Source of the DNA: a bacterium
GTDB lineage: Bacteria; UBA8248
Length of the DNA stretch: 64,000 nt
Assembly (NCBI GenBank): GCA_965207065.1
Contig: OZ242260.1
Location: 1,952,001 to 2,016,000 of the forward strand
Reading direction: 5' to 3'
Below are positions 1 to 64,000 of this stretch, piece by piece; within the stretch, counting starts at the first letter, position 1, and the number at the start of each line of letters is the position of its first letter. The notes beneath the pieces were generated by a model. It ran no database searches. It had not been told where the DNA came from and saw only the letters and a program-made list of their open reading frames with translations. The position numbers were made by a program, and so were the translations under genes.

Positions 1-1095
1 TAATAGATTACGAAGAAATAGTTCGTATTGCTCATCCTCGTCCTGGCTCGGCTCAACAGGCCCGAAATCATTTTGCCGGCCAAGAAACTCGTCTAACTCC
101 TCCTTTGAAACAACCGGAATCTTTACATGGCGTCCCCACTGCGACCGCGCTTCCATGTAACTCTCGCTATTTACCTGAATAGAAAGCGTTGTTGAATGAT
201 CTTCTTGAACATGAGCGGCATACCACTTCTGTAAGGCGTAACCTATGCTATCCACCTCGTAATAGTAAAAGCGGCCTGCGCCGCGCGCCTTCCACTCCGG
301 AGCCACCATTGATTTTCTGTCGTCATCAAAACTCACGTATCGTACGCGAGCCAAGCAGGTTTGATGATATCGGATTTCGTAATATCCCGCATGATTATTA
401 TCTCTGCGAATCTCTCCGCGCGTCCACTCCTCATTACGCGCCATGAACTCTTCCGCCTCAGTAACTGCTAAAGTGAATTCGGGGAATATCTTATGGTGCT
501 TGAACGGATTTACTCCTACCCTGTTACTCGGCACCCATGAATCAGTTTCGTTTAGGTAGAGCTTAATTCTGTCAAGTGGAGAGATATCCAGTCCGAATCG
601 CTCCCGCCACATTCGTTCAATTTCATGAGGCTGTGCAGCATCCGTTGCTGGAGTGTTGGTATCGCAGACGCGTGTGTAAATATGATGCGCACAAAGTTTC
701 TCATACCTTTCGACAAGGTAATATGGTTTGTGTGGTGTATCCTCAATTATCAACACATCCAGCAATGTTCCGTCTATTGTTATTTCCATCAGATGAAAGT
801 CCGGAAATCTCGACTGAAAAAATTTGCTCGCGTTGTCGCGAAAAAGACCTGCAATATTGGCTTGCGTCCTCCGTCCGGGGTCATTGCTTATCGTGTGTAG
901 GGAGAAATTCAAATCGTCAACTCCAAAAATCAGGAACCGACTACCTTTGTGTTTGGCATTGGCAAGGCATAGAATATCATGAATTAGATCCGCCTTGTTT
1001 GTGTGATGGCAGCTCTTGAAGTCCCAGTATGTCCCTTCAGAGCGACGAACAATGAGCGCCCTAATGTCTGCTAGTAGAGTATCGTTCCTGGTCAT
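1..1095 (-). CDS. Schlafen/AlbA_2-domain protein, runs off the left edge (not in ORF track)
   Basis: Hand translation from ATG at 1095 down to about 541: MTRNDTLLADIRALIVRRSEGTYWDFKSCHHTNKADLIHDILCLANAKHKGSRFLIFGVDD...KPYYL...IYTRVCDTNTP...EIERMWRERFGL. The E-x4-DFK / D-I-x-C-L-A-N / L-I-F-G-V-D pattern is typical of AlbA_2. The rest was not translated, but absence from the ORF track implies no stop before position 1. Confidence 0.8.
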   Translation of the reverse strand, partial: MTRNDTLLADIRALIVRRSEGTYWDFKSCHHTNKADLIHDILCLANAKHKGSRFLIFGVDDLNFSLHTISNDPGRRTQANIAGLFRDNASKFFQSRFPDFHLMEITIDGTLLDVLIIEDTPHKPYYLVERYEKLCAHHIYTRVCDTNTPATDAAQPHEIERMWRERFGLDISPLDRIKLYLNETDSWVPSNRVGVNPFKHHKIFPEFTLAVTEAEEFMARNEEWTRGEIRRDNNHAGYYEIRYHQTCLARVRYVSFDDDRKSMVAPEWKARGAGRFYYYEVDSIGYALQKWYAAHVQEDHSTTLSIQVNSESYMEARSQWGRHVKIPVVSKEELDEFLGRQNDFGPVEPSQDEDEQYELFLRNLL

Positions 1096-1346
1096 ATGCC
1101 TCTCTTCCGAGTTTGTGAATTTCTTCTTGTCCTCCGTCTTAGTTTTTTCTTCACCCTCGCTTCAAACGGTGTGCGCATTTTCTCGTATAGGGCGTTGATG
1201 TGCTCAACGCGCTTGCGCTCAGAGGCGATGCCGCTTCGGCGATAGAGTTTGTCCACGGTGCGGTCAAGAGTATGATGGGCCCGGCGCAGATCGGGTGGCA
1301 TGCAGTACAGCTCGTAGAGGCGGTCAAAGTTGCGTCTGGGTGCGCC
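1092..1346 (-). repeat. Degenerate copy of the 3' end of the MmeI-family gene (copy B)
   Basis: Encodes AHPDATL/..LYELYCMPPDLRRAHHTLDRTVDKLYRRSGIASERKRVEHINALYEKMRTPFEARVKKK, versus THPEATLADLYDPDFMPPNLRRAHQALDRAVDRLYRRGGFASERERVEHLFALYEKMRTPLEVRAKKK at the end of 3619..6405. One frameshift near 1322. Confidence 0.9.
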
Positions 1347-1495
1347 AGACCGTGATGTCAGGTGAAAACCTGCCCTTGTTTGGAAGGTTACTCGGAGATA
1401 AGCGGCATAGAACCACGGCGGGGTATGTCCAACTCGTCGACTCGCACCTTGCCGAAACCGCAGAGAAGGTGCGGGCGTTATCAACGAGACGATAA
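1346..1495 (+). pseudogene. C-terminal fragment of a tyrosine recombinase/phage integrase
   Basis: QTVMSGENLPLFGRLLGDKRHRTTAGYVQLVDSHLAETAEKV resembles the box II LLGH-x4-TT-x2-Y motif, with H changed to D. No N-terminal part. Confidence 0.7.
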
Positions 1496-2335
1496 ATTCT
1501 GAGCGGAATATTCCCCAATTGTCGCTCGCAAAGCACTCATAAACTCGCTGGCAACATTACAGTGATTTATGAGAGAAAAATCTTTCGACCTATTAGCTGG
1601 CAAATTAGCCAAAGTCCATTTTCTCAACAAACCTGAGCCGTGCGCTTCCGGTGTCCTAATGTCATCCACCATCCCGATCACATCACCCATTATTTTCAAA
1701 AATGGGTCTGGAAACGGGATAATTAAATTGCGATTGTCAATTTCTTTAGCCGCTTCCCTTTTTTCTGAATGGATAAGCCAAGTCCTAACGATATTCGTTA
1801 GACACTTTCGGAAATGCAACGAAATTTCAGGCCAGTCTCGGGCGTGCTTGAAAAAGTAAGACTTTCTGCTTTTTGCCTTGACAAATTTCTCATACCTTCG
1901 ACATTCGTAAAGCAGAAATAATACTCCCATGTATTTATCCCAAAATGCACGAATTCGGAACGACAAAGCCGATAAAGCATATAGAATATCCGTTTTCCCA
2001 GAGAATAGCTCGAAATCTTGGAGCACTGCCCCTGACGCAATCCGTCCTCTACTGTGCAGTTGATTATATATGCCGCCAGCTAAATTCACATCTTTCATCA
2101 TGAACAGGTAGGTCAACTCAAGATCGACACAGGCATTCAACAGCTTGCCGTTGATGCGATCATCGTCGCAGTGTATGCGGGAGTACTTGTAGACGTTGCG
2201 AATGTCGTCGCATAGGTTATATCCAGTAATAGTCGCCCCTCCGTATCGGCTAATACATGTCGCAAAGTCTTCTGCATCTTGAAGAGAAGTAATACGGAAT
2301 GGTTCTGGCTCTTGAAACACACCTTCTCCGATCAT
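1481..2335 (-). CDS. Hypothetical protein, putative HEPN-type (Cthe_2314-like) RNase
   Basis: 284 aa, low GC. Has an SFRIRAFWDKYMG helix and an R-x4-H motif (RTPEAH) near the C-terminus. Confidence 0.55.
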   Translation of the reverse strand: MIGEGVFQEPEPFRITSLQDAEDFATCISRYGGATITGYNLCDDIRNVYKYSRIHCDDDRINGKLLNACVDLELTYLFMMKDVNLAGGIYNQLHSRGRIASGAVLQDFELFSGKTDILYALSALSFRIRAFWDKYMGVLFLLYECRRYEKFVKAKSRKSYFFKHARDWPEISLHFRKCLTNIVRTWLIHSEKREAAKEIDNRNLIIPFPDPFLKIMGDVIGMVDDIRTPEAHGSGLLRKWTLANLPANRSKDFSLINHCNVASEFMSALRATIGEYSAQNLSSR

Positions 2336-2369
2336 GAGCGTATCGTCCTAGAAGTTGGCTTGCTTCTAG

Positions 2370-2540
2370 TCAGACGTACCGCTTTTTCCTCACTCCGGTT
2401 CCCAGCGACGTGTACATCTTCTCATAGGACGCGAACAAATGCTCCACGCGCTCGCGTTGGGAGGCTATACCGCCCTAGAAGTAAAGCGCGTCCACGGCGC
2501 GATCGAGGAACTTGTGGGCTGTGAGCTTTTCAGCCGGAGG
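2370..2540 (-). repeat. Degenerate copy of the 3' end of the MmeI-family gene (copy A)
   Basis: Translates as SPPAEKLTAHKFLDRAVDALYF*GGIASQRERVEHLFASYEKMYTSLGTGVRKKRYV*, clearly homologous to the last ~60 aa of 3619..6405. Has an internal TAG. Confidence 0.88.
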
Positions 2541-2544
2541 CGAT

Positions 2545-3574
2545 CTATGCAACTCTGAACAGCTTATAAATTTCCTGCCTCAATTTATCATCGCAATCAA
2601 ATTCCACCGACTTCAAAGATATCATGTAATCTACCTGTTCTTTGCTGCGAAACGGTTTGCGGCGTATTTCACGGACTTCTTCGGCGCTAAAGTACCGATG
2701 GAGGTAATCATACGGATTTTTCCCCTGCCCTATTTGCTTAACAAGAAAGTTGACCCATTGCGCAGTACCCGTGCGTCTCTTCAAATCTTCGATTTCAAAA
2801 AAATCTCTCTCCGCGGCTGTTACGTTTCGGGCAAATAGGTTCTCGATTTTTTCATATAAATCTTTCAAAACTTTGAAATGTTCCCCCTACAACTATAGGC
2901 AAATCTATACTTTCCCCCATCGAACGCTCGATATAAGCCTTCGATACGCTATTCCATCTCCCAAATTTCAGGTTTTCTTTGCCAATCTTCAAAGTGCCAG
3001 CCGTCATCCCGCCTCTCCATGATATTTGCCATTCCGGAACGAAGACAACCCCATGAGATAAATTATTTCTCAACTCCCTTATGAATACGGCAACATCACA
3101 ACCAAAACTTTCTGTTTTGATTTCCTCAATGCTGGCTCTCACATCATCAGGGCACTCTCGCTGAATATTATCAAGAGTCTGTTGCAGGCCAACCACCAAA
3201 GCGCAATACGCCATCATGTCCTTTTGCGCTGCGTGCCCAACGACATGGGCTACATGCGTTTCGAAATTAGTGTCCTTCGAAAAGGCTCCAAGGGCCGCAG
3301 CATGACGGGAAATATCAATATATGCTTGGTGAGCTTCCGAGTATTGCGCTTTCAAACCTTCCTTCAATCTATTCTTTTTCCAGTAGATATGATGGCGGAT
3401 CACGCTCGTTCGCTCTGGACCTATACGCTGGTTTATGGTGTTCCGAATTTCGTCACAGGTTGGGATATCGCCACGTTTCAGATATGAAATAACTTTGCGA
3501 TTTTCAACATCTTTTCGTTGGCGTTCCATCTCTGAAGATCTCTTGAAAAGCTCCCAATTATCCGGTTCTTTCAT
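2545..3574 (-). pseudogene. Putative HEPN-motif protein split by a frameshift (ORFs 2852..3574 and 2545..2868)
   Basis: R-x4-H motif RNNLSH. Removing one base from the C5 run at 2883-2887 (G5 on the coding strand) joins the two ORFs into one 342-aa frame (...IVVGEHFKVLKDLYEK...). Confidence 0.55.
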
Positions 3575-3618
3575 TATTACCTCACAATATCGTCGTCATG
3601 GATAATCAAGTTTTATTA

Positions 3619-6405
3619 TCACCCCCGCCTCCGCCGTCTCGGTTTTTTCTTCGCCCTCACTTCCAGCGGCGTGCGCATTTTCTCGTACAGGGCGAAGAGG
3701 TGCTCCACGCGCTCGCGTTCGGAGGCGAATCCGCCCCGGCGGTAGAGACGATCCACGGCGCGGTCGAGTGCCTGGTGGGCCCGGCGCAGATTGGGCGGCA
3801 TGAAGTCGGGGTCGTAGAGGTCGGCCAGCGTCGCTTCGGGGTGCGTCGCGCGCGCGTCCAGAACGGCCTGCGCGAGTGGATCCAGCTTCGAGAGGTCGGC
3901 GTCTCCTGGCGGCGTGGGGAAGGTGTTGTAGATGACACCGATTCCGTACTGGAAATCGCTCTTTAACCGCCCCCCAATGTGTCTGACCCATGCCATGTGC
4001 ATTGCAGAGGTCAGGAGTGCGAACTCCTGTAAATCAGCATTTGGTAAGACTCTTACTTTGTTGCTTGGAATCACAGGCGGTTCAAGCCAAGCAATAGGTA
4101 TATAATCTCTTCTTTCGGAGCTTACTTCGGGGATAACGAGAAACGGCGCAGTTGGGATAACCTCAACATTGTACCGCGCCGGGTAGTCAGCAACCTTAAG
4201 TGTGCTCTTCCGTTTGCTCTTCGCCCTGAAACTTTTGACAGCGCGCATTCGTTCTACAACTTTTGGCATGGCCTTGAGATCCGCTGGGCCGGCTTCTTGA
4301 AGAGCAAGAATCCAGCGTTCACCGCCTTGCAGATATTCGCGCGCGCCGACATACGGATGCATGAACTTATCTGCAGCCAGTTCTTCCGCGAGTAAGGCCG
4401 CGCGTTGGTCAGCACTGAAAATGTAATTCCCGTTGTCGATAGGTTGTGAGCCGCTCAATAGTGGAAGTAGGCCGTTAATTGGCCGACTCTCCTCCCGCAC
4501 CGTCAGATGCGGATCGGCGAGGCCGCCCGCGTCGAACAGGTAAGGCGAGAGGGCGGTGTGGCGGCTTTCCTCCGGTTCGCCGTTTATATCGGGATAGCTG
4601 AACAGGCGTTTTTCCGCCCGCGCCGCCTCCCGGGGGTCCAGGCCGATAATAACAACGTGCACGTGCGCCTTCCCGCGCGCGTCCGACCCCCATGCGAAGG
4701 TGCGGTGGGCGAAGGCAATCTCCAGCCTGCACCGCTCGAAGAGCAGAGGCCAAAGCTGCGCCGCCTGCTCACCCTGCGTAATCGAGTTGGTGGCGACGAA
4801 GCCGACCCGCGTCGCGCTCTTTTGGAGATACTCCCCCGCCCGGATGAACCACGCGGTCACGTAGTCGAGCGTTCCGCCGCTCTTGCCGAGATCGGCGATG
4901 CGGCGCACCTGCAAGCGCTGCTCGGCCGTCTGGAACTTGGCGCCCACGAATGGCGGATTGCCGAAAACATAGGAGCAATCCTCGGGCGGTAGAAGCGCCG
5001 CCCAGTCGGTCTCCAGCGCGTCGGCGCACAATATGTGCGGGGAAGTCGTAATGGGAATGCGGGTGTAGGTCTGGCCGAACTCCAGGCTCAGGCGGTTGTT
5101 CATGATGTGGTCCATCATCCAGAGCGCCGTCTCGGCGATGCGCGCCGGAAACTCGCCGAGTTCGATGCCGTAGAACTGATCCACGGTGATTTTCGAAAGC
5201 TCGGCCACGTCGAGTTCTTGCTGCGCCTCGTCGGCGCGCAGTTCGCGGATGACCTCCATCTCCAGTTCGCGCAACTCGCGATACGCGATGATGAGGAAGT
5301 TCCCGCATCCACAGGCCGGGTCGAAGAAATTCATCTCGCCGAGACGTCGCTGGAACGCTTCGAGTTCGGCGCGGCGGCGGCTGTCCCGGCGGGCTTTGAG
5401 CCGCCCAAACTCCTCGCGCAGATCGTCCAGGAAAAGCGGCTCGATGACTTTCAGGATGTTCTTCTCGGTGGTGTAGTGCGCCCCCTGCGCGCGGCGCTCT
5501 GCGGGATTCATGACCGATTGGAACAGCGCGCCGAAGATGGCGGGCGAGATGTTCGACCAGTCGAAGCGGCAGCATTCGAGCAGGGCGTTCCGCATGGCGG
5601 CGTTGAAGGAGGGAATGCGCAGGGAATCCTTGAACAAATCGCCGTTCACGTAAGGGAAGCGGGCGAGGTCCACATCCAGCGTGCTCTGGCGGCCGTTCTC
5701 CGGCGTGTCCAGCGCCTGAAACAGTTCGGCCAGCTTCGCCCCGGAGTCCGAGCCGTCCTCGCTCGTGCGCTCTTCGATGAAATCATAGAAAATATCGCGC
5801 GGCTCGAAGATGCCCGTGTCGTCCGCGAAGAGGCAGAAGACGACGCGCACCAGAAAGCGCTCGAGATCGTGCCCCTCGTAGCCCGCCTCCGCTAGGGCGT
5901 CGTGCAGGTTGCCCGCGAGTTCGGCGGCCTTGATGTTGGCGGGGTCCTGATCGCGGAACTCGCGGCGTTGCACGCCGAGAATGAAACCGAATTTCTCGAT
6001 ATTGGCGGGCAAATCGGCGAGGGTGAAGGAGGTGTGCGTATCCTCGTCCAGATTGCGTAGTTCAAATGTCTGGAAATCGCTCACGAGGATGTGTCCGGGC
6101 CGTTCTCTTTCGGGGAGGGCGTCGAAGTATTCCCCCGCCTGCCCGTAGGCTCGCTCCAGATCGCGGCCCTCGCTTTTCTGTTCGACCAGCAGGACGCGCG
6201 GCCAGAAGAGATCGATGTAGCCATGGCGGTTGTCGAGCAGTTCCACGCGCTCTTCATAGCGGGCGACGGAGCGGCGCTGGACGCCGAAGATATGGAAGAA
6301 ATCGTTATAATAACTCTGCGTCTCGCCCTTCTCGTACGCGGCGCCCGCCCAAGCGCGGGCGAAACTCGCCGCGCGCACGCGTATCTCGTTCCAGGATAGG
6401 CGCAA
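3619..6405 (-). CDS. Type IIL restriction-modification enzyme, MmeI family (fused nuclease, m6A methyltransferase, target recognition domain)
   Basis: 928 aa. N-terminal IDLFWP..LLVEQKS nuclease motif, GAHYT, FFDPACGCGNFL (SAM binding), GNPPF (catalytic), C-terminal ATLADLYDPDFMPPNLRRAH..LDRAVDRLY. Confidence 0.93.
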   Translation of the reverse strand: MRLSWNEIRVRAASFARAWAGAAYEKGETQSYYNDFFHIFGVQRRSVARYEERVELLDNRHGYIDLFWPRVLLVEQKSEGRDLERAYGQAGEYFDALPERERPGHILVSDFQTFELRNLDEDTHTSFTLADLPANIEKFGFILGVQRREFRDQDPANIKAAELAGNLHDALAEAGYEGHDLERFLVRVVFCLFADDTGIFEPRDIFYDFIEERTSEDGSDSGAKLAELFQALDTPENGRQSTLDVDLARFPYVNGDLFKDSLRIPSFNAAMRNALLECCRFDWSNISPAIFGALFQSVMNPAERRAQGAHYTTEKNILKVIEPLFLDDLREEFGRLKARRDSRRRAELEAFQRRLGEMNFFDPACGCGNFLIIAYRELRELEMEVIRELRADEAQQELDVAELSKITVDQFYGIELGEFPARIAETALWMMDHIMNNRLSLEFGQTYTRIPITTSPHILCADALETDWAALLPPEDCSYVFGNPPFVGAKFQTAEQRLQVRRIADLGKSGGTLDYVTAWFIRAGEYLQKSATRVGFVATNSITQGEQAAQLWPLLFERCRLEIAFAHRTFAWGSDARGKAHVHVVIIGLDPREAARAEKRLFSYPDINGEPEESRHTALSPYLFDAGGLADPHLTVREESRPINGLLPLLSGSQPIDNGNYIFSADQRAALLAEELAADKFMHPYVGAREYLQGGERWILALQEAGPADLKAMPKVVERMRAVKSFRAKSKRKSTLKVADYPARYNVEVIPTAPFLVIPEVSSERRDYIPIAWLEPPVIPSNKVRVLPNADLQEFALLTSAMHMAWVRHIGGRLKSDFQYGIGVIYNTFPTPPGDADLSKLDPLAQAVLDARATHPEATLADLYDPDFMPPNLRRAHQALDRAVDRLYRRGGFASERERVEHLFALYEKMRTPLEVRAKKKPRRRRRG

Positions 6406-6922
6406 TTGCGGACTCAGGCGGTGCCGCGCCGGGCGGTAGTAGGGGGCAAATTAAGGAGCAATACTTGTCTCGTGATGTTCATAGTGTAGGAATATCGCAC
6501 ATTTCGGAGCGTGACTCCTAGCCGGTAAAGGTTGCGTTCCGATTTCAATCACGGATCGTAAGTATAGGGCTCGCGTCTGCTTGGAAGATAAGTTATCGAT
6601 ATTTCTCCCGCCATTCCCGTTATTTATGCTTTCCGACAAACGGTTCGGATCCAGGCGCATGAGTAGGGGCATGCCGGCTTTTGCCTGAAAATTACCGCTC
6701 CATTTTCGGTATTATACATGATCGCACAGATGGAACAGGGGATAACATTCATGTGCCCTGGCATACGGATGGCTTACTTGCCAGAGTTCAAGAAAGGTCT
6801 CCCCATCATTAAAGGAGCTTGGGGCCGTATAGCTTCACCCAGGTGCGGAGTGCCAGTAGTCGATGTAGTAGTTTTGCCCCTTTTCCGTGTACGTGTTAGG
6901 CAGCGCGACGGAAGAGTTCTCC

Positions 6923-7245
6923 ATGACGCGTCTACGCGCCGCCGAATTTGCGGCCTGACTCTTGGCCTCTACGCTACAACTCGCCGGTACCTACGGGTGG
7001 CGGTCTCAACTGTGACGGCTGCCACCGGGAAACGACGACTGGCGGGTATCACTGTCACCGCGGCGGGAAGAGCGACAACGGGAAGACGTAGGGGCAGTGG
7101 ACTACTTGGTCGTAAGGTCACGTTTGTATGGGCTATTCTGGGGGGCACCGCGCAGCTACCGGCAGTTCGAACTCCCAGAAAGGGGCTACGGTTCACGCCG
7201 GTCCAGCAGGATCGCGAGGGCGCGTTTGTTGAGTGGAGGTGGTGA
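6923..7245 (+). pseudogene. Decayed small secreted protein with a short YHYH-type motif
   Basis: 6995-7058 reads GGGLNCDGCHRETTTGGYHCH. The signal-peptide-like start at 6923 carries a stop and a frameshift. Confidence 0.45.
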
Positions 7246-7907
7246 TGCTGCCCTACTATCTTGTCAAACTCTTCACCCACGAGGAGCATGCCGCGGCTTT
7301 CAGTTGCGGAGAGATTTACGCCCGAAAGCTGCGGTGTTTTCGCAAGGAGGAGTCTGAGGGTCGAGGGGACTAGGCTGAAGGCACGATAGTCAACCTCCAT
7401 CTGAAAGATCAGAAACTCACCCTTACCGCTATAACCCCAGAGGGTCGGAAAACGATAGATATAACCGACAAAGATATTGCGGCTCCTGTGACGATGGGAA
7501 GCGACGCTATTCTGGACCTTCATGTGTTCTGTATGGTCGGCCTTTATGGAAGCTCAGGATCAGAGAACACCCACCAAATCAATTTGCCTGAAAGGTGCTT
7601 CCGCGAATTTGGAAAGTACGCCGTAGTCATCCTTGGCGACCACGTTAAGGAGTTTATCAACAGGGTTCAGGTCGCCGCGAAGAGAGAGGGATACCAAGTC
7701 TCGTGTAACCGTGTGACGTACTACGATCCCACTAGTTTCGACGGGCTGATTCCGGAGGATCGGGCCCCTTTCAGCAAGTAAAAAAAGTTCGAGTATCAAC
7801 AGGAATTTCGGCTCGTATTCGATACGAAAAAACCGGGGACGCTCAAATTGAATGTCGGGGAACTAAGCGACATTTCGGGGGCGGCGAAAGTCGTGCTCAC
7901 CCGTTGA
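7245..7907 (+). pseudogene. Hypothetical protein pseudogene with two in-frame stops
   Basis: GGAGG RBS, then one 220-codon frame (MLPYYLVKLFTHEEHA...RGD*AEG...HVFCM...FGKYAVVI...PFSK*KKFEYQQEFRL) broken by TAG 7371-7373 and TAA 7779-7781. Confidence 0.6.
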
Positions 7908-8719
7908 AAAAGAAGTCGCCAAGGCCTTTACGGAAATCTGCCAGCGTTCGCCGGGCACTCCACGGAGCTTCGTCTTGTACGAATAACACGTCTCGTCCCA
8001 CTCCACCGCCACCGCGCTCTGTGTGTCATCCTTGAGAGTGACCACGATGGACGCCAGCTTTTATGGGAACAGAACGACCTCGCGGGTCAGTCCGAAATTC
8101 GTTACGGTTCCGACTAACCCTGGAATTTACCCGACAGCGCGCCCTCTTGTTTCCTGAAGTGGGACACGTAGTCGTCGCGCTTTCTCGAGTCGACCTTGTT
8201 GATCTCGACGATGTCGCGCTACGCGATTTCGGCAAGGGCTACGAAGGTTAGGTCGTTGTTGCAGTCGGCGCGCTGCAACCCAATTGCGCGAGGTGTGAAA
8301 AATCATCGAGAGAATCTTCGCTCAATTACCGTGCACCCGCCAAGTGTCAATGGACCCGGTCTATCGCGTACAGGCAGCCTACCGCCCCCGGCCTGATAAT
8401 TCCAGGATTCCCTGTAATTTGGGCTGGAGTACTAGCGGGACTCGCGCTAACATTTTATCGTATTTCAGAAACCAGGGAACTTGGCCTTGACCTTTTTGAG
8501 CAGTTAATGGACATGAATTCATACGGATTGGATGAACACCTTTCGATGATTGACAGACCGGCATTTCAATCGTGAGAAAACACTCACCGAGACAGAATAA
8601 GTTAAGAAAGGAGAGAGAAAATCAACTTCCAGAAACTGTTTCAGGCTCGCCGTAGACAGACCTGACCGCGCCGAGTCCTCATCAGACACGGTGAAGAGCT
8701 TACGGAGGGTTTTTGGTCA

Positions 8720-9511
8720 ATGGCTAACCGCAAGATCGAACAAAACAGAAAGCCGACTTCGCAACCGGAAGTGGTGGAGTTTATGAAACCCCGTTTCGCC
8801 GACTATGAACATAAATTACGATCCTTGCCGGCCGACCCCACTGAACGCAATGTCACTGGAGACGACTTCCTGCTGGCTCGTGAGGGCCCTTTGGAAGTGT
8901 TCTATGCCCCGTTGCACGGCGTCACTCCAGACGCGCAAATCGTCATCGTCGGCCTGACGCCCGGAAGGTCACAGATGCTTGCCGCTTTTCGGGAGGTCCG
9001 AAGACTGCTTCAAGATGGCTTGCGCCCTCCGCAACTGTTCTGCGAGGTCAGGCGCAGGATTGCCTTCGGAGGATCCATGCGCACCAATCTGATCCAGATG
9101 CTCGACCGGATAGGCGTTGCCGATCATCTGGGATTGGAAACCTGCGCCGATCTGTTCGGCAGCGCGTCGCGCTTGCTTCATTCTACGTCCGCGTTGCGTT
9201 ATCCCGTCTTTTTCAAGGGAAACAACTATCGGGGCGCACCGAAGATCGGGAACTCAAAGTTGCTGTCGAATATCGTCAGGAGCAATCTCCCGAGTACTCT
9301 GAAACGATGCCCGAACGCCCTGATAGTTCCCTTGGGCAGAGCCGTAGAAGAGGGGTTGCAAGTCGCCGGCGTCGTCGAGTCGTCGAAAATCCTCAAGGGG
9401 TTCCCGCACCCTTCGGGCGCCAACGGACATCGAATCAAACAGTTCAAATCCGAGTATGGAAGACTCCGGAGCGCCGTGAGCAAATGGACGCCATTGTCCA
9501 CGAGCTGTTGA
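8720..9511 (+). CDS. Uracil-DNA-glycosylase-fold family protein
   Basis: IVIVGLTPG (motif A-like), LIVPLG and FPHPSGANGH (motif B-like). GGAGG RBS upstream. Confidence 0.65.
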   Translation: MANRKIEQNRKPTSQPEVVEFMKPRFADYEHKLRSLPADPTERNVTGDDFLLAREGPLEVFYAPLHGVTPDAQIVIVGLTPGRSQMLAAFREVRRLLQDGLRPPQLFCEVRRRIAFGGSMRTNLIQMLDRIGVADHLGLETCADLFGSASRLLHSTSALRYPVFFKGNNYRGAPKIGNSKLLSNIVRSNLPSTLKRCPNALIVPLGRAVEEGLQVAGVVESSKILKGFPHPSGANGHRIKQFKSEYGRLRSAVSKWTPLSTSC

Positions 9512-9522
9512 GGACGCGTGTC

Positions 9523-9960
9523 CTACAGCTCTTCCGACTCGAAATAGTCTTCGTCTATCCGCTTTAACTCGTAAATGATTCGCGTACGCACGCCGATCCC
9601 ATACCGGACCATGAGGCGCGCCAACTCCTCACCGTCGACCAGAGCAATCCGCTTAAGGCTCAGAGCCACGTAATTTTTCGCGGCTTGCGTGAATCCGTAG
9701 GTGGTGACGAACACCCCCTTGGTCGTGCCCGCCGCGTCGATTGCGCCGGCGAAGTTGCGTAAATCGCCTTTTCCCACGGTGTTGCTGTCAGCATATTTCT
9801 TCGCCTTCAAGTAGACTTCATCCAGCCCGAGCGTGTCCTCCCGGATCTTGCCGTCGATTCCACTATCGCCTGAACGTCCAGTCACACGGCCCATCGCAAT
9901 CAGCAAGTCAACGACTACACGTTCAAGAAACGCCGGTGCGGCTGTGGTTCTGGGCATCTG
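9523..9960 (-). pseudogene. mrr: Mrr restriction endonuclease, catalytic-domain fragment (N-terminus missing)
   Basis: ERVVVDLLIAMG..GRSGDSGIDGKIREDTLGLDEVYLKAKKY...KGVFVTT...LVDGEELARLM...KRIDEDYFE. No Mrr_N domain, and the segment after LLIAMG is shortened. Confidence 0.8.
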
Positions 9961-10001
9961 CGGATCAGGATCGACAAAGTCCTTGAGCGAACCTGTCAGA
10001 T

Positions 10002-10077
10002 GAAGAACCGAGTGCGTCAATCGCGCACGCTCGGGTCTGTGGGGGGCGGGGCGCAGAAATGCTCCCGCCTACCCGGC
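10002..10077 (+). mobile_element. Group II intron 3' remnant (domains V and VI only)
   Basis: GAACCGAGTGCG-TCAAT-CGCGCACGCTCGGGTC folds as domain V with an AC bulge. It is followed by TGT and a domain VI-like hairpin GGGGGGCGGGG..GAAA..TCCCGCCT-A-CCC with a bulged A at 10071. Confidence 0.7.
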
Positions 10078-10490
10078 CCAATGGTTGTAACGGTTCGGCG
10101 GAGGGGTGATAACTTAGTCGATGCCGGAGACATTTGTAGGAATTTCGCGGTGTAGCCAGCTTCAGCTGGTGCTTTCCTGTTCCTCATCACCCCGCGACCG
10201 AACGAATACTACACCGGCGTTCGACAGTATCCCGCCAGGGTGCGCTGGGGTTATAATGAATCCGCTTTCGTTTTGATTACATTTATTATAATGAATTTGT
10301 AACTAGCTTATAAACAATAACTTAATTTTTATATTCTGGATATATCGATAAAATACGATAAATTCGCGGTGTTTTTCGGTAAATAAACGAAAAGAGAAAA
10401 GAGAGAGGGTGAATCTACATAACTCTAATTTTTACAATAAGTTGATAGAAATGATGTTCGCCGGGCACGGCTTTTTCCACGATATGGATC

Positions 10491-11495
10491 TCAGGCGGTT
10501 TTCTTGGGGTCGTTCACCGGATATTTGGGCTTCTTGCCGCTCAGGACGCGGGCGATGTCCTCCCCCGCCCACGTGGCGATGGCTTCGAGACATTCCTGCG
10601 TGGAACCCGCCATGTGCGGCGTGAGAATAAGGTTGGGCGCATCGAAGATGGCGCTTTCGGGATCCGGCGGTTCGCCTTCCAGCACGTCGAGGGCCGCACC
10701 TGCGATTTTGCCGTTTTTGAGCGCGCCCGCCAGAGCCGCCTCATCCACCAGCGGACCTCTCGCGGCATTTACGAGAAAAGCGGATTTTTTCATTCTCGAG
10801 ATCGCTCGCCTGTCGATCAGGTGATGGGTCTTGGGCGTGTGCGGCGCGTGAAGCGAGATGAAATCGGCCCGGCCCAGGAGAGTCTCGAATCGGGCGGGCC
10901 TGGCGCCGCGCGCTCTGATATTCTCGCTCTTGAGGCCCGGGTCATGGGCGAGAACCTTCATGCCCATCGCGAGCGCCATTTTCGTGAGCCGGCTCCCCAC
11001 CTGGCCTACCCCGATGAGCCCCAGCGTCTTGTCCTTGAGCTCCATTCCCGTGTGGCGCGCCTCGCCCCATACCCGCTCCGCTCCCACCCGGGAGGCCGCC
11101 TGGGGAATACGCCTGGCCAGGGAGAGGATCAGCCCCAGCGTCAGTTCGGCTACAGCGTTCGCGTTGGCTCCCGGTGTATTTGTAACGAGTACGCCGTGTT
11201 CCGTGCAGGCAGCCACGTCGACCTGGTCCACTCCTGCTCCATGCACGGCCACCACGCGCAGGTCCGGCAGCAGCGCGAGCAAAGAGGCGGTTATGTAGCC
11301 CGGACGCAGCAGAATCGCTTCCGCACCTCTCAGCTCCTTGGCGAAAGCGGCTTCTTCCGCATTGTCCAGGGGTCTGAAGGGCAGCGCCACGGCGCGGACG
11401 GGTGCGACGCCGGTCATGGCCTGTTTCACGGGCGCCATGGCGACCGGAAAATCGGATGTGGAGGTAATGGCGGCCCACCGTTTTTTTGATGGCAT
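10491..11495 (-). CDS. D-isomer-specific 2-hydroxyacid dehydrogenase (SerA-like)
   Basis: GAGVDQVD, GLIGVGQVG (NAD binding), NAARGPLVDE, LDVLEGEP, TPHMAG. True start uncertain. Confidence 0.9.
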   Translation of the reverse strand: MPSKKRWAAITSTSDFPVAMAPVKQAMTGVAPVRAVALPFRPLDNAEEAAFAKELRGAEAILLRPGYITASLLALLPDLRVVAVHGAGVDQVDVAACTEHGVLVTNTPGANANAVAELTLGLILSLARRIPQAASRVGAERVWGEARHTGMELKDKTLGLIGVGQVGSRLTKMALAMGMKVLAHDPGLKSENIRARGARPARFETLLGRADFISLHAPHTPKTHHLIDRRAISRMKKSAFLVNAARGPLVDEAALAGALKNGKIAGAALDVLEGEPPDPESAIFDAPNLILTPHMAGSTQECLEAIATWAGEDIARVLSGKKPKYPVNDPKKTA

Positions 11496-11503
11496 GGGAA
11501 GAA

Positions 11504-13165
11504 CTACATGTCGACAGCGGTGAAATCACCGTCGTAGTTGTATTCGGCTCTGGCTTTTTGAACGGAAAGCAGGCCCTCTTGCAGGTCGCGTTCGATGGAA
11601 TAGAAGGAGCGGTCCTTCGGGTCGCCATAACCGCCCCCGCTCGGCACTTCGAGCACAAGCCTGTCACTCTGGTTCATCACCCATTGACGTTTGGGGTTGA
11701 TGGGGCGCCCGTTCAGGGTCACCTTGCCGACGCGCCCGTTCTTCCCGCCGAACAACCCATAGGCGGGGTGCCGGGTTCGCTCGCTCATGAAGGTGAGGAG
11801 AATCGGCCCGTCGGAGAGTGATTTCACGATGACCTGCTGGCCGTTTCCACCGGCGTATTTTCCTGCGCCGCCGCTGTCTCTGATAGAAGCTTTTCTCTCC
11901 ACCAGCAAGGGCACGAGATGTTCGAGGATTTCGATGGGCGTGTTCGAGGTGTTCGAGGGGAAATCGAGACATACGCGTCCATCGTGCCTGTCCGTCGCGC
12001 CCTGTCCGCCATGGAGGAAGAAGTTGCCGGCGAAGTGCCTGTTTTCCTTTGTGATGCCCGCCGCGTTGATGGCCCACGTGGGGCTGCCGCTGGCCGCCTG
12101 GACGAGATTGGGCACTGCTTTGCAGAGCGCACCGAAAACGGCCGAAGGAATGAAGTGTCCCACCATGGAGCGGCCGTTCACGGGGGCCGGATAACGCGGA
12201 TTCAGGATGCTGCCCTCGGGCGCCGATACCGTCACGGGCCGGAAGTTGCCCTCGTTGTTGGGGATTTGAGGACAGAACAGGCATTTGAGCGAATAGGCGG
12301 AATAGGAATAGACATAACTCAAGACGGCGTTCAGGCCGCGGTCGACCTGCGGGGATGAGCCCGTATAGTCCACCAGAATGCTGCTGCCGCGAACCTTGAC
12401 CTCAACGCGGATGACGAGCGGCTCATCGTACCCGTCTGTGGATACCTGAAATCGGTATTCCCCATCTTCCACTTTCTTGATGGCCTCGCGCATCGCGTTT
12501 TCGGAGCGCTGGAAGATCGTGGTGGCCGGCGCATCGAGGTCGGCGAGTTTGTATTCTTCGAGCATCTCGCCGATGCGCTGGGCGGCGAGCCTGCCGGCGG
12601 ACATATGGGAGATCATATCTCCCTCCACCTGGTTCGGCACACGCACGTTTGTTCTGATGATTCTCAGGATATCCTCGTTGATTTTGCCCGCCGACATGTA
12701 CTTGCAGGGTGGAAGCTGGAGGCCTTCTTCGTAGATCTCGCGCACCTCGGGGGATCGCAGTTTTCCCCCCATGTCCGTTACCTGGGTGGTGATGCCGATA
12801 AGAGCGACCAGCTTCGATTTGTGGAACACCGGTGTGAGGGAAGTGAGATCCTGAAGATGGCCCGTTCCCATCCACGGGTCGTTCGTGAGTATGAGATCGC
12901 CGGGTTCAAGCGTTTCCTGCGGGTAAATCTTGAGAAGTTTTTTGGCCGTAATCGGCAACGCGCCCACGAAGCTGGGCATGGTGGACCTGGCCTGGGCGAT
13001 GGATTGACCGTTGGGATTCAGAATGATGACGGCGAAATTTCTCGCCTCGCGTATCGTGGTCGAAAAAGCGGTGCGGACGATCTCGGTGGCCGTTTCCTCG
13101 GCGATGGCGATGAAGCGGTTCCAGAGGACTTCCAAGGTAATTGAATCGATACCCTTGCGGGCCAT
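11504..13165 (-). CDS. Hydantoinase B/oxoprolinase family protein
   Basis: IVRTAFSTTIRE, NDPWMGTGHLQD, EIYEEGLQLPP, NTPIEILE, DSGGAGKYAGG, PSGGGYGDP. Confidence 0.92.
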   Translation of the reverse strand: MARKGIDSITLEVLWNRFIAIAEETATEIVRTAFSTTIREARNFAVIILNPNGQSIAQARSTMPSFVGALPITAKKLLKIYPQETLEPGDLILTNDPWMGTGHLQDLTSLTPVFHKSKLVALIGITTQVTDMGGKLRSPEVREIYEEGLQLPPCKYMSAGKINEDILRIIRTNVRVPNQVEGDMISHMSAGRLAAQRIGEMLEEYKLADLDAPATTIFQRSENAMREAIKKVEDGEYRFQVSTDGYDEPLVIRVEVKVRGSSILVDYTGSSPQVDRGLNAVLSYVYSYSAYSLKCLFCPQIPNNEGNFRPVTVSAPEGSILNPRYPAPVNGRSMVGHFIPSAVFGALCKAVPNLVQAASGSPTWAINAAGITKENRHFAGNFFLHGGQGATDRHDGRVCLDFPSNTSNTPIEILEHLVPLLVERKASIRDSGGAGKYAGGNGQQVIVKSLSDGPILLTFMSERTRHPAYGLFGGKNGRVGKVTLNGRPINPKRQWVMNQSDRLVLEVPSGGGYGDPKDRSFYSIERDLQEGLLSVQKARAEYNYDGDFTAVDM

Positions 13166-13178
13166 GTCTGCATCTCTC

Positions 13179-15278
13179 CTAGAGTTCGATGATCAGATTC
13201 TGGAATTTATCGACCTGGAAGTTCGAGCGAGGCCCGATGACAGTCGTCGTCATTTTCTCTTCCACCAACGCCGGCCCCTTGAACTTCTGTCCCGGCTTCA
13301 AAAGATAGCGATCGAAGATATTCACTTTTCGGAAACCCTTGTTCTCCGGCATGTAGATGCGACGGTTGCCCTTCAAGGCGGTTTTTACGTCTTTTTCGGG
13401 TAGGTTCGAGAAATCAAATCTCACGTTGGGTTCCGGCCCGATTCCGAAGATTCGCCAACTGAACACCTGAAGCGGCACTTCGTCTATGGCGCGTCCGTGG
13501 GCAGAGGCGTAATGCTCGCGATAGGTTTCGCTGATTTCTCCGAAATGGTTCGGCGTCAGTTTTCCGCTCGGGATGGGGATGGTGAGCGGGAAGCCCTGGC
13601 CCTCGAAGCTGATGTCCGCCATGCGCTGAATCCGGATTTCACGTTCCCTCACCCCGGCGGCGGTGAGGACTTCGCGAAGCCGTTTTTCGCGCCGGTTGAG
13701 CGTGTCGTTGAGCTTGGTGAGGTTCACGTCTTCGAGCGGCATCACCTGGCTGTCCACGGTGTCCACCTTGAATGGAACGGTATGGAGCCCCAGGCTGGAA
13801 GCCAAACCAGCGCCCGGTGGGCAGACGATACGCTTGAGCCCCACCTTGCGCGCAAGCCGGAACGCATGAACGGGACCTGCGCCGCCGGTGGCCATGAGGG
13901 TAAAGTTGCGGGGGTCTTTTCCGCGTTCGGAGAGCTTGATGCGCGCGGCGGCGGCCATGGTTTCATTTACCAGTTCATGGATTCCCCAGGCCGCCTGGAT
14001 CTCTTCGATCTTCATCGGCTCGGCGATTTTGGAGCGTATGGCTTCGGATGCCGCCTCGGAGAAAACGGGCATTTCGCCACCCAGGAAATAATCGGGATTG
14101 ATGTAGCCGAGAAGCAGGTTGGCGTCGGTCACCGTGGGCTCTTCTCCACCCAGTCCGTAGCAGGCGGGCCCGGGGGACGCCCCCTGGCTCTCGGGGCCGA
14201 CCTTGAGCAGGCCCAGGTCGTCGATTCGCGCGATGCTGCCTCCACCCGCGCCGACTTCGATCAGATCGATGCACGGCACCTGGATGGGCATTCCACTGCC
14301 CCTGGTAAAGCGTTTGACGCGCGCGATCTCGAATTGAACGGACAGATGGGGTTCGCCGTTTTCGATGATGCAGGATTTGGCGGTGGTCCCGCCCATGTCG
14401 AAAGCGATGAGGTTTTCGAATCCGCCGAGTTTCCCGAAATAGGCCGAAGAAAGCGCTCCTGCAGCGGGTCCTGACTCGAACATGCGTATGGGACTGCGTC
14501 CGGCGGATTGCGCCGTGGCGATGCCGCCGTTCGACAGCATGATATAGAGCGAGACGTTTTCGAGGTTGACCTCCAGGTCTTCGAGATATTTCGAAACAAT
14601 CGGTTGGATGTAGGCGTTGGCCACAGTGGTGGAAGTCCTCTCGTATTCTCTGATTTCCGGGCAAACCTGAGAGGAGAGGCTGAAGCTTACATCAGGGAAC
14701 GATTGCGCTATCGCTTCGCCGACTTCGGTCTCATGGGCTGGATTGGCGTATGAGTGCAAGAGGCAAACCGCTATGGATTCCGCACCTTTTTCCACGAGTT
14801 CCTGAATCGTTACCCTCACCTCCTGGGTGCTCAGAGGCTGGAGTATCTCCCCGGCCGCGGAAATCCGCTCGGTCAATTCGCGGCGAAAAGTTCCGGATAC
14901 CAGAGGTTCAGGAAATTCAGGCACGATGTCGTAGATGTCATATCTGGATTCACGGCCCATCAAGAGGATGTCGGCGAATCCCTTCGTGGCGAGAAGACCC
15001 GTGGCCGCGCCTTTCTTCTCGATGATCGCGTTGGTGGCGAGGGTGGTTGCATGAATCGCCTGGCCGAGATCGCGGAACCGCAGGCTTTCTTCATCGAGCA
15101 ACGTGCGCAAACCCGCGAGCGCGCCTATGGATGGGTCGTTCGGCGTTGTGAGATACTTGCCCACCGCGGTTTTTCCGTTCGATGGATTGTAAATCGCAAT
15201 GTCGGTGAACGTGCCGCCGATATCAATCGCAGCAACGATTCGTCTTCTGGATGTGTAAGATGAAGCGGATTTGGCCAT
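13179..15278 (-). CDS. Hydantoinase A/oxoprolinase family protein
   Basis: IDIGGTFTD, HATTLATNAIIE, EYERTSTT, ESGPAAG, DMGGTT, GAGGGSIA, PGPACYG. Confidence 0.93.
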   Translation of the reverse strand: MAKSASSYTSRRRIVAAIDIGGTFTDIAIYNPSNGKTAVGKYLTTPNDPSIGALAGLRTLLDEESLRFRDLGQAIHATTLATNAIIEKKGAATGLLATKGFADILLMGRESRYDIYDIVPEFPEPLVSGTFRRELTERISAAGEILQPLSTQEVRVTIQELVEKGAESIAVCLLHSYANPAHETEVGEAIAQSFPDVSFSLSSQVCPEIREYERTSTTVANAYIQPIVSKYLEDLEVNLENVSLYIMLSNGGIATAQSAGRSPIRMFESGPAAGALSSAYFGKLGGFENLIAFDMGGTTAKSCIIENGEPHLSVQFEIARVKRFTRGSGMPIQVPCIDLIEVGAGGGSIARIDDLGLLKVGPESQGASPGPACYGLGGEEPTVTDANLLLGYINPDYFLGGEMPVFSEAASEAIRSKIAEPMKIEEIQAAWGIHELVNETMAAAARIKLSERGKDPRNFTLMATGGAGPVHAFRLARKVGLKRIVCPPGAGLASSLGLHTVPFKVDTVDSQVMPLEDVNLTKLNDTLNRREKRLREVLTAAGVREREIRIQRMADISFEGQGFPLTIPIPSGKLTPNHFGEISETYREHYASAHGRAIDEVPLQVFSWRIFGIGPEPNVRFDFSNLPEKDVKTALKGNRRIYMPENKGFRKVNIFDRYLLKPGQKFKGPALVEEKMTTTVIGPRSNFQVDKFQNLIIEL

Positions 15279-15713
15279 TTCTAAGTTGTGGGAAAGCCTC
15301 TTGTGTGAGGATCAATAGATTTCGGCATTGTAAAATTAAGGTTAATTCTGTACACCTCAAATTCTATAAGCCAGACATAAGTATATGAAATCAGGCGCTT
15401 TGTCAATTCCTGGGAGGAGCAATGCTGCTAAAGATGTTGAAATTCAAAAGGTTACATAGATTTGCCGGACAACGGGTAAAAATGAAAATTATGAAACATT
15501 TTGATGGAATCATATTAACCTATTGATATCTTTATGGTTATTGAATGATAAACTCTCGTTTCGTCTCGTTTGGCCTAATTTTGAGAGGTGAAATACGTTG
15601 CATCACTGGGCAAACAATCATTATTTGCTTATAAAAGCCTGTCTTTCATACGATCAGATACGTGTCATAGGATCAGATACGTGAATTTGGTAAGGAGAGT
15701 GAGGTCTGAAGTG

Positions 15714-16727
15714 ATGGCGGGAAATGAAAGTGGATCACCCGTCCGATACGCCCTGGTGGATTGTGACCCTGGCGTGGATGACACGCTGGCCCTGGCGATG
15801 GGTTTCGCATCACCTTTTTTCCGATACGATGCCGTGACGACCGTACACGGCAATGTTTCCGCGCGTCTGGCTTACCGAAATGCGAGAAGGCTCACCGCAT
15901 TCTTACGTGATCATCTCGAATCCCCCATTTTGGATGTTCCCGTTTATCCGGGGGCCTCACTGGCCCTGGACGGAAGCCGCATGAACCGGAGCGAATCCCG
16001 CGCGATTCACGGTCCCGAAGGCATGGGAGCGATGTTCGATAAGAAAAGGCGTTTGCCCCGCCCGGGCAGGGGAAGTTCCAAACCGGCCTGGGAGGTAATG
16101 GTCGAGGAGGCCGCCAGACGGGGTTCGGCGTTGACCATTATCACGCTGGGCCCGCTCACGAATCTGGCTCTCGCGCTTCGGCGCGCGCCCGGGGTCTTCA
16201 CCCGCGTGAAGCGGATTGTGGTCATGGGAGGAGCCGCCCGGATGCCCGGGAACGTAACGCCTGCGGCCGAGTTCAACATCTATTGCGACCCCCTGGCGGC
16301 GAAGGAGGTGTTTTCATCAGGCCTGCCCGTCACCATGGTGGGTCTGGACGTGACGAGGCGGGCGCTCCTGCGCGTCGATGAATTCGAGGGCGGGGGACCG
16401 TTTCGCGCGGCGATACGGGACCTCATCAAAGTCTATGCGCGGTTCGCTAAAAAACGGAGGGGGGCCGAGGACATCACCTTGCACGATCCACTGGCTCTCG
16501 CCGTCGCGATGAGGCCTGATTTGGTGGAGACCACGCCCTGCCGCGTGGACGTGGATGCGAGCCGGGGCATCGCGCGCGGAATGACGGTGGTGGAGCTCAG
16601 GGAAAACAGGGGCTCGCGGGTAAAGAATCCCGTCGACGTGGCGCTGGACCTGGACGTGAAGTGTTTTCTGGCGTTTTTCATCTCGCATCTGCGCAAATAT
16701 CGCGGATGGGACGAAGATGAAAAATAA
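15714..16727 (+). CDS. Nucleoside hydrolase (IU-NH family)
   Basis: DCDPGVDD, LGPLTNLA, AEFNIYCDP, LHDPLA. Start placed at ATG 15714. Confidence 0.92.
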   Translation: MAGNESGSPVRYALVDCDPGVDDTLALAMGFASPFFRYDAVTTVHGNVSARLAYRNARRLTAFLRDHLESPILDVPVYPGASLALDGSRMNRSESRAIHGPEGMGAMFDKKRRLPRPGRGSSKPAWEVMVEEAARRGSALTIITLGPLTNLALALRRAPGVFTRVKRIVVMGGAARMPGNVTPAAEFNIYCDPLAAKEVFSSGLPVTMVGLDVTRRALLRVDEFEGGGPFRAAIRDLIKVYARFAKKRRGAEDITLHDPLALAVAMRPDLVETTPCRVDVDASRGIARGMTVVELRENRGSRVKNPVDVALDLDVKCFLAFFISHLRKYRGWDEDEK

Positions 16728-17691
16728 AAAACCCGCCGTCTTGGTGTTGGGAAGTTCGAATATCGACATCGTCGTTCGCGTGGATAAGCTCCCTCGTGCG
16801 GGTGAAACCGTCCTGGGAGGGGAGCGTCGTGAGTATCGGGGCGGAAAAGGGGCGAATCAGGCCCTGGCGGCAGCCCGCGCCGGTGCGGGGGTCCGCTTCG
16901 TCACTATGCTGGGAAAAGATGCGGGCGGCGATGCCTATGCCCGTCACCTGGTGGAGAGCGGGATATCGCCCGACGGGATATTGCGCTGCAATGCAAGCTC
17001 GGGGACGGCGCTGATCGTGGTGGACGATAAAGGCGAGAACCAAATCGCCGTGGCTCCGGGCGCGAACGCGCTCCTCACGCCCGGGCGAATGAGAAGTAAG
17101 CGCGGGCTTCTGGATTTCGGCGACGTCGTTCTGGCGCAACTCGAAATTCCAGTTCCATCGGTCATGGCCGCGTTCCGAAAGGGAAGAAAGCGCGGCGCCT
17201 GCACCGTCCTGAACCCGGCTCCTGCGGCGGGGGAATTACCTGATGAGTTGCTCCGCCTGACCGACGTGCTGGCGCCGAACGAAACCGAAGCGGCGCATAT
17301 CGCCGGACTCGGGAAAACGCCCGAAACCGATGAGGAGTTCCTGCGCGCCGCTCGCGCCTTGCGATCGCTGGGGCCTTCGCAGGTCGTAATAACCGCTGGC
17401 GCAAAAGGGGCTTTTTGCATGAAAGAGAAACAAGCCTCCTGGATGAGGCCTCCTCCCGGAGTCGAGGCGGTGGATACCACGGGCGCGGGCGATGCGTTTT
17501 GCGGAGCGCTGGCGGTGAAACTGGCCGAGAGTGCGGCGTTTAGAGAAGCGGTGCGCTTCGCCGTAAGCGCAGGATCGAGTTCGGTGAGAAAACGCGGCGC
17601 GCAAGGGGGTCTGCCTTCGCGCAGGCAAATTGTGAAAAATCAACGCCAAGTGCGTCAAAACAGATTCGCGTTGGTTGACTTCAATCCCTAA
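16717..17691 (+). CDS. rbsK: Ribokinase
   Basis: GSSNID, GGKGANQA, NPAPA, PNETE, DTTGAGDAF. Overlaps the nucleoside hydrolase stop. Confidence 0.9.
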   Translation: MKNKKPAVLVLGSSNIDIVVRVDKLPRAGETVLGGERREYRGGKGANQALAAARAGAGVRFVTMLGKDAGGDAYARHLVESGISPDGILRCNASSGTALIVVDDKGENQIAVAPGANALLTPGRMRSKRGLLDFGDVVLAQLEIPVPSVMAAFRKGRKRGACTVLNPAPAAGELPDELLRLTDVLAPNETEAAHIAGLGKTPETDEEFLRAARALRSLGPSQVVITAGAKGAFCMKEKQASWMRPPPGVEAVDTTGAGDAFCGALAVKLAESAAFREAVRFAVSAGSSSVRKRGAQGGLPSRRQIVKNQRQVRQNRFALVDFNP

Positions 17692-17785
17692 CCCGCATAG
17701 GGTGGGAGCGTATAGGTCTTAAGTGTCCGTAATTTCCCATGTCGCCTCTTAAAGTCAAGAAGCGTCGCTGATAGGAGAAACACTC

Positions 17786-18832
17786 ATGCCAATGGACTGG
17801 GATGAGTTCAAATCGAGAAGACAAGGTGGTGGTAGTGGAGGTGGCGATGGAGGCGGCGGCATGCCGCAGATCAAGATGCCCCAGTTTCGTTTGCCGAATT
17901 TCAAGTTGCCCTCCGCTGCCATATTCGTGGTGGTGGCGCTGATATGGCTGGCCTCGGGTATTTTCAGCGTGGGGCCGGACGAGCAGGGCATCGTTCTTCG
18001 GTTCGGCCGCATCGACCGGGTGGTGTCCTCGGGATTGAACTATCATATGCCCTTCCCGATGGAGACCGCCTACACGCCGAAGGTGACGGAAGTGAAGCGC
18101 GTGGAAATTGGTTTCCGCACGATCGATCCCGGGCCTCCCGCCAGATATTCGGACAAGCCCCATGAATCGAGAATGCTGACCGGGGATGAAAACATGGTGG
18201 ACGTCGACATGATCGTCCAGTACCGCATCGTGGAGGCCGACAAGTATCTCTTCAAAGTGCGCAGACCCAGAGAGACGGTGGTGCACGCCGCCGAGGCCGC
18301 CATCCGGCAGGTGGTGGGCAGTAAGCCCATCGACGAGGCGCTCACCACCGGAAAGGGTGCGATCCAGCAAGAGACAATGGTGGAGATTCAGAAGATTCTG
18401 GATCTCTACGAAACCGGCTTGCGCGTGGCGGCGGTGCAGCTCCAGGACGTGACGCCTCCCAAGGAAGTCATCCACGCCTTCAAGGACGTGGCCAGCGCCC
18501 GTGAGGACAGGAACCGCCTCGTGAACGAGGCCCAGGGCTATCAAAACCAGGTGATACCGGAGACGCGCGGTAAGGTGGCCGCCGTTCTCAGAAAAGCGGA
18601 AGCCTACCGCGAGACCAAGATTCGCCATGCGCGAGGCGATGCGAACCGCTTCCTCGCCACGCTTAAGGAATACAAAAAAGCGCCGGCCATTACGCGCGAG
18701 CGCCTGTATCTCGAAATGATGCAGGAGGTGATGCCGACGGTGGACAAGGTGATCCTGGATCAGGGCAAATCCGGCGTGCTGCCGATACTCCCGCTGCGGG
18801 GTGGTGGAATAGAAGGGGTGACGAAACGATGA
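17786..18832 (+). CDS. hflK: FtsH protease modulator HflK
   Basis: Gly-rich N-terminus, one transmembrane helix, MLTGDENMVDV, AFKDVASAREDR, ITRERLYLE. Confidence 0.93.
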   Translation: MPMDWDEFKSRRQGGGSGGGDGGGGMPQIKMPQFRLPNFKLPSAAIFVVVALIWLASGIFSVGPDEQGIVLRFGRIDRVVSSGLNYHMPFPMETAYTPKVTEVKRVEIGFRTIDPGPPARYSDKPHESRMLTGDENMVDVDMIVQYRIVEADKYLFKVRRPRETVVHAAEAAIRQVVGSKPIDEALTTGKGAIQQETMVEIQKILDLYETGLRVAAVQLQDVTPPKEVIHAFKDVASAREDRNRLVNEAQGYQNQVIPETRGKVAAVLRKAEAYRETKIRHARGDANRFLATLKEYKKAPAITRERLYLEMMQEVMPTVDKVILDQGKSGVLPILPLRGGGIEGVTKR

Positions 18833-19761
18833 GCGCAGAGGGAGGGGGCGTGAAATTGCCGAAAAAGACAATCGCGTTGTTTGTGCTGATCCTGATCATC
18901 GTCTTTGGGGTCAACTCGCTGTTATTCACGGTTCGCGAAGACAGGCAGGTGGTCGTCACCCGGTTCGGTAAGCCCGTGCGTGTTTTGCGCGAAGCCGGCC
19001 TCAACTACCGGCTGCCGTTCGTGGAGCAGCTCACGTTTTTCGACCGTCGCCTGCTGGAGTACGATTCCAACCCGACGGAAATCATCACGCAGGACAAGAA
19101 ATCCCTCGTGGTGGATAATTTCTCGCGATGGCGCATCGTCGACCCGCTCCAGTTTTTGCGCACGGTCCGCAACGAAACGGGGGCGCAAGCCCGGCTCGAC
19201 GACATTATCTACAGTGAATTGCGCCAGGAACTCGGCCGCAAGGATTTGATCGACATCGTGGCCAAGGATCGCGCGCAGCTGATGGCCAAGGTCACGAAAG
19301 CAAGCGACAAGAAAGCGCGCGAATACGGCATCGAGATAGTGGACGTTCGCTTGAAGCGCGCAGACTTGCCGACGGAAAACTTGAAAGCGATTTACGGGCG
19401 CATGCAGGCCGAGCGCCAAAGAATCGCCCGCCAATACCGCTCGGAAGGAAAAGAGCAGGCCCAGAAGATTCGGGCGGAAACCAACCGTGAGCGCGACGTG
19501 CTCCTGGCGGAAGCCTATGAGAAAGAGCAAATCACCAAGGGCGAGGGCGACGCCAAGAGCATCGACATCAACGCGCAGGCGTTCGGTCAGGATGAGGAAT
19601 TCTACGCGTTCTTGAAGAGCCTGGAGGTGTATGAGGGCTCCCTGAAGGACAAGACGACCCTCGTGCTGCCCGCGAGCAGTGACTTCCTCCGGTTTCTGCA
19701 AGGATCGAAGAACAGAAACGCGAATAAATCCGAGGCGAAGCCCGAGAAAAAATCCGAATAA
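18829..19761 (+). CDS. hflC: FtsH protease modulator HflC
   Basis: SPFH domain, DVRLKRADLP, RMQAER, FYAFLKSLE. ATGA-coupled to hflK. Confidence 0.93.
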   Translation: MSAEGGGVKLPKKTIALFVLILIIVFGVNSLLFTVREDRQVVVTRFGKPVRVLREAGLNYRLPFVEQLTFFDRRLLEYDSNPTEIITQDKKSLVVDNFSRWRIVDPLQFLRTVRNETGAQARLDDIIYSELRQELGRKDLIDIVAKDRAQLMAKVTKASDKKAREYGIEIVDVRLKRADLPTENLKAIYGRMQAERQRIARQYRSEGKEQAQKIRAETNRERDVLLAEAYEKEQITKGEGDAKSIDINAQAFGQDEEFYAFLKSLEVYEGSLKDKTTLVLPASSDFLRFLQGSKNRNANKSEAKPEKKSE

Positions 19762-19779
19762 ATCCGGTTTCGGAATAGG

Positions 19780-19809
19780 AAAGCCCCCTCCCTGTGAGGG
19801 GGCTTTTTT
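19780..19809 (+). terminator. Intrinsic terminator after hflC
   Basis: AAAGCCCCCTC-CCTGT-GAGGGGGCTTT followed by a T run. Confidence 0.8.
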
Positions 19810-20066
19810 CGTGGTGCGTGGTTTCTGAAAAGCGCCTGATGCTTTTTCGGGCCTTTCAGAATCTTGGGGCCCCGCAGGGGGCCCCTTGGTGGGATAGGGG
19901 CATCCTCTGGAAGGAAAGGGCAGGCGATGCCCGGAAGGATGACTCTGCCGCCCGTCATCACGAACAACGTCAACGACTTGCCTGCAAAAATTACTTTTCC
20001 AGCGAAGATGAGGGGCGGATGCGCCTACCTGAACTCGTTGCGGAGTGACTATTTCTGCTACCCTTA
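19800..20066 (-). ncRNA. Candidate structured non-coding RNA or orphan leader
   Basis: Lies downstream of a near-consensus leftward promoter, with no credible ORF. Nested complementary segments CTGGAA/TTCCAG, GCAGGC/GCCTGC, GATGAC/GTCATC and GCATCC/GGATGC form a rod at about 19895-20030. Confidence 0.35.
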
Positions 20067-20072
20067 ATTATC

Positions 20073-20101
20073 AGTGTAGGTCGATTATTACCGATTGTCA
20101 A
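20073..20101 (-). promoter_or_regulatory. Sigma70-type promoter pointing left
   Basis: Minus strand TTGACA (20101-20096), 17-nt spacer, TACACT (20078-20073). Confidence 0.65.
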
Positions 20102-20109
20102 TAAATTTA

Positions 20110-20279
20110 GCACAAAATATAGCATATTTTTTTCCTGCTACACAAGATATTGGGTTGATAAGGCGATCTTACCCACAGGTTATCCAGATGGGGGCAATCA
20201 AATTAGCGCATATAAAGCAATCAGTTACGGAGATTCTATATATGGTGTCGCGATGAATTGTGGATACAATATCTTGAGA
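20110..20279. promoter_or_regulatory. Two pairs of NrdR-box-like palindromes with three DnaA-box-like 9-mers
   Basis: GCACAAAATATAGCAT 20110, ACACAAGATATTGGGT 20140, ATTCTATATATGGTGT 20233 and ATACAATATCTTGAGA 20264 fit acaCwAtATaTwGtgt, with pair spacings of 30 and 31. TTACCCACA 20169, TTATCCAGA 20180 and TGTGGATAC 20259 are each one mismatch from TTATCCACA. Confidence 0.6.
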
Positions 20280-20423
20280 TGAAAAAGGGCGTTTTCTGGT
20301 TGATTCCTGGATTGTCTCCGCTCGTTCAGGGTAGTAATCCGGCGTCCGAACACATCCGAAAGCGCGTGAAACGACGAGGCTGCGGATACCTCGCCGAAAC
20401 GTCTACCCAGGGGGAACCCCCCG

Positions 20424-20786
20424 CTATCCGTTTCTCAGGTAATCATCGCTCCCGTCGACCCAGTCTTCGCGGATGGGGCTGAAGATGTCGTAGTCTAACG
20501 CAGGTTCATCGCCCACGACTTCCACGGAATGGGGGACGTGCGGGGGGATGAGGAGCATTTCCCCCGGCCCGATTTCCACGGTCTCATCGTCGATGAAGAA
20601 GCGGAGCCTTCCCTGGAGGACGTGGGATATCTGCTCGTGCTCATGGCTGTGCATGGGCACCACGCAGCCGGGTTTGAGCTTGAGCCAGCAAATCATCTCC
20701 TTTTCGCCCACCACCATCTTTCGCGAAAGATGGTCGGTCACGATCTCCTCGGGCATCTCATCCCAACTGTATCTTTGGGCGCGCAT
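20424..20786 (-). CDS. Cupin domain protein
   Basis: PMHSHEHEQ...IPPHVPHSV...DIFSPIRED. AGGAG RBS. Confidence 0.9.
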   Translation of the reverse strand: MRAQRYSWDEMPEEIVTDHLSRKMVVGEKEMICWLKLKPGCVVPMHSHEHEQISHVLQGRLRFFIDDETVEIGPGEMLLIPPHVPHSVEVVGDEPALDYDIFSPIREDWVDGSDDYLRNG

Positions 20787-20848
20787 GGTTCATCTCCTTG
20801 GGGTCGGGTGTGATTCGCTTATGGAAGGCGGCGTAACCCGCCGGTGCG

Positions 20849-21127
20849 TTATTGCTTGTATTCGGGGAGCGTCCTGCTGAAACCCTCCCGCATCACACGG
20901 CCTTTCTTGAGCACGTAATAGCCCTCGCCATACCGGATGACGCTGGTGAGTGGGGGGATCCGGCATTCTTTCGAGATGATCAGGTTTTCCTGAGTCTCAT
21001 CGCGCGGGAGATAGCGCTCCGCGTCTTCATCGGACAGATGGATATCGCGGTTGCAGGCACCGGCCGCCTTTTCGTATTCGCCTTGCAGCTTGATGGTCTT
21101 GCATTCACAAGTAATCGCGTTGCTCAT
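20849..21127 (-). CDS. Small hypothetical protein with four Cys
   Basis: MSNAITCECK..., 92 aa, preceded by an AGGAG RBS. The ORF-track start at 21232 is probably too long. Confidence 0.6.
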   Translation of the reverse strand: MSNAITCECKTIKLQGEYEKAAGACNRDIHLSDEDAERYLPRDETQENLIISKECRIPPLTSVIRYGEGYYVLKKGRVMREGFSRTLPEYKQ

Positions 21128-21353
21128 CGAGGGTCTCCTGTGCTCATCGAGAGCCTTCTGGAAAAGTGAGCCTATGCTAAAAAGGGGGCCTCGCGGTGTC
21201 AAGACCGCCGGGGTGAAAATCGCAAAGATCATCGGCGCAAAGACTCGAGGAGGCCCGATTCGGTTTGAATTGTCCTCCCCGCAAGGGTATAAAAGGTCTG
21301 GTTTCGGGACTCATCATCTCAGGTTTTTCGTTTCATTCCAGGAGGGCGCATTC

Positions 21354-21854
21354 ATGCCACGTATGACGGACAAGATGATCGACTCGGGCGATCCATTCCC
21401 GAGCCTCGAGGTGGACCAGGCGGGGGGAGGCAAAATCTCCCTTCCCGGCGATCTCGCGGGCGATTGGGGAGTGGTTCTGCTCTACCGCGGACACTGGTGA
21501 CCGTACTGCAAGCAACAGCTTACGGCCTTCGACAGAGCGGCGAAGCTCAAAGAAGAAGGCGTCAAGGTTGTTGCAGCCTCCGTGGACACGGAGGAGAACG
21601 CGAAGGGAACGATTGAAGAGTGCGGCATCAACTTCCCCGTTGGCTATGGTTTGGACAACAAGCATATTTCCGAACTCACCGGTTGTTTCTATGAGGAAAA
21701 ACGCCAGATCATTCACAGCACGGGCTATGTCCTGAAGCCCGACGGTACGGTCGCCGTGGCCGTCTACAGCACGGGACCCATCGGCCGCCTCGTGTGGCAG
21801 GACGTGGTGGGTCTGGTGCAGTTCCAAAAGAAGATGATGGCCTCCCAGGGCTAG
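21354..21854 (+). CDS. Peroxiredoxin-like (AhpC/TSA, thioredoxin-fold) selenoprotein, UxxC, 166 aa
   Basis: GGAGG RBS and ATG 21354. Reads MPRMTDKMIDSGDPFP...GVVLLYRGHW-TGA(21498-21500)-PYCKQQL..., then continues in frame into ORF 21582..21854. SECIS-like hairpin at 21517-21547. Confidence 0.88.
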
Positions 21855-21867
21855 CGCGCATCTTTTG

Positions 21868-21901
21868 AACACCCCCTCGGGTTTCGAGGGGGTGTTTTTT
21901 T
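21868..21901 (+). terminator. Intrinsic terminator
   Basis: AACACCCCCTCG-GGTTT-CGAGGGGGTGTT followed by a T run. Confidence 0.8.
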
Positions 21902-22006
21902 GCGCGCACGTCCGGCGGGCCGGTTTTCAGAGCCTTTCATGGGATGTAACATCCCGGGCACATGAAACGGCCGCATTCATCAACTTGAACCGGATTGGAG
22001 CGCATC

Positions 22007-22537
22007 ATGCCGAAAGTGAACCAGTTCTTCCTCGACACCGGGGATGATTTCCCGAATCTCGAGATTCCCAGGGTGGGCGGCGGCAAAATCTCCCTGCCCG
22101 ATGACCTGCTGGGCGCGTGGGGCGTCGTGCTGTTCTACCGCAGTGATTGGTGACCCTACTGCGTCGCACAGATGGCGGCATTCTCCCGGGCGGGAGAAAG
22201 ACTCGAAGCAGAGGGCATCAAGGTCGTCTCGGCATCCACCGACCCCGAGGAGGAGGCGCTTCAGTCCATCGAAGCCGGCAAGGTGAATTTTCCGGTGGGC
22301 CACAGCGTGGACCCCGCGCAGATCTCGGAAGCGACGGGCGCTTTCTATGCACCCGAGGCGGGCGATAAGCCGAGGCCGTTTCTTCACGCCACCAACTTTC
22401 TGCTCTCACCGGACGGAAAGGTGAACATCTCGCTCTACAGCTCGGGCCCCCTGGGGCGTCTCGTCTGGCAGGACGTCATCCAGGCCGTGCAGTTCCGAAA
22501 GAAGCGGATGCAGGACGCCCAGGCGCAGCAGCAGTAG
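22007..22537 (+). CDS. Second peroxiredoxin-like selenoprotein, UxxC, 176 aa
   Basis: GGAG RBS and ATG 22007. Reads MPKVNQFFLDTGDDFP...GVVLFYRSDW-TGA(22151-22153)-PYCVAQM..., in frame with ORF 22172..22537. Hairpin TTCTCCC-GGGC-GGGAGAA at 22181-22198. Confidence 0.88.
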
Positions 22538-22539
22538 AG

Positions 22540-22572
22540 AAAAAAAGCCGGTGGGATGGCCCACCGGCTTTT
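22540..22572. terminator. Bidirectional intrinsic terminator
   Basis: A run, GCCGGTGGG-ATGG-CCCACCGGC, T run, between convergent genes. Confidence 0.8.
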
Positions 22573-22585
22573 CTCGTTCAGCTCG

Positions 22586-22972
22586 CTAGTTCTTGAGACG
22601 CTCGTACACCTCGTCCGCATCGGACGCCTTGTTGTAGTCCTGATCCAGCGTGCCGTCGCCGGCCGGGCTCTTGACCGCGAAGAATTTCGCCGGCCCCTCG
22701 GTGATGTGGATGCCGTGGCGCGTGTTTCTGGGAATATGCACCAGATCGCCTGCGCCGATCTCGCGTACCTCCTCACCGCAGATCATGTTCATCTTTCCCT
22801 CGAGCATCAGGATGTACTGCTCCTCGTTGGGATGAAAGTGCGGCGGCGGGCCGTCTCCCTGGGGATATATCACCCAGCCCACCTTCATCAACTCACCCGC
22901 CGTCGCGTGGCTGGTGGCGGGGCCTACTTTCGAGGAGCCTTGGGGCAAGTCTTCCATTCTGTAAAACGGCAT
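22586..22972 (-). CDS. Cupin domain protein
   Basis: PPPHFHPNEEQ...GDLVHIPRNTRHG. Confidence 0.9.
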   Translation of the reverse strand: MPFYRMEDLPQGSSKVGPATSHATAGELMKVGWVIYPQGDGPPPHFHPNEEQYILMLEGKMNMICGEEVREIGAGDLVHIPRNTRHGIHITEGPAKFFAVKSPAGDGTLDQDYNKASDADEVYERLKN

Positions 22973-23001
22973 TCAAAATCTCCTTGGTCTTGGATGTAAC
23001 C

Positions 23002-23394
23002 CTATAAGGTGGATTCCAGTTTTTCCCGCGCCTCGTCGGCGTCTTCGGCCTTGTTGTAGTCCTGATACAGGTCGCCGTCGCCGGCGGGGCTCTTCACCGT
23101 GAAGAAGGCGAACGGCCCCTCGGTGATGCGGAGGCCGTGGCGCTCGTTGCGGCGGATGTGCACCAGGTCGCCCGGGCCGACGACGCGGGTCTCATCCCCC
23201 AGGATCACGTTCGCCTCCCCCGACATCACCAGCAGGAACTGCTCCTCGTTCGGGTGGTAGTGAGGCGGCGGGCCGCCGTCCGCGGGATAGGTGATCATCC
23301 CGGCCTTCATGAGCTCACCGGCGACGCTTTGCGTTTGGGCCTTGCCCATGTCGATGTGCTTCGTTTCCATCTCGGATATTCTGTAAAATGGCAA
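23002..23394 (-). CDS. Cupin domain protein, tandem paralog of 22586..22972
   Basis: TTG start after AGGGAGG. (M)PFYRISEM...PPPHYHPNEEQ...GDLVHIRRNERHG...VKSPAGDG. The ORF track overextends it to 24045. Confidence 0.88.
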   Translation of the reverse strand: MPFYRISEMETKHIDMGKAQTQSVAGELMKAGMITYPADGGPPPHYHPNEEQFLLVMSGEANVILGDETRVVGPGDLVHIRRNERHGLRITEGPFAFFTVKSPAGDGDLYQDYNKAEDADEAREKLESTL

Positions 23395-23411
23395 GTCCAG
23401 GTTCCTCCCTT

Positions 23412-24092
23412 TCAATCGAGACGCGCGACCACGCGAGCGGGCGCACCCTCGATCCTGTAGAGTTTCATGGGAAATGCGAACATCTCGAATTCGGTCTCCT
23501 CGAAAGTATCGAGGTTGATGACGTGCTCGATGAGCGGAACGCCCCGGCCCAGCACGGCGCGGTGGCCGGGGGAGTCCTCGTGGTGCACCACGGAGTCGGG
23601 CTGCATGCCCGGGTCGATGGCGTGGTCCATGCAAAGGGCCTTCATGCCGCAATCGCAAAGAAAGCGGCACGCCTCCTTGTCGAGGTAGGGGTTGGGACCG
23701 AAGTAATCGGGCGTGAAAATCTTCTCCTTCGACCAGCCCGTCCACGAGACGGCGATGGCGCCGTCCAGGCGTTCTGCCTGAAATCCGGGACTCGATTCGA
23801 GCATCGCCTGCGTGATGGGGCTCGCCTCGCGCGCGGTTCCTCTCAAATCTATCTTCACGGCGCGGCCGCAGAAGGTCTCGAGCGGCATCTCGTCGATAGT
23901 GACGCCGTCGGGGTAGAAATGATTCGGCGCGTCCAGGTGCGTTCCCTGGTGGATCGCCATCCGGACCGCGCTGTTCTGCCGGCCGTGCGAGGGATGTTCG
24001 TGAAACTGCCAGTATTCCACCGGGGGAAAGGTCGGCACCTCGCAAAGGTCGGGATGCCCCAGGGGGGCGGTGAGGTCAATCAATCGGCTCAT
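23412..24092 (-). CDS. Cyclase family (kynurenine formamidase-like) metal hydrolase
   Basis: MSRLIDLT, HQGTHLDAP, GVPLIEH, EGAPARVVA. Confidence 0.9.
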   Translation of the reverse strand: MSRLIDLTAPLGHPDLCEVPTFPPVEYWQFHEHPSHGRQNSAVRMAIHQGTHLDAPNHFYPDGVTIDEMPLETFCGRAVKIDLRGTAREASPITQAMLESSPGFQAERLDGAIAVSWTGWSKEKIFTPDYFGPNPYLDKEACRFLCDCGMKALCMDHAIDPGMQPDSVVHHEDSPGHRAVLGRGVPLIEHVINLDTFEETEFEMFAFPMKLYRIEGAPARVVARLD

Positions 24093-24957
24093 GGGCTTCC
24101 TCCGTCGATTTGGCGACTGAAAGATGGTGCTTTCTGAAAAAATCATGGATGAGGGCGAGCACCGCCTCGGGCCTGTCCAGTTGCGCGTAGCGGCCCGCAC
24201 CTTCGATGATAAGGGATTCGCAACGGGGAATGCCGGCGGATAGGGTTTGAACGTCCTCGTGGTATTCGGGGTCTTCCTCGCCCGTGAGCGCGAGGGCGGG
24301 GCAGGCGACTTCGCCGAGGCGCTCCGTGAGGTCGGGTGCCAGAAGCTCCGCGTATCCCGCCGAGGCGTATCCCGAAGGGTCGCCCCGCAGGAACAGGCGG
24401 TGATGCTCGGCGCGCTCCCTCGGGATCATGCCCCTGGGTTCCCTGCCTTCGCTTTTCCTGTTCCGGTAGGCCTCCTGCATCTCGCCCGCCTCGGCCAGGT
24501 GGATGCGCTCGGCGACGCCTCTGCGCACGCTCTTGGCGGCGGGCGCCGCTCCCGTCGCGATGAGGATGAGCGCGCCCGGCAGGAGGGGTTGTTCGACCGC
24601 GAGCAGGAGCGCGGCCCGCGCGCCCAGGCCGTGCCCGACCAGGACGGGCCGGTTCAAGCCCAGGCGGATGGTGACGTGTCCGATGTCACCAGCCATCTCT
24701 TCGAGCGTGTATTTGCCCTTCGGACTCGAGGAGCGCCCGTGGCCCCTCGGCTCCATGGCGACCACGCGGTGCATGCTCGAGAGCGTGGGGACGATCTTGC
24801 GCCACACCCATGTCGCATCGCCCAGGCCCGGAATGCAGAGGACCGGCGTGCCGTCTCCTGATGACTCATAGCACAGGACGATTGCCTCATCCGCCCCGGG
24901 AGGGCTGATGTTCAGGTATCTCGCCGTGCGGGAGGACTCGCCTGCGATTCGGATCAT
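24076..24957 (-). CDS. Alpha/beta-hydrolase fold protein, apparently lacking the catalytic Ser and His
   Basis: RGHGRS present. Nucleophile elbow reads GHGLG, and the His motif reads GAGRYAQLDRP. Confidence 0.8.
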   Translation of the reverse strand: MIRIAGESSRTARYLNISPPGADEAIVLCYESSGDGTPVLCIPGLGDATWVWRKIVPTLSSMHRVVAMEPRGHGRSSSPKGKYTLEEMAGDIGHVTIRLGLNRPVLVGHGLGARAALLLAVEQPLLPGALILIATGAAPAAKSVRRGVAERIHLAEAGEMQEAYRNRKSEGREPRGMIPRERAEHHRLFLRGDPSGYASAGYAELLAPDLTERLGEVACPALALTGEEDPEYHEDVQTLSAGIPRCESLIIEGAGRYAQLDRPEAVLALIHDFFRKHHLSVAKSTEEAHEPID

Positions 24958-25715
24958 GCCTGGAGCGCTGCCAGTTCTTCAATCAGCCCGCGCAGGCGCG
25001 CGGATACGGCCTCGAAGTATTGCGCCCCGTTTTCCGCCGTGGCCGCCGTGGGCATGCCCGCTACCCCCGAGGGCGCGCGGTTTCTGTTGAAATCCACCGG
25101 GCGGAAGAGCATTCCGCGGTGATGCATGTCCTTCGTCCCCAGGGGATGGGGGTTCGCGTTGATTTGATCCACCGCCTCGTCCATGTTCACCAGGTCGGGG
25201 CGCAGGTGGAGCATCATGGCGGTTTCGAACTCCCCGCTGTGCGCCATGCCGCCGACGGGCGATTTTCTGATCTCGCCAGAGATTTCGTTTCCCAGATGGA
25301 AGTAGGTGATCATCCAGATGGCGAGCTCGATGTCGTAGCCGATGTCGTTCAGCGTGGCCTGGAGCGGCTGCACGTTGCCGCCGTGACCGTTCACGACGAA
25401 TATCTTTTTATACCCGTGATGGGCGACGGAGCGGATGATGTCCTTGATGAGGGCGACGTAGGTTTCCAGCCGCAAGGAAATGGTTCCCGGATACTCGAAA
25501 TGGTGGTGCGACGTGCCCGTCCACACCGTGCGGGTCAGCAGCACGTTGTCCAGGCCGTCCACCGCCTTTTTGCAGACGTTCTCACAAAGGAGCGTATCCA
25601 CCACGACGGGGCTGTGCGGACCGTGCTGTTCCATCGAGGCGAAGGGGATGACGACCACGGCCCCGTTTTGGGCCATTTCCTTGTGCTGCGGCCAACTGAG
25701 TTCTTCCCAAAGCAT
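24954..25715 (-). CDS. Creatininase/creatinine amidohydrolase family protein
   Basis: EQHGPHSP..D, SHHH..YPGT, NGHGGN, HSGEFET. Start placed at MLWEELSW. Confidence 0.9.
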   Translation of the reverse strand: MLWEELSWPQHKEMAQNGAVVVIPFASMEQHGPHSPVVVDTLLCENVCKKAVDGLDNVLLTRTVWTGTSHHHFEYPGTISLRLETYVALIKDIIRSVAHHGYKKIFVVNGHGGNVQPLQATLNDIGYDIELAIWMITYFHLGNEISGEIRKSPVGGMAHSGEFETAMMLHLRPDLVNMDEAVDQINANPHPLGTKDMHHRGMLFRPVDFNRNRAPSGVAGMPTAATAENGAQYFEAVSARLRGLIEELAALQA

Positions 25716-25880
25716 AGGGGCATCCTTCAAAATTGTGTGAGTGATGGGTAAGGCCTCAAGCCTCTCAGGTTTTTCCGCATCCGGCAAGAGCCGAGCCTCA
25801 AGCGCGGGAAACACTTCCCCCGCTTGCCAGCGGTTCCGATTCGTGGTCTTTTAGGGGCCGCGAGAAAAACGGATGGAGAA

Positions 25881-26387
25881 ATGCAAGTGTATTCGACCGA
25901 TCAGATGAGAGAAGACGAGCACTGGATGGAAGAGGCGCTGGCGCTGGCCCGGATGGCCGAGGAGGCGGGCGACGTGCCCGTAGGCGCGCTGGTGGTGCGC
26001 GAGGGCAGGGTGCTGGGGCGTGGTTACAACAGGCGGGAGGCCGCCTGCGACCCCACCGCGCACGCGGAAGTCCTGGCGCTCAGAGAAGCCGCCGAGACCG
26101 ACGGCATCTGGCGGCTCGACGGCGCGACCTTGTACGTCACCCTGGAGCCGTGCCCGATGTGCGCGGGCGCGGTCGTCAACTCGCGGATCGCGCGGCTCGT
26201 CTTCGGGGCCACGGACCCCAAGGGCGGGGCCTGCGGTTCTTTGTTCGACATTCCCTCGGACCCGCGCGTGAACCACCGCGTGCCGATAACCTCGGGCATA
26301 CTGGCCGAGGAGAGCGGCGCCATGCTGCGCGCCTTTTTCGAGGAGCGACGCCGCATCGCCCGCGAGGCGAGACAGGCCGCGCGCTGA
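25881..26387 (+). CDS. tadA: tRNA adenosine(34) deaminase
   Basis: DVPVGA, DPTAHAE, LYVTLEPCPMCAGA, DPKGGA..S, NHR. Followed by tRNA-Ser. Confidence 0.92.
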   Translation: MQVYSTDQMREDEHWMEEALALARMAEEAGDVPVGALVVREGRVLGRGYNRREAACDPTAHAEVLALREAAETDGIWRLDGATLYVTLEPCPMCAGAVVNSRIARLVFGATDPKGGACGSLFDIPSDPRVNHRVPITSGILAEESGAMLRAFFEERRRIAREARQAAR

Positions 26388-26402
26388 AGATACGATCCAT
26401 AC

Positions 26403-26494
26403 GGAGAGGTGGCCGAGTCCGGTTTAAGGCGGCAGACTCGAAATCTGTTGTGCAGGTAACTGCACCGGGGGTTCGAATCCCTCCCTCTCCGCCA
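26403..26494 (+). tRNA. tRNA-Ser (anticodon CGA)
   Basis: GGAGAGG/CCTCTCC acceptor stem, anticodon arm GCAGA-CTCGAAA-TCTGT, long variable arm GTGCAG-GTAA-CTGCAC, GGTTCGAATCC, discriminator G plus CCA. Confidence 0.95.
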
Positions 26495-26495
26495 T

Positions 26496-26541
26496 ATTCA
26501 TACGGGCAGGCACAGGCGGGAAATTCGAGTTTCTCGCAGCC
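26496..26541 (+). repeat. Single unit of the 44-47 bp repeat family directly after the tRNA
   Basis: ATTCATACGGGCAGG...TTCTCGCAGCC matches units at 34757-34891. Confidence 0.75.
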
Positions 26542-26757
26542 TTTTTCTATATTCGCGCTTCGTCCGCCAGAGAATCCACCACTTCGATATCCGTCGCGTC
26601 GAAGTTCACCCGGGCGATTGTTCCTGCACCCAGCGCGCAGACGCATCTTCGCTGCTGAATTCATGAAAATTCGATAATTCAATCTCTCGATTCCTTCCTC
26701 GAACAAGCTGCGGGCGCAATGCGGCTCTCGGGATATCCGGAGACATCCGGCGGACGA

Positions 26758-27996
26758 TCACGGGCGAGCGGCGGCATCCCGGCTGCGCTTTTCGCCGCCG
26801 CCCTCGGCCCATCTCATGGCGGCGTAGGTCCCCGCTCCAAAGACCCCGAAAGCGGCCATCAGGGCGTAGATGGTTCCATCGAAACTGTGGCCCACGAGCG
26901 CTCCGAATGGCACCGAGATAAAGGTGGAGAGCGAAGCCACCACTCCCGCTCCCACCCCGGCGATGTGGCCGAGGGGTTCCATGGCGAGCGCATTGAGATT
27001 CCCGAAGAGGAGTCCGATGCAGAGAAAAATGACGAGCAGGCAGGTCATGAACAGCCAAAACGGAGGGAGTCCCTCGAAGGCGAAGGCCAGCGTCCACGAA
27101 ACGGCCGAGACCAGCGTCAAGGACACCGTCGCCATCCTCGAGAGCCGGCGCATCCCGTACTTCATCACGAGCCACCCGTTCACGAGCGAGGCGCCTCCGA
27201 AGGCGAGCGCCAGCATGCCGAAATAGACCGGGAACAGCACGCCTGTCCCGTAGGCCTCCTGGAAGATTTGCTGGGAGGAACTGAGGTAGGCCACGAACGG
27301 CGCGAACACGCATCCGGTAGCCACGGTGTATCCGAGCGCGGCCCGAATCCGCAGCGCCTCCAGGGCGGCGCCGCCGACCGCGCGCGGGGAGAGGGGCCGC
27401 CGGCGGGCGGGGGGCAGGGTTTCCGGCTGGCGAAGTGAAAACCATGCGAACGTGAACGCAGCGATGATGAAGAAAGCTGCGAATATCGCACGCCAGCCGC
27501 CCAGCCACTGTATCCCCTGTCCGAGGACTGGAGCGACGGTGGGAACGAGAATGAAAACGGCCATCGCAAACGACATGAGACGCGCCATCTGCCGTCCTTC
27601 GTATTGATCGCGCACCAGGGCGACGGTCACGATGCGCGGTCCCGCGATTCCGATGCCCTGCAGTATGCGGCCTGCAATCATCACCTCGAAAGTGTGTGCG
27701 AAGATGCTCATGACGCATCCCAACATGAACAAGACGAGGCCGGCATTGATGGAGGGCTTGCGTCCGATTCCGTCAGAGAGAGGCCCGAAAACGATCTGCC
27801 CGAGGCCGAGGCCCAGGAGCACGGCCGTGACGACGAACTGAACGTCGTTTCTGCGCGGTGCCCCGAGGTCGTGGCCTATCGCGGGCAGCGCCGGTAGTAT
27901 CGCGTCGATAGCGAGCGCGACGAGTGCCATCAGAAGGGCGACGAGGGGAACGAATTCGCCGGGGCGAAGGGCGGGTTTGATGGTCGCTTTGCTCAT
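26758..27996 (-). CDS. Bcr/CflA-family MFS efflux transporter
   Basis: ALAIDAILPALP, GPLSDGIGRKP, GRILQG, VRDQYEGRQMARLMS, PETL. About 12 hydrophobic segments. Confidence 0.9.
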   Translation of the reverse strand: MSKATIKPALRPGEFVPLVALLMALVALAIDAILPALPAIGHDLGAPRRNDVQFVVTAVLLGLGLGQIVFGPLSDGIGRKPSINAGLVLFMLGCVMSIFAHTFEVMIAGRILQGIGIAGPRIVTVALVRDQYEGRQMARLMSFAMAVFILVPTVAPVLGQGIQWLGGWRAIFAAFFIIAAFTFAWFSLRQPETLPPARRRPLSPRAVGGAALEALRIRAALGYTVATGCVFAPFVAYLSSSQQIFQEAYGTGVLFPVYFGMLALAFGGASLVNGWLVMKYGMRRLSRMATVSLTLVSAVSWTLAFAFEGLPPFWLFMTCLLVIFLCIGLLFGNLNALAMEPLGHIAGVGAGVVASLSTFISVPFGALVGHSFDGTIYALMAAFGVFGAGTYAAMRWAEGGGEKRSRDAAARP

Positions 27997-28138
27997 TTTT
28001 CCTCCCAGGCTGTCCATACCGTTTGAATCTGTGTCGATTCGATCATGGTCCGCACGGCATCAGCCAGCGCACGGTCACGCACTAGCGCCTCGCGGTCTGA
28101 TACGGAGCCAGTGTCTCACCTTTCACCACTTTATGCGC

Positions 28139-28191
28139 CTCGAAACCTGTTGTGCAGGCAACTGCGCCGGGGGTTTGAATCCCTCTCTCCC
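28139..28191 (+). repeat. Degenerate direct repeat of the tRNA-Ser 3' half (att-like), continued at 30137-30146
   Basis: CTCGAAACCTGTTGTGCAGGCAACTGCGCCGGGGGTTTGAATCCCTC versus tRNA 26437 CTCGAAATCTGTTGTGCAGGTAACTGCACCGGGGGTTCGAATCCCTC (4 transitions). The terminal CTCTCCGCCA reappears at 30137. Confidence 0.88.
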
Positions 28192-28385
28192 GGGGCTGTT
28201 GAGAAAGCCTTTGTCTGGGGCATCGCCTTTAGCGGGAAGGCCGCTTTCGCGCGAACCCCCGACCCTCCCTCGTCGTAAGCAACCCCCCCTACCTCCCCTC
28301 ATCGGGGTTGTTGTCAAAAGTCTCGATTACGTGATTCGGCGTTTGGAATCAACAGATGAGAGAGAAGAACCACTCCCCCCTTGAG

Positions 28386-29905
28386 GGGTCTGTTGAAAAA
28401 CCCCCGGCATTGTGATTGGGTGTAAGGACACTATCTCGCCCGAGATGGGAGTTCCCTCGATGATAGGCAGCAAGAGGCGCGAGCAGATGGATTTGTTCGT
28501 GGCGGGCTCGCTGGATCGGCTGATCCCCGAGGATCACGTTCTGTACCGCGTGCATCAGGTGCTGGATTTGAGTTGGCTTCGGGAGGAGGTGGCGGATTGC
28601 TATTGCGCGGACAACGGTCGTCCGGGGATCGACCCGGAGGTGGCGGTTCGCCTGATGCTGGCGGGTCTTCTGCTGGGCTACGTTCACGACCGCCGTCTGC
28701 TTCGCGAGGCGCGGGCGCACCTGGCGATCCGGTGGTTCATCGGGTACGGGCTGCACGAGGAGTTGCCGGACCATTCGAGCCTGACGCGGATTCGTCAGCG
28801 CTGGGGGGAGGCGCGCTTCCGGGCGATATTCCGCCGGACGGTGCAGGCGTGCCTGGAGGCGAAGGTGGCGAAGGGGGAGGTGGTTCACGTGGACGCTTCC
28901 CTGATCCGTGCGGACGTGAGCTGGGAGAGTCTGGCGGCGCACCACGCGGACGAGGTGATTCGGGAGAATCCCGTGGAGGATAAGCCTGAGAAGAAGGGGC
29001 GTGGCCGCGGCGGCGGGGGACCGGTGAGCCGGACGGACCCCGACGCGCGGCTTGCGCGCAAGAGCGCGCGGGCGAGGTTCGAGCCGAGCTACAAGCACCA
29101 CGCGGTGGTGGACGATGAGGGGGGTGTGGTTCTCGACGTGTCGGTGACGGAGGGGACGCTGAACGAGCGGGAGATGATGGCGTCCCATATAGAGGCGGTA
29201 AGCGAGTTGTCGGGCCGCGCGCCGGAGATGGTGACGGCGGATTCGGGGTATGCGTATTCGAAGGTGTACGCGGCATTGGAGGGTCGGGGCGTGTCCGCGC
29301 TCATCCCGGCGAAGAAAGAACCCTCGCAGAGCCGGGTTCCGTTGCGGCTGTTCCGCTACGATGCGCGCCACGGGATCGTGAAGTGTCCGGGTGGCAAGAC
29401 GCTGCGTCCCCGGCGGAGCGAGGAGCGGGGGCGCTACTATGGTTCGAGGACGCGGGATTGCGCGGGCTGCGCGCTCAGGTCCGATTGTCTGCCGAAGTCG
29501 CAAACGAGCAAGGAGGTTTTGATTCCCAACGAGTACCCGGCGCTGTTGCGCGCGCGCCGGCGCCATGCGCGGTGGGGAGGGGACGAGCGCCGGCTGTGGC
29601 GTCGGCACATGGGGCGCTCGGAGGGTTATCACGGGGAAGCGAAGAGTTGGCACGGACTGGGGCGGGCGATGCGCCGCGGTCTGGAGAACGTGCGGATCCA
29701 GTCCTACCTGACGGCGATGGCGGTGAACCTCAAGCGGCTGGCCGCCGCCCTTGCGGCGCGTATATTCGCCCTGTGGAGGGCCTGTGCCGCCCGGAAACGC
29801 CGTCTGCGCGCACATGGCGCCCTCACGCGCCGATGGGGCTCCCTCTCCGCCGCCGCGTGAACCGCCATACCGCCCGCTTCAAAAACGGAGTTTTTCAACA
29901 GGCCC
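28386..29905 (+). mobile_element. IS1182-family insertion sequence
   Basis: Inverted repeats GGGTCTGTTGAAAAAC / GTTTTTCAACAGGCCC. Direct repeat TTGAG on both sides; its exact length is ambiguous because the target is palindromic. Confidence 0.9.
28412..29860 (+). CDS. IS1182-family DDE transposase
   Basis: LIPEDHVL, GRPGIDPE, LPDHSSLTRIRQR, VDASLIRA, SRTDPDA, ADSGY, CP..C..C..C, EGYHGEAKSWHGL. True start may be at 28444-28460. Confidence 0.92.
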   Translation: MIGCKDTISPEMGVPSMIGSKRREQMDLFVAGSLDRLIPEDHVLYRVHQVLDLSWLREEVADCYCADNGRPGIDPEVAVRLMLAGLLLGYVHDRRLLREARAHLAIRWFIGYGLHEELPDHSSLTRIRQRWGEARFRAIFRRTVQACLEAKVAKGEVVHVDASLIRADVSWESLAAHHADEVIRENPVEDKPEKKGRGRGGGGPVSRTDPDARLARKSARARFEPSYKHHAVVDDEGGVVLDVSVTEGTLNEREMMASHIEAVSELSGRAPEMVTADSGYAYSKVYAALEGRGVSALIPAKKEPSQSRVPLRLFRYDARHGIVKCPGGKTLRPRRSEERGRYYGSRTRDCAGCALRSDCLPKSQTSKEVLIPNEYPALLRARRRHARWGGDERRLWRRHMGRSEGYHGEAKSWHGLGRAMRRGLENVRIQSYLTAMAVNLKRLAAALAARIFALWRACAARKRRLRAHGALTRRWGSLSAAA

Positions 29906-30148
29906 TTGAGGGGGAGTCGCAGAAGCCGAGCGGTTTGTGCGAAGGCTGATGCGGTGGGGGGTGAATCGTGTTTATCGTGCAATTTCAATTATACCCCCCA
30001 CCGGTTCGCTTGCGGGCTTGCGCCCTTAGCTCACCGTCGGTCTTCCCGAAGAGGAAAGACCGACCCTCAAGGGGGGAGTGAACTTCAAAGGCGTGCGCGC
30101 AACCTAAATCGCTCACGAGGACTTTTCAACAGCCCCCTCTCCGCCAGA

Positions 30149-30238
30149 TTTCATACGGTCAGGGTTGGTGATCGCCCAAACTTCACGTAGCCTCTTTCGT
30201 ATGGGCGAACCCGGTGGAGACAGAAATCTTTCGCAGCC
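30149..30238 (+). repeat. Two units of the 44-47 bp repeat family after the displaced tRNA end
   Basis: TTTCATACGGTCAGG...TCACGTAGCC (44 bp) and TCTTTCGTATGGGCGAACCCGGTGG...TTTCGCAGCC (46 bp). Confidence 0.7.
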
Positions 30239-30437
30239 TTCTTGCCGCTATTTCGCGTGGGTGCGCCAGGGGTCGCCATCCCCAATCAAGACAGGCCCTG
30301 GGGCGATGGCGCCGGGATTGATCCTGGCGGTGAAGTATTGACCCTTTTTTTCGTATCGAGCGACAATTTCTGGAGGTTATCGAGAACGCGTAAGTCCAGA
30401 CTCCTCCATGTAGCGACCCAATCGAGGGAGGTTACCG

Positions 30438-31430
30438 ATGATACCGGCGGATGAGACATTCGACGGCACATGGCCGTATGAGCCGCATTTTTTCGAAGGG
30501 AACGGCTTTCGCCAGCACTATATTGACGAGCGCGGGGGTGAGGAGGGCGCAGAGGACGTCATTGTCTGTCTCCACGGCGAACCGACGTGGGGTTATCTCT
30601 ACCGGAACTTCATTCCCAGGCTGCGAAAGCTGGGGCGCGTCATCGTGCCGGACCACATGGGCTTCGGCAAAAGCGAAACCCCCCAGGACAAGGACTATTC
30701 CATTCGTGAGCATAGCGATAACCTTGAGGCCCTGCTCCTGGACCTCGACGCGCGGAACATCACCTTCGTCATGCAGGACTGGGGCGGCTCCATCGGGGCC
30801 AGCTTCGCCGTGCGCCATCCGGAGCGCATCAAGTGTCTATGTATCTGCAACACCTATGCGCCCTGGGCGAGAATACCGACAGACGGAAAGTTCCCGACTC
30901 CCGAGCATAAATGGTTCAACTGGGTGCAGACGGATCAATACGAACCCACCCTTCTGAATCTCGGCGCGACGGTGCTGTCGGTGATGAAGAGAATCGGCTT
31001 CGAGCGCACCGCGCATGTGGACGAGACCTGGGTCCGCGCTTACGCCAGCCCGTTTCCCACCCCGGAGTCCTGTCGTGGCGCGCTGCAATTCCCCCGGAAC
31101 ATCACGGATCCAAAAACCTTCGAATTCTTCCAGGAGCTCGCGGAGGAGCACGACGTGGAAGTCTTGAAGACCATTCCCGCCATGTGCATTCACGGGGAAG
31201 AGGACCGGGCGATGCCCGCCAGGTATACGGTCTTTCGGTTCAAGAGCATCTGGCCCAATGGCCCGGTCGTCACCCTGCCGGGCGTCGGTCATTTCGTGCA
31301 GGAAGACGCGCCGGAGACGGTGACGGCTCTCATCGAGCAGTTCGTCCAGATCAACAATCCGCCCGTCGATGCTTTTTCCGAGCCGAGCCGGGCGTGGAAC
31401 GAAGGCGACCGGTGGACGAAAGCCAAGTAG
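30438..31430 (+). CDS. Haloalkane dehalogenase-like alpha/beta hydrolase
   Basis: LHGEPTWGYLYR, PDHMGFGKS, QDWGG (Asp nucleophile), AYASPFP, GHFVQED. Confidence 0.85.
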   Translation: MIPADETFDGTWPYEPHFFEGNGFRQHYIDERGGEEGAEDVIVCLHGEPTWGYLYRNFIPRLRKLGRVIVPDHMGFGKSETPQDKDYSIREHSDNLEALLLDLDARNITFVMQDWGGSIGASFAVRHPERIKCLCICNTYAPWARIPTDGKFPTPEHKWFNWVQTDQYEPTLLNLGATVLSVMKRIGFERTAHVDETWVRAYASPFPTPESCRGALQFPRNITDPKTFEFFQELAEEHDVEVLKTIPAMCIHGEEDRAMPARYTVFRFKSIWPNGPVVTLPGVGHFVQEDAPETVTALIEQFVQINNPPVDAFSEPSRAWNEGDRWTKAK

Positions 31431-31675
31431 TGATCATTCCTGTTACGGACACGGGTACTGCTCCACCGAATCTGATTTTCAGTCGTCATTCCGGCGGTGG
31501 ATTGCATCGTAACGATGGACGTATCTTTCCGCTCGTCCAGGATTGACGGTCACGCCTGAAATGCGGGCGGACACACGGGGTCCGCCCCTGCAAGCGCAAA
31601 TGACTCGAACGGAGCATCTCTCAAGGCCAGGCGTCCCGTTTGATAACCGGCCGCAAAGCCGATATGTTGCCGCAC

Positions 31676-32679
31676 ATGAAACTCTCGACCGCGATTACCC
31701 GCATGCTGGACATCGACCACCCGATCCTGCTCGCTCCGATGGGCGGCGTCGCGGGCGGCGCGCTTGCCCGCGAGGTCTCCGCCGCAGGCGGGTTGGGCCT
31801 GATAAGCGCCGGCTACGCAGACCCCGCGTTCGGCTACGGCTCGGACGAGTGGATTCGGGGCGAGTTCGACAAAGCGGAAGAGGGCGCGGTCGGGGTCGGC
31901 TTCATCACCTGGGCGCTGAAGAAACGGCCCGGCGCGCTCGACGCCGCGCTGGAATGCAGGCCCAAGGCCGTCATGCTCTCATTCGGCGACATCGAACCCT
32001 ACGCCCGAAGATTCGGGAAGCCGGCGCGACGCTGATCTGCCAGGTCCAGACACTGAAAGACGCACGCGAAGCGGCGGCGAAGGGAGCCCAAATCATCGTC
32101 GCCCAGGGCACGGAGGCCGGGGGCCACGGGGCCGAGCGCTCCACGCTGCCGCTCGTTCCGGCGGTCGCCGATGCGGTGGCGCCGATTCCGGTCGCGGCAG
32201 CGGGCGGCATCGGTGATGGGCGCGGCCTGGCCGCCGCCCTGATGCTGGGCGCCGAGGCCGTCCTGATCGGCACCCGCTTCTTCGCCACGCGCGAAGCGCT
32301 GGGCCATCCGAACCAGAAAGCGTTGATCGAGCGAACGGGCGGCGACCACACGCTGCGCACCAAGGCCTTCGACACGGCCCGCGGCGTCACCTGGCCGGAG
32401 CCCTACACCGGACGCGCCATCCGCAACGCATTCGCCGAATCCTGGCATGGCCGCGACGACGAACTGCGGGAGCAGAACCCATCGATGCGCGAGCGCTTCT
32501 TCGAGGCGCTGCGCGGGGGGGATACGGATATGGCGGCCACCTTCGCCGGCGAGGGGCTGGACCTGATAACCGACCGCCCGGGCGCGGGCGAACTGGTTGC
32601 GCGGATCGCAGAAGAGGCGATAGACGCGCTCTCCAGGGCGCAAAGCCGTTTTCCGGGCCTGGACCCGGCTGGAGGCTGA
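31676..32679 (+). pseudogene. Nitronate monooxygenase (NPD) family, single frameshift
   Basis: N-terminal part PILLAPMGGVAGG in one frame; C-terminal part AQGTEAGGHG, AAGGIGDGRG, IGTRF in another. One extra C at 32004-32006 restores a 334-aa frame. Confidence 0.85.
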
Positions 32680-32833
32680 TGGAAGGTTTCATTCGCCGCG
32701 CGTCATACCAGCGCGCCATTCGCTGTTCATGCCGGCATTGACCCCGCGTCGGGTTTCGCGAGGGGAAGGCCCGATGAAAAAGGCTTTGAGTGGGTAAAGG
32801 CAACCTCCTTGAAAGAGAAATCCCATAAACTCA

Positions 32834-32975
32834 ACCCCCCTTACTCCCCCTTGTCAGGGGTCAAACGCGAGTGAGGAACGAGCGTTTGCATAAGCCATTG
32901 ACGAGAAACGCATCGGCTCGCAAAACCTCCTTCTTCGGTCGGTTTTGACCCTGACAAGGGGGGGTAGGGGGGGGT
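32834..32975. repeat. REP/REPIN-like inverted repeat
   Basis: ACCCCCCTTACTCCCCCTTGTCAGGGGTCAAA ... TTTGACCCTGACAAGGGGGGGTAGGGGGGGGT. A related half copy is at about 28281-28303, and an IS1182-like end GGACTTTTTCAACAATCCCC is at 33061-33080. Confidence 0.7.
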
Positions 32976-33166
32976 GCTTTTGTAGGGACAGGCACGGGGG
33001 CCGGACAATCCCGATAAGGGTCGTCCGGCTACGGCCACTTGCGTCCATTCCTCCTTTATCGGACTTTTTCAACAATCCCCGGCAGAGGATGCGCCGGGAG
33101 ATATCAAGCATTTGACGGACGGGCGCCGCCGGCAGCGCGCCAGGGCGACCCGCCATTCGCTCCGGA

Positions 33167-34156
33167 TCAAGGCCGCCGGCTTCGCCCCGGGTTTCCGAAA
33201 GATTCGCTCAGTGCGGTGAAGATTCCCTCGAGCGACCCCCGGCTGCCGTCGGTTTCCGTGAACTCGGCCAGGCTGGTTCCCGCCACGAGGCGGGGATTTC
33301 CCTCGCCGTCGGGCCGGTTCGAGAACCGCCCCTCCCAGGAACCGCCCGATTGCGCCACGCTGCGTCCCGGATGCGCGACCCGCACGTCGGCGGCGCGGAA
33401 GGCGCCGCCCCGCGTGAAGGGCGTGGGGCCGAGATGCACCTCGTAGTCGGTGGGAGTGGCCGCCGGGGGTTCGCCCTGCCTCCACCCCAGGGCGAGCCGC
33501 AGATGAGAGCGCCCGATTTCGATGTCTCCCGTGCAGCCGATGCAGCCCTGAATCGTATTGCTGGAAAAGTCCGCTAGGAGGTTGATGACGCCCTGGACCT
33601 CTTCAAACACCTCGGTTCCTGCGAGCTGCCCCCAACCGCTCCCGTACTGGTAGGCGTAGAGTCCGCCCGAGGTACCGGTGTAGGTCGCCGCTCCCGATAC
33701 GGGCATCCGGGGTGGGTTGGAGGTGTCGAGTTCCGTGCCCTCGACGAATATGCCTCTCTCGGACGCGAAAACGGGAAAGCGCGGATAGCGGGGCCGCCCC
33801 TCGAACTGGAGCCACCACCCGGCGACCAGATAGTCGGTCTGCACGTCGTTGTCCCAGTTGAGGAGCGCGTAAACGATGGTGGTGTTTTCGCTCGTTCTGT
33901 TGAAAAGCGTCCAGAAGCGCCCGGAGTGGTCGGGCAGGGCCGGCGTGACGGATGAGGAATACGCAGCGTCCCTGGCCGTGTTGAGCCTGAGCGTGCGCCC
34001 GTCCGCCGGCGTCACTTCCACGTCGAGGACCCGGCCGTCGAACCGGGTGACCCTTTTGAAGTCCACCCGGTCCTCTCCGGCGAAACCGCCGCCCCCGCCC
34101 CCGGCGCAGCCCAGGACAAGGAATGCCGACAGGATCAGAATAAAATGGCGCATCAT
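33167..34156 (-). CDS. Surface lipoprotein with a TbpB/transferrin-binding-like beta-barrel C-terminus
   Basis: AAGGAG RBS, lipobox LVLG-C then a poly-Gly linker, MPVSGAATYTG, LLADFSSNTIQG, GSWEGRF..VAGT. Confidence 0.6.
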   Translation of the reverse strand: MMRHFILILSAFLVLGCAGGGGGGFAGEDRVDFKRVTRFDGRVLDVEVTPADGRTLRLNTARDAAYSSSVTPALPDHSGRFWTLFNRTSENTTIVYALLNWDNDVQTDYLVAGWWLQFEGRPRYPRFPVFASERGIFVEGTELDTSNPPRMPVSGAATYTGTSGGLYAYQYGSGWGQLAGTEVFEEVQGVINLLADFSSNTIQGCIGCTGDIEIGRSHLRLALGWRQGEPPAATPTDYEVHLGPTPFTRGGAFRAADVRVAHPGRSVAQSGGSWEGRFSNRPDGEGNPRLVAGTSLAEFTETDGSRGSLEGIFTALSESFGNPGRSRRP

Positions 34157-34487
34157 GACGAAACTCTCCTTCCGGACGGGCGATTTCAGCACACCGGCTT
34201 CCACATCCACGCCTTGGCTTGCTGGATGGACTGGATATTCTCATGCGTTCTGTCGTTCGTGCCGCAACTTTGCTGATCCTGAAACGATAACAGGATGACA
34301 GGCGCGAAGTCACCACCCTGATTCACGGCGCGCCAGTAAGACGTTTCCTCCCATCGGCCGGGATTGAACGCAGGGGAGAACCTGTCGTTTCGCTCCCGAC
34401 AAAAACCACGATCTTCTCCTTGGCAGGCCGACACCCCGCAATTGCCCGCATTTCCCGTAAGTGTCTTTCAGGGAGACTCCTGTAGCC

Positions 34488-34905
34488 TTTTATGCGGGCA
34501 GGGCCTGCGGGGCGCCGAGTCTCTCGCAGCCTCTGATATGGGCGATCCTGGTGGCGCATCCTCGCTTCTCGCAGCCTTTGATGCGGGCGGGCCGGGTGGA
34601 AGCCCGTATCGCTCGCGGCCTTTTCTACGGGCGGACCCTGCGGGGCGTTCACGCTTCACGCAGTCTTTGAGGAAGGCGGGCCCGACAGACGCACGTATCG
34701 CTCGCGGCCTTTCAGGCGGAATCGGAGTCGATGAAATGAGGAAATCTCCCGAAGTCGTTCATATGGGCAGACCCGGCGGCGCGTCCTCGTATTTCGCAGC
34801 CATTCATACGGGCAGACCTGGCGGGGAGTTCGCGCTTTTCACAGCCATTCATACGGGCAGGCCCGTCAGCGCGTTCGCGTATTTCGCAGCCTCGTATGCG
34901 GGCGG
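34488..34905 (+). repeat. Tandem array of nine full 44-47 bp degenerate repeats plus a partial unit
   Basis: Unit ends at 34531, 34576, 34620, 34665, 34709, 34756, 34801, 34846 and 34891. Conserved ends (T/A)TTCATACGGGC ... TCGCAGCC. Confidence 0.85.
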
Positions 34906-35216
34906 TATGGAGCAAACGGCCAGGAATCGCGAATTGTCGGGAAAATCGATAAATATCGATAAATTCACGGGGTTTTTCGATAAATTACTGAAAGGGATGC
35001 GCCCTGTAAATGGTTGTAATCAAAAGAGTTGCCATATAAACCTGAGCGAAGTGCACTCAGATCCGGCGATAAAATAAGTTTTTCGCCTCCCGCGCATTTG
35101 CCCGCAACTGCCCGTATTTCCTCTCGCACCGCATGACTCCGCAAACCCTCCCCGGTCGGCGAACGCCCGCTCCTCACTCGCGTTTGACCCGCCATTGCGC
35201 GCAATTGTCCGAGGCG

Positions 35217-36185
35217 CTACTTGCGGATGGTGCCGAAGCTGAAGCCTGTGATGAGGTGCTTCTGGATCAGGACGCCTAGCATAACCACGGGGATGGTAAT
35301 GACGGTTCCTATGGCCGCCTGCGGTCCGTAGAGCCTCCCCTCCACCGCGCTCTGGAACTTGTTGAGCAGGATGGGCAGCGTGACGACCCTCGGCTGGGTC
35401 AGCGTCAGCGCGAGCAGGAACTCGCTCCAGTTCAGGATGAAGATGAACAGGAATGTCACCACCATGCCCGGAGCGACCAGGGGCATCACGACGCGGCGAA
35501 GCGTGTAGATGCGGCCCGCGCCCATGATTTGCGCGGCGTGTTCGATGGTCTTGGGAATCTCCTCGATGAAGTTCAGCATCATCCAGATGACGAACGGCAG
35601 CGTGGTCGCTATGTAGAGAAGGCACAGGCCGGTGTAGGAGTCGATCATGCTGATCCGGTAGCCGAGAACCGTCTGGGTCGCGAACGGAATCATTATGGCG
35701 TAGTACATCACGACGGGAATCGCGATGATGATGGGCGGCACCATGCGGATGGTCAGGATCATGTAGCGGAAATACTTTCCGCCCACGTTGAAGCGCGATA
35801 TCGAGTAGGCCAGAAACGCGCCCAGCAGGAGCGCGAGCAGCGCGCTGATAGATGAGACGACCATAGAATCGCGCACCGCCCCCCAGATCGTGAAGACATG
35901 CTCGAGAACATCGCGGTTGAGGCGATCGCCGTGTCCGAACATGCTGAAAATCAGTCGGTAGTTGTCCAGGGTGGGTTCGTATCCCCCGCCGATGAAGGAC
36001 GGGAACCAGTTCGGCGGCCAGGTCAACCAGTCGCCCGAATCCTTGAAGGAAGTCGATATCATCCAGAAGATCGGGAACATGATCATGATCGCCCAGAGCA
36101 ACAGCGCGGCATGGCGGAACCAGAAGAAGAGGTTGTAGCGCTTGGCGAAGGACATCTCCGCGCGCCTGTCGGCCTCGTTCGTCAT
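35217..36185 (-). CDS. Carbohydrate ABC transporter permease (MalG-type), duplicate copy
   Basis: Nearly the same protein as 37594..38562. EAA-like motif IEHAAQIMGA. Confidence 0.9.
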   Translation of the reverse strand: MTNEADRRAEMSFAKRYNLFFWFRHAALLLWAIMIMFPIFWMISTSFKDSGDWLTWPPNWFPSFIGGGYEPTLDNYRLIFSMFGHGDRLNRDVLEHVFTIWGAVRDSMVVSSISALLALLLGAFLAYSISRFNVGGKYFRYMILTIRMVPPIIIAIPVVMYYAIMIPFATQTVLGYRISMIDSYTGLCLLYIATTLPFVIWMMLNFIEEIPKTIEHAAQIMGAGRIYTLRRVVMPLVAPGMVVTFLFIFILNWSEFLLALTLTQPRVVTLPILLNKFQSAVEGRLYGPQAAIGTVITIPVVMLGVLIQKHLITGFSFGTIRK

Positions 36186-36455
36186 CTCATTCCCTCCTCT
36201 CGGGCGATGGACCGCTCCCGCACGAGCAGATAAATCCTATAATTTATCAATGTTCCGAACATAAGGGCAACAGGTTCGAGGCGGTCGCGCCGAAGCCGTA
36301 CCTGTCGAGCTGCCGGACATGCCACCAGAGGACGAAGGCGATGATCTCGGTCGTAGAAACAGTGCGAGATATTGGAGCACGATGCCCAGGCCGCGACCGC
36401 CCGGCTCAAGATGTTCACCACGCGCTCGCCGATCATGATCGACCCGCTCGTGGGT
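36182..36455 (-). pseudogene. Remnants of the duplicated ABC operon: 3' tip of the MalF-type permease and a fragment of the ATPase
   Basis: 36182-36235 encodes IYLLVRERSIAREEGMR (compare IYLLVRERSIVEEERMG). About 36345-36455 encodes PTSGSIMIGERVVN / HLEPGGRGLGIVLQYLALF (compare PTSGTMLIGDRVVNHLEPGDRGLGMVFQDLALF). Confidence 0.8.
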
Positions 36456-36529
36456 CGAGCCGCGTAGGCGCATCCCGCTCATGTCGCGCCACTTCCGCCT
36501 TGAGCGACAGAGCGTCCTTCGCCTGCCCG

Positions 36530-36725
36530 GCGGCCTTCCTGCCCGTTTCCTTTTCGTTCACCCCGTTGATGAACCTCACGTCGGTGTTCACGTCCGCCAG
36601 ATGAAGGAAGCCGCGTAGCCGGCGCCATCGCTTCTCGGCGCCCATGGCGAGCTGGTGAACCAGACTCAGCGCCGACTTCTCGCTCAGGCAGTTCCTCGTC
36701 TTCGCCGTTCGCAGCCGGATGGTAA
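36530..36725 (-). pseudogene. IS256-family transposase C-terminal fragment
   Basis: TIRLRTAKTRNCLSEKSALSLVHQLAMGAEKRWRRLRGF..LADV...VRFINGV. Confidence 0.7.
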
Positions 36726-36752
36726 CTCGTCTACCCGCCCGGCGCACCCATT

Positions 36753-37330
36753 AGGGAATTCGAAGTCGCCACGCGCGGCGTCTTTCTCGATGGCCCGGAA
36801 CTCGTCCCTGCCAGACCGCCCGACCTCCCACTGACCGGCACGGCCACCTACGTCGGCGGTTCCGGCGACCTGTACACGTACAACTACGGCCGCAACTGGG
36901 GCGAGTTGGCCGGTTCCACCGAGTACACGGAATTCCAGGGGCCTATTCGTTGACCGCCGACTTCGCCAACAAGCGCATCACCGGTTGCCTGGGGTGTATC
37001 GAGCAGATCGGGATCGACCCCGGTCTCCACCTCTATCCGGCCGTGCCCTGGCAGGGTCCCGAGCCTGCGGCGTTGCCGGCCGATTACGACCTGCAATTTT
37101 CCGCATCCTTTGACGCTAAAGGCGCGTTCGAGAGCAGCGAGGTCACCGTCACCCATCCCGAACGCACGATTACGACCTCCGCCGGGACTTGACGCGGCCA
37201 GTTCTCGAACGTGCCGGATGCTGACGGCAACCCACGCCGCGTAGTCGGCTCGACCGATGTTCACTTGCCGAGCGCGACGGTTCGAGCGGAAAATTTACGG
37301 GCATTTTCGTTGCACTTACGCCCACATCGC
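36753..37330 (+). pseudogene. Decayed paralog of the lipoprotein 33167..34156, opposite strand
   Basis: RGVFLDGPEL..PDLPLTGTATYVGGSGDLYTYNYGRNWGELAG / LTADFANKRITGCLGC...AGT*RGQFSNVPDADGNPRRVVG. Two frameshifts, a Trp-to-TGA change, and no 5' part. Confidence 0.85.
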
Positions 37331-37593
37331 TCACACCCGGTGACGACAGCGCGGTCAAAGCGGACTGACGTACGCCCCCGCGCCTGGAATTCATCCGCGC
37401 ACTCGCCCGGGGCGGTGTTCCCGTATTCTCCGGATGAGGGGAGATGCTGCATGGGTGGAGGCTGGAAACGCCCTCGCGCAAGGCAGGAAGAATTCGTCAT
37501 AAATATGAGCGTCCCGCATTCAAATGTGTGCCCAAAAAGAAGTTTTCCGACTCCTCCGCAATTGTGCGAATTCGCCCGCATTGGCGTGAGGCG

Positions 37594-38562
37594 CTACTTG
37601 CGGATGGTGCCGAAGCTGAATCCCGTGATGAGGTGCTTCTGGATGAGGACGCCGAGGATGACCACGGGAATGGTGATGACGGTCCCAATCGCAGCCTGCG
37701 GCCCGTAGAGCCTCCCCTCCATCGCGCTCTGGAACTTGTTGAGCAGGATGGGCAGCGTGATGACTCTCGGCTGGGTGAGCGTCAGCGCGAGCAGGAACTC
37801 GCTCCAGTTCAGGATGAAGATGAAGAGAAAAGTCACCACCATCCCCGGAGCGACTAGGGGCATGACCACGCGGCGCAGCGTGTAGATGCGCCCCGCGCCC
37901 ATGATTTGCGCGGCGTGTTCGATAGTCTTGGGAATCTCCTCGATGAAGTTCAGCATCATCCAGATGACGAACGGCAGCGTGGTCGCTATGTAGAGAAGGC
38001 ACAGGCCGGAGTAGGAGTCGATCATGCTGATCCGATAGTTGAGAACCGTCTGGGTGGCGAATGGAATCAGGATGGCGTAGTACATCACGACGGGAATCGC
38101 GATGATGATGGGCGGGACCATGCGGATAGTCAGAATCATGTAGCGGAAATACTTTCCGCCCACGTTGAAGCGCGATATCGAATAGGCCAGAAACGTGCCC
38201 AGCAGGAGCGCGAGCAGCGCGCTGATGGAGGAGACGACCATCGAATCGCGCACCGCCCCCCAGATCGTGAAAGCCTGCTCGGCGTACTCGCGGCTGAGGC
38301 CTTCGCCGTGCCCGACTATGCTGAAAATCTGCCGGTAGTTGTGCAGGGTGGGTTCGTATCCCCCGCCAACGAAGCTCGGGAACCAGTTTGGCGGCCAGGC
38401 CACCCAGTCGCCCGAATCCTTGAAGGAAGTCGATATCATCCAGAAGATTGGGAACATGATCATGATCGCCCAGAGCATAAGCGCTGCGTGGCGGAACCAG
38501 AAGAAGAGGTTGTAGCGCTTGGCGAAGGACATCTCCGCGCGCGCACCTGCGTCGTTCGTCAT
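37594..38562 (-). CDS. Carbohydrate ABC transporter permease (MalG-type)
   Basis: FPIFWMISTSFK, IEHAAQIMGA, FILNWSEFL. ATGA-coupled to the upstream permease. Confidence 0.92.
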   Translation of the reverse strand: MTNDAGARAEMSFAKRYNLFFWFRHAALMLWAIMIMFPIFWMISTSFKDSGDWVAWPPNWFPSFVGGGYEPTLHNYRQIFSIVGHGEGLSREYAEQAFTIWGAVRDSMVVSSISALLALLLGTFLAYSISRFNVGGKYFRYMILTIRMVPPIIIAIPVVMYYAILIPFATQTVLNYRISMIDSYSGLCLLYIATTLPFVIWMMLNFIEEIPKTIEHAAQIMGAGRIYTLRRVVMPLVAPGMVVTFLFIFILNWSEFLLALTLTQPRVITLPILLNKFQSAMEGRLYGPQAAIGTVITIPVVILGVLIQKHLITGFSFGTIRK

Positions 38563-39509
38563 CCCATTCGCTCCTCTTCGACGATGGATCGTTCCCGCAC
38601 GAGCAGATAAATGCCATAGAAGATGAGTGCCCCGAACATGAAGAGCAACAGAATCGAGGCGGCCGCGCCGAAGCTGTACTTGTTGAACTGCCACACCTGT
38701 CGCCAGAGGAAGAAAGCGATGGTTTCAGTCGAAGTACCCGGACCGCCGAAGGTGAGCAGTACGGACAGATCGAAGAGTTTGAGCGCCTCCATCGATCGGA
38801 TGATGATGGCGATCATGATCGCGGGCTTCAACAGCGGGAAATGGACTTTCCAGAATATCTGCCACCTGCTTGCTCCCAGAACGCGCGCGGCGTTGGTGAG
38901 TTGTTGTGGAAGCGCGGCGAAGCCCGAGAGAAATATCAGAAACGTGAGCGACGTCCACTGCCATACGTCGGCGAGGATGATCGCCCACTGCGCGGCGATG
39001 GGGTGCGAGAGCCAGCGGATACGGGGGTTTATGCCCATGGCTTCAGTGATTGGAGACAGAATCTGGTTGAGGGGTCCCGAGTCGATGTAGATCATCGAAA
39101 AGTTGTAGCCTCCCACGACCGGCACCACCATCATGGGGACCAGGAAAATGGTGATGTAGATACGCCTCCCCCGGAATTGCTTGTAAGCCAGCATGGCGAG
39201 AAGAAAACCGAAGAGCAACTCGAGCAGGACCGCCGTTCCCGCGAAGTAGAAAGTCCGCCCGAGCGCCCACCAGAAATCCTCAGTTGTGAGTACGCGGACG
39301 TAATTCAACAAGCCGTGAAAATAGGCCTGCTCGAAGGGCCGGTTGGCGCGCCATTTGAGCAGACTGATATAGATGGTGAGTATGAAGGGAACGGCGAGAA
39401 GCAGGAGGAAGGTCGCCTCCACCATGATGAACGGAATCAGGCGGAACACCTTCTCCTGCGACAGCCAGGCGGAGAGACTCTTGCGTTCTTTTATCGTTGC
39501 TTGGGCCAT
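38559..39509 (-). CDS. Carbohydrate ABC transporter permease (MalF-type)
   Basis: DVWQWT, LTNAARVLGAS, TFGGPGTSTET. Confidence 0.92.
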   Translation of the reverse strand: MAQATIKERKSLSAWLSQEKVFRLIPFIMVEATFLLLLAVPFILTIYISLLKWRANRPFEQAYFHGLLNYVRVLTTEDFWWALGRTFYFAGTAVLLELLFGFLLAMLAYKQFRGRRIYITIFLVPMMVVPVVGGYNFSMIYIDSGPLNQILSPITEAMGINPRIRWLSHPIAAQWAIILADVWQWTSLTFLIFLSGFAALPQQLTNAARVLGASRWQIFWKVHFPLLKPAIMIAIIIRSMEALKLFDLSVLLTFGGPGTSTETIAFFLWRQVWQFNKYSFGAAASILLLFMFGALIFYGIYLLVRERSIVEEERMG

Positions 39510-39599
39510 CTTGTCTTCGTCTTCATTCGGGTCAACGCGTATCGCGCGGGGCGCCCGCCCCGGCGTTGCCGCCGGAGCAGGCGCTCTTGTGCGCGGTGT

Positions 39600-41078
39600 T
39601 TAGTTGGTCGGCGCGAACTTGTCGATGTAAGCGCCGCTGGCGACGCTCGCTCTCCAAGCCTCGATCTGCTCTTTCCGACCGATGTCGTCGGTGATGCGGT
39701 TCCAGCCTTTCTCGACGTTCTTCGCCGCCTGCGCAGCGGAGATGTTGCCCTGCATGACCTGCGCCATGTTCTTGTCGAGCACGTTGAAGTACTCGTAGTT
39801 ACCCTCGATCATGAGCAGGGAGATGGCGTTTTTCGCGTTCTTCATCGTCATCTTGACGAAGGGTTCCGTGTGCTTGGCGAGCACGGCCTTGTTCGTCAGG
39901 TTCGACATGCGCATCGGATCCCAGAAGCCCGCCGGATCTGCGATGGCGATGTCGCCCTGGGTCGGGCCCGTGAACCACTGGATGAAGTAGTAGGCGAGCT
40001 CGGGGTGTTTGCCGTGCGCGTTCACCATGTAGCCGGTGCCGGCCGCCTGCGGAGCGCGACGCACCATCTTGCCGCTCGCTCCTTTCACGGCGGGAACGGG
40101 GCAAGCCAGTTGCTTACCGCTGATCTTGCTCTTCGGGTTGCGGTTGGCGTAGCCCATCGCCGAGGGGAAGGACATGAACGAGAAGGACCGTCCACTACCC
40201 CAGTGAGGATAGAGCTGCGGTGTTCCCCAACCCTGCACGTCGGGCGGCATGTACTTGACGATCGAGGTGAATTCCTTGATCGCCCGGATGCCGTTCGGGC
40301 TGTTGATGGTGGGCTTCATGTTCTTGTCGAAGAGCAGTCCGCCCATATAGGCCGGGAAATGCCTGTAGGAGAAGTTGATGCTCCTGTAGGCCTGTGCGCC
40401 GTAGAGCGGCTGGTCGAACTTCATGCCCCAGCGGGTCTCGCCCTTTTTCGTGTGGAAGTACTTGGCCATCTGCTCCCACTCGGCCATCGTGTCGGGACAT
40501 CCCGGTTCCTTGCCGAATTTGGCCTTATAGTCCTTCGCGGCCGCCTTCATGATGTCCGAGCGCAGGAACAATGCGATGTGGTCGCCGTCGAGGATGAACC
40601 AGTAGGTTTTCCCCTTGTACTTCTGCTGCGCCAGCAGGCCCGAGTCGATGCCCGTGAAATCGGGTTTCCCCTTGGCCATGTAGGCGTCCAGCGGCTGCAG
40701 CGTGCCTGCGCCCACCGCGTCGGGAATGACGTAGGGGAAGTGGTTGATGACGTCGTACTGCCCCGTTTTCGCCACGGCTTCGGCCATGATTTTGGCAGGG
40801 ATGTCGGTGTAGCCGTACTGGATAGAGCCCATCTCGACGCCGGTGAGCTTCTTCCACTGCCTCAGGTATTTCGGCTGGGAGTTCTTGAAGAGCGAAATCA
40901 GAAGCATCGTCTGTTTCGGGTTCTTCAGATTATGCTTCTTGATGTAAGCTTTCGCTCCGTTGATGGCGCGCTCCTCAACCGTCTTGCCGGGGTGCACCAT
41001 CATGGCGGCGATGGCCGTTGAGGCCACGAAAACCGTGATGCCCATCAGAATCAGTGTTGCGAGAAAAATTCTCTTCAT
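39600..41078 (-). CDS. Carbohydrate ABC transporter substrate-binding protein
   Basis: GGAGGAGG RBS, signal peptide MKRIFLATL..., Lys-rich SBP family 1-like sequence, operon context. Confidence 0.85.
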   Translation of the reverse strand: MKRIFLATLILMGITVFVASTAIAAMMVHPGKTVEERAINGAKAYIKKHNLKNPKQTMLLISLFKNSQPKYLRQWKKLTGVEMGSIQYGYTDIPAKIMAEAVAKTGQYDVINHFPYVIPDAVGAGTLQPLDAYMAKGKPDFTGIDSGLLAQQKYKGKTYWFILDGDHIALFLRSDIMKAAAKDYKAKFGKEPGCPDTMAEWEQMAKYFHTKKGETRWGMKFDQPLYGAQAYRSINFSYRHFPAYMGGLLFDKNMKPTINSPNGIRAIKEFTSIVKYMPPDVQGWGTPQLYPHWGSGRSFSFMSFPSAMGYANRNPKSKISGKQLACPVPAVKGASGKMVRRAPQAAGTGYMVNAHGKHPELAYYFIQWFTGPTQGDIAIADPAGFWDPMRMSNLTNKAVLAKHTEPFVKMTMKNAKNAISLLMIEGNYEYFNVLDKNMAQVMQGNISAAQAAKNVEKGWNRITDDIGRKEQIEAWRASVASGAYIDKFAPTN

Positions 41079-41241
41079 CTCGATTCCTCCTCCCTTCGTG
41101 TTTGGAAAGGCGATGACTTGCTTCAGAATCGCCGAGATCGAACACAAAATCCCTGATACTGAGTAGTTCCCGTCTTCCTCCAGCGTTGCAATTTACATGC
41201 GATGCAGTCTTGCAAACCTTTTACCTCGCCATTGGTGGGCG

Positions 41242-42333
41242 TTATTCCAGCCGCGCCCCGCTCTCGGCGTCAAAAAAGTGCATGCCGCCCGTTTGAAAAC
41301 CGAATCGGATATTATCGCCGGGGCTGAACTCGCGCTCGGCGTCGATTTTGGCCACCAGAAATTCCTCATCCCCACAGGAGAAGAAAACCAGCGTTTCGTC
41401 TCCCAGCGGTTCAATGAGCCTGACTTCCGCGGCCGCACCTTCATCCTCGATGCTCACGTTCTCGGAACGCACGCCGAGGTTGATCGCTTTTCCTGTGGCG
41501 GAGCCGGGTACGACGTCCGGCGCGAAGTTCATCTCGAAATGCTCGGAGACGAACTTGGGAGAGCCGTTGCTTTCGATGCGCCCCGGAATGATGTTCATCG
41601 TCGGCTGGCCGAAGAACGTGCCGACGAACTGGTTGGTTGGTTTTCTGTATATGCCGAGAGGGGTATCGATCTGCTGAACGTATCCGCGGTCCATGACCAT
41701 AATGCGGTCCGCCATCGTCATGGCTTCTGCCTGATCGTGTGTGACGTAGACGAAAGTGGATTTGAGTTCCTCGTGGAGGCGCTTGAGTTCGGTGCGCATC
41801 TCGATGCGCAGCTTGGCGTCCAGACTGGAGAGCGGCTCGTCCATGAGCAGGACTTGCGGCTGGGTGATGATCGTTCGCGCCAGGGCCACCCGCTGCGCCT
41901 CGCCGCCCGAGCACTGGGCGGGTTTTTTGGATAGCAGATGGGATATCTTCAAGGTCGTGGCGACTTTCGATACCCGCTCTTTCACCTCCGCATCCGCGGT
42001 CTTGTCCACGCGCAGACCGAAGGCGATGTTCTCGAAGACGGTCATGTGGGGGAACAGGGCGAGGTCCTGGAACACCATCCCCAGGCCGCGGTCCCCTGGT
42101 TCGAGATGGTTCACCACGCGGTCTCCGATGAGCATCGTGCCGCTCGTGGGTTCCTCGAATCCGGAGATCATGTTGAGCGTGGTGGTTTTTCCGCAACCGG
42201 AAGGCCCGACCACCACCATGAACTCGCCATCGCTTACATCAAGGTCGACACCGGCAACCGCAGTGACGGTTTCACCAAATATTTTAACCAGGTTTTGGAG
42301 CGTAATGGAGGCCACCGCAATTTTCCCCTTCAA
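41242..42333 (-). CDS. Carbohydrate ABC transporter ATP-binding protein (MalK-type)
   Basis: GPSGCGKTT, CSGGEAQRVA, LLMDEPLS, YVTHDQAEA, TOBE-type C-terminus. Confidence 0.93.
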   Translation of the reverse strand: MKGKIAVASITLQNLVKIFGETVTAVAGVDLDVSDGEFMVVVGPSGCGKTTTLNMISGFEEPTSGTMLIGDRVVNHLEPGDRGLGMVFQDLALFPHMTVFENIAFGLRVDKTADAEVKERVSKVATTLKISHLLSKKPAQCSGGEAQRVALARTIITQPQVLLMDEPLSSLDAKLRIEMRTELKRLHEELKSTFVYVTHDQAEAMTMADRIMVMDRGYVQQIDTPLGIYRKPTNQFVGTFFGQPTMNIIPGRIESNGSPKFVSEHFEMNFAPDVVPGSATGKAINLGVRSENVSIEDEGAAAEVRLIEPLGDETLVFFSCGDEEFLVAKIDAEREFSPGDNIRFGFQTGGMHFFDAESGARLE

Positions 42334-42554
42334 ATTCGATGGTCAGCGAACATCATCCCCAACGCAATGGACGATGCGGTAGAAAGATTTTGCTCTGATA
42401 ATAGAATTATGCGCGGATTTATTTTTTTTTTCAACCCTAGCACCTAGGGCCTTCATTGCGGCGTGCTCTGCGAGACTTCATTTCCCCGTGTTGAATTTAT
42501 CTGCATAATTGATTAGTAGAACAATACGTCATTCATACCGAATGGATTACTGAA

Positions 42555-43262
42555 GTGACGGTGGGGGCGATATTGGCTCAAAAGATTCTCATTATCGAAG
42601 ACGAGACCGACATTCGTGAACTCCTCACCTACAACCTCGACCGTGAGGGATTCGATGTGGTGGGTGTAGCCAACGGCGAAGAAGCCTTCAAAATGCTAAA
42701 GAGCGAGCCGATCCAGTTGGTCGTTCTCGATCTGATGCTTCCCGATGTTTCCGGTCTCGAAATTTGTCGCTACATTCGGCGCGATTCCTCCTTAAGTCGG
42801 CTTCCCATCATCATGCTGACGGCCAAGGGCGAAGAGGTGGATCGCATCGTCGGCTTCGAATTGGGCGCGGATGACTACGTGACCAAGCCCTTCAACATCC
42901 GGGAGATGATCCTGCGGGTGAAAGCGGTGCTCGCGCGCTCGAAAATGCCGCAGGTTGAGGGCAAGGCGCTCAGGCGCGGGCCGCTCACCATCGACCCCGA
43001 GCAATATGAAGCGGCGGTGGACGGGCGCCCGCTCTCCTTGACGGCGACGGAATTCCGTCTTTTGCACCATCTGGCCTCTCACCCGGGGCACGCCCAGAAT
43101 CGCGACGACCTGCTCGACATCATCTGGGGAGAAGACAAATTCGTCACCCCCCGCACCGTGGACACATATATCCGCCGCCTCCGGGAGAAACTCGGCCCGG
43201 CGGGGGAAATGATCCAGACGCTTCGGGGCGTGGGGTACCGGTTCAAGAAAATGTCTGAATAG
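42555..43262 (+). CDS. phoB: Phosphate regulon response regulator (OmpR family)
   Basis: IIEDE, LDLMLP, MLTAKGEE, GADDYVTKPF, RTVD..IRRLREKL, TLRGVGY. Sits upstream of pst. Confidence 0.85.
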   Translation: MTVGAILAQKILIIEDETDIRELLTYNLDREGFDVVGVANGEEAFKMLKSEPIQLVVLDLMLPDVSGLEICRYIRRDSSLSRLPIIMLTAKGEEVDRIVGFELGADDYVTKPFNIREMILRVKAVLARSKMPQVEGKALRRGPLTIDPEQYEAAVDGRPLSLTATEFRLLHHLASHPGHAQNRDDLLDIIWGEDKFVTPRTVDTYIRRLREKLGPAGEMIQTLRGVGYRFKKMSE

Positions 43263-43295
43263 TTGCTCTTCCCGACACCCGGAGGAGACCCGCAT

Positions 43296-45071
43296 ATGCG
43301 CAGGTCCTTCTACAAGAAGCTGACGGCGAGCTATCTGGTAGTCATTACCGTGGTGTTCGCGGCGGGGATGATCTATCTTCATTTCGGCCTCTCCGCCCAG
43401 TTGATGGAGCAGGCGGAGGAGAACCTCGCCAGCAACGCGCGCCTTGCCCGCCGCCAGTTGGTTTCCTCCATTCCGGAAAATCCGCAAAGTCAACGAATGG
43501 ATGAACTCGCCGATGAAATCGGCCGCGCGCTCGGTGTGCGCGTGACGGTCGTATCCGCTTCCGGTCGTTTGCTCGCGGATACCGGCCTCGCTCCTGGCGC
43601 GCCCGGCAGAGAAGAGAGCCGCGCCGCTCGGCCCGAAATCATCGCGGCGAGAAAAAAGGGAATCGGTTCGAGCGTCCGGGCGAGCCCGAGGGGTGATGGA
43701 GATTTGCTGTATCTGGCTCTGCCGATAAATGCGGGCCCGTTATCCGGCGGCGTGATTCGCCTGGCCATGAGCTTAAGGGAAATCGAGGAGACTATCGGCA
43801 AGATGCGGGGCCTTCTCCTGGTGGCCGGCGCTTTCGCGTTTTTGCTCGCTATCGCGGTCAGCTTCGGGGCCGGCGTTATCGTGCGTCGGGGCTTCGACGA
43901 AATATACGAGTCCGTAGAGAAGATTTCCCGAGGCGATTTCAGTTACCGCATCGCTTCCATGCGGCAGGATGAGTTGGGTGAACTCGCACGGACGATGGAC
44001 CGGCTCGCTTCGGAAGTGGAGGCGCATCTCGATGAGTTGCGCAACGAGCGCGACCGGCTGGAGGCGATACTCGAAGGAATGACCGAGGGCGTCATGGTCA
44101 CGAACGCCTCGGGAGACATCCTTCTCGTGAATTCCTCGTTTCGGGAATTCTTTCCCTCCCTGCCTGAGTTCGAAGATAGTATGCCGATTCCTCTCGAAGC
44201 CGTGCGCTCCACCGAAGTGCAGGAAGCGGTGAGGGATATGCTCACGCGCTCCGCCACCCGGTTGGAGCGCGAGGTGGAAGTTCTCCCCGCGCGCACGCTG
44301 ACCCTGCACGCCAAACGCGCGAGGGCGGATGAAGAGTCCAACCTCATCTGGGTGTTTCACGACGTTACCGAAGTAAAACGACTCGCGGGAATACGGCGGG
44401 AATTCACCGCCAACGTCTCTCATGAGTTGCGTACGCCCTTGACGGCGATACAGTGGGCGGCCCAGACGCTCGAAGTGACGGCAGAATCCGACCCCGATGC
44501 GACGCGCCGGTTCGCCTCGACAATCAACCGCCACGCCCGGCGCCTCTCGGCCCTGGTGGAGGACCTGCTCGAACTCGGCAGAATCGAATCCAAAGAAGAG
44601 CACGTTCGGCCCGAGGAGGTTTCCATCCGTAGCGCAATGGATTCGGTGGCGCATACCCTGGCTCCCGTTGTCGAGAAAAGGGGCGTTCATCTGCAAACGG
44701 TGATTCACGAGGAGGCCGACCACGTTCGGGCGGACCCGGCCGCCCTGGAAAGAATTCTGATCAATCTGGCCGAAAACGGGGTGAACTACAGTTCCGAGGG
44801 AAGTGAAATCACGGTTTCCGGGCGCTTGTGCGAAGACGGGTTCGTCGAGGTTTCAGTGGCCGATCAGGGTGAGGGAATTCCCCCCGAGCACCTCCCCCGC
44901 ATTTTCGAGCGCTTCTACCGTGTGGATTCGGCCCGCTCCCGGGAGAACGGGGGCACCGGCCTGGGGCTCTCCATCGTGAAGCACCTCGTTCAGGAGATGG
45001 GCGGAGACGTCTGGGTCGAGAGCGCGCCGGGCCGGGGCTCCACCTTCCGCTTCACCGTTCCCACGCCTTAA
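43296..45071 (+). CDS. phoR: Phosphate regulon sensor histidine kinase
   Basis: Two transmembrane helices, HAMP, PAS, ANVSHELRTPLT, NLAENG, DQGEGIP, IFERFYRVD, GGTGLGLSIVKH. Confidence 0.88.
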   Translation: MRRSFYKKLTASYLVVITVVFAAGMIYLHFGLSAQLMEQAEENLASNARLARRQLVSSIPENPQSQRMDELADEIGRALGVRVTVVSASGRLLADTGLAPGAPGREESRAARPEIIAARKKGIGSSVRASPRGDGDLLYLALPINAGPLSGGVIRLAMSLREIEETIGKMRGLLLVAGAFAFLLAIAVSFGAGVIVRRGFDEIYESVEKISRGDFSYRIASMRQDELGELARTMDRLASEVEAHLDELRNERDRLEAILEGMTEGVMVTNASGDILLVNSSFREFFPSLPEFEDSMPIPLEAVRSTEVQEAVRDMLTRSATRLEREVEVLPARTLTLHAKRARADEESNLIWVFHDVTEVKRLAGIRREFTANVSHELRTPLTAIQWAAQTLEVTAESDPDATRRFASTINRHARRLSALVEDLLELGRIESKEEHVRPEEVSIRSAMDSVAHTLAPVVEKRGVHLQTVIHEEADHVRADPAALERILINLAENGVNYSSEGSEITVSGRLCEDGFVEVSVADQGEGIPPEHLPRIFERFYRVDSARSRENGGTGLGLSIVKHLVQEMGGDVWVESAPGRGSTFRFTVPTP

Positions 45072-45199
45072 ACGGGACAAGTGCCTTCTGGTCTTTGCCT
45101 TCATCGTTTATGCCCGCTTTATTGAAAGCAAACCTGTAATTTACGTCTTTTCAATGAGTTATACGAAGATTATATTTTGAAAACCGGAATTGTCCAAAA

Positions 45200-45228
45200 A
45201 GTCATATGATTTTCATCCTTTCGTAACA
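45200..45228 (+). promoter_or_regulatory. Distal Pho-box-like direct repeats
   Basis: AGTCAT (45200), TTTCAT (45211), CGTAAC (45222) at 11-bp spacing. Confidence 0.5.
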
Positions 45229-45428
45229 TACCCGGCCCCTTTTTTCTCTATATTCCACCTCGTTCGGAGAGGGATCGCGCGACGGAGCGTTTTTGCTCAT
45301 GGTTGCGAATTCGCAGCCCCCTGAAGAGGCGATGAAGCTCTCCGGACGCAGAGGCGAGCAGTCCAAGGGGAATGTGGGAAATGAAAGATGTGCCTGCTAG
45401 AAGCGGAGGAGTGTTCGTGTCTCGGTAT

Positions 45429-45460
45429 GTTCATCATTTTGTCACGAAAATGTAACAAAA
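45429..45460 (+). promoter_or_regulatory. Pho box upstream of pstS
   Basis: GTTCAT (45429), TGTCAC (45440), TGTAAC (45451) at 11-bp spacing. Confidence 0.7.
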
Positions 45461-45503
45461 CCTTGCGTTTTTTCCTGTAGTTTCAATCCATCCAAAGGAG
45501 GAA

Positions 45504-46511
45504 GTGAAAATGAGCAGGTTATCCAGGATTTGTGGCTTGGCCTTCGCGGTTGCGATTGGCCTCGTGCTCGTAGCGCAGCCCGCTGGCGCGGCCCTGATGG
45601 TTGACAAGAAATTGCCCGCCTACAAGGCCACCAGCGGCGTTTCCGGGAACGTGAAGTCCGTCGGCTCGGATACGCTGAACAACCTCATGACGCTCTGGGC
45701 CGAAGGGTTCAGGCGTTCCTACCCGGACGTGAAAATCGAGATCGAGGGCAAAGGCTCCTCCACGGCTCCTCCGGCGCTCATCGCCGGCACATCGAATTTC
45801 GGCCCGATGTCTCGCGCCATGAAGTCCAAGGAAGTGGACGCATTCGAGAAGAAGTTCGGCTACAAGCCGGGCCGCATCCGCGTCGCCGTGGACGCCCTGG
45901 CCGTTTTCACGAACAAGGACAACCCCCTCAAGTGCATGAGCCTCCCGCAGGTAGACGCCATCTTCTCCAAAACCCGCAAGGGCGGCATGAGGTCCGACGT
46001 CGCCACGTGGGGCCAACTCGGTCTCAAGGGCATGTGGGCCAGTAAGCCGATTTCCGTGTATGGCCGCAACTCGGCTTCGGGCACGTACGGCTACTTCAAG
46101 AAAGTAGCCCTCTACAAAGGCGACTACAAAGACTCCGTGAAAGAGCAGCCCGGCTCCTCGGCGGTGGTGCAAGGCGTGGCTTCCGATAAGTTCGCCATCG
46201 GCTACTCGGGCATCGGCTACAAGACCGCCGACGTTATCGCGCTCCCGGTCTCCAAAAAAACCGGCGCCAAATGCTATGGCCCCGAAGCGAAGAACGCCTA
46301 CTCGGGCAACTACCCGATCGCGCGTTTCCTCTACATCTACGTCAACAAGAACCCGAACCAGGCGCTCGAGCCCCTGAGAGCCCAGTTCGTCAAGTACATC
46401 TTCTCGAAAGATGGTCAGCAGGCCGTTATCAAGGCCGGTTTCTTCCCGGTGAACGCGGCCATCGCGAAACAAGACCTCGGCGGCCTCGGCCTCGGGATGG
46501 GAAGCAACTAG
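45504..46511 (+). CDS. pstS: Phosphate ABC transporter substrate-binding protein
   Basis: VGSDT, GKGSSTA, MSR, GRNSASGTY, YPIARFLY. Confidence 0.92.
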   Translation: MKMSRLSRICGLAFAVAIGLVLVAQPAGAALMVDKKLPAYKATSGVSGNVKSVGSDTLNNLMTLWAEGFRRSYPDVKIEIEGKGSSTAPPALIAGTSNFGPMSRAMKSKEVDAFEKKFGYKPGRIRVAVDALAVFTNKDNPLKCMSLPQVDAIFSKTRKGGMRSDVATWGQLGLKGMWASKPISVYGRNSASGTYGYFKKVALYKGDYKDSVKEQPGSSAVVQGVASDKFAIGYSGIGYKTADVIALPVSKKTGAKCYGPEAKNAYSGNYPIARFLYIYVNKNPNQALEPLRAQFVKYIFSKDGQQAVIKAGFFPVNAAIAKQDLGGLGLGMGSN

Positions 46512-46589
46512 TTTTTCAGGTGCAGCGCAGCGGCGGGGACGGCGGATTGGATTCGCCGTCCCCCCGCTTTCATTTTTGAAAAGAAAAAC

Positions 46590-49226
46590 ATGAACGAAAA
46601 CCAGGTTTCAGACGCAGATGATAAAGAAAGAAGGAAGCCGGGCCGGACGCGTGACCTGAGCGCCAGACAATCCGTCCGTATTTTCGATAAGCTCGCCACC
46701 AACGTAATCACGATCGGCGGGCTTTTTGTGATTCTGGCCGTTATCGGGATCATGGCGTTTCTCGTCGCAGTGGCGCTGCCGCTGTTCGCCGGAGAAACGA
46801 TAACCGGCTCGGGCGTCTTCCGGGTGGGTGCGTCCAAGAGCGCTCTCCTCAGCGTCGAGGTTGATGATTATAACACCATCGCCGTCCTGGTTTCGAAAAA
46901 CGGCGTGTTGACGCCCGTGCACGCATCAACCGGAAAAGCGCTCAGGCCGTTGAAACTCGATTTTGGAGGTGCGCCGGCGAGCGCTTTCGGGCGAACGCTC
47001 AAGGGCGGAAACGTCGCCTTCGGCTTCCCCGATGGAACGGTCCGGTTCGGTAAAGTCAATTTCAGAACCCAAATATTGCCGGCGGATAGAGTTCCGAAGG
47101 GACTCACCAAAATCGACGCGCGCGATTTCACCGACGGAAAAGTCCTCTTTTCGGAAATTCCGGGCGACCAGATGCGAAAGATCTGGCTGGAGGCGGAACT
47201 CGAGAAGCCGCAGCAGGTAGCCCCGAAAGGCACGCCCATCGTGAAGCTTAACTACAAGGTGGGCGGAACTCCGGAGCGGCCGAGCATCTCCTTCGCCACG
47301 GTGGACGCCAAGGGCGTGGCGCGCCTGAGCCTGACGGAGACCAGGATCAATCTTCTGACGGGGCAGACCACTTCATCGGTGGAAACCGTGGTTCTGCCTG
47401 ATTTGCCGACCGGAACACGCATCGTCGACATACTCCTCACGGAAAAAGCCGACAAGGTGTACATCGGCGTCGAGAAAGGGTTTCTCCTTCGCTACGACAC
47501 CAGGAGCTTCGACGCCATTACCCTCGTGGAAAAGAGCAACCTGCTTCCCATGGACGAGAAGCTGACGGTGTTCAAAGCCCTCATCGGCGAGGAATCCATC
47601 ATCGTGGGAGGCTCCAAGGGGTCTTTGAGCATCTTCTTCCAGGCGCGCAGACCGAGCGCCGCCACCTCGGACGGGCTGGTGCTTGTGCGCGGACACGAAC
47701 TGGAGAGGCACGCCGCGAGCGTTTCGGGTTTTTCCGCCTCCCAGCGCAGCCGGATGTTCACCACGATGGATTCCGGCGGAAACATCTGGCTTCGCCATGC
47801 AACGAGCGAGTCAACGTTGCTTCGCTTCAAGGTGAAGGAGATGGCGAATGGCTCCGCGCGCTTCATCCGACTCTCGCCGCGCGATGACGCAATTGTCGCC
47901 ACAGACGATAAGGGAGTCGTGAATTTCTGGAAATTCGAGGCGGAACACCCCGAGACGACTTTCCAGACGCTGTTCGGCAAGGTCTGGTACGAAGGCTATC
48001 CCAAACCCGAGTATACATGGCAGTCCTCCTCGGGAGACGACGCGTTCGAGGAGAAGATATCCCTCATCCCCCTGATATTCGGAACCATCAAGGGAACGGT
48101 CTATTCCCTGATTTTTGCGATACCCATCGCGGTGCTGGGCGCAATTTTCACCTCCGAATTCATCGGCCCGCAGGTGCGCTCCGTCGTGAAGCCCGCGATG
48201 GAGATGATGGCCTCGCTCCCCTCGGTGGTCCTCGGTTTCGTGGCCGCCCTGATTCTCGCGCCCATCGTGGAGACGTGGATAGCCGCAGTCTTACTCACGT
48301 TCATGCTGATCCCGTTTCTTCTGTTGCTCTCGGCTTATTTATGGCAGGTGATGCCGCCGCGCGTCTCCCTCCCCCTGTCGGGGTTCCCCAAACTCGGGCT
48401 GGTGTTCATCGTAATTATCCTCGGCTCGCTGCTCGGTTTTCTCATCGGACCGGGGTTCGAGAGACTATTATTCGGCGGCGACTTCAAGGCCTGGGCAAAC
48501 GGGAACATCGGGATAGCGACGCCCATGCTGTTCATCATTTTCTATCCCGTATCTTTTATCATTATTGCTTTCGCGGCCGAGCGGTTTTTCGGATATGAAT
48601 GGAGACAAAAACTCAGACAGATGGATCATTCGCGCGGTGCGCTCTTCGAGCTTCTTCGCTGGGCCGGGATGCTGGTCTCCGCCGGACTGCTCAGCTGGCT
48701 CACGGCCGCGGTGCTTACGGCGCTCGGCCTGGACGCGCGCGGCGGGGTCATCGACACCTACGTCCAGCGCAACTCCCTCGTCGTGGGCTTCGCGATGGGC
48801 TTCGCCGTCATCCCGCTCATCTACACCATCGCCGAGGATGCGCTCAACGCTGTGCCGAGCCACCTCAGAGCGGCGAGCCTCGCATGCGGCGCCACCCCCT
48901 GGCAGACGGCCCTTTGGGTCATCCTGCCTACGGCAGCCAGCGGAATTTTCGCCGCCGTGATGATCGGCATGGGCCGCGCGGTGGGTGAAACCATGATCGT
49001 CGTCATGGCGGCGGGCAATACCCCGGTTCTGGACTGGAACATATTCTCGGGCCTCAGGGCGCTTTCGGCGAACATCGCGGTGGAGCTTCCGGAAGCCGTC
49101 AAGGACGGGACGCTTTACCGGGTGTTGTTCCTGGCGGCCCTCGTTCTCTTCGCGATGACGTTCATCGTGAATACGGTTGCAGAAGTGGTTCGTCTCCGAT
49201 TCCGCAAGCGCGCTTCGCAGTTGTGA
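46590..49226 (+). CDS. pstC: Phosphate ABC transporter permease, long form with a large soluble domain
   Basis: LFGKVWYEGY, PLIFGTIKG, EMMASLPSVVLG, MGRAVGETMIV. Confidence 0.9.
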   Translation: MNENQVSDADDKERRKPGRTRDLSARQSVRIFDKLATNVITIGGLFVILAVIGIMAFLVAVALPLFAGETITGSGVFRVGASKSALLSVEVDDYNTIAVLVSKNGVLTPVHASTGKALRPLKLDFGGAPASAFGRTLKGGNVAFGFPDGTVRFGKVNFRTQILPADRVPKGLTKIDARDFTDGKVLFSEIPGDQMRKIWLEAELEKPQQVAPKGTPIVKLNYKVGGTPERPSISFATVDAKGVARLSLTETRINLLTGQTTSSVETVVLPDLPTGTRIVDILLTEKADKVYIGVEKGFLLRYDTRSFDAITLVEKSNLLPMDEKLTVFKALIGEESIIVGGSKGSLSIFFQARRPSAATSDGLVLVRGHELERHAASVSGFSASQRSRMFTTMDSGGNIWLRHATSESTLLRFKVKEMANGSARFIRLSPRDDAIVATDDKGVVNFWKFEAEHPETTFQTLFGKVWYEGYPKPEYTWQSSSGDDAFEEKISLIPLIFGTIKGTVYSLIFAIPIAVLGAIFTSEFIGPQVRSVVKPAMEMMASLPSVVLGFVAALILAPIVETWIAAVLLTFMLIPFLLLLSAYLWQVMPPRVSLPLSGFPKLGLVFIVIILGSLLGFLIGPGFERLLFGGDFKAWANGNIGIATPMLFIIFYPVSFIIIAFAAERFFGYEWRQKLRQMDHSRGALFELLRWAGMLVSAGLLSWLTAAVLTALGLDARGGVIDTYVQRNSLVVGFAMGFAVIPLIYTIAEDALNAVPSHLRAASLACGATPWQTALWVILPTAASGIFAAVMIGMGRAVGETMIVVMAAGNTPVLDWNIFSGLRALSANIAVELPEAVKDGTLYRVLFLAALVLFAMTFIVNTVAEVVRLRFRKRASQL

Positions 49227-49233
49227 GGACAGG

Positions 49234-51060
49234 ATGAAGGCGAAAGATCCGAAACAAAAAAAAGAGAAGAAAGAACCGGAAATACTGATTCGCGAAGGCG
49301 ACTCCGGCAACCACAATGAGCCCCCGCCCGAAGTGGCGCAGGCCGCCGAGGTGGAAACAAGCCCGCCCGGCAGGACGGGTCTTCGCGCATCAATTGATTT
49401 CAAGGCCAGAGGCGAGCCCTTCGTCTGGATCATGGGAGGCGCGCTCGCTCTGGGTGTATTGATGATTGTCGGTTTTCTCGCGCTCGTTCTGTGGAACGGC
49501 ATCGTGACGTTCTATCCCGGGCCCGTCGAGGTAGTGACGCTTAAAAACGGCCAGCGCATCGCTGGCGAACCGTTCCGCTCCGAGAGTTTCCGCCCCTCCC
49601 CCGAGCAGATGAAAGGGCTTGACCCGGAGACCCGGCACATTATCCGGGAAGCGGACGGATTTGCGCATCGTACGCTCTACAGGATCGGCAATTTCGACGT
49701 CTACAACGAGGACTTCAAGTGGGCGGTGGCGCATCAGGTCGCGAAGACCGAGACGCCGCCCGGCATATTCTTCATCGAGCGCAGGGAATGGGGCCCGTTC
49801 ATCGGTTTTATCAAAACACTGACGCTCGATGGCCGCCGTATCCCTGGCGAAAAGGTATCCCTGGATGCGTTGTACGTGGCCCACGATGATGCGGTCGACC
49901 GCCGGGAAGCGATTCGTTCCATAGAGGTGGATGAGATAGGCGCCATCAATTACTACATCGAAGAAGACCGCCTCGCCTTGCGGCGCACCGAACTGGATTA
50001 CGGGAAGAAGAGTGCGGAGTATCGCGCCGAGATGGAGAAGTTCGAACGCCAGACAAAGGAGAGGCGGGCCGGATTCGCTGTGCTCAAGAAGAGAATCGCC
50101 GCGATCAACAAAGAGGATGAGCAATACAAGGTTACCCTAAGCGAGATTGGAGGGCGCGAGAAACACTTAAGGCTCTCCGAGATCGTTCGCATCTACCCGG
50201 CCAACAACCTTTCGTTCTTTGGAAAGATTGGCGTCTATTTCTCCCGGTGGGGGGAGTTTTTAACCGACGATCCGCGTGAGGCGAATACCGAGGGCGGCGT
50301 TTTGCCGGCGATTTTCGGCACCATCATGATGACGCTGCTCATGGTCGTCTTCGTCGCCCCGTTCGGTGTTATCACGGCGCTTTATCTTCGTGAATACGCC
50401 AAGGAGGGCGCTCTGGTATCCATCGTGCGCATTTGCGTGAACAACCTGGCGGGCGTGCCCTCCATCGTCTACGGCGTGTTTGGCCTGGGATTTTTCGCCT
50501 ACACCATCGGTGTGGGTATCGACCAGTTGTTCTATCCCGAGAGACTCCCCAACCCGACGTTTGGCACGGGGGGCTTGTTGTGGGCGTCCCTGACGCTGGC
50601 GCTCCTCACCGTCCCCGTGGTGATCGTGGCGACCGAAGAAGCGCTCACCGCCGTACCCCGCTCCATGCGGGAGGGTTCCCTCGCCTGCGGCGCCTCGAAG
50701 TGGCAGACCATCCGTAACATCGTCCTGCCGCAGGCCATGCCGGGCATCATGACCGGCCTCATACTGGCGATGGCGCGCGGCGCGGGCGAAGTGGCGCCCC
50801 TCATGCTTGTTGGGGTGGTGAAGCTCGCGCCCGAGCTTCCCTTCGATACCTTCTTCCCGTTCCTGCACCCCGAGAGAAGTTTCATGCACCTGGGTTTTCA
50901 CATTTACGACGTGGGATTCCAGTCCAGGAATTCAGAAGCCGGAAAACCGATGGTTTTCGTCACGACGCTTCTTCTGATAACAATCATCGCACTCATGAAC
51001 GCTTTCGCCATCATGATTCGCAACCGCCTTCGACGGAAGTTCGTGGAAGGCCAATTTTAG
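49234..51060 (+). CDS. pstA: Phosphate ABC transporter permease, long form
   Basis: PREANTEGG, YLREYA, LAGVPSIVYG, ARGAGEVAP. Confidence 0.92.
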   Translation: MKAKDPKQKKEKKEPEILIREGDSGNHNEPPPEVAQAAEVETSPPGRTGLRASIDFKARGEPFVWIMGGALALGVLMIVGFLALVLWNGIVTFYPGPVEVVTLKNGQRIAGEPFRSESFRPSPEQMKGLDPETRHIIREADGFAHRTLYRIGNFDVYNEDFKWAVAHQVAKTETPPGIFFIERREWGPFIGFIKTLTLDGRRIPGEKVSLDALYVAHDDAVDRREAIRSIEVDEIGAINYYIEEDRLALRRTELDYGKKSAEYRAEMEKFERQTKERRAGFAVLKKRIAAINKEDEQYKVTLSEIGGREKHLRLSEIVRIYPANNLSFFGKIGVYFSRWGEFLTDDPREANTEGGVLPAIFGTIMMTLLMVVFVAPFGVITALYLREYAKEGALVSIVRICVNNLAGVPSIVYGVFGLGFFAYTIGVGIDQLFYPERLPNPTFGTGGLLWASLTLALLTVPVVIVATEEALTAVPRSMREGSLACGASKWQTIRNIVLPQAMPGIMTGLILAMARGAGEVAPLMLVGVVKLAPELPFDTFFPFLHPERSFMHLGFHIYDVGFQSRNSEAGKPMVFVTTLLLITIIALMNAFAIMIRNRLRRKFVEGQF

Positions 51061-51075
51061 TGGAGACGCATTGAA

Positions 51076-51906
51076 ATGGCGGCTGACGCGGTAACCACCA
51101 GATTGCAGGACGAGTTCGAAGCGACGGCATACCATCCCGTCGAGAGCGCGCTCGGCAGTGTTATCGAGATCGAAGACTTCAACTTCTGGTATGACGAGAA
51201 ACAGGCTCTGTTCAACAACACGCTGAAGATACAGAAAGAGCTCGTCACCTCCCTGATCGGCCCTTCGGGCTGCGGGAAATCCACGCTCCTGCGCTCATTC
51301 AACCGCATGAACGACCTGATCGACGGCATCCGCCGCGATGGGAGCATTTCGATTGAAGGAACCGACATCCACAATCCGCGCGTGGAGGTCATTGAGCTTC
51401 GCAAGCGTCTCGGCATGGTGTTCCAGAAGCCCAATCCCTTCCCGATGTCGATATTCGAGAACGTGGTCTATCCCCTGCGGGTGGACGGAATACGCGACAG
51501 GCGATTGCTGGAGGAAACCTGCGAACGCTCCCTGCGCGACGCCGCGCTCTGGGATGAGGTGTCCGACCGGCTGCAGGACAACGCCCTCGGCCTCTCCGGC
51601 GGGCAGCAGCAGCGCCTCTGCATCGCCCGGGCGATTGCCTCGGAGCCCGAGATCATCCTGATGGACGAGCCCTGCTCGGCGCTGGATCCTATCGCCACCG
51701 CCCGGATCGAGGATCTCATAGCGCAGCTCAAGGAACATTTTTCCATCGTCATCGTGACGCACAACATGCAGCAGGCCGCCCGCGTCTCGGACAACACGGC
51801 CTTCATGTTCCTGGGCCGGTTGATTGAATACGGAGAAACGAAGAAAATTTTCATGAACCCCATGAACGTGCGCACATCCGATTATATTACCGGCCGATTC
51901 GGCTAA
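51076..51906 (+). CDS. pstB: Phosphate ABC transporter ATP-binding protein
   Basis: [40 protein letters not shown]. Confidence 0.95.
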
Positions 51907-51923
51907 GCGCTGGAGGATATTGC

Positions 51924-52607
51924 ATGGCACTGACGAGCGGAAGAGTACATACGAGTTCGGAATTCGAAAGCGAACTCCAGGAACTCCGACGCGTTCTCCT
52001 GGAATTGGGCGCCAAAGTGGAGGCGATGATGGCGAAGAGCATCGAAAGCCTCACAAAACGTAATTCCGATATCGCGCAGACCGTCATCGAGAGTGACTCG
52101 GAAGTCAACCAACTCGAAATCGACGTGAACGAGCTTTGCCTGCAGATGGTGGCGCTCAGGCAGCCGACTTCGGTGGACCTGCGCTTCATCACGACGGGCC
52201 TCAAAATCGCCTCAGACCTCGAACGGGTGGGCGATCTGGCCGTCAACGTCTGCGAGCGCGCGCTGGAGTTGAACGAGGAACCTCCGCTCAAGCCCTATAT
52301 CGAACTTCCGCGTATGGCCAGCGCTTCGAGCCAGATGCTGCGCGAGAGCCTCGACAGCTTCATCAAGGAAGACGTCGTCCTGGCGCGCAAGGTCATGGCG
52401 AGCGACGACGAAGTGGACGACATGAACGAGGAGTTGTTCCGCGAACTGCTGACCTACATGCTGGACAACCCGCGCAACATCAGCCGCGCGACCCGACTGA
52501 CGTTCATCTCGAAATACTTCGAGAGAATCGCCGATCACGCGACGAACATCGCAGAGGCCGTCGTCTTCATGGTGGAAGGCCGGAACCCCAGACGCGAACT
52601 TGCGTAG
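51924..52607 (+). CDS. phoU: Phosphate signalling complex protein PhoU
   Basis: RQP..VDLR, DLERVGDLA, ERIADHATNIAE. Confidence 0.95.
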   Translation: MALTSGRVHTSSEFESELQELRRVLLELGAKVEAMMAKSIESLTKRNSDIAQTVIESDSEVNQLEIDVNELCLQMVALRQPTSVDLRFITTGLKIASDLERVGDLAVNVCERALELNEEPPLKPYIELPRMASASSQMLRESLDSFIKEDVVLARKVMASDDEVDDMNEELFRELLTYMLDNPRNISRATRLTFISKYFERIADHATNIAEAVVFMVEGRNPRRELA

Positions 52608-52727
52608 TCCCTTACATAACCGATAAACCGTTTTCCCTGCTCCATGTGATTCTGCAGTCGTTCTACGGCCCGTGTTTCAGTGCATTTTCGTTAACGTGTA
52701 AGAGCGGCTTTAACGGATTCCCTCTTC

Positions 52728-53765
52728 TCAATCTGTCATACCCAGCCTGGATTTCAGGAGGTCGAAGTTCGAGGGGTCCATTTTCAGCTCATTGCGGTTG
52801 ATGGCCCGGGCGAGTTCGCTCACGGCGTCGTTGCAGGGAGTGGGAATGCCGAGTTCCTTCCCCTTGCGCGAAACGAGGCCGTTGACGAATTCAATCTCGT
52901 TCTTGCGGCCCTTGATGTGATCGTGAATGGGCGCCGTGCGAGCGCGCGGTCCGGTGTGGCCCGTCATGGTCGTCAGGGCGTTCAGCAGCACCTTGTCCTC
53001 ATCGCCCGCGAAATCATCCGCGCTCAGCCCAAAGACGGGCTCGATGTTGATTCCCATCGCCGTGCCCACCTCTACCGTCTCTTTGCCGAGTCTCACCGCA
53101 ATATCGAAGATTCCGGGAAGTTTGGCGACTTCTCTGTTGTGCAGGCCGATGAGTCCCCAGGGTCCCATGCTCATCGAGTTGACGACGAGCTTCGTCCATT
53201 TCGTGCCCCGGATGTTGGTGGAAATGTCCACCTTGGCGACGTGGCTCAGGATTTTCTGGATCTCCTCGAGACGCGGGGTGATGGAACCGTCCAGTTCGCC
53301 GACGGCGAACCAGGTGCCGGTGCGCGGCGTGTTTCGCTGGACGAAACCCGGGGTGAATATCTCCCCCGAGAGTTCGATGCAGCAGCCCACCACACGCTCC
53401 CGACCGAGAATGGAAGTCGTTATCTCCTCCTCGTTCATGCTGTTCTGGAGTCCCACCAGCACGCCGTCGGGTTTCAGGTGCGGGGCCATGAGTTCAGCCA
53501 TCCAGCGCGTGTCGAAAGATTTCACCGCCAGGAGAATGAGATCGAACTCGGGCTTGGCCGAAGCCAGCTCGCACACGTGGAGGGCCTTGACGCGAACCTT
53601 CAAGTCTAGGTCCGGCATCTGGACGTGGAGTCCGTCTTTTCTCATCGCCTCCACGTGCGCCGGCCACTGATCGACGATGGTGACGTCATAACCCGCATCG
53701 GTTAGGTCTGCGGCGGCGCTGCTGCCGATGGCTCCGGTTCCGAACACGGCGATCTTATCGAACAT
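52728..53765 (-). CDS. Ketopantoate reductase (PanE/ApbA) family protein
   Basis: GTGAIG, LAVKS, LQN, WTKLVVN, EIEFVNG, GIPTP.N. Confidence 0.85.
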   Translation of the reverse strand: MFDKIAVFGTGAIGSSAAADLTDAGYDVTIVDQWPAHVEAMRKDGLHVQMPDLDLKVRVKALHVCELASAKPEFDLILLAVKSFDTRWMAELMAPHLKPDGVLVGLQNSMNEEEITTSILGRERVVGCCIELSGEIFTPGFVQRNTPRTGTWFAVGELDGSITPRLEEIQKILSHVAKVDISTNIRGTKWTKLVVNSMSMGPWGLIGLHNREVAKLPGIFDIAVRLGKETVEVGTAMGINIEPVFGLSADDFAGDEDKVLLNALTTMTGHTGPRARTAPIHDHIKGRKNEIEFVNGLVSRKGKELGIPTPCNDAVSELARAINRNELKMDPSNFDLLKSRLGMTD

Positions 53766-54259
53766 CTATTGCCCTCCCTGGGTTATCATCCGCTGACGAT
53801 TCTGGAATAAAACCATATGTAGCACGCCTCTCCCGGTTTTCACGACCCCCTACGGGTTCGGTTCATCCGGCAACAAACCGCGTTGAAGTGATTTGTGTCT
53901 GTCTTCCGGCTATTGGTTGACACGCAAGTGGCAATCACTAATCATGGAAATAATCTTGAAAAGAGAATAACTGTGCGCGATTTTTTATTTTCGCCGCTGG
54001 AAGGCGGGAGATTTTTGATTCTGCAGAAGGGGAAGGGACTCGCATTTTAGAGCCGGAAATCGGTAAGGGTTTGGTATGTTTTCAGGCATAGTGTCCGACG
54101 CACCATCAAATCGCCATCTTCCCATCCTCTCCCCTTTGTATCGTTTTTCCAAACATCTGCGGGCTTATGCCGCCGCCTCGCGTGAAGCATATGGAACAAC
54201 TGAGAACATGTGGAATCCTGAATGAGGCACACGTTTAGAGGACACCGAATAGAGGAGGA

Positions 54260-55795
54260 GTGAAGATGATGAAAAAGTTTATGATTTTCGGAATGGCCGT
54301 TCTCATGTCGCTGACGCTGATGTCTGGGAGTGCGCTCTCTGCCAAAAAAGATCAGCTTCTCATCGGAATGCCCGGAGACCCGACGACGTTCGACCCCCAC
54401 ATCCGGCTCGGGCTTCCCATGCTTCAGTCCTGGCCCCTCGTGTTCGACAATATTCTGGCGCGTGACATCAAGGGGAAAATCATCCCCGCCCTCGCGACAT
54501 CTTGGCGTTACGTTTCTCCTACGGTGCTGGAGCTCAAGATTCGCAAGGGCGTCAAGTTCCATAACGGAGAGCCCGTCGACGCAAACGCCATTAAGTACAG
54601 TCTCGACAGGCTGTTCGACAAGAAGATAAAAAGCCGCATCCGCAATTTCTACAGGAGTCTCACGAAAGTCGAAGTGGTCGATTCGCACACCGTGCGGCTC
54701 CACACCAAGCATCCCGACCGCTATCTCCTCTCGCCGCTGGCAGATTTCAGCGCAGTGGTTCCGCCGAAGCATTACGGGAGTAACAAACTCAAAGAACTCG
54801 CGCGCAAGCCGGTCGGCAGCGGGCCCTACCGCCTCGTGAAATGGCGCAAGGGCTCCGAGATGGTGTTCGAGGCTGTTTCCGGATACTGGGATAAATCGCG
54901 CCAGCGCGTGAAGAAAGTGATCGTCAAGGTCATTCCCGAGCCGACGACGCGCGTCTCCGCGCTCGTGTCGGGCGCGGTCGACATGATCAAGGACATTCCG
55001 CCCCAGACGGTCCCGATGGCGAAATCCAATCCCAACGTCGACGTCGTCGCCGGCCCCGGCCCCAAGGCGTGCTCGCTCATCATGGTTCTCAAGGACGGAG
55101 CGCCCTGGTCCGACGTGCGCGTGCGCCAGGCGGTGAACCACGCCATCGACAAGGACAGCATCATCAAAAACGTGCTTCAAGGACACGCGACCGCCGCCAT
55201 GGGCACCGTCGTCGGCCCGAACAGTTTCGGCCACAACCCGGCCCTGAAACCTTATGCCTACGATGTGGCCAAGGCGAAGAGCCTCATGAAAGCGGCCGGC
55301 TACGAGAAGGGCTTCACCGTTCCGCTGGTCGTTCCCCTGGGGCGTTACCTCAAAGGCGTGCAGGGTGCGGAGGCCATTGCGGGACAACTCAAGAAGATCA
55401 ACATCAACGTCAAGGTGAAGCCGCTCGAATACGGCGCCTGGCGCAGGAACAGCCGGTCGAAATGGAAGAAGGGTTATGAGCCTTATTGGAATTACGCCTG
55501 CCGCAACGACCTCGCGCTTCACGCGGCCTGGATGTACTCAGGGCTCCTGTACAGCAAATCAACGCATGGCGGCGTGAGGAGCGAGAAGCTGGACAATATG
55601 ATCGTGGGCGCCCGCTCCGAGCCGGACGAGGCCAAGCAGGCGGAGAAATACCGGAAGCTCGCCGCATACATCAGGGAGCAGGCCTTCCTGGGCTTTTTGT
55701 ATCACCTCGACGAGATTTCCGGGAAGAAAAAATCCGTCGACTGGAAGATGCGCTCCACGGGCCTCGTGATCGCAACCGACGCAGGCTGGAAATAA
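54260..55795 (+). CDS. Peptide/nickel ABC transporter substrate-binding protein (family 5)
   Basis: Signal peptide, PALATSW, IRKGVKFHNG, PVGSGPY, DVRVRQAVNHAID. Confidence 0.92.
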   Translation: MKMMKKFMIFGMAVLMSLTLMSGSALSAKKDQLLIGMPGDPTTFDPHIRLGLPMLQSWPLVFDNILARDIKGKIIPALATSWRYVSPTVLELKIRKGVKFHNGEPVDANAIKYSLDRLFDKKIKSRIRNFYRSLTKVEVVDSHTVRLHTKHPDRYLLSPLADFSAVVPPKHYGSNKLKELARKPVGSGPYRLVKWRKGSEMVFEAVSGYWDKSRQRVKKVIVKVIPEPTTRVSALVSGAVDMIKDIPPQTVPMAKSNPNVDVVAGPGPKACSLIMVLKDGAPWSDVRVRQAVNHAIDKDSIIKNVLQGHATAAMGTVVGPNSFGHNPALKPYAYDVAKAKSLMKAAGYEKGFTVPLVVPLGRYLKGVQGAEAIAGQLKKININVKVKPLEYGAWRRNSRSKWKKGYEPYWNYACRNDLALHAAWMYSGLLYSKSTHGGVRSEKLDNMIVGARSEPDEAKQAEKYRKLAAYIREQAFLGFLYHLDEISGKKKSVDWKMRSTGLVIATDAGWK

Positions 55796-55939
55796 AAGGC
55801 GATGCCGCATCTCTCTCCCGGGTGTCGTCTGGAGCGCCCGGGAGAGAACAAAGCCCGAGCACACCGGGAATGACAAACGTGTGACCTCGGGCTGGCGTAA
55901 GGGACAGGGTTTGGGTTTCGCCTTGCAACGGGGGGCGTA

Positions 55940-56857
55940 ATGACGGGATTTATCGTTCGGCGGATGCTTCAGGCCATCGTGCTCATGAAGTTCGTCCTGA
56001 TTTTCGTGTTTCTGCTTTTGCATCTCTCCGGCGACCCCGCCCGGATCATGCTGCCCGACGACGCCACCGAAGAAGACATCGCGGAACTCAGAAACGAGAT
56101 GGGCCTCGACAAGCCCCTGTCGACGCAGTACCTCATCTTCTTCCGCAACGTATTGCGCGGGAACTTCGGCGAATCCTTCGAACACGGTGAATCCGCGCTC
56201 AAGGTCGTACTCGAACACCTGCCGGCGACCATCGAACTCGCCGCGGCCGCGTTCATCATGTCGGTCATCATCGGCCTTCCGTTCGGGTGCATCGCTGCGC
56301 TCAAGGAAAACACCGTCTACGACAAGAGCCTGATGTTCGGGGCCGTGCTGGGCCAGGCGGTTCCCGATTTCTGGCTGGGGCTGATGATGATCCTCCTCTT
56401 CTCCGTGAAGCTGGGGTGGCTCCCGCCGTTCGGCTACGGGGAGCCGGTGCACTTCATCATGCCGACCATCGCCGCAGGCGTCTTTCACACGGCACGCCTC
56501 GCGCGGCTGATGCGTTCCGAAATGCTGGAGGTGCTGAGACAGGATTACATTCTCACGGCGTATTCCAAGGGACTGAATGAGAAGGTCGTGTTGTTCAAGC
56601 ACGCGCTCAAGAATTCGGCCATCCCCATCGTCACCATTCTCGGCCTGGACCTCGCCCTCACGCTGGGGGGAACCGTCATCACCGAAACCGTGTTCGCCTG
56701 GCCCGGCGTGGGGCGCCTGACGGTCGCCGCCATCCACCACCGCGACTACCCCATCGTCCAGGCGGCGGTTTTTCTTCTCGCCCTGGGCTTCGTCGGAATC
56801 AATTTAATGGTGGACATCATCTACACCTATCTCGATCCCAGGATTCAGTACCGATGA
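55940..56857 (+). CDS. Peptide ABC transporter permease (DppB-type)
   Basis: GDPA, LPATIEL, QDYILTAYSKGL, ETVFAWPGVG, RDYP, LDPRI. Confidence 0.92.
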   Translation: MTGFIVRRMLQAIVLMKFVLIFVFLLLHLSGDPARIMLPDDATEEDIAELRNEMGLDKPLSTQYLIFFRNVLRGNFGESFEHGESALKVVLEHLPATIELAAAAFIMSVIIGLPFGCIAALKENTVYDKSLMFGAVLGQAVPDFWLGLMMILLFSVKLGWLPPFGYGEPVHFIMPTIAAGVFHTARLARLMRSEMLEVLRQDYILTAYSKGLNEKVVLFKHALKNSAIPIVTILGLDLALTLGGTVITETVFAWPGVGRLTVAAIHHRDYPIVQAAVFLLALGFVGINLMVDIIYTYLDPRIQYR

Positions 56858-57771
56858 GAGGTGATAGCGATGAAGTCCTCATGACGTCCGAAGAGTTCCA
56901 GCACTTCGACGAGACTCCCTGGTGGCGGCGGCTTGCTCGCTCGCTTATCGCCACGAAATCGGCGATGGCAGGAGCCGTGATATTGCTCATCGTGCTGATT
57001 GCCGCGCTATTCGCACCCCTGCTGGCGCCGCTGGACCCCACTTTGCAATCCCTCACCCGGGTGATGAAGCCGCCCATGTGGGAGGGGGAGGGGCATCTCT
57101 TCCTCCTTGGCACCGACCACCTCGGACGCGACCTCCTGAGCCGGCTGATATACGGGGCGCGCGTGTCCCTCATCGTCGGACTCTCCGCTACGGGCATGGC
57201 GGGGAGCATCGGCCTCATTCTCGGTATGGTGGCGGGCTATTTCGGAGGGCGGGTGGACTATCTGCTGATGCGGCTGGTGGATTTCGTCCTATCGTTTCCG
57301 TTCATTCTGCTGGCTCTGGCGACAATCGCCATACTGGGGCCGAGCCTCTGGCTGATCGTCTCCCTGATCTCGTTTCGCCAGTGGACGGTGTACGCGCGCG
57401 TGGTGCGCGGCAACGTTCTCTCGATTCGCGAGCAGGAGTTCGTCATCGCTTCGCGCGCAGTCGGGGGAAGCGATTTGCGCCTCATCTTCCGCCATGTTCT
57501 GCCCAACGTACTCGCGCCCGTCATCATCATCGGTTCCCTGTACCTGGGGCGGCTGATCGTCATCGAGGCGGGCTTGAGTTTCCTGGGACTGGGCGTCCCG
57601 CCGCCCACGCCCACCTGGGGCGGGCTCCTGGCCGAGGGCCGCTCCTATCTGTATGTCTCATGGTGGATCGTCACGTTCCCGGGACTCGCCATCACCTTCA
57701 CCGTGCTGGGAGCCAATCTCGTGGGCGACTGGCTCAGAGACGTCTTGGACCCGCGTCTGAGGACGCGCTAG
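56854..57771 (+). CDS. Peptide ABC transporter permease (DppC-type)
   Basis: LGTDHLGRD, FRHVLPN, EAGLSFLGLG, GDWLRDVLDPR. Confidence 0.92.
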   Translation: MRGDSDEVLMTSEEFQHFDETPWWRRLARSLIATKSAMAGAVILLIVLIAALFAPLLAPLDPTLQSLTRVMKPPMWEGEGHLFLLGTDHLGRDLLSRLIYGARVSLIVGLSATGMAGSIGLILGMVAGYFGGRVDYLLMRLVDFVLSFPFILLALATIAILGPSLWLIVSLISFRQWTVYARVVRGNVLSIREQEFVIASRAVGGSDLRLIFRHVLPNVLAPVIIIGSLYLGRLIVIEAGLSFLGLGVPPPTPTWGGLLAEGRSYLYVSWWIVTFPGLAITFTVLGANLVGDWLRDVLDPRLRTR

Positions 57772-57802
57772 CGAATACCCGCTCTAATTCAGGAGAAATA
57801 CA

Positions 57803-58249
57803 ATGGCTGAAGATATGATGGAAAATTACGTCGATAAAAACCCGGACGTGCAGGAGCGCTTCAGAAAAGCGGGCGAGATCCGTCGTGCGATGGGAATCTA
57901 CGGAGAAGGCGGGCAGACAACGGACGATTTTCTTAAAATATCCCCGGCGCACACGCAGACTATCATGGAGTATTGCTTCGGCATGGTCTGGGCGCAGTCG
58001 GAGAAGCTCGACCTGAAAACGCGCGAGATCATCGTGCTCGCCACCATGGTGGCGCAGGATCTGCCCGGAGAACTGGAGTGGCACGTGCGCTCGGCTCTCA
58101 ATCTGGGCCTCACGCAAGATGAGATTATCGAGGCGATCGTACAGTGTTCACCCTATGTCGGGCTGCCCAAAACAAACCACGCGCTCAGAGCGGCGAAACG
58201 GGCTTTCGACAAGGCCGAGGGAAAAGAACCGAGCGACCTGGGGCACTAG
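57803..58249 (+). CDS. Carboxymuconolactone decarboxylase (CMD) family protein
   Basis: YCFGMVW, LDLKTRE, LEWHVRSALNLG, EIIE...Q...YVGLP. Confidence 0.85.
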   Translation: MAEDMMENYVDKNPDVQERFRKAGEIRRAMGIYGEGGQTTDDFLKISPAHTQTIMEYCFGMVWAQSEKLDLKTREIIVLATMVAQDLPGELEWHVRSALNLGLTQDEIIEAIVQCSPYVGLPKTNHALRAAKRAFDKAEGKEPSDLGH

Positions 58250-58334
58250 CGAGCCGCCGCTCATTGGGCAAAACCGCTTGCAAATAACCGGTGCGGGTGA
58301 AGCCTGAGGAGATTTTCGCCCCCTCGGTGGGCGG

Positions 58335-58823
58335 CTATTTCCCCTTGAGGAGCCCGGGCCAGTTCTTGTCGGCCGATTTGATGTTGCCGGGGATATCCTG
58401 CTCCCAGGCCCGCTGAACGCCCTTGCTGTAGTTCAGATAGAGCTTGCCGTCCACGATCTTCCAGGCTTCGGGGACGATGCTCGCCGTGTAGCCCCGGCTC
58501 ACGGCGTATGCGCAGTAGCCGCCGTACCGGGGGGCGTATTTTTCAGGATCGGCGCGGAACAGATCGCGGTTTTTCTCGCTCGCGAAATACCACGTCGCGC
58601 CTTTCCACTTGTGGGAGAAGGCCTTTTTCCCCTCTACGGGTTTACTCTCGGTAAAATAGGCGACAGGGTCGTATCCCCGGATGGCGCCTCCCGGCAAAGT
58701 GGAATAAACGGGCGCGATGGCCGCAGCCGAAACCGGAAGAGCGAGTATAAAGGCAAAGAACGACAGGGCGGCGTATACCCGCAATTTGCGTAGAGCGCAG
58801 GGGGTTTGATTCGTTGTTCTCAT
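58335..58823 (-). CDS. Secreted YHS-domain protein (Cys form)
   Basis: AIRGYDPVAYF, PEKYAPRYGGYCAYAVS, WKIVDGKLYLNY. Confidence 0.88.
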   Translation of the reverse strand: MRTTNQTPCALRKLRVYAALSFFAFILALPVSAAAIAPVYSTLPGGAIRGYDPVAYFTESKPVEGKKAFSHKWKGATWYFASEKNRDLFRADPEKYAPRYGGYCAYAVSRGYTASIVPEAWKIVDGKLYLNYSKGVQRAWEQDIPGNIKSADKNWPGLLKGK

Positions 58824-58941
58824 CTTTCCAGCATCCTCTGATAAACCGGCGGCAGCGATATAGGGATGGGGTGGCCTCCCTAAAACGCATTATACCCCAA
58901 ACACGCTCAAATGCGCTTCAAATGGTGGCGAAATGCCCGCT

Positions 58942-59619
58942 TCAGGGGTCGTAAAACTCAGGCAGGGTGAGATAGCCCTCACGCGGCAGTTCCGCTTTTA
59001 AGGGGAGGCCCTGTCTTAGTTTCAGCCTCTGGACGGTTCGTAAGTGCGCGAGTACGTTCCAGTAGATATGGCGCAGTACCCCGCCGATTTCCAGGCGAAA
59101 AAGACCGGGGCGCTCCGCGTCTTCATAAAATCCGAATGGATGAAGGCGGACGGACATCCTGTGGTAGTCGACGGGCTTGTGGGGGTCTCCGGGGCGGGAG
59201 GCTTCGGGGTCCATGTAGTAGGTGAACGACAAGGCGCGCAGCCTGTCCTCGCTTTCCTTGTCGATGATTTCACAACAAAGCGCGGCCCAGGGGCGCATGA
59301 AATCGACCACCGCCTTTTTGTCTCCGGCCGCTTCGGGCGGAACGTGCCGGATGCCTGAGTCGATGAGGTCGGCGATGAGGCCTGCCGTATCGGGAAAGGC
59401 ATAGCCTTCTCTTGTCAGCATCTCGCCTGCCCGCATGGACAGCCACACCGGGGTCATGAGGGCGATGTGGCGGATTTGCAAATCCATCGACCAGCGCGCC
59501 CAGGGCGGCTCCTCGTTCGCGTAGCACATCTGCTCGTGGTTCAGTCCTTCGACTTCCCCGTATACGAGATCGGGATAGTGCGCGAGGTCGGTTCTGAGTT
59601 GACTCCATTCCTCGTTCAT
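58942..59619 (-). CDS. DinB/YfiT-like hypothetical protein
   Basis: WS...QIRHI and LRHIYWNVLAHLR His pattern. Confidence 0.5.
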   Translation of the reverse strand: MNEEWSQLRTDLAHYPDLVYGEVEGLNHEQMCYANEEPPWARWSMDLQIRHIALMTPVWLSMRAGEMLTREGYAFPDTAGLIADLIDSGIRHVPPEAAGDKKAVVDFMRPWAALCCEIIDKESEDRLRALSFTYYMDPEASRPGDPHKPVDYHRMSVRLHPFGFYEDAERPGLFRLEIGGVLRHIYWNVLAHLRTVQRLKLRQGLPLKAELPREGYLTLPEFYDP

Positions 59620-59807
59620 CTTGTCGCCTCTGGCAAGTCATTGAAGGAGAGCGAATTATTGTGCCTTGTAAGCCGGGGAAAAGAAAGATAGAATTTCCCC
59701 ATCCATTCGAATCTTTTTGCATTGGTTTTCACGCTTCTATCCGTTGTGCTCATCGGTATCCTCGCAAGGGGGATATCTTCCATTCCTGTTCAGGGAGGGT
59801 AGTGCCA

Positions 59808-60797
59808 ATGGCAAGAAGAATCATACCCGTCGTTTTGGTTGCCGCAGCGTTTCTCCTCGCCCAGGGGGCGGCGCCCGCCTTGGGAGCCAAGAAGGTCGTC
59901 ATCAAGGTCGGCCACATGTACAGCAACAAGAACCCCACCCATTACGGGGCTATCGAATTCGGAAAGATACTCGACAAGCTCAGCAAGGGGACCATGGAAG
60001 TGCAGGTGTTCCTGAAGGGCCAGGTCGGCGACGGCAAGACCCAGTTGCAATCGGTGCAGTTGGGAGCGATTCAGGCGACGTTCCAGGGACTCACGCAGTT
60101 TCCCGCTTATGACAGCCTGAACCTGCCCTATTTCTGGAAGAGCACCAAGCACGTGCGCACCGTCGCCAACGGGCCGCTGTTCGAACGCTGGCGCAAGGAG
60201 TTCCTGAAAAAGCGCGGCACCATCATGGTGAGCGTCATCAACCGGGGCGCACGGCACGTGCTCTCGCGCAAGAAGCCTCTGAAAACGCTCGCCGATTTCA
60301 AGGGACTCAAAATCCGCGTTCCCCAGGCGCCTCCCTGGGTACTGGCCTTCCGCGGACTGGGCGCGAAGCCCACGCCGATGTCCTGGGCGGACGTTTACAA
60401 CGCCATGCTCCTCGGCACGGTCGACGCCATGGAGAACACCCTGGAGACGCTCTATACCAACAAGTTCTACGAAGTGGGCAAACACCTGACGCTCACGTCT
60501 CATCTCTCCTCGACGTCGTACTTCATGGTGAACGACAAGTGGCGCAAAGGCCTGAACAAGCAGCAGCGCAAGTGGTTCGACGACGCGCTGTCCAAGGGTA
60601 TCGCCCACGCGCAGAAAATCTACACCGACCTCGAGAACGCCTACCTCGAGAAGTTCAAGAAAAAGGGCGTGAAAATCTACAACATCAACGTGGATGAATT
60701 CGCCAAGAAAACCGCCTCGGCTGCTGAGACCATCGGCACGAAGGGGTGGGGCAAGGACTTCTTCGCTAAAGTCAAGGCGACGCGCTCGAAGTTCTAA
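59808..60797 (+). CDS. dctP: TRAP transporter substrate-binding protein (DctP family)
   Basis: Signal peptide, DFKGLKIRVP, LGAKPTPMSWADVY, GTVDAMEN. Confidence 0.9.
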   Translation: MARRIIPVVLVAAAFLLAQGAAPALGAKKVVIKVGHMYSNKNPTHYGAIEFGKILDKLSKGTMEVQVFLKGQVGDGKTQLQSVQLGAIQATFQGLTQFPAYDSLNLPYFWKSTKHVRTVANGPLFERWRKEFLKKRGTIMVSVINRGARHVLSRKKPLKTLADFKGLKIRVPQAPPWVLAFRGLGAKPTPMSWADVYNAMLLGTVDAMENTLETLYTNKFYEVGKHLTLTSHLSSTSYFMVNDKWRKGLNKQQRKWFDDALSKGIAHAQKIYTDLENAYLEKFKKKGVKIYNINVDEFAKKTASAAETIGTKGWGKDFFAKVKATRSKF

Positions 60798-60849
60798 GGT
60801 AGTAGTTTCGATAGTCGCGCCGGGTAAGCTGCACGGCGCAACAAGAAAT

Positions 60850-60887
60850 TAAACACCGCCGGTTGTGGTGAGCCGGCGGTGTTTTTT
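60850..60887. terminator. Bidirectional intrinsic terminator
   Basis: AAAACACCGCCGG...CCGGCGGTGTTTT between convergent dctP and dctM. Confidence 0.8.
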
Positions 60888-60893
60888 GTTGTC

Positions 60894-62180
60894 CTAGTTG
60901 ACCGGCAGCAGCAGGTTCGGGAGCCACATGACGAGCGGCGAGTAGTAGACCATGGCGAACAGGGTGACGATGAGCGGAATATAAAACGGCGTAGTGGCCC
61001 GCACGATGGTCCAGAAAGGCACTTTCGTAATGTCCGACACCACGTATAGAGCGAGCGCGAATGGCGGCGTGAGGTTTCCGATAACCAGATTCAAAACCAT
61101 GAACACGCCCAGGTGCACCAAGTCGATATCCAGCGCCTGTGCGATGGGCAGCATGACCGGCGTGACGATGAGCAGCAGGGGCGTCGGTTCCATCACCATG
61201 CCGCCGATGAGCAGGAATATGTTGAGAACGAAGAGAATGAGCCACTTCTCCTGCAGTGCGGTCATGAGGAAGTGGGCGAATATGAAGGGGACGCGCTCGA
61301 TGGTGATGAGGCGCGTGAAGACCGAAGCGGCGGAGAATATGAACAGCACCACCGCCGTATAGATGATCACCGTCGATAGGATGCGGGGGATGTCCGTGAG
61401 GCGGACCTCCTTGTAGACCACCATTCCGAGAAAGAGCGACCACGCCACGGCGAGCACGGCCGCCTCGGTGGGCGTCGTGGCGCCCGAACCGATTCCGCCC
61501 AGGATGATCGCAGGCGTCATCAGCGCCAGAAAGGCGGAGCGGAAGCTCTTCCATATCTGGACGAGCGAGGCGCGCGGATACTTCTTGTATCCCCGCTTGC
61601 GGGAGATGAAATAGACGATCACCATCATCGCGCCGCCCATGAAGAAGCCCGGAACCACGCCGCCCAGGAACACGCGCCCCGCCGATTCCTCTGCGATGCT
61701 CGCGTATATCACCATGATGATGCTGGGCGGGATGATGGGCCCGATGCAAGAACTCGCGGCCGTAACGGCAGCCGAGAATGGCTTGTCGTAGCCCTCCTTG
61801 GTCATGCCTTCGATCTCCACGCGGCCCAGGCCCGCCGCGTCGGCAAGCGCGGAGCCGGACATGCCCGCGAAGATGATGCTGGCGACGATGTTCGCGTGTC
61901 CCAGACTGCCGGTGAAATGGCCCACCAGCGTTTTGGCGAAATCGAAAATCCTGTCCGTGACCTTCGCGATGTTCATGATCTGGGCGGCGAAAATGAACAG
62001 CGGAATGGCGATGAGCGAGTAATGCTCCAGCGAGCCGATCATGATGCTCGCGAGGAAGGTGATCGGCATCTCGGAGAGGAACGTCAGGTAAAACAGACAG
62101 GTGAATACGAGGGCCAGGGCTATCGGTGTGTTGAAGGAGAGGAAGAGGAAGAACAGCAATACGAGTATCAATGCGTTCAT
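60894..62180 (-). CDS. dctM: TRAP transporter large permease
   Basis: AIPLFI, FAGMSGSALAD, GPIIPPS, TPTEAA, LTPPF. Confidence 0.93.
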   Translation of the reverse strand: MNALILVLLFFLFLSFNTPIALALVFTCLFYLTFLSEMPITFLASIMIGSLEHYSLIAIPLFIFAAQIMNIAKVTDRIFDFAKTLVGHFTGSLGHANIVASIIFAGMSGSALADAAGLGRVEIEGMTKEGYDKPFSAAVTAASSCIGPIIPPSIIMVIYASIAEESAGRVFLGGVVPGFFMGGAMMVIVYFISRKRGYKKYPRASLVQIWKSFRSAFLALMTPAIILGGIGSGATTPTEAAVLAVAWSLFLGMVVYKEVRLTDIPRILSTVIIYTAVVLFIFSAASVFTRLITIERVPFIFAHFLMTALQEKWLILFVLNIFLLIGGMVMEPTPLLLIVTPVMLPIAQALDIDLVHLGVFMVLNLVIGNLTPPFALALYVVSDITKVPFWTIVRATTPFYIPLIVTLFAMVYYSPLVMWLPNLLLPVN

Positions 62181-62196
62181 GTAGGCTCCTTCTCGC

Positions 62197-62865
62197 TCAC
62201 ACCGCCGGGGAACTCCGGTGGCTCAGTTCCATCTTATTCGTGATCAATCCCAATAGTTGGCGTCCCGAGTGGATGATCATCAGGGCCATTCCCACGGGAA
62301 ACGATGCGCTCTGGTAGGTTTGCGGGAACTCGAGCGCCGAAGAAGGGTAGGTCCATTCCAGAATCGCCACCTGGATTCCCTGGTACAGGAGCAGGAGCAG
62401 CGTGAAGAAAATGAGAATTTCGATAACGATGCGAATCTTCCGTTGCCAATGTTCCGGCAACTGACCGACGAAGGTCTCCATCGTCAGCTTCTCGCCGTGC
62501 TTGTATGCGAGCGCAGCGCCGATGAAGACGGCCCAGTGGAAACAGAGCAACGTAACTTCCTCGGCCCATACGATGGGGTCGTCCAGGATGTATCTGAAAT
62601 ACACCTGCATGAAGACGATATATCCGATGGCCGCCAGGAAGGGATATGCCAGAAGTTCCTCCAGATTGCGCAGCAGGAAACCCCAGCCTTCCATCTTCAC
62701 CTGGCGGTAGGCGTAAATGACGACGCCCGCGAGCAGGATGACGGGGACGATGTAATGAAAAACGGGGATGCCGATCAGGATGAGCGGCGGCTGGACCAGG
62801 GTGTAGAACACCCACGAGGATATCTTGAATATCAACTGGAAAGGTAAAGCTATCCACTCCGACAC
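62197..62865 (-). CDS. dctQ: TRAP transporter small permease with an N-terminal hydrophobic extension
   Basis: QVYFRYIL..PIVWAEE, W.VFIGAALAYK. Confidence 0.82.
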   Translation of the reverse strand: MSEWIALPFQLIFKISSWVFYTLVQPPLILIGIPVFHYIVPVILLAGVVIYAYRQVKMEGWGFLLRNLEELLAYPFLAAIGYIVFMQVYFRYILDDPIVWAEEVTLLCFHWAVFIGAALAYKHGEKLTMETFVGQLPEHWQRKIRIVIEILIFFTLLLLLYQGIQVAILEWTYPSSALEFPQTYQSASFPVGMALMIIHSGRQLLGLITNKMELSHRSSPAV

Positions 62866-62978
62866 GGAATAACCCCCTATGGGGAAGCGAGTGCTCTGTG
62901 CTCGGAATTCCGCTTTTTCAGTATGTATCCCTTGTACAGAAGCATGGAATCGGGGTCAACCGGGCGTTTTCGGGCCGC

Positions 62979-64000
62979 CTAGAGGTCGCGCCACGGCTGG
63001 AGCACGGTTTTGACCTGTTCTTCATCGGGAAATTCCCCGCCCGTGATGCGCACGGCGCGTTCCGCCTCGGCGAGCGGGAAGCGGTGGGTCACCATCTCCT
63101 CGAAGGGATACGGCGAGTTGGCCGCAAAGTCGAGCGCGCCCCGCACGGCGTCGCTCGTGTGGCTGTATGCGCCCTGGATGCGAATTTCGCCCCACACCAG
63201 AGGGTCTAGTTCCAGAGTTCCTTCCTTCCCGCCGGTGAGTCCGGCCAGCACCACCGTGCCCAGCCTGCGGACGAGTTTTGGGGCGAGGCTCGCGGCGGCG
63301 GGGCTGCCCGTCACGTCGACCACCACGTCCGCCATCCGCCCGCCCGTGAGCTTGCGGACTTCTTCCTCGGGGTCTGCGGCCTCGACGTCGATGGCGTGAT
63401 CCGCGCCGAAGCGTTTCGCCGCCTCCAAACGCTTCGCGTCGCGCGAGAGACCAGTGACGATCACCAGTCCCGCTCCGGTATGTTTCGCCACCGCGCACGC
63501 GCAAAGACCCTGGGGGCCGGGGCCTTGCACCACCACGGCGTCGCCGACCGAGATGCCGCCCAGATCGTGCGCCCACCGCACCCCGTTCGCCAGCACGGCG
63601 GTGATGAGCACGGCGGATTCATCCGTAAGACCATCGGGCGCCTTGTGGATTCCCACCCCCGGCGGCAGGTATACGTACTGCCCGTAAGCGCCCCACAGGT
63701 GAGGCGGCTCCTGGCAGGAGCGGACACTGCCGTAGACCATCGCGTCCTTGCACAGGCGGCGGTTGCCGGTGTGGCAGTACCAGCACTGGTTACAGCCCAC
63801 CTGCGCCTCCACCACAAGGCGGTCGCCCTCCTTGACGCCGAGGCGTTTCTGGACGTTTTTCCCGACCTTGGCGAGGCGGCCAACCATCTCGTGACCCATG
63901 ATGATGGGGTAGCTCCATCGGTGGGCGACCTTGCCATTGAAATACTTATAATCCGAGGAACAAACGCCCACCATGTCGACGTGGAGAAGGCCGTCCTCAT
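62979..64000 (-). CDS. Zinc-dependent alcohol dehydrogenase (MDR family), 5' end probably outside the window
   Basis: GVCSSD, GHE, CNQCWYC..G...LC, GPGPQG. The frame appears open to the right edge. Confidence 0.88.
   Translation of the reverse strand, partial: EDGLLHVDMVGVCSSDYKYFNGKVAHRWSYPIIMGHEMVGRLAKVGKNVQKRLGVKEGDRLVVEAQVGCNQCWYCHTGNRRLCKDAMVYGSVRSCQEPPHLWGAYGQYVYLPPGVGIHKAPDGLTDESAVLITAVLANGVRWAHDLGGISVGDAVVVQGPGPQGLCACAVAKHTGAGLVIVTGLSRDAKRLEAAKRFGADHAIDVEAADPEEEVRKLTGGRMADVVVDVTGSPAAASLAPKLVRRLGTVVLAGLTGGKEGTLELDPLVWGEIRIQGAYSHTSDAVRGALDFAANSPYPFEEMVTHRFPLAEAERAVRITGGEFPDEEQVKTVLQPWRDL

Follow-up and report, generated by a model that had tools for sequence, protein, structure and literature searches.

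At the left end of the window (the entire 64,000-nucleotide stretch of DNA that was analysed), three orphan MmeI_C tails, designated A, B and C (the last just beyond the window's left edge), lie behind an intact MmeI-family gene on its strand, giving four co-oriented copies within 7 kb, and behind each copy stands a different cargo gene: two encode R-x4-H proteins without a known family, one an AlbA_2/PDC-S50 protein and one a DUF2971/PDC-S31 protein. The tails are relics of MmeI genes, and the array probably arose as incoming alleles serially displaced the 3' ends of resident MmeI genes along with the partner genes. A preliminary description of the window had recognised the intact gene, two tails, three cargos and an integrase fragment, all of which we found where it placed them or a few bases away; in the sequence left of the window, which it had proposed to inspect, the array goes on with a second integrase fragment, tail C and cargo 4.

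The intact gene (3619-6405, minus strand; 928 aa, with its own MmeI_C tail at ~3670-3903) encodes a Type IIL/IIG restriction-modification enzyme matching 5 of 5 Pfam MmeI domains (N, helicase spacer, MTase, TRD and C; E values of 4e-85 to 4e-26) and the PADLOC model REase_MTase_IIG (1150.6 bits). The motifs D65-x9-E75-x-K77, DPACGCGNF and GNPPF were read from the translation, and amino acid identity to homologues was 47-88%. Upstream of the gene lies a conserved leader (6406-6526, minus), of which 6410-6526 matched by blastn the region upstream of MmeI at loci L006 and L007. A fragment of an Mrr-type restriction endonuclease comprising only the catalytic domain (9523-10020, minus; Pfam Mrr_cat, 3.3e-26) showed 76-79% nucleotide identity to sequence immediately upstream of MmeI at L080 and L098 and 72% to an Mrr gene adjoining a further relic tail (D); in other genomes the end of an Mrr-like gene coincides with the MmeI start.

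Tail A (2370-2544, minus) corresponds to MmeI aa ~870-921, contains one in-frame TAG and was recovered by tblastn at 2382-2537 (62% over 52 aa, E = 6e-10; MmeI_C, 33.6 bits). It starts, as first described, 4 nt past the cargo 1 stop; the junction reads TAG ATCG CCTCC. Tail B (1092-1346, minus; aa ~855-928) is an open frame (tblastn 1130-1361, 61% over 67 aa; HMM, 50.3 bits) with a recombination breakpoint at ~1199-1206, and its stop overlaps the cargo 3 ATG (ATGA). Tail C (window -424 to -208, same strand as the gene) carries, like A, a single TAG. The copies are diverged both from the gene and from each other, as had been noticed earlier: DNA identity to the gene's own tail was 79% over 216 bp for B, 75% over 118 bp for A and 75% over 217 bp for C, and that between B and C was 70% over 271 bp. 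When the whole 4.48-Mb genome was searched with the MmeI_C model, matches above the cut-off were confined to the gene and tails A, B and C, with one weak copy besides; the tail array is therefore more than chance. Two relics lie outside the array in the same genome, D at genome positions 4118590-4118712 and the weak relic E at 1163108-1163188.

Cargo 1 (2545-3574, minus; no known family, R-N-N-L-S-H motif) starts 44 nt past the MmeI stop. It is present as originally reported and proved to be frameshifted here (ORFs 2852-3574 and 2545-2868); in the related species G013 it is a single ORF (L012, 11199-12317; 84-86% identical), the protein of which was taken as the 347-aa part at 11199-12242. Pfam and PADLOC searches gave no match for cargo 1, and an atlas search returned only hypothetical-protein clusters. 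Cargo 2 (1481-2335, minus) is intact and encodes an all-helical protein of 284 aa with an invariant R227-x2-E230-x-H232; none of its 92 homologues has a recorded Pfam family, and the few source names given were "hypothetical protein". Its AF2 model (pLDDT 85.6) found no Foldseek match at E <= 0.001 and resembled HEPN entries at Z scores of only 6.2-7.5, among many helical bundles, and HEPN_Cthe2314 was recorded in 19% of one atlas cluster; cargo 2 is thus possibly a HEPN-like candidate. MmeI was absent near its distant relatives at 33 metagenome loci.

Cargo 3 (1-1095, minus, extending 38 nt past the window's left edge; 377 aa) is of the Schlafen type (Pfam AlbA_2, 8.9e-10; PADLOC candidate PDC-S50, 8.2e-77). 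Neither a tail nor MmeI adjoins its close homologue in genome G022 (63%), and the two plasmid homologues examined stand alone, not beside MmeI. Cargo 4 (window -1883 to -447) matched Pfam DUF2971 (4.3e-8) and PDC-S31 (1.9e-18), and beyond it lies a relic of the convergent "QHQ" flank gene (window -2104 to -1943). Cargos 2, 3 and 4 are still open reading frames and may still contribute to defence.

A 5.3-kb block is common to this genome (G000) and G013, running from window position 6482, in the MmeI leader, to 1151, in the order MmeI, cargo 1, tail A, cargo 2, integrase fragment, tail B and at 81-85% nucleotide identity; the two arrays are one inheritance, not two cases. Within the block the TRD has been swapped: ~3950-5000 is 46-71% identical, against 80-91% for the remaining gene (150-nt windows). 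Homology ends inside tail B, at ~1151, and the gene beyond differs between the two genomes, in keeping with the predicted variation of cargo behind tail copies. Another prediction, that a cargo homologue would be found directly behind an intact MmeI gene, was likewise borne out: the G013 gene behind tail B shares 75% and 72% amino acid identity with the gene in that position in G008 and G022, respectively, and the tail-B end plus cargo of G013 is colinear with the 3' end of the intact MmeI gene and its next gene there (78% over 1,147 bp and 77% over 1,165 bp), so that this tail and cargo originated as part of an MmeI operon. The 5' part of G013 tail B groups with tail B of the window and the 3' part with the G008 gene (informative sites 35:1 versus 4:7; Fisher p = 3.8e-5), the observed maximum chi-square was reached in 0 of 5000 permutations, and the breakpoint falls at MmeI aa ~901-903. 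The informative sites and permutations thus show recombination inside the tail, and by this sequence evidence tail B of G013, the one chimeric tail demonstrated, is a recombinant. The idea that the conserved C-terminus serves as a recombination landing pad gains support from this chimera and from the block boundary inside the tail.

A P4-like tyrosine integrase C-terminal fragment (1346-1495, plus; aa 332-373 of a 388-aa integrase) lies between cargo 2 and tail B, as previously noted, convergent with the former and head to head against the latter; it is 74% identical to the intact 388-aa integrase of L031 (tblastn) and 81% to its counterpart in G013. The second fragment (window -202 to -128) lies beside tail C. 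The integrase-MmeI junction is common to B, C and the G013 tail B, without indel and at 70% identity, which indicates, on sequence comparison, one old illegitimate join that would later have spread, flanked on each side by varying cargo. Illegitimate rather than homologous recombination made the first joins, which link MmeI aa ~855 to integrase aa 332 and MmeI aa ~870 to the cargo 1 stop. Junctions that arose independently are concentrated at MmeI aa 855-860 (four different partners) and aa 869/870 (two partners), a pattern predicted neither by plain homologous nor by random illegitimate recombination and one that counts against the explanation we favour.

Across the window's phylum, 6 of 51 genomes together yielded 11 verified orphan tails, as against four short-frame MmeI_N matches (raw, unverified); G049 has three tails, one with a stop overlapped by the cargo start, and G008 has the arrangement gene, cargo, tail fragment. 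No extra tail occurred within 10 kb of MmeI at any of 80 loci in a species-representative genome collection (4 in relatives from the window's phylum, the rest in other phyla; 73 with the 3' end, 63 with at least 5 kb downstream), nor were homologues of cargos 1 to 4 found at these loci. Tail arrays beside an intact gene were thus found only in the window's phylum, and the array form is local. In G133, from another phylum, the relics are 5'-truncated with the 3' part kept in 4 of 4 cases (aa 353-926, directly behind a full-length copy, 524-925, 574-928 and 802-921). Across phyla, hypervariable content fills the slot behind MmeI homologues: the 29 downstream ORFs of at least 140 aa are mutually unrelated save for one near-identical pair, some overlap the MmeI stop by 4 nt, and their families include DUF2971, AlbA_2, AAA_13/21, GmrSD_N, Mrr_cat and SIR2_2. 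In related genomes the number of different candidate defence genes in this slot, between the MmeI stop and the convergent flank gene, ranges from 0 to 4. Public-run contigs show two further forms: tail A joined in register to an MmeI tail, which leaves out cargo 1 (three runs), and the MmeI stop joined directly to the flank beyond cargo 4, which leaves out the array (three runs); the joints of both forms were placed at 80% likeness and may derive from other organisms in the same samples.

In the explanation that we consider probable, the region would be the growth zone of a defence island. Members of this MmeI-type gene family usually have a variable accessory gene behind them, often a few bases away and often a candidate defence gene, and entering DNA with another MmeI allele and its own accessory gene would recombine with the resident locus. 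Conserved sequence of MmeI or of the leader would anchor the left side of the exchange; at its other side, incoming DNA would in the founding events be joined illegitimately within the 3' part of the resident gene, presumably by one-sided (homology-facilitated) recombination, and in later events a donor-borne orphan tail would recombine homologously with the resident gene's tail. The resident 3' end and accessory gene would be retained and shifted one place outwards, and repeated displacement would yield the observed arrangement: gene and cargo 1; tail A, cargo 2 and integrase relic; tail B, cargo 3 and integrase relic; tail C and cargo 4; flank gene. Of the earlier proposal that an incoming allele replaces the gene end, displacement together with the cargo holds up; what comes in seems, however, to be an entire allele and its cargo rather than a gene end alone, and the first joins were not homologous. 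Besides the clustered junctions, the following weigh against this explanation: the 80 loci with neither an extra tail nor a cargo homologue, the demonstration of a single chimeric tail, and the homologues of cargos 2 and 3 that stand away from MmeI.

It is unlikely, in our judgement, that the array arose by decay in place, with the older bodies of tandem MmeI-plus-partner modules each deleted separately, tails playing no part in recombination and surviving as harmless 5'-truncated pieces or because cargo needs the last 100-200 bp (promoter or translational coupling). Tandem full-length copies do occur elsewhere (at L049 two genes are separated by 6 kb; at L157 of G133 a full copy precedes one without aa 1-352), MmeI bodies have been deleted with both neighbours kept (Mrr and tail D in G000, Mrr and a tail in G029), and tails with overlapped stops (B in G000, t2 in G049) are open whereas the gapped tails A and C have a TAG. 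Exchange within the tail is nevertheless evident from the G013 chimera and the block boundary, the junction common to B and C means that these are not two independent deletions, and a search of the coding strand of the tails for sigma-70-like promoters, a weak test, yielded none.

Prophages and islands can insert at a protein-coding gene's 3' end and supply a replacement end, as phage 21 and e14 do at icd. A P4-like element acting thus on MmeI, with tails as old attachment-site duplications and integrase pieces as element remnants, is less probable still. The likeness lies in direct repeats of the gene's 3' end that enclose foreign genes, with an integrase relic on the distal side. Integrase C-terminal fragments adjoin tails B and C and relic E, the MmeI junctions cluster as given above, and the fragments of this integrase family have boundaries concentrated at aa 329-335, where at least four different partners join. 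The array-less contig form given above would likewise fit. Unlike phage 21 and e14, however, the array has neither an intact integrase nor an identical core, its tails being 70-79% alike, and the join lies inside the integrase frame, with only the last ~57 aa left (aa 332 of 388 on). The N-terminal integrase part and a remnant of the MmeI body were looked for nearby and neither was found, no integrase adjoins unit A or the orphans at L018, L020, L021 and L023, an MmeI piece was present at 0 of 16 further loci where this integrase or fragments of it occur, and the microhomology at the B/C junction is only 7 of 9 nt.

Wrong chaining of tail repeats during assembly can be dismissed: short-read contigs of other runs do break inside tails (contig X4 ends in tail B), but a 7,698-bp Logan short-read contig, from a run that may also have supplied the window's assembly, covers cargo 4 through the MmeI 3' part with 0 differences, a second sample covers 500-4073 in three contigs with 0 differences, the proximal 5.3 kb has the same order in the separate genome G013, and copies only 70-79% alike are too diverged for collapse or chaining.

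Serial displacement has parallels in known systems. One is formed by orphan rhs/CDI modules: co-oriented orphans line up behind a full-length gene, each of them opening with a piece of conserved region and running on into variable sequence that has a partner gene of its own, the most recent unit adjoins the gene, and recombination occurs in the conserved piece, all as here. The variable part there is a polypeptide tip with an immunity gene, whereas here it is a separate downstream gene; our conserved piece is a true enzyme C-terminus, from a restriction-modification gene rather than a delivered toxin, and the founding joins here are illegitimate. A displacement model for rhs orphans is reportedly due to Jackson et al. 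(2009), and orphan rhs/CDI modules have been discussed in terms of "C-terminal displacement" (Poole et al. 2011, PMC3150448). Defence-island hotspots are bounded by conserved genes, and defence genes are embedded in Type I R-M or BREX loci; the MmeI stop and convergent flank gene similarly enclose a fixed slot, with the difference that its left boundary is formed by a defence gene, and each step duplicates the 3' end of that gene. TRDs or domains are exchanged in Type I and Type IIG enzymes through recombination at conserved flanks, and hsdS genes form shufflons. Homologous recombination in conserved R-M stretches reshuffles variable parts here too, including the TRD swapped between G000 and G013, but those systems reshuffle specificity within the gene, often through inverted repeats and a recombinase, whereas these direct repeats accumulate whole downstream genes. 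R-M units are also said, by Nobusato, Furuta and Kobayashi, to insert with long target duplication; in both situations the genes inserted at R-M loci lie between long direct repeats, the repeats there being fresh target duplicates and those here 70-79% alike and from different alleles.

If serial displacement is correct, the conserved end of MmeI would be a recombination point where new defence genes accumulate, and the tails would be useful as homology stretches for adding, and possibly for dropping or swapping, accessory genes. The 3' end being duplicated at each step, the array would constitute a readable record of the successive states of the locus.

The MmeI-family gene at the head of the array (window 3619-6405, minus strand) encodes an intact protein of 928 aa with five Pfam domains in the order MmeI_N (3e-36), MmeI_hel (4e-26), MmeI_Mtase (4e-85), MmeI_TRD (2e-62) and MmeI_C (8e-27), and the PADLOC Type IIG model REase_MTase_IIG matches it over its full length (aa 2-912). 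Enzymes of this family cut ~20 nt from their site, methylate one strand and carry a D-x9-E-x-K nuclease motif, a SAM-binding motif and NPPF/Y. All parts of the MmeI-type single polypeptide (nuclease, helicase-like spacer, gamma-class N6-adenine methyltransferase, target-recognition domain and C-terminal domain) were found, and the translation contains D65...E75-Q-K77, D362-PACGCGNF and G482-NPPF, which were invariant or nearly so among the 11 homologues compared. Between the host genome (G000) and G013, a related species sharing the array, the gene was 80-91% identical in 150-nt windows except at window ~3950-5000 (later methyltransferase and target-recognition domain), where identity fell to 46-71%. 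This looks like a swapped target-recognition region and, judged from sequence, the two enzymes probably differ in recognition sequence.

A tblastn search of the whole 4.48-Mb genome with the MmeI protein returned, besides the gene itself, C-terminal pieces only. Three of these are orphan 3' ends within the array, which reads MmeI gene and cargo 1; tail A, cargo 2 and an integrase fragment; tail B, cargo 3 and an integrase fragment; tail C and cargo 4; and then a flank gene. Tail A occupies window 2382-2537 (minus strand; 62% identity over 52 aa) and tail B window 1161-1361 (minus; 61% over 67 aa), and extending the search to the left of the window revealed the further tail C 209-388 nt beyond its edge (minus; 70% over 60 aa). 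Two relics lie elsewhere in the genome, D at 4118590-4118712 and E, a weak match, at 1163108-1163188. The MmeI_C model scored 50 bits for tail B, 49 for C and 34 for A, all in excess of the curated cut-off; tails A and C each contain one in-frame TAG. The gene and the three tails are co-oriented on the minus strand. The tight spacing reported in the preliminary description is correct, in that cargo 1 starts 44 nt past the MmeI stop and tail A begins 4 nt past the cargo 1 stop, and tail B runs into cargo 3, its stop codon overlapping the ATG of that gene. The divergence reported there also held: DNA identity to the gene's own tail was 79% for B and 75% for both C and A, and B and C were 70% identical to each other. 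In a promoter and terminator scan of window 1-6600, none of the tails contained a promoter-like match on the minus strand, but counts did not exceed those in shuffled sequence, so that the scan carries no weight either way for promoters in the tails.

The proximal array of G013 is identical in order to that of G000, comprising MmeI, cargo 1 (intact), tail A, cargo 2 (split), an integrase fragment and tail B, and likeness between the two (81-85%, apart from the target-recognition stretch named above) extends from window 6482, 77 nt upstream of the MmeI start, to 1151 inside tail B. Past this point cargo 3 follows in G000 and another gene in G013; thus different cargo stands behind the same tail. 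Homologues of the G013 gene lie directly after intact MmeI genes in G008 (75% aa identity) and G022 (72%), an adjacency that the preliminary description had also anticipated. The G013 DNA is colinear with the G008 operon (78% over 1,147 bp) and the G022 operon (77% over 1,165 bp), both alignments starting inside the tail and taking in the cargo, and its tail and cargo unit is therefore the remains of an operon of MmeI and a partner gene. Within tail B, 35 informative sites against 1 ally the 5' part of the G013 copy with G000, and its 3' part allies with G008 (7 against 4 in the tail, 59 against 18 if the sequence past the tail is counted in). The breakpoint falls at codons ~901-903, where conservation is highest (Fisher p = 3.8e-5 for the tail; observed maximum chi-square reached in 0 of 5000 permutations). 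The same upstream block has thus been joined in the tail to two different natural ends of MmeI genes and the cargo belonging to each, and the proposal that recombination takes place inside the conserved tail is borne out by this chimera and by the end of the shared block there. The arrays of G000 and G013 count as one inheritance, and just one chimeric tail is demonstrated.

The integrase fragment beside tail B (window 1346-1495, plus strand) is convergent with cargo 2 and head to head with the tail, and preserves, from aa 332 on, the ~57 C-terminal residues of a P4-like integrase of 388 aa; two other genomes have this integrase in full. The junction between integrase and MmeI sequence is common to tail B, tail C and the G013 tail B to the base and with no indel, despite the copies being just 70% alike; it therefore represents one old join that spread rather than three events. 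A microhomology of 7 of 9 nt at the join fits illegitimate recombination. When joins were read at the MmeI gene and at loci L001 (the array with its left side), L012, L018, L020, L021 and L023, independent joins clustered within ~15 nt at MmeI aa 855-860 (window ~3825-3845) with four partners, namely the integrase, the start of an IS3-like orfA, the end of an antitoxin-like gene and the sequence after Mrr. A second cluster, at aa 869/870 (window ~3795-3800), has two partners with an identical 'ATCGCC' boundary, and an alternating CG tract lies just upstream of the clusters. The clustering by this tract might mark a break-prone or enzyme-targeted site that starts the process. Boundaries of the integrase fragments likewise cluster, at aa 329-335, with at least four different partners.

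Orphan tails were surveyed as MmeI_C matches in short reading frames of 100 relatives, after which the loci were read. This yielded 11 true orphan tails in 6 of the 51 genomes of the phylum (G000, G013, G049, G006, G018 and G029), to which tblastn added a few, one of them in G008; of two further short-frame matches, one was a full-length gene with a frameshift and the other a gene interrupted by an insertion sequence. In G049, three co-oriented tails follow an Mrr gene disrupted by an insertion sequence, the second tail having its stop overlapping the start of a 260-aa gene, and the order in G008 is gene, cargo, tail fragment. The G018 tail (L021 3491-7675), 91% identical in amino acids to that of the window gene, lies 14 nt past the stop of an Eco57I-like Type IIG gene of 1,394 aa, so that one R-M gene seems to have taken another's place while the old 3' end was kept. 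Relic D and the G029 tail both follow an Mrr gene, and because an Mrr-like gene is the usual upstream neighbour of MmeI, these are read as deletions of the MmeI body; a replacement of MmeI by Mrr at tail D was dropped on the same ground. The locus of tail D (genome 4117958-4119738; L002 9958-11738) comprises a full Mrr-type gene, 43 nt, the tail and a convergent gene of the family here called QHQ, and genes of the aconitase family lie nearby, as they do around an intact MmeI gene in some relatives; the locus may be an older chromosomal MmeI locus with its body deleted.

Relics are biased toward the 3' end of the gene (11 verified tails versus 4 unverified short-frame MmeI_N matches), and in genome G133 the 3' part was kept in four of four relics, one of which (aa 353-926) lies directly behind a full-length copy. 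That locus (L157 5716-10460) holds a full-length frameshifted MmeI gene followed after ~270 nt by a second copy without its first 352 codons, and three more 5'-truncated copies occur elsewhere in G133. Decay in place, in which once-complete tandem MmeI modules lost their bodies, would account for such 5'-truncation and for the body deletions, but it leaves the chimeric tail and the shared integrase junction unexplained, and we consider it unlikely to be the origin of the array.

The integrase pieces, and perhaps the clustering of joins, could instead reflect site-specific integration at the MmeI 3' end. However, neither an intact element nor a core repeat nor the second half of the integrase was found, and most orphans have no adjoining integrase, making this explanation very improbable. 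Beside the array, the search for a functional integrase recovered just the last ~57 aa; no exact core shared by the tail copies was noticed in the alignments, the copies being 70-79% alike, and old elements could have lost such a core. An integron would call for an IntI integrase with attI and cassette-borne attC hairpins, and the sole integrase piece at the array is P4-like. No MmeI piece was present at any of 16 other loci with this integrase or its fragments, and a scan of the first 39 loci placed no tRNA next to a tail or integrase fragment (the two tRNAs detected were in L007 and L036). A model of the Mx8/SSV type, with attP inside the integrase gene, was set aside, since neither the remainder of the integrase nor the MmeI body that it would have displaced is present and ends of the integrase fragments elsewhere range from aa 252 to 335. 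C-terminal fragments of this integrase are common in the phylum (130 matches listed, in 19 of 101 genomes), and many of the best among these lie in short frames (L024-L039 read).

Misassembly of the tail repeats, named in the preliminary description as a danger, is excluded as far as contigs can show, since contigs span the array without differences and the independent genome G013 has the same proximal array. A 7,698-bp short-read contig from public sequencing run X1, which may be the source sample, runs from cargo 4 to MmeI with 0 differences, and in a second sample, X3, three contigs cover window 500-4073 with no difference. A contig from X4, a sample of another host species, carries cargo 4, tail C and cargo 3 at ~92% identity and stops in tail B. 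Read cover was absent over cargo 2, tail A and cargo 1 in X4 and over most of cargo 4 in X3, gaps that are unusable as evidence. Two further contig joints were recovered at 80% likeness. One keeps register from the MmeI tail across 25 diverged letters into tail A (X1, X3 and X9) and would represent a form with cargo 2 directly behind MmeI; the other leads from the MmeI stop through 5 letters to the flank past cargo 4 (X1, X4 and X9) and would represent a form without the array. Both may derive from other organisms in the samples.

Serial displacement is the simplest account that fits all observations. Incoming DNA consisting of an MmeI allele and its partner gene would recombine with the resident locus, the left exchange being anchored in conserved sequence of MmeI or its leader. 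At the right side, an illegitimate join inside the 3' part of the resident gene would account for the founding joins and for relics being 5'-truncated in general, or else an orphan tail of the donor would recombine with a resident tail and produce a chimera. The resident end and its partner gene would in either case be shifted one place outward, as the preliminary description had proposed, and a double crossover of the ordinary kind would be enough if the left exchange lay upstream of the right one. We infer this order and direction of events, as well as the kind of illegitimate recombination, and the displaced cargo genes may still be expressed. It is further possible, if doubtful, that the MmeI 3' end serves as a portable homology arm, such that a piece made up of gene, accessory gene and orphan tail would insert the accessory gene behind any resident MmeI by double crossover while the array shed or re-exposed units tail to tail; the locus would then be a self-extending, switchable, rhs-like store of defence genes that passes between co-resident symbionts across phyla.

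Cargo 3, a protein of 377 aa, carries an AlbA_2 domain and is matched by the PADLOC candidate PDC-S50 (8e-77), and cargo 4 (478 aa, left of the window) is a DUF2971 protein matching PDC-S31. Cargo 1 and cargo 2 match no family in Pfam or PADLOC; at E ≤ 5, Pfam gave nothing for cargo 2 and stray weak matches only for cargo 1 and the other cargo genes. Cargo 1 forms one uninterrupted ORF in G013 but is frameshifted into two ORFs in G000 (window 2852-2880); the reverse holds for cargo 2, which is intact in G000 and split into two ORFs in G013 (L012 10534-10541), so that one of the two genes nearest MmeI is broken in each genome. Cargo 2 has 92 homologues, all of them lacking a recorded Pfam family; in the few cases with a source name, it reads 'hypothetical protein'. 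Members of the HEPN superfamily have an all-helical fold and a conserved R-x4-6-H motif. In cargo 2, R227, E230 and H232 are invariant (R227 and H232 across 37 sequences) and the confidently predicted structure is all-helical; Foldseek returned no PDB match for the model at E ≤ 0.001, and a wide structure search gave HEPN chains at Z 6.2-7.5, not above unrelated helical bundles. A HEPN fold is possible for the modelled protein. Of the HEPN features, cargo 1 shows the motif RNNLSH alone. Distant relatives of cargo 2 (24-39% identity) had no MmeI piece at 33 metagenome loci, and cargo 2 had no match among plasmids; the two plasmid homologues of cargo 3 that were examined both stand alone, and cargo 4 had no homologue in 100 relatives.

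A wider survey of a species-representative genome collection covered 80 loci with MmeI homologues at 47-81% aa identity. The MAGs that carry them are labelled as members of many phyla, and several have sponge-derived names; four of the loci lie in relatives from the phylum of the window (G004, G012, G007 and G049). Homologues 65-81% identical in amino acids occur in MAGs labelled as different phyla (L040-L119), as close as within the genus of the window, a sequence likeness that suggests recent transfer between co-resident organisms. No extra tail was found within 10 kb at any of the 80 loci (73 include the 3' end of the gene, 63 with at least 5 kb downstream), nor did any contain a homologue of cargo 1-4. 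A co-oriented ORF of at least 80 aa starts within 400 nt behind MmeI at 55 loci, in some cases overlapping the MmeI stop by 4 nt. The 29 downstream ORFs of at least 140 aa are mutually unrelated except for one near-identical pair and include DUF2971, AlbA_2 with HATPase_c_4, AAA_13/AAA_21, GmrSD_N, Mrr_cat and SIR2_2 proteins; thus the families of cargo 3 and cargo 4 do occur behind intact MmeI genes elsewhere. Many of the remaining ORFs belong to no family, and some are housekeeping neighbours. Whole-genome searches of 42 of the survey genomes gave further short-frame MmeI_C matches. Seven of these places were read: five hold genes that are frameshifted, internally deleted or 5'-truncated, one holds a short orphan tail (aa 802-921) and one a more distant, essentially full-length family member.

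The flank gene past cargo 4 is a relic of the multi-copy QHQ family, in convergent orientation. In several relatives a QHQ gene lies convergent and downstream of MmeI, with only a variable cargo region between them, and in several the family is likewise found convergent downstream of MmeI or other candidate defence genes. Its members (L002 9958-10521, L001 15896-16057 and at least 12 other places in G000) encode small proteins that combine a hydrophobic stretch with QHxETM-like repeats. A fragment of an Mrr-type endonuclease lies 3 kb upstream of MmeI, and sequence homologous to it stops exactly at the MmeI start in two other genomes; fragments of a type IV coupling protein lie further left, and housekeeping genes extend rightward from window ~10.4 kb. 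These nearby fragments of mobile and defence genes place the locus in a decayed mobile or defence region. At the border of the island and the housekeeping genes (window 9958-10390) are repeats of 35-200 nt, 80-97% alike, that recur at about twenty other places in the genome, and a tyrosinase gene (L001 9174-10249) is present as two overlapping ORFs, apparently by frameshift. Adjacent pairs of tyrosine recombinases, in one case perhaps three, occur at at least eight places in G000 (for example 14086-16372, 70391-72677, 898268-900570, 1131224-1133535, 3128302-3130817 and 4432562-4434848) and look like a repeated mobile element with tandem recombinases.

The orphan arrays of rhs/CDI loci are explained by a displacement model. 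Like them, the present array consists of a full-length gene followed by co-oriented orphans that open with a fragment of the conserved region, and recombination in that fragment joins different downstream units, as in the chimeric tail B of G013. Whereas an rhs/CDI unit is a toxic C-terminal tip with its cognate immunity gene, here the tail reaches the natural MmeI stop, and what varies is a gene of its own (AlbA_2, DUF2971 or R-x4-H protein). Thus the array works like rhs/CDI but is not a member of that class, its variable unit being a separate gene behind an R-M enzyme. Defence hotspots bounded by conserved genes exist, and the array resembles these as well; it differs from an icd-type integrative element in having no functional integrase next to an attachment site. 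Orphan rhs/CDI arrays are treated by Poole et al. 2011 (PMC3150448), and in the literature, as far as its text was accessible, we found no account of MmeI-type or other Type II R-M genes whose orphan 3' ends are arranged in arrays.

The locus bears on the question of how defence islands expand and trade genes. Each displaced 3' end in this locus is still attached to its old partner gene, and the locus is therefore a readable record of successive states, with one recombination breakpoint within the conserved end of an R-M gene. The reading predicts testable variants, namely forms with fewer units and chimeric tails. If it is true, the conserved end of a defence gene would act as an anchor that gathers further defence genes, and the slot directly behind MmeI-type genes, where many genes belong to no known family, would be a good place to search for new ones.
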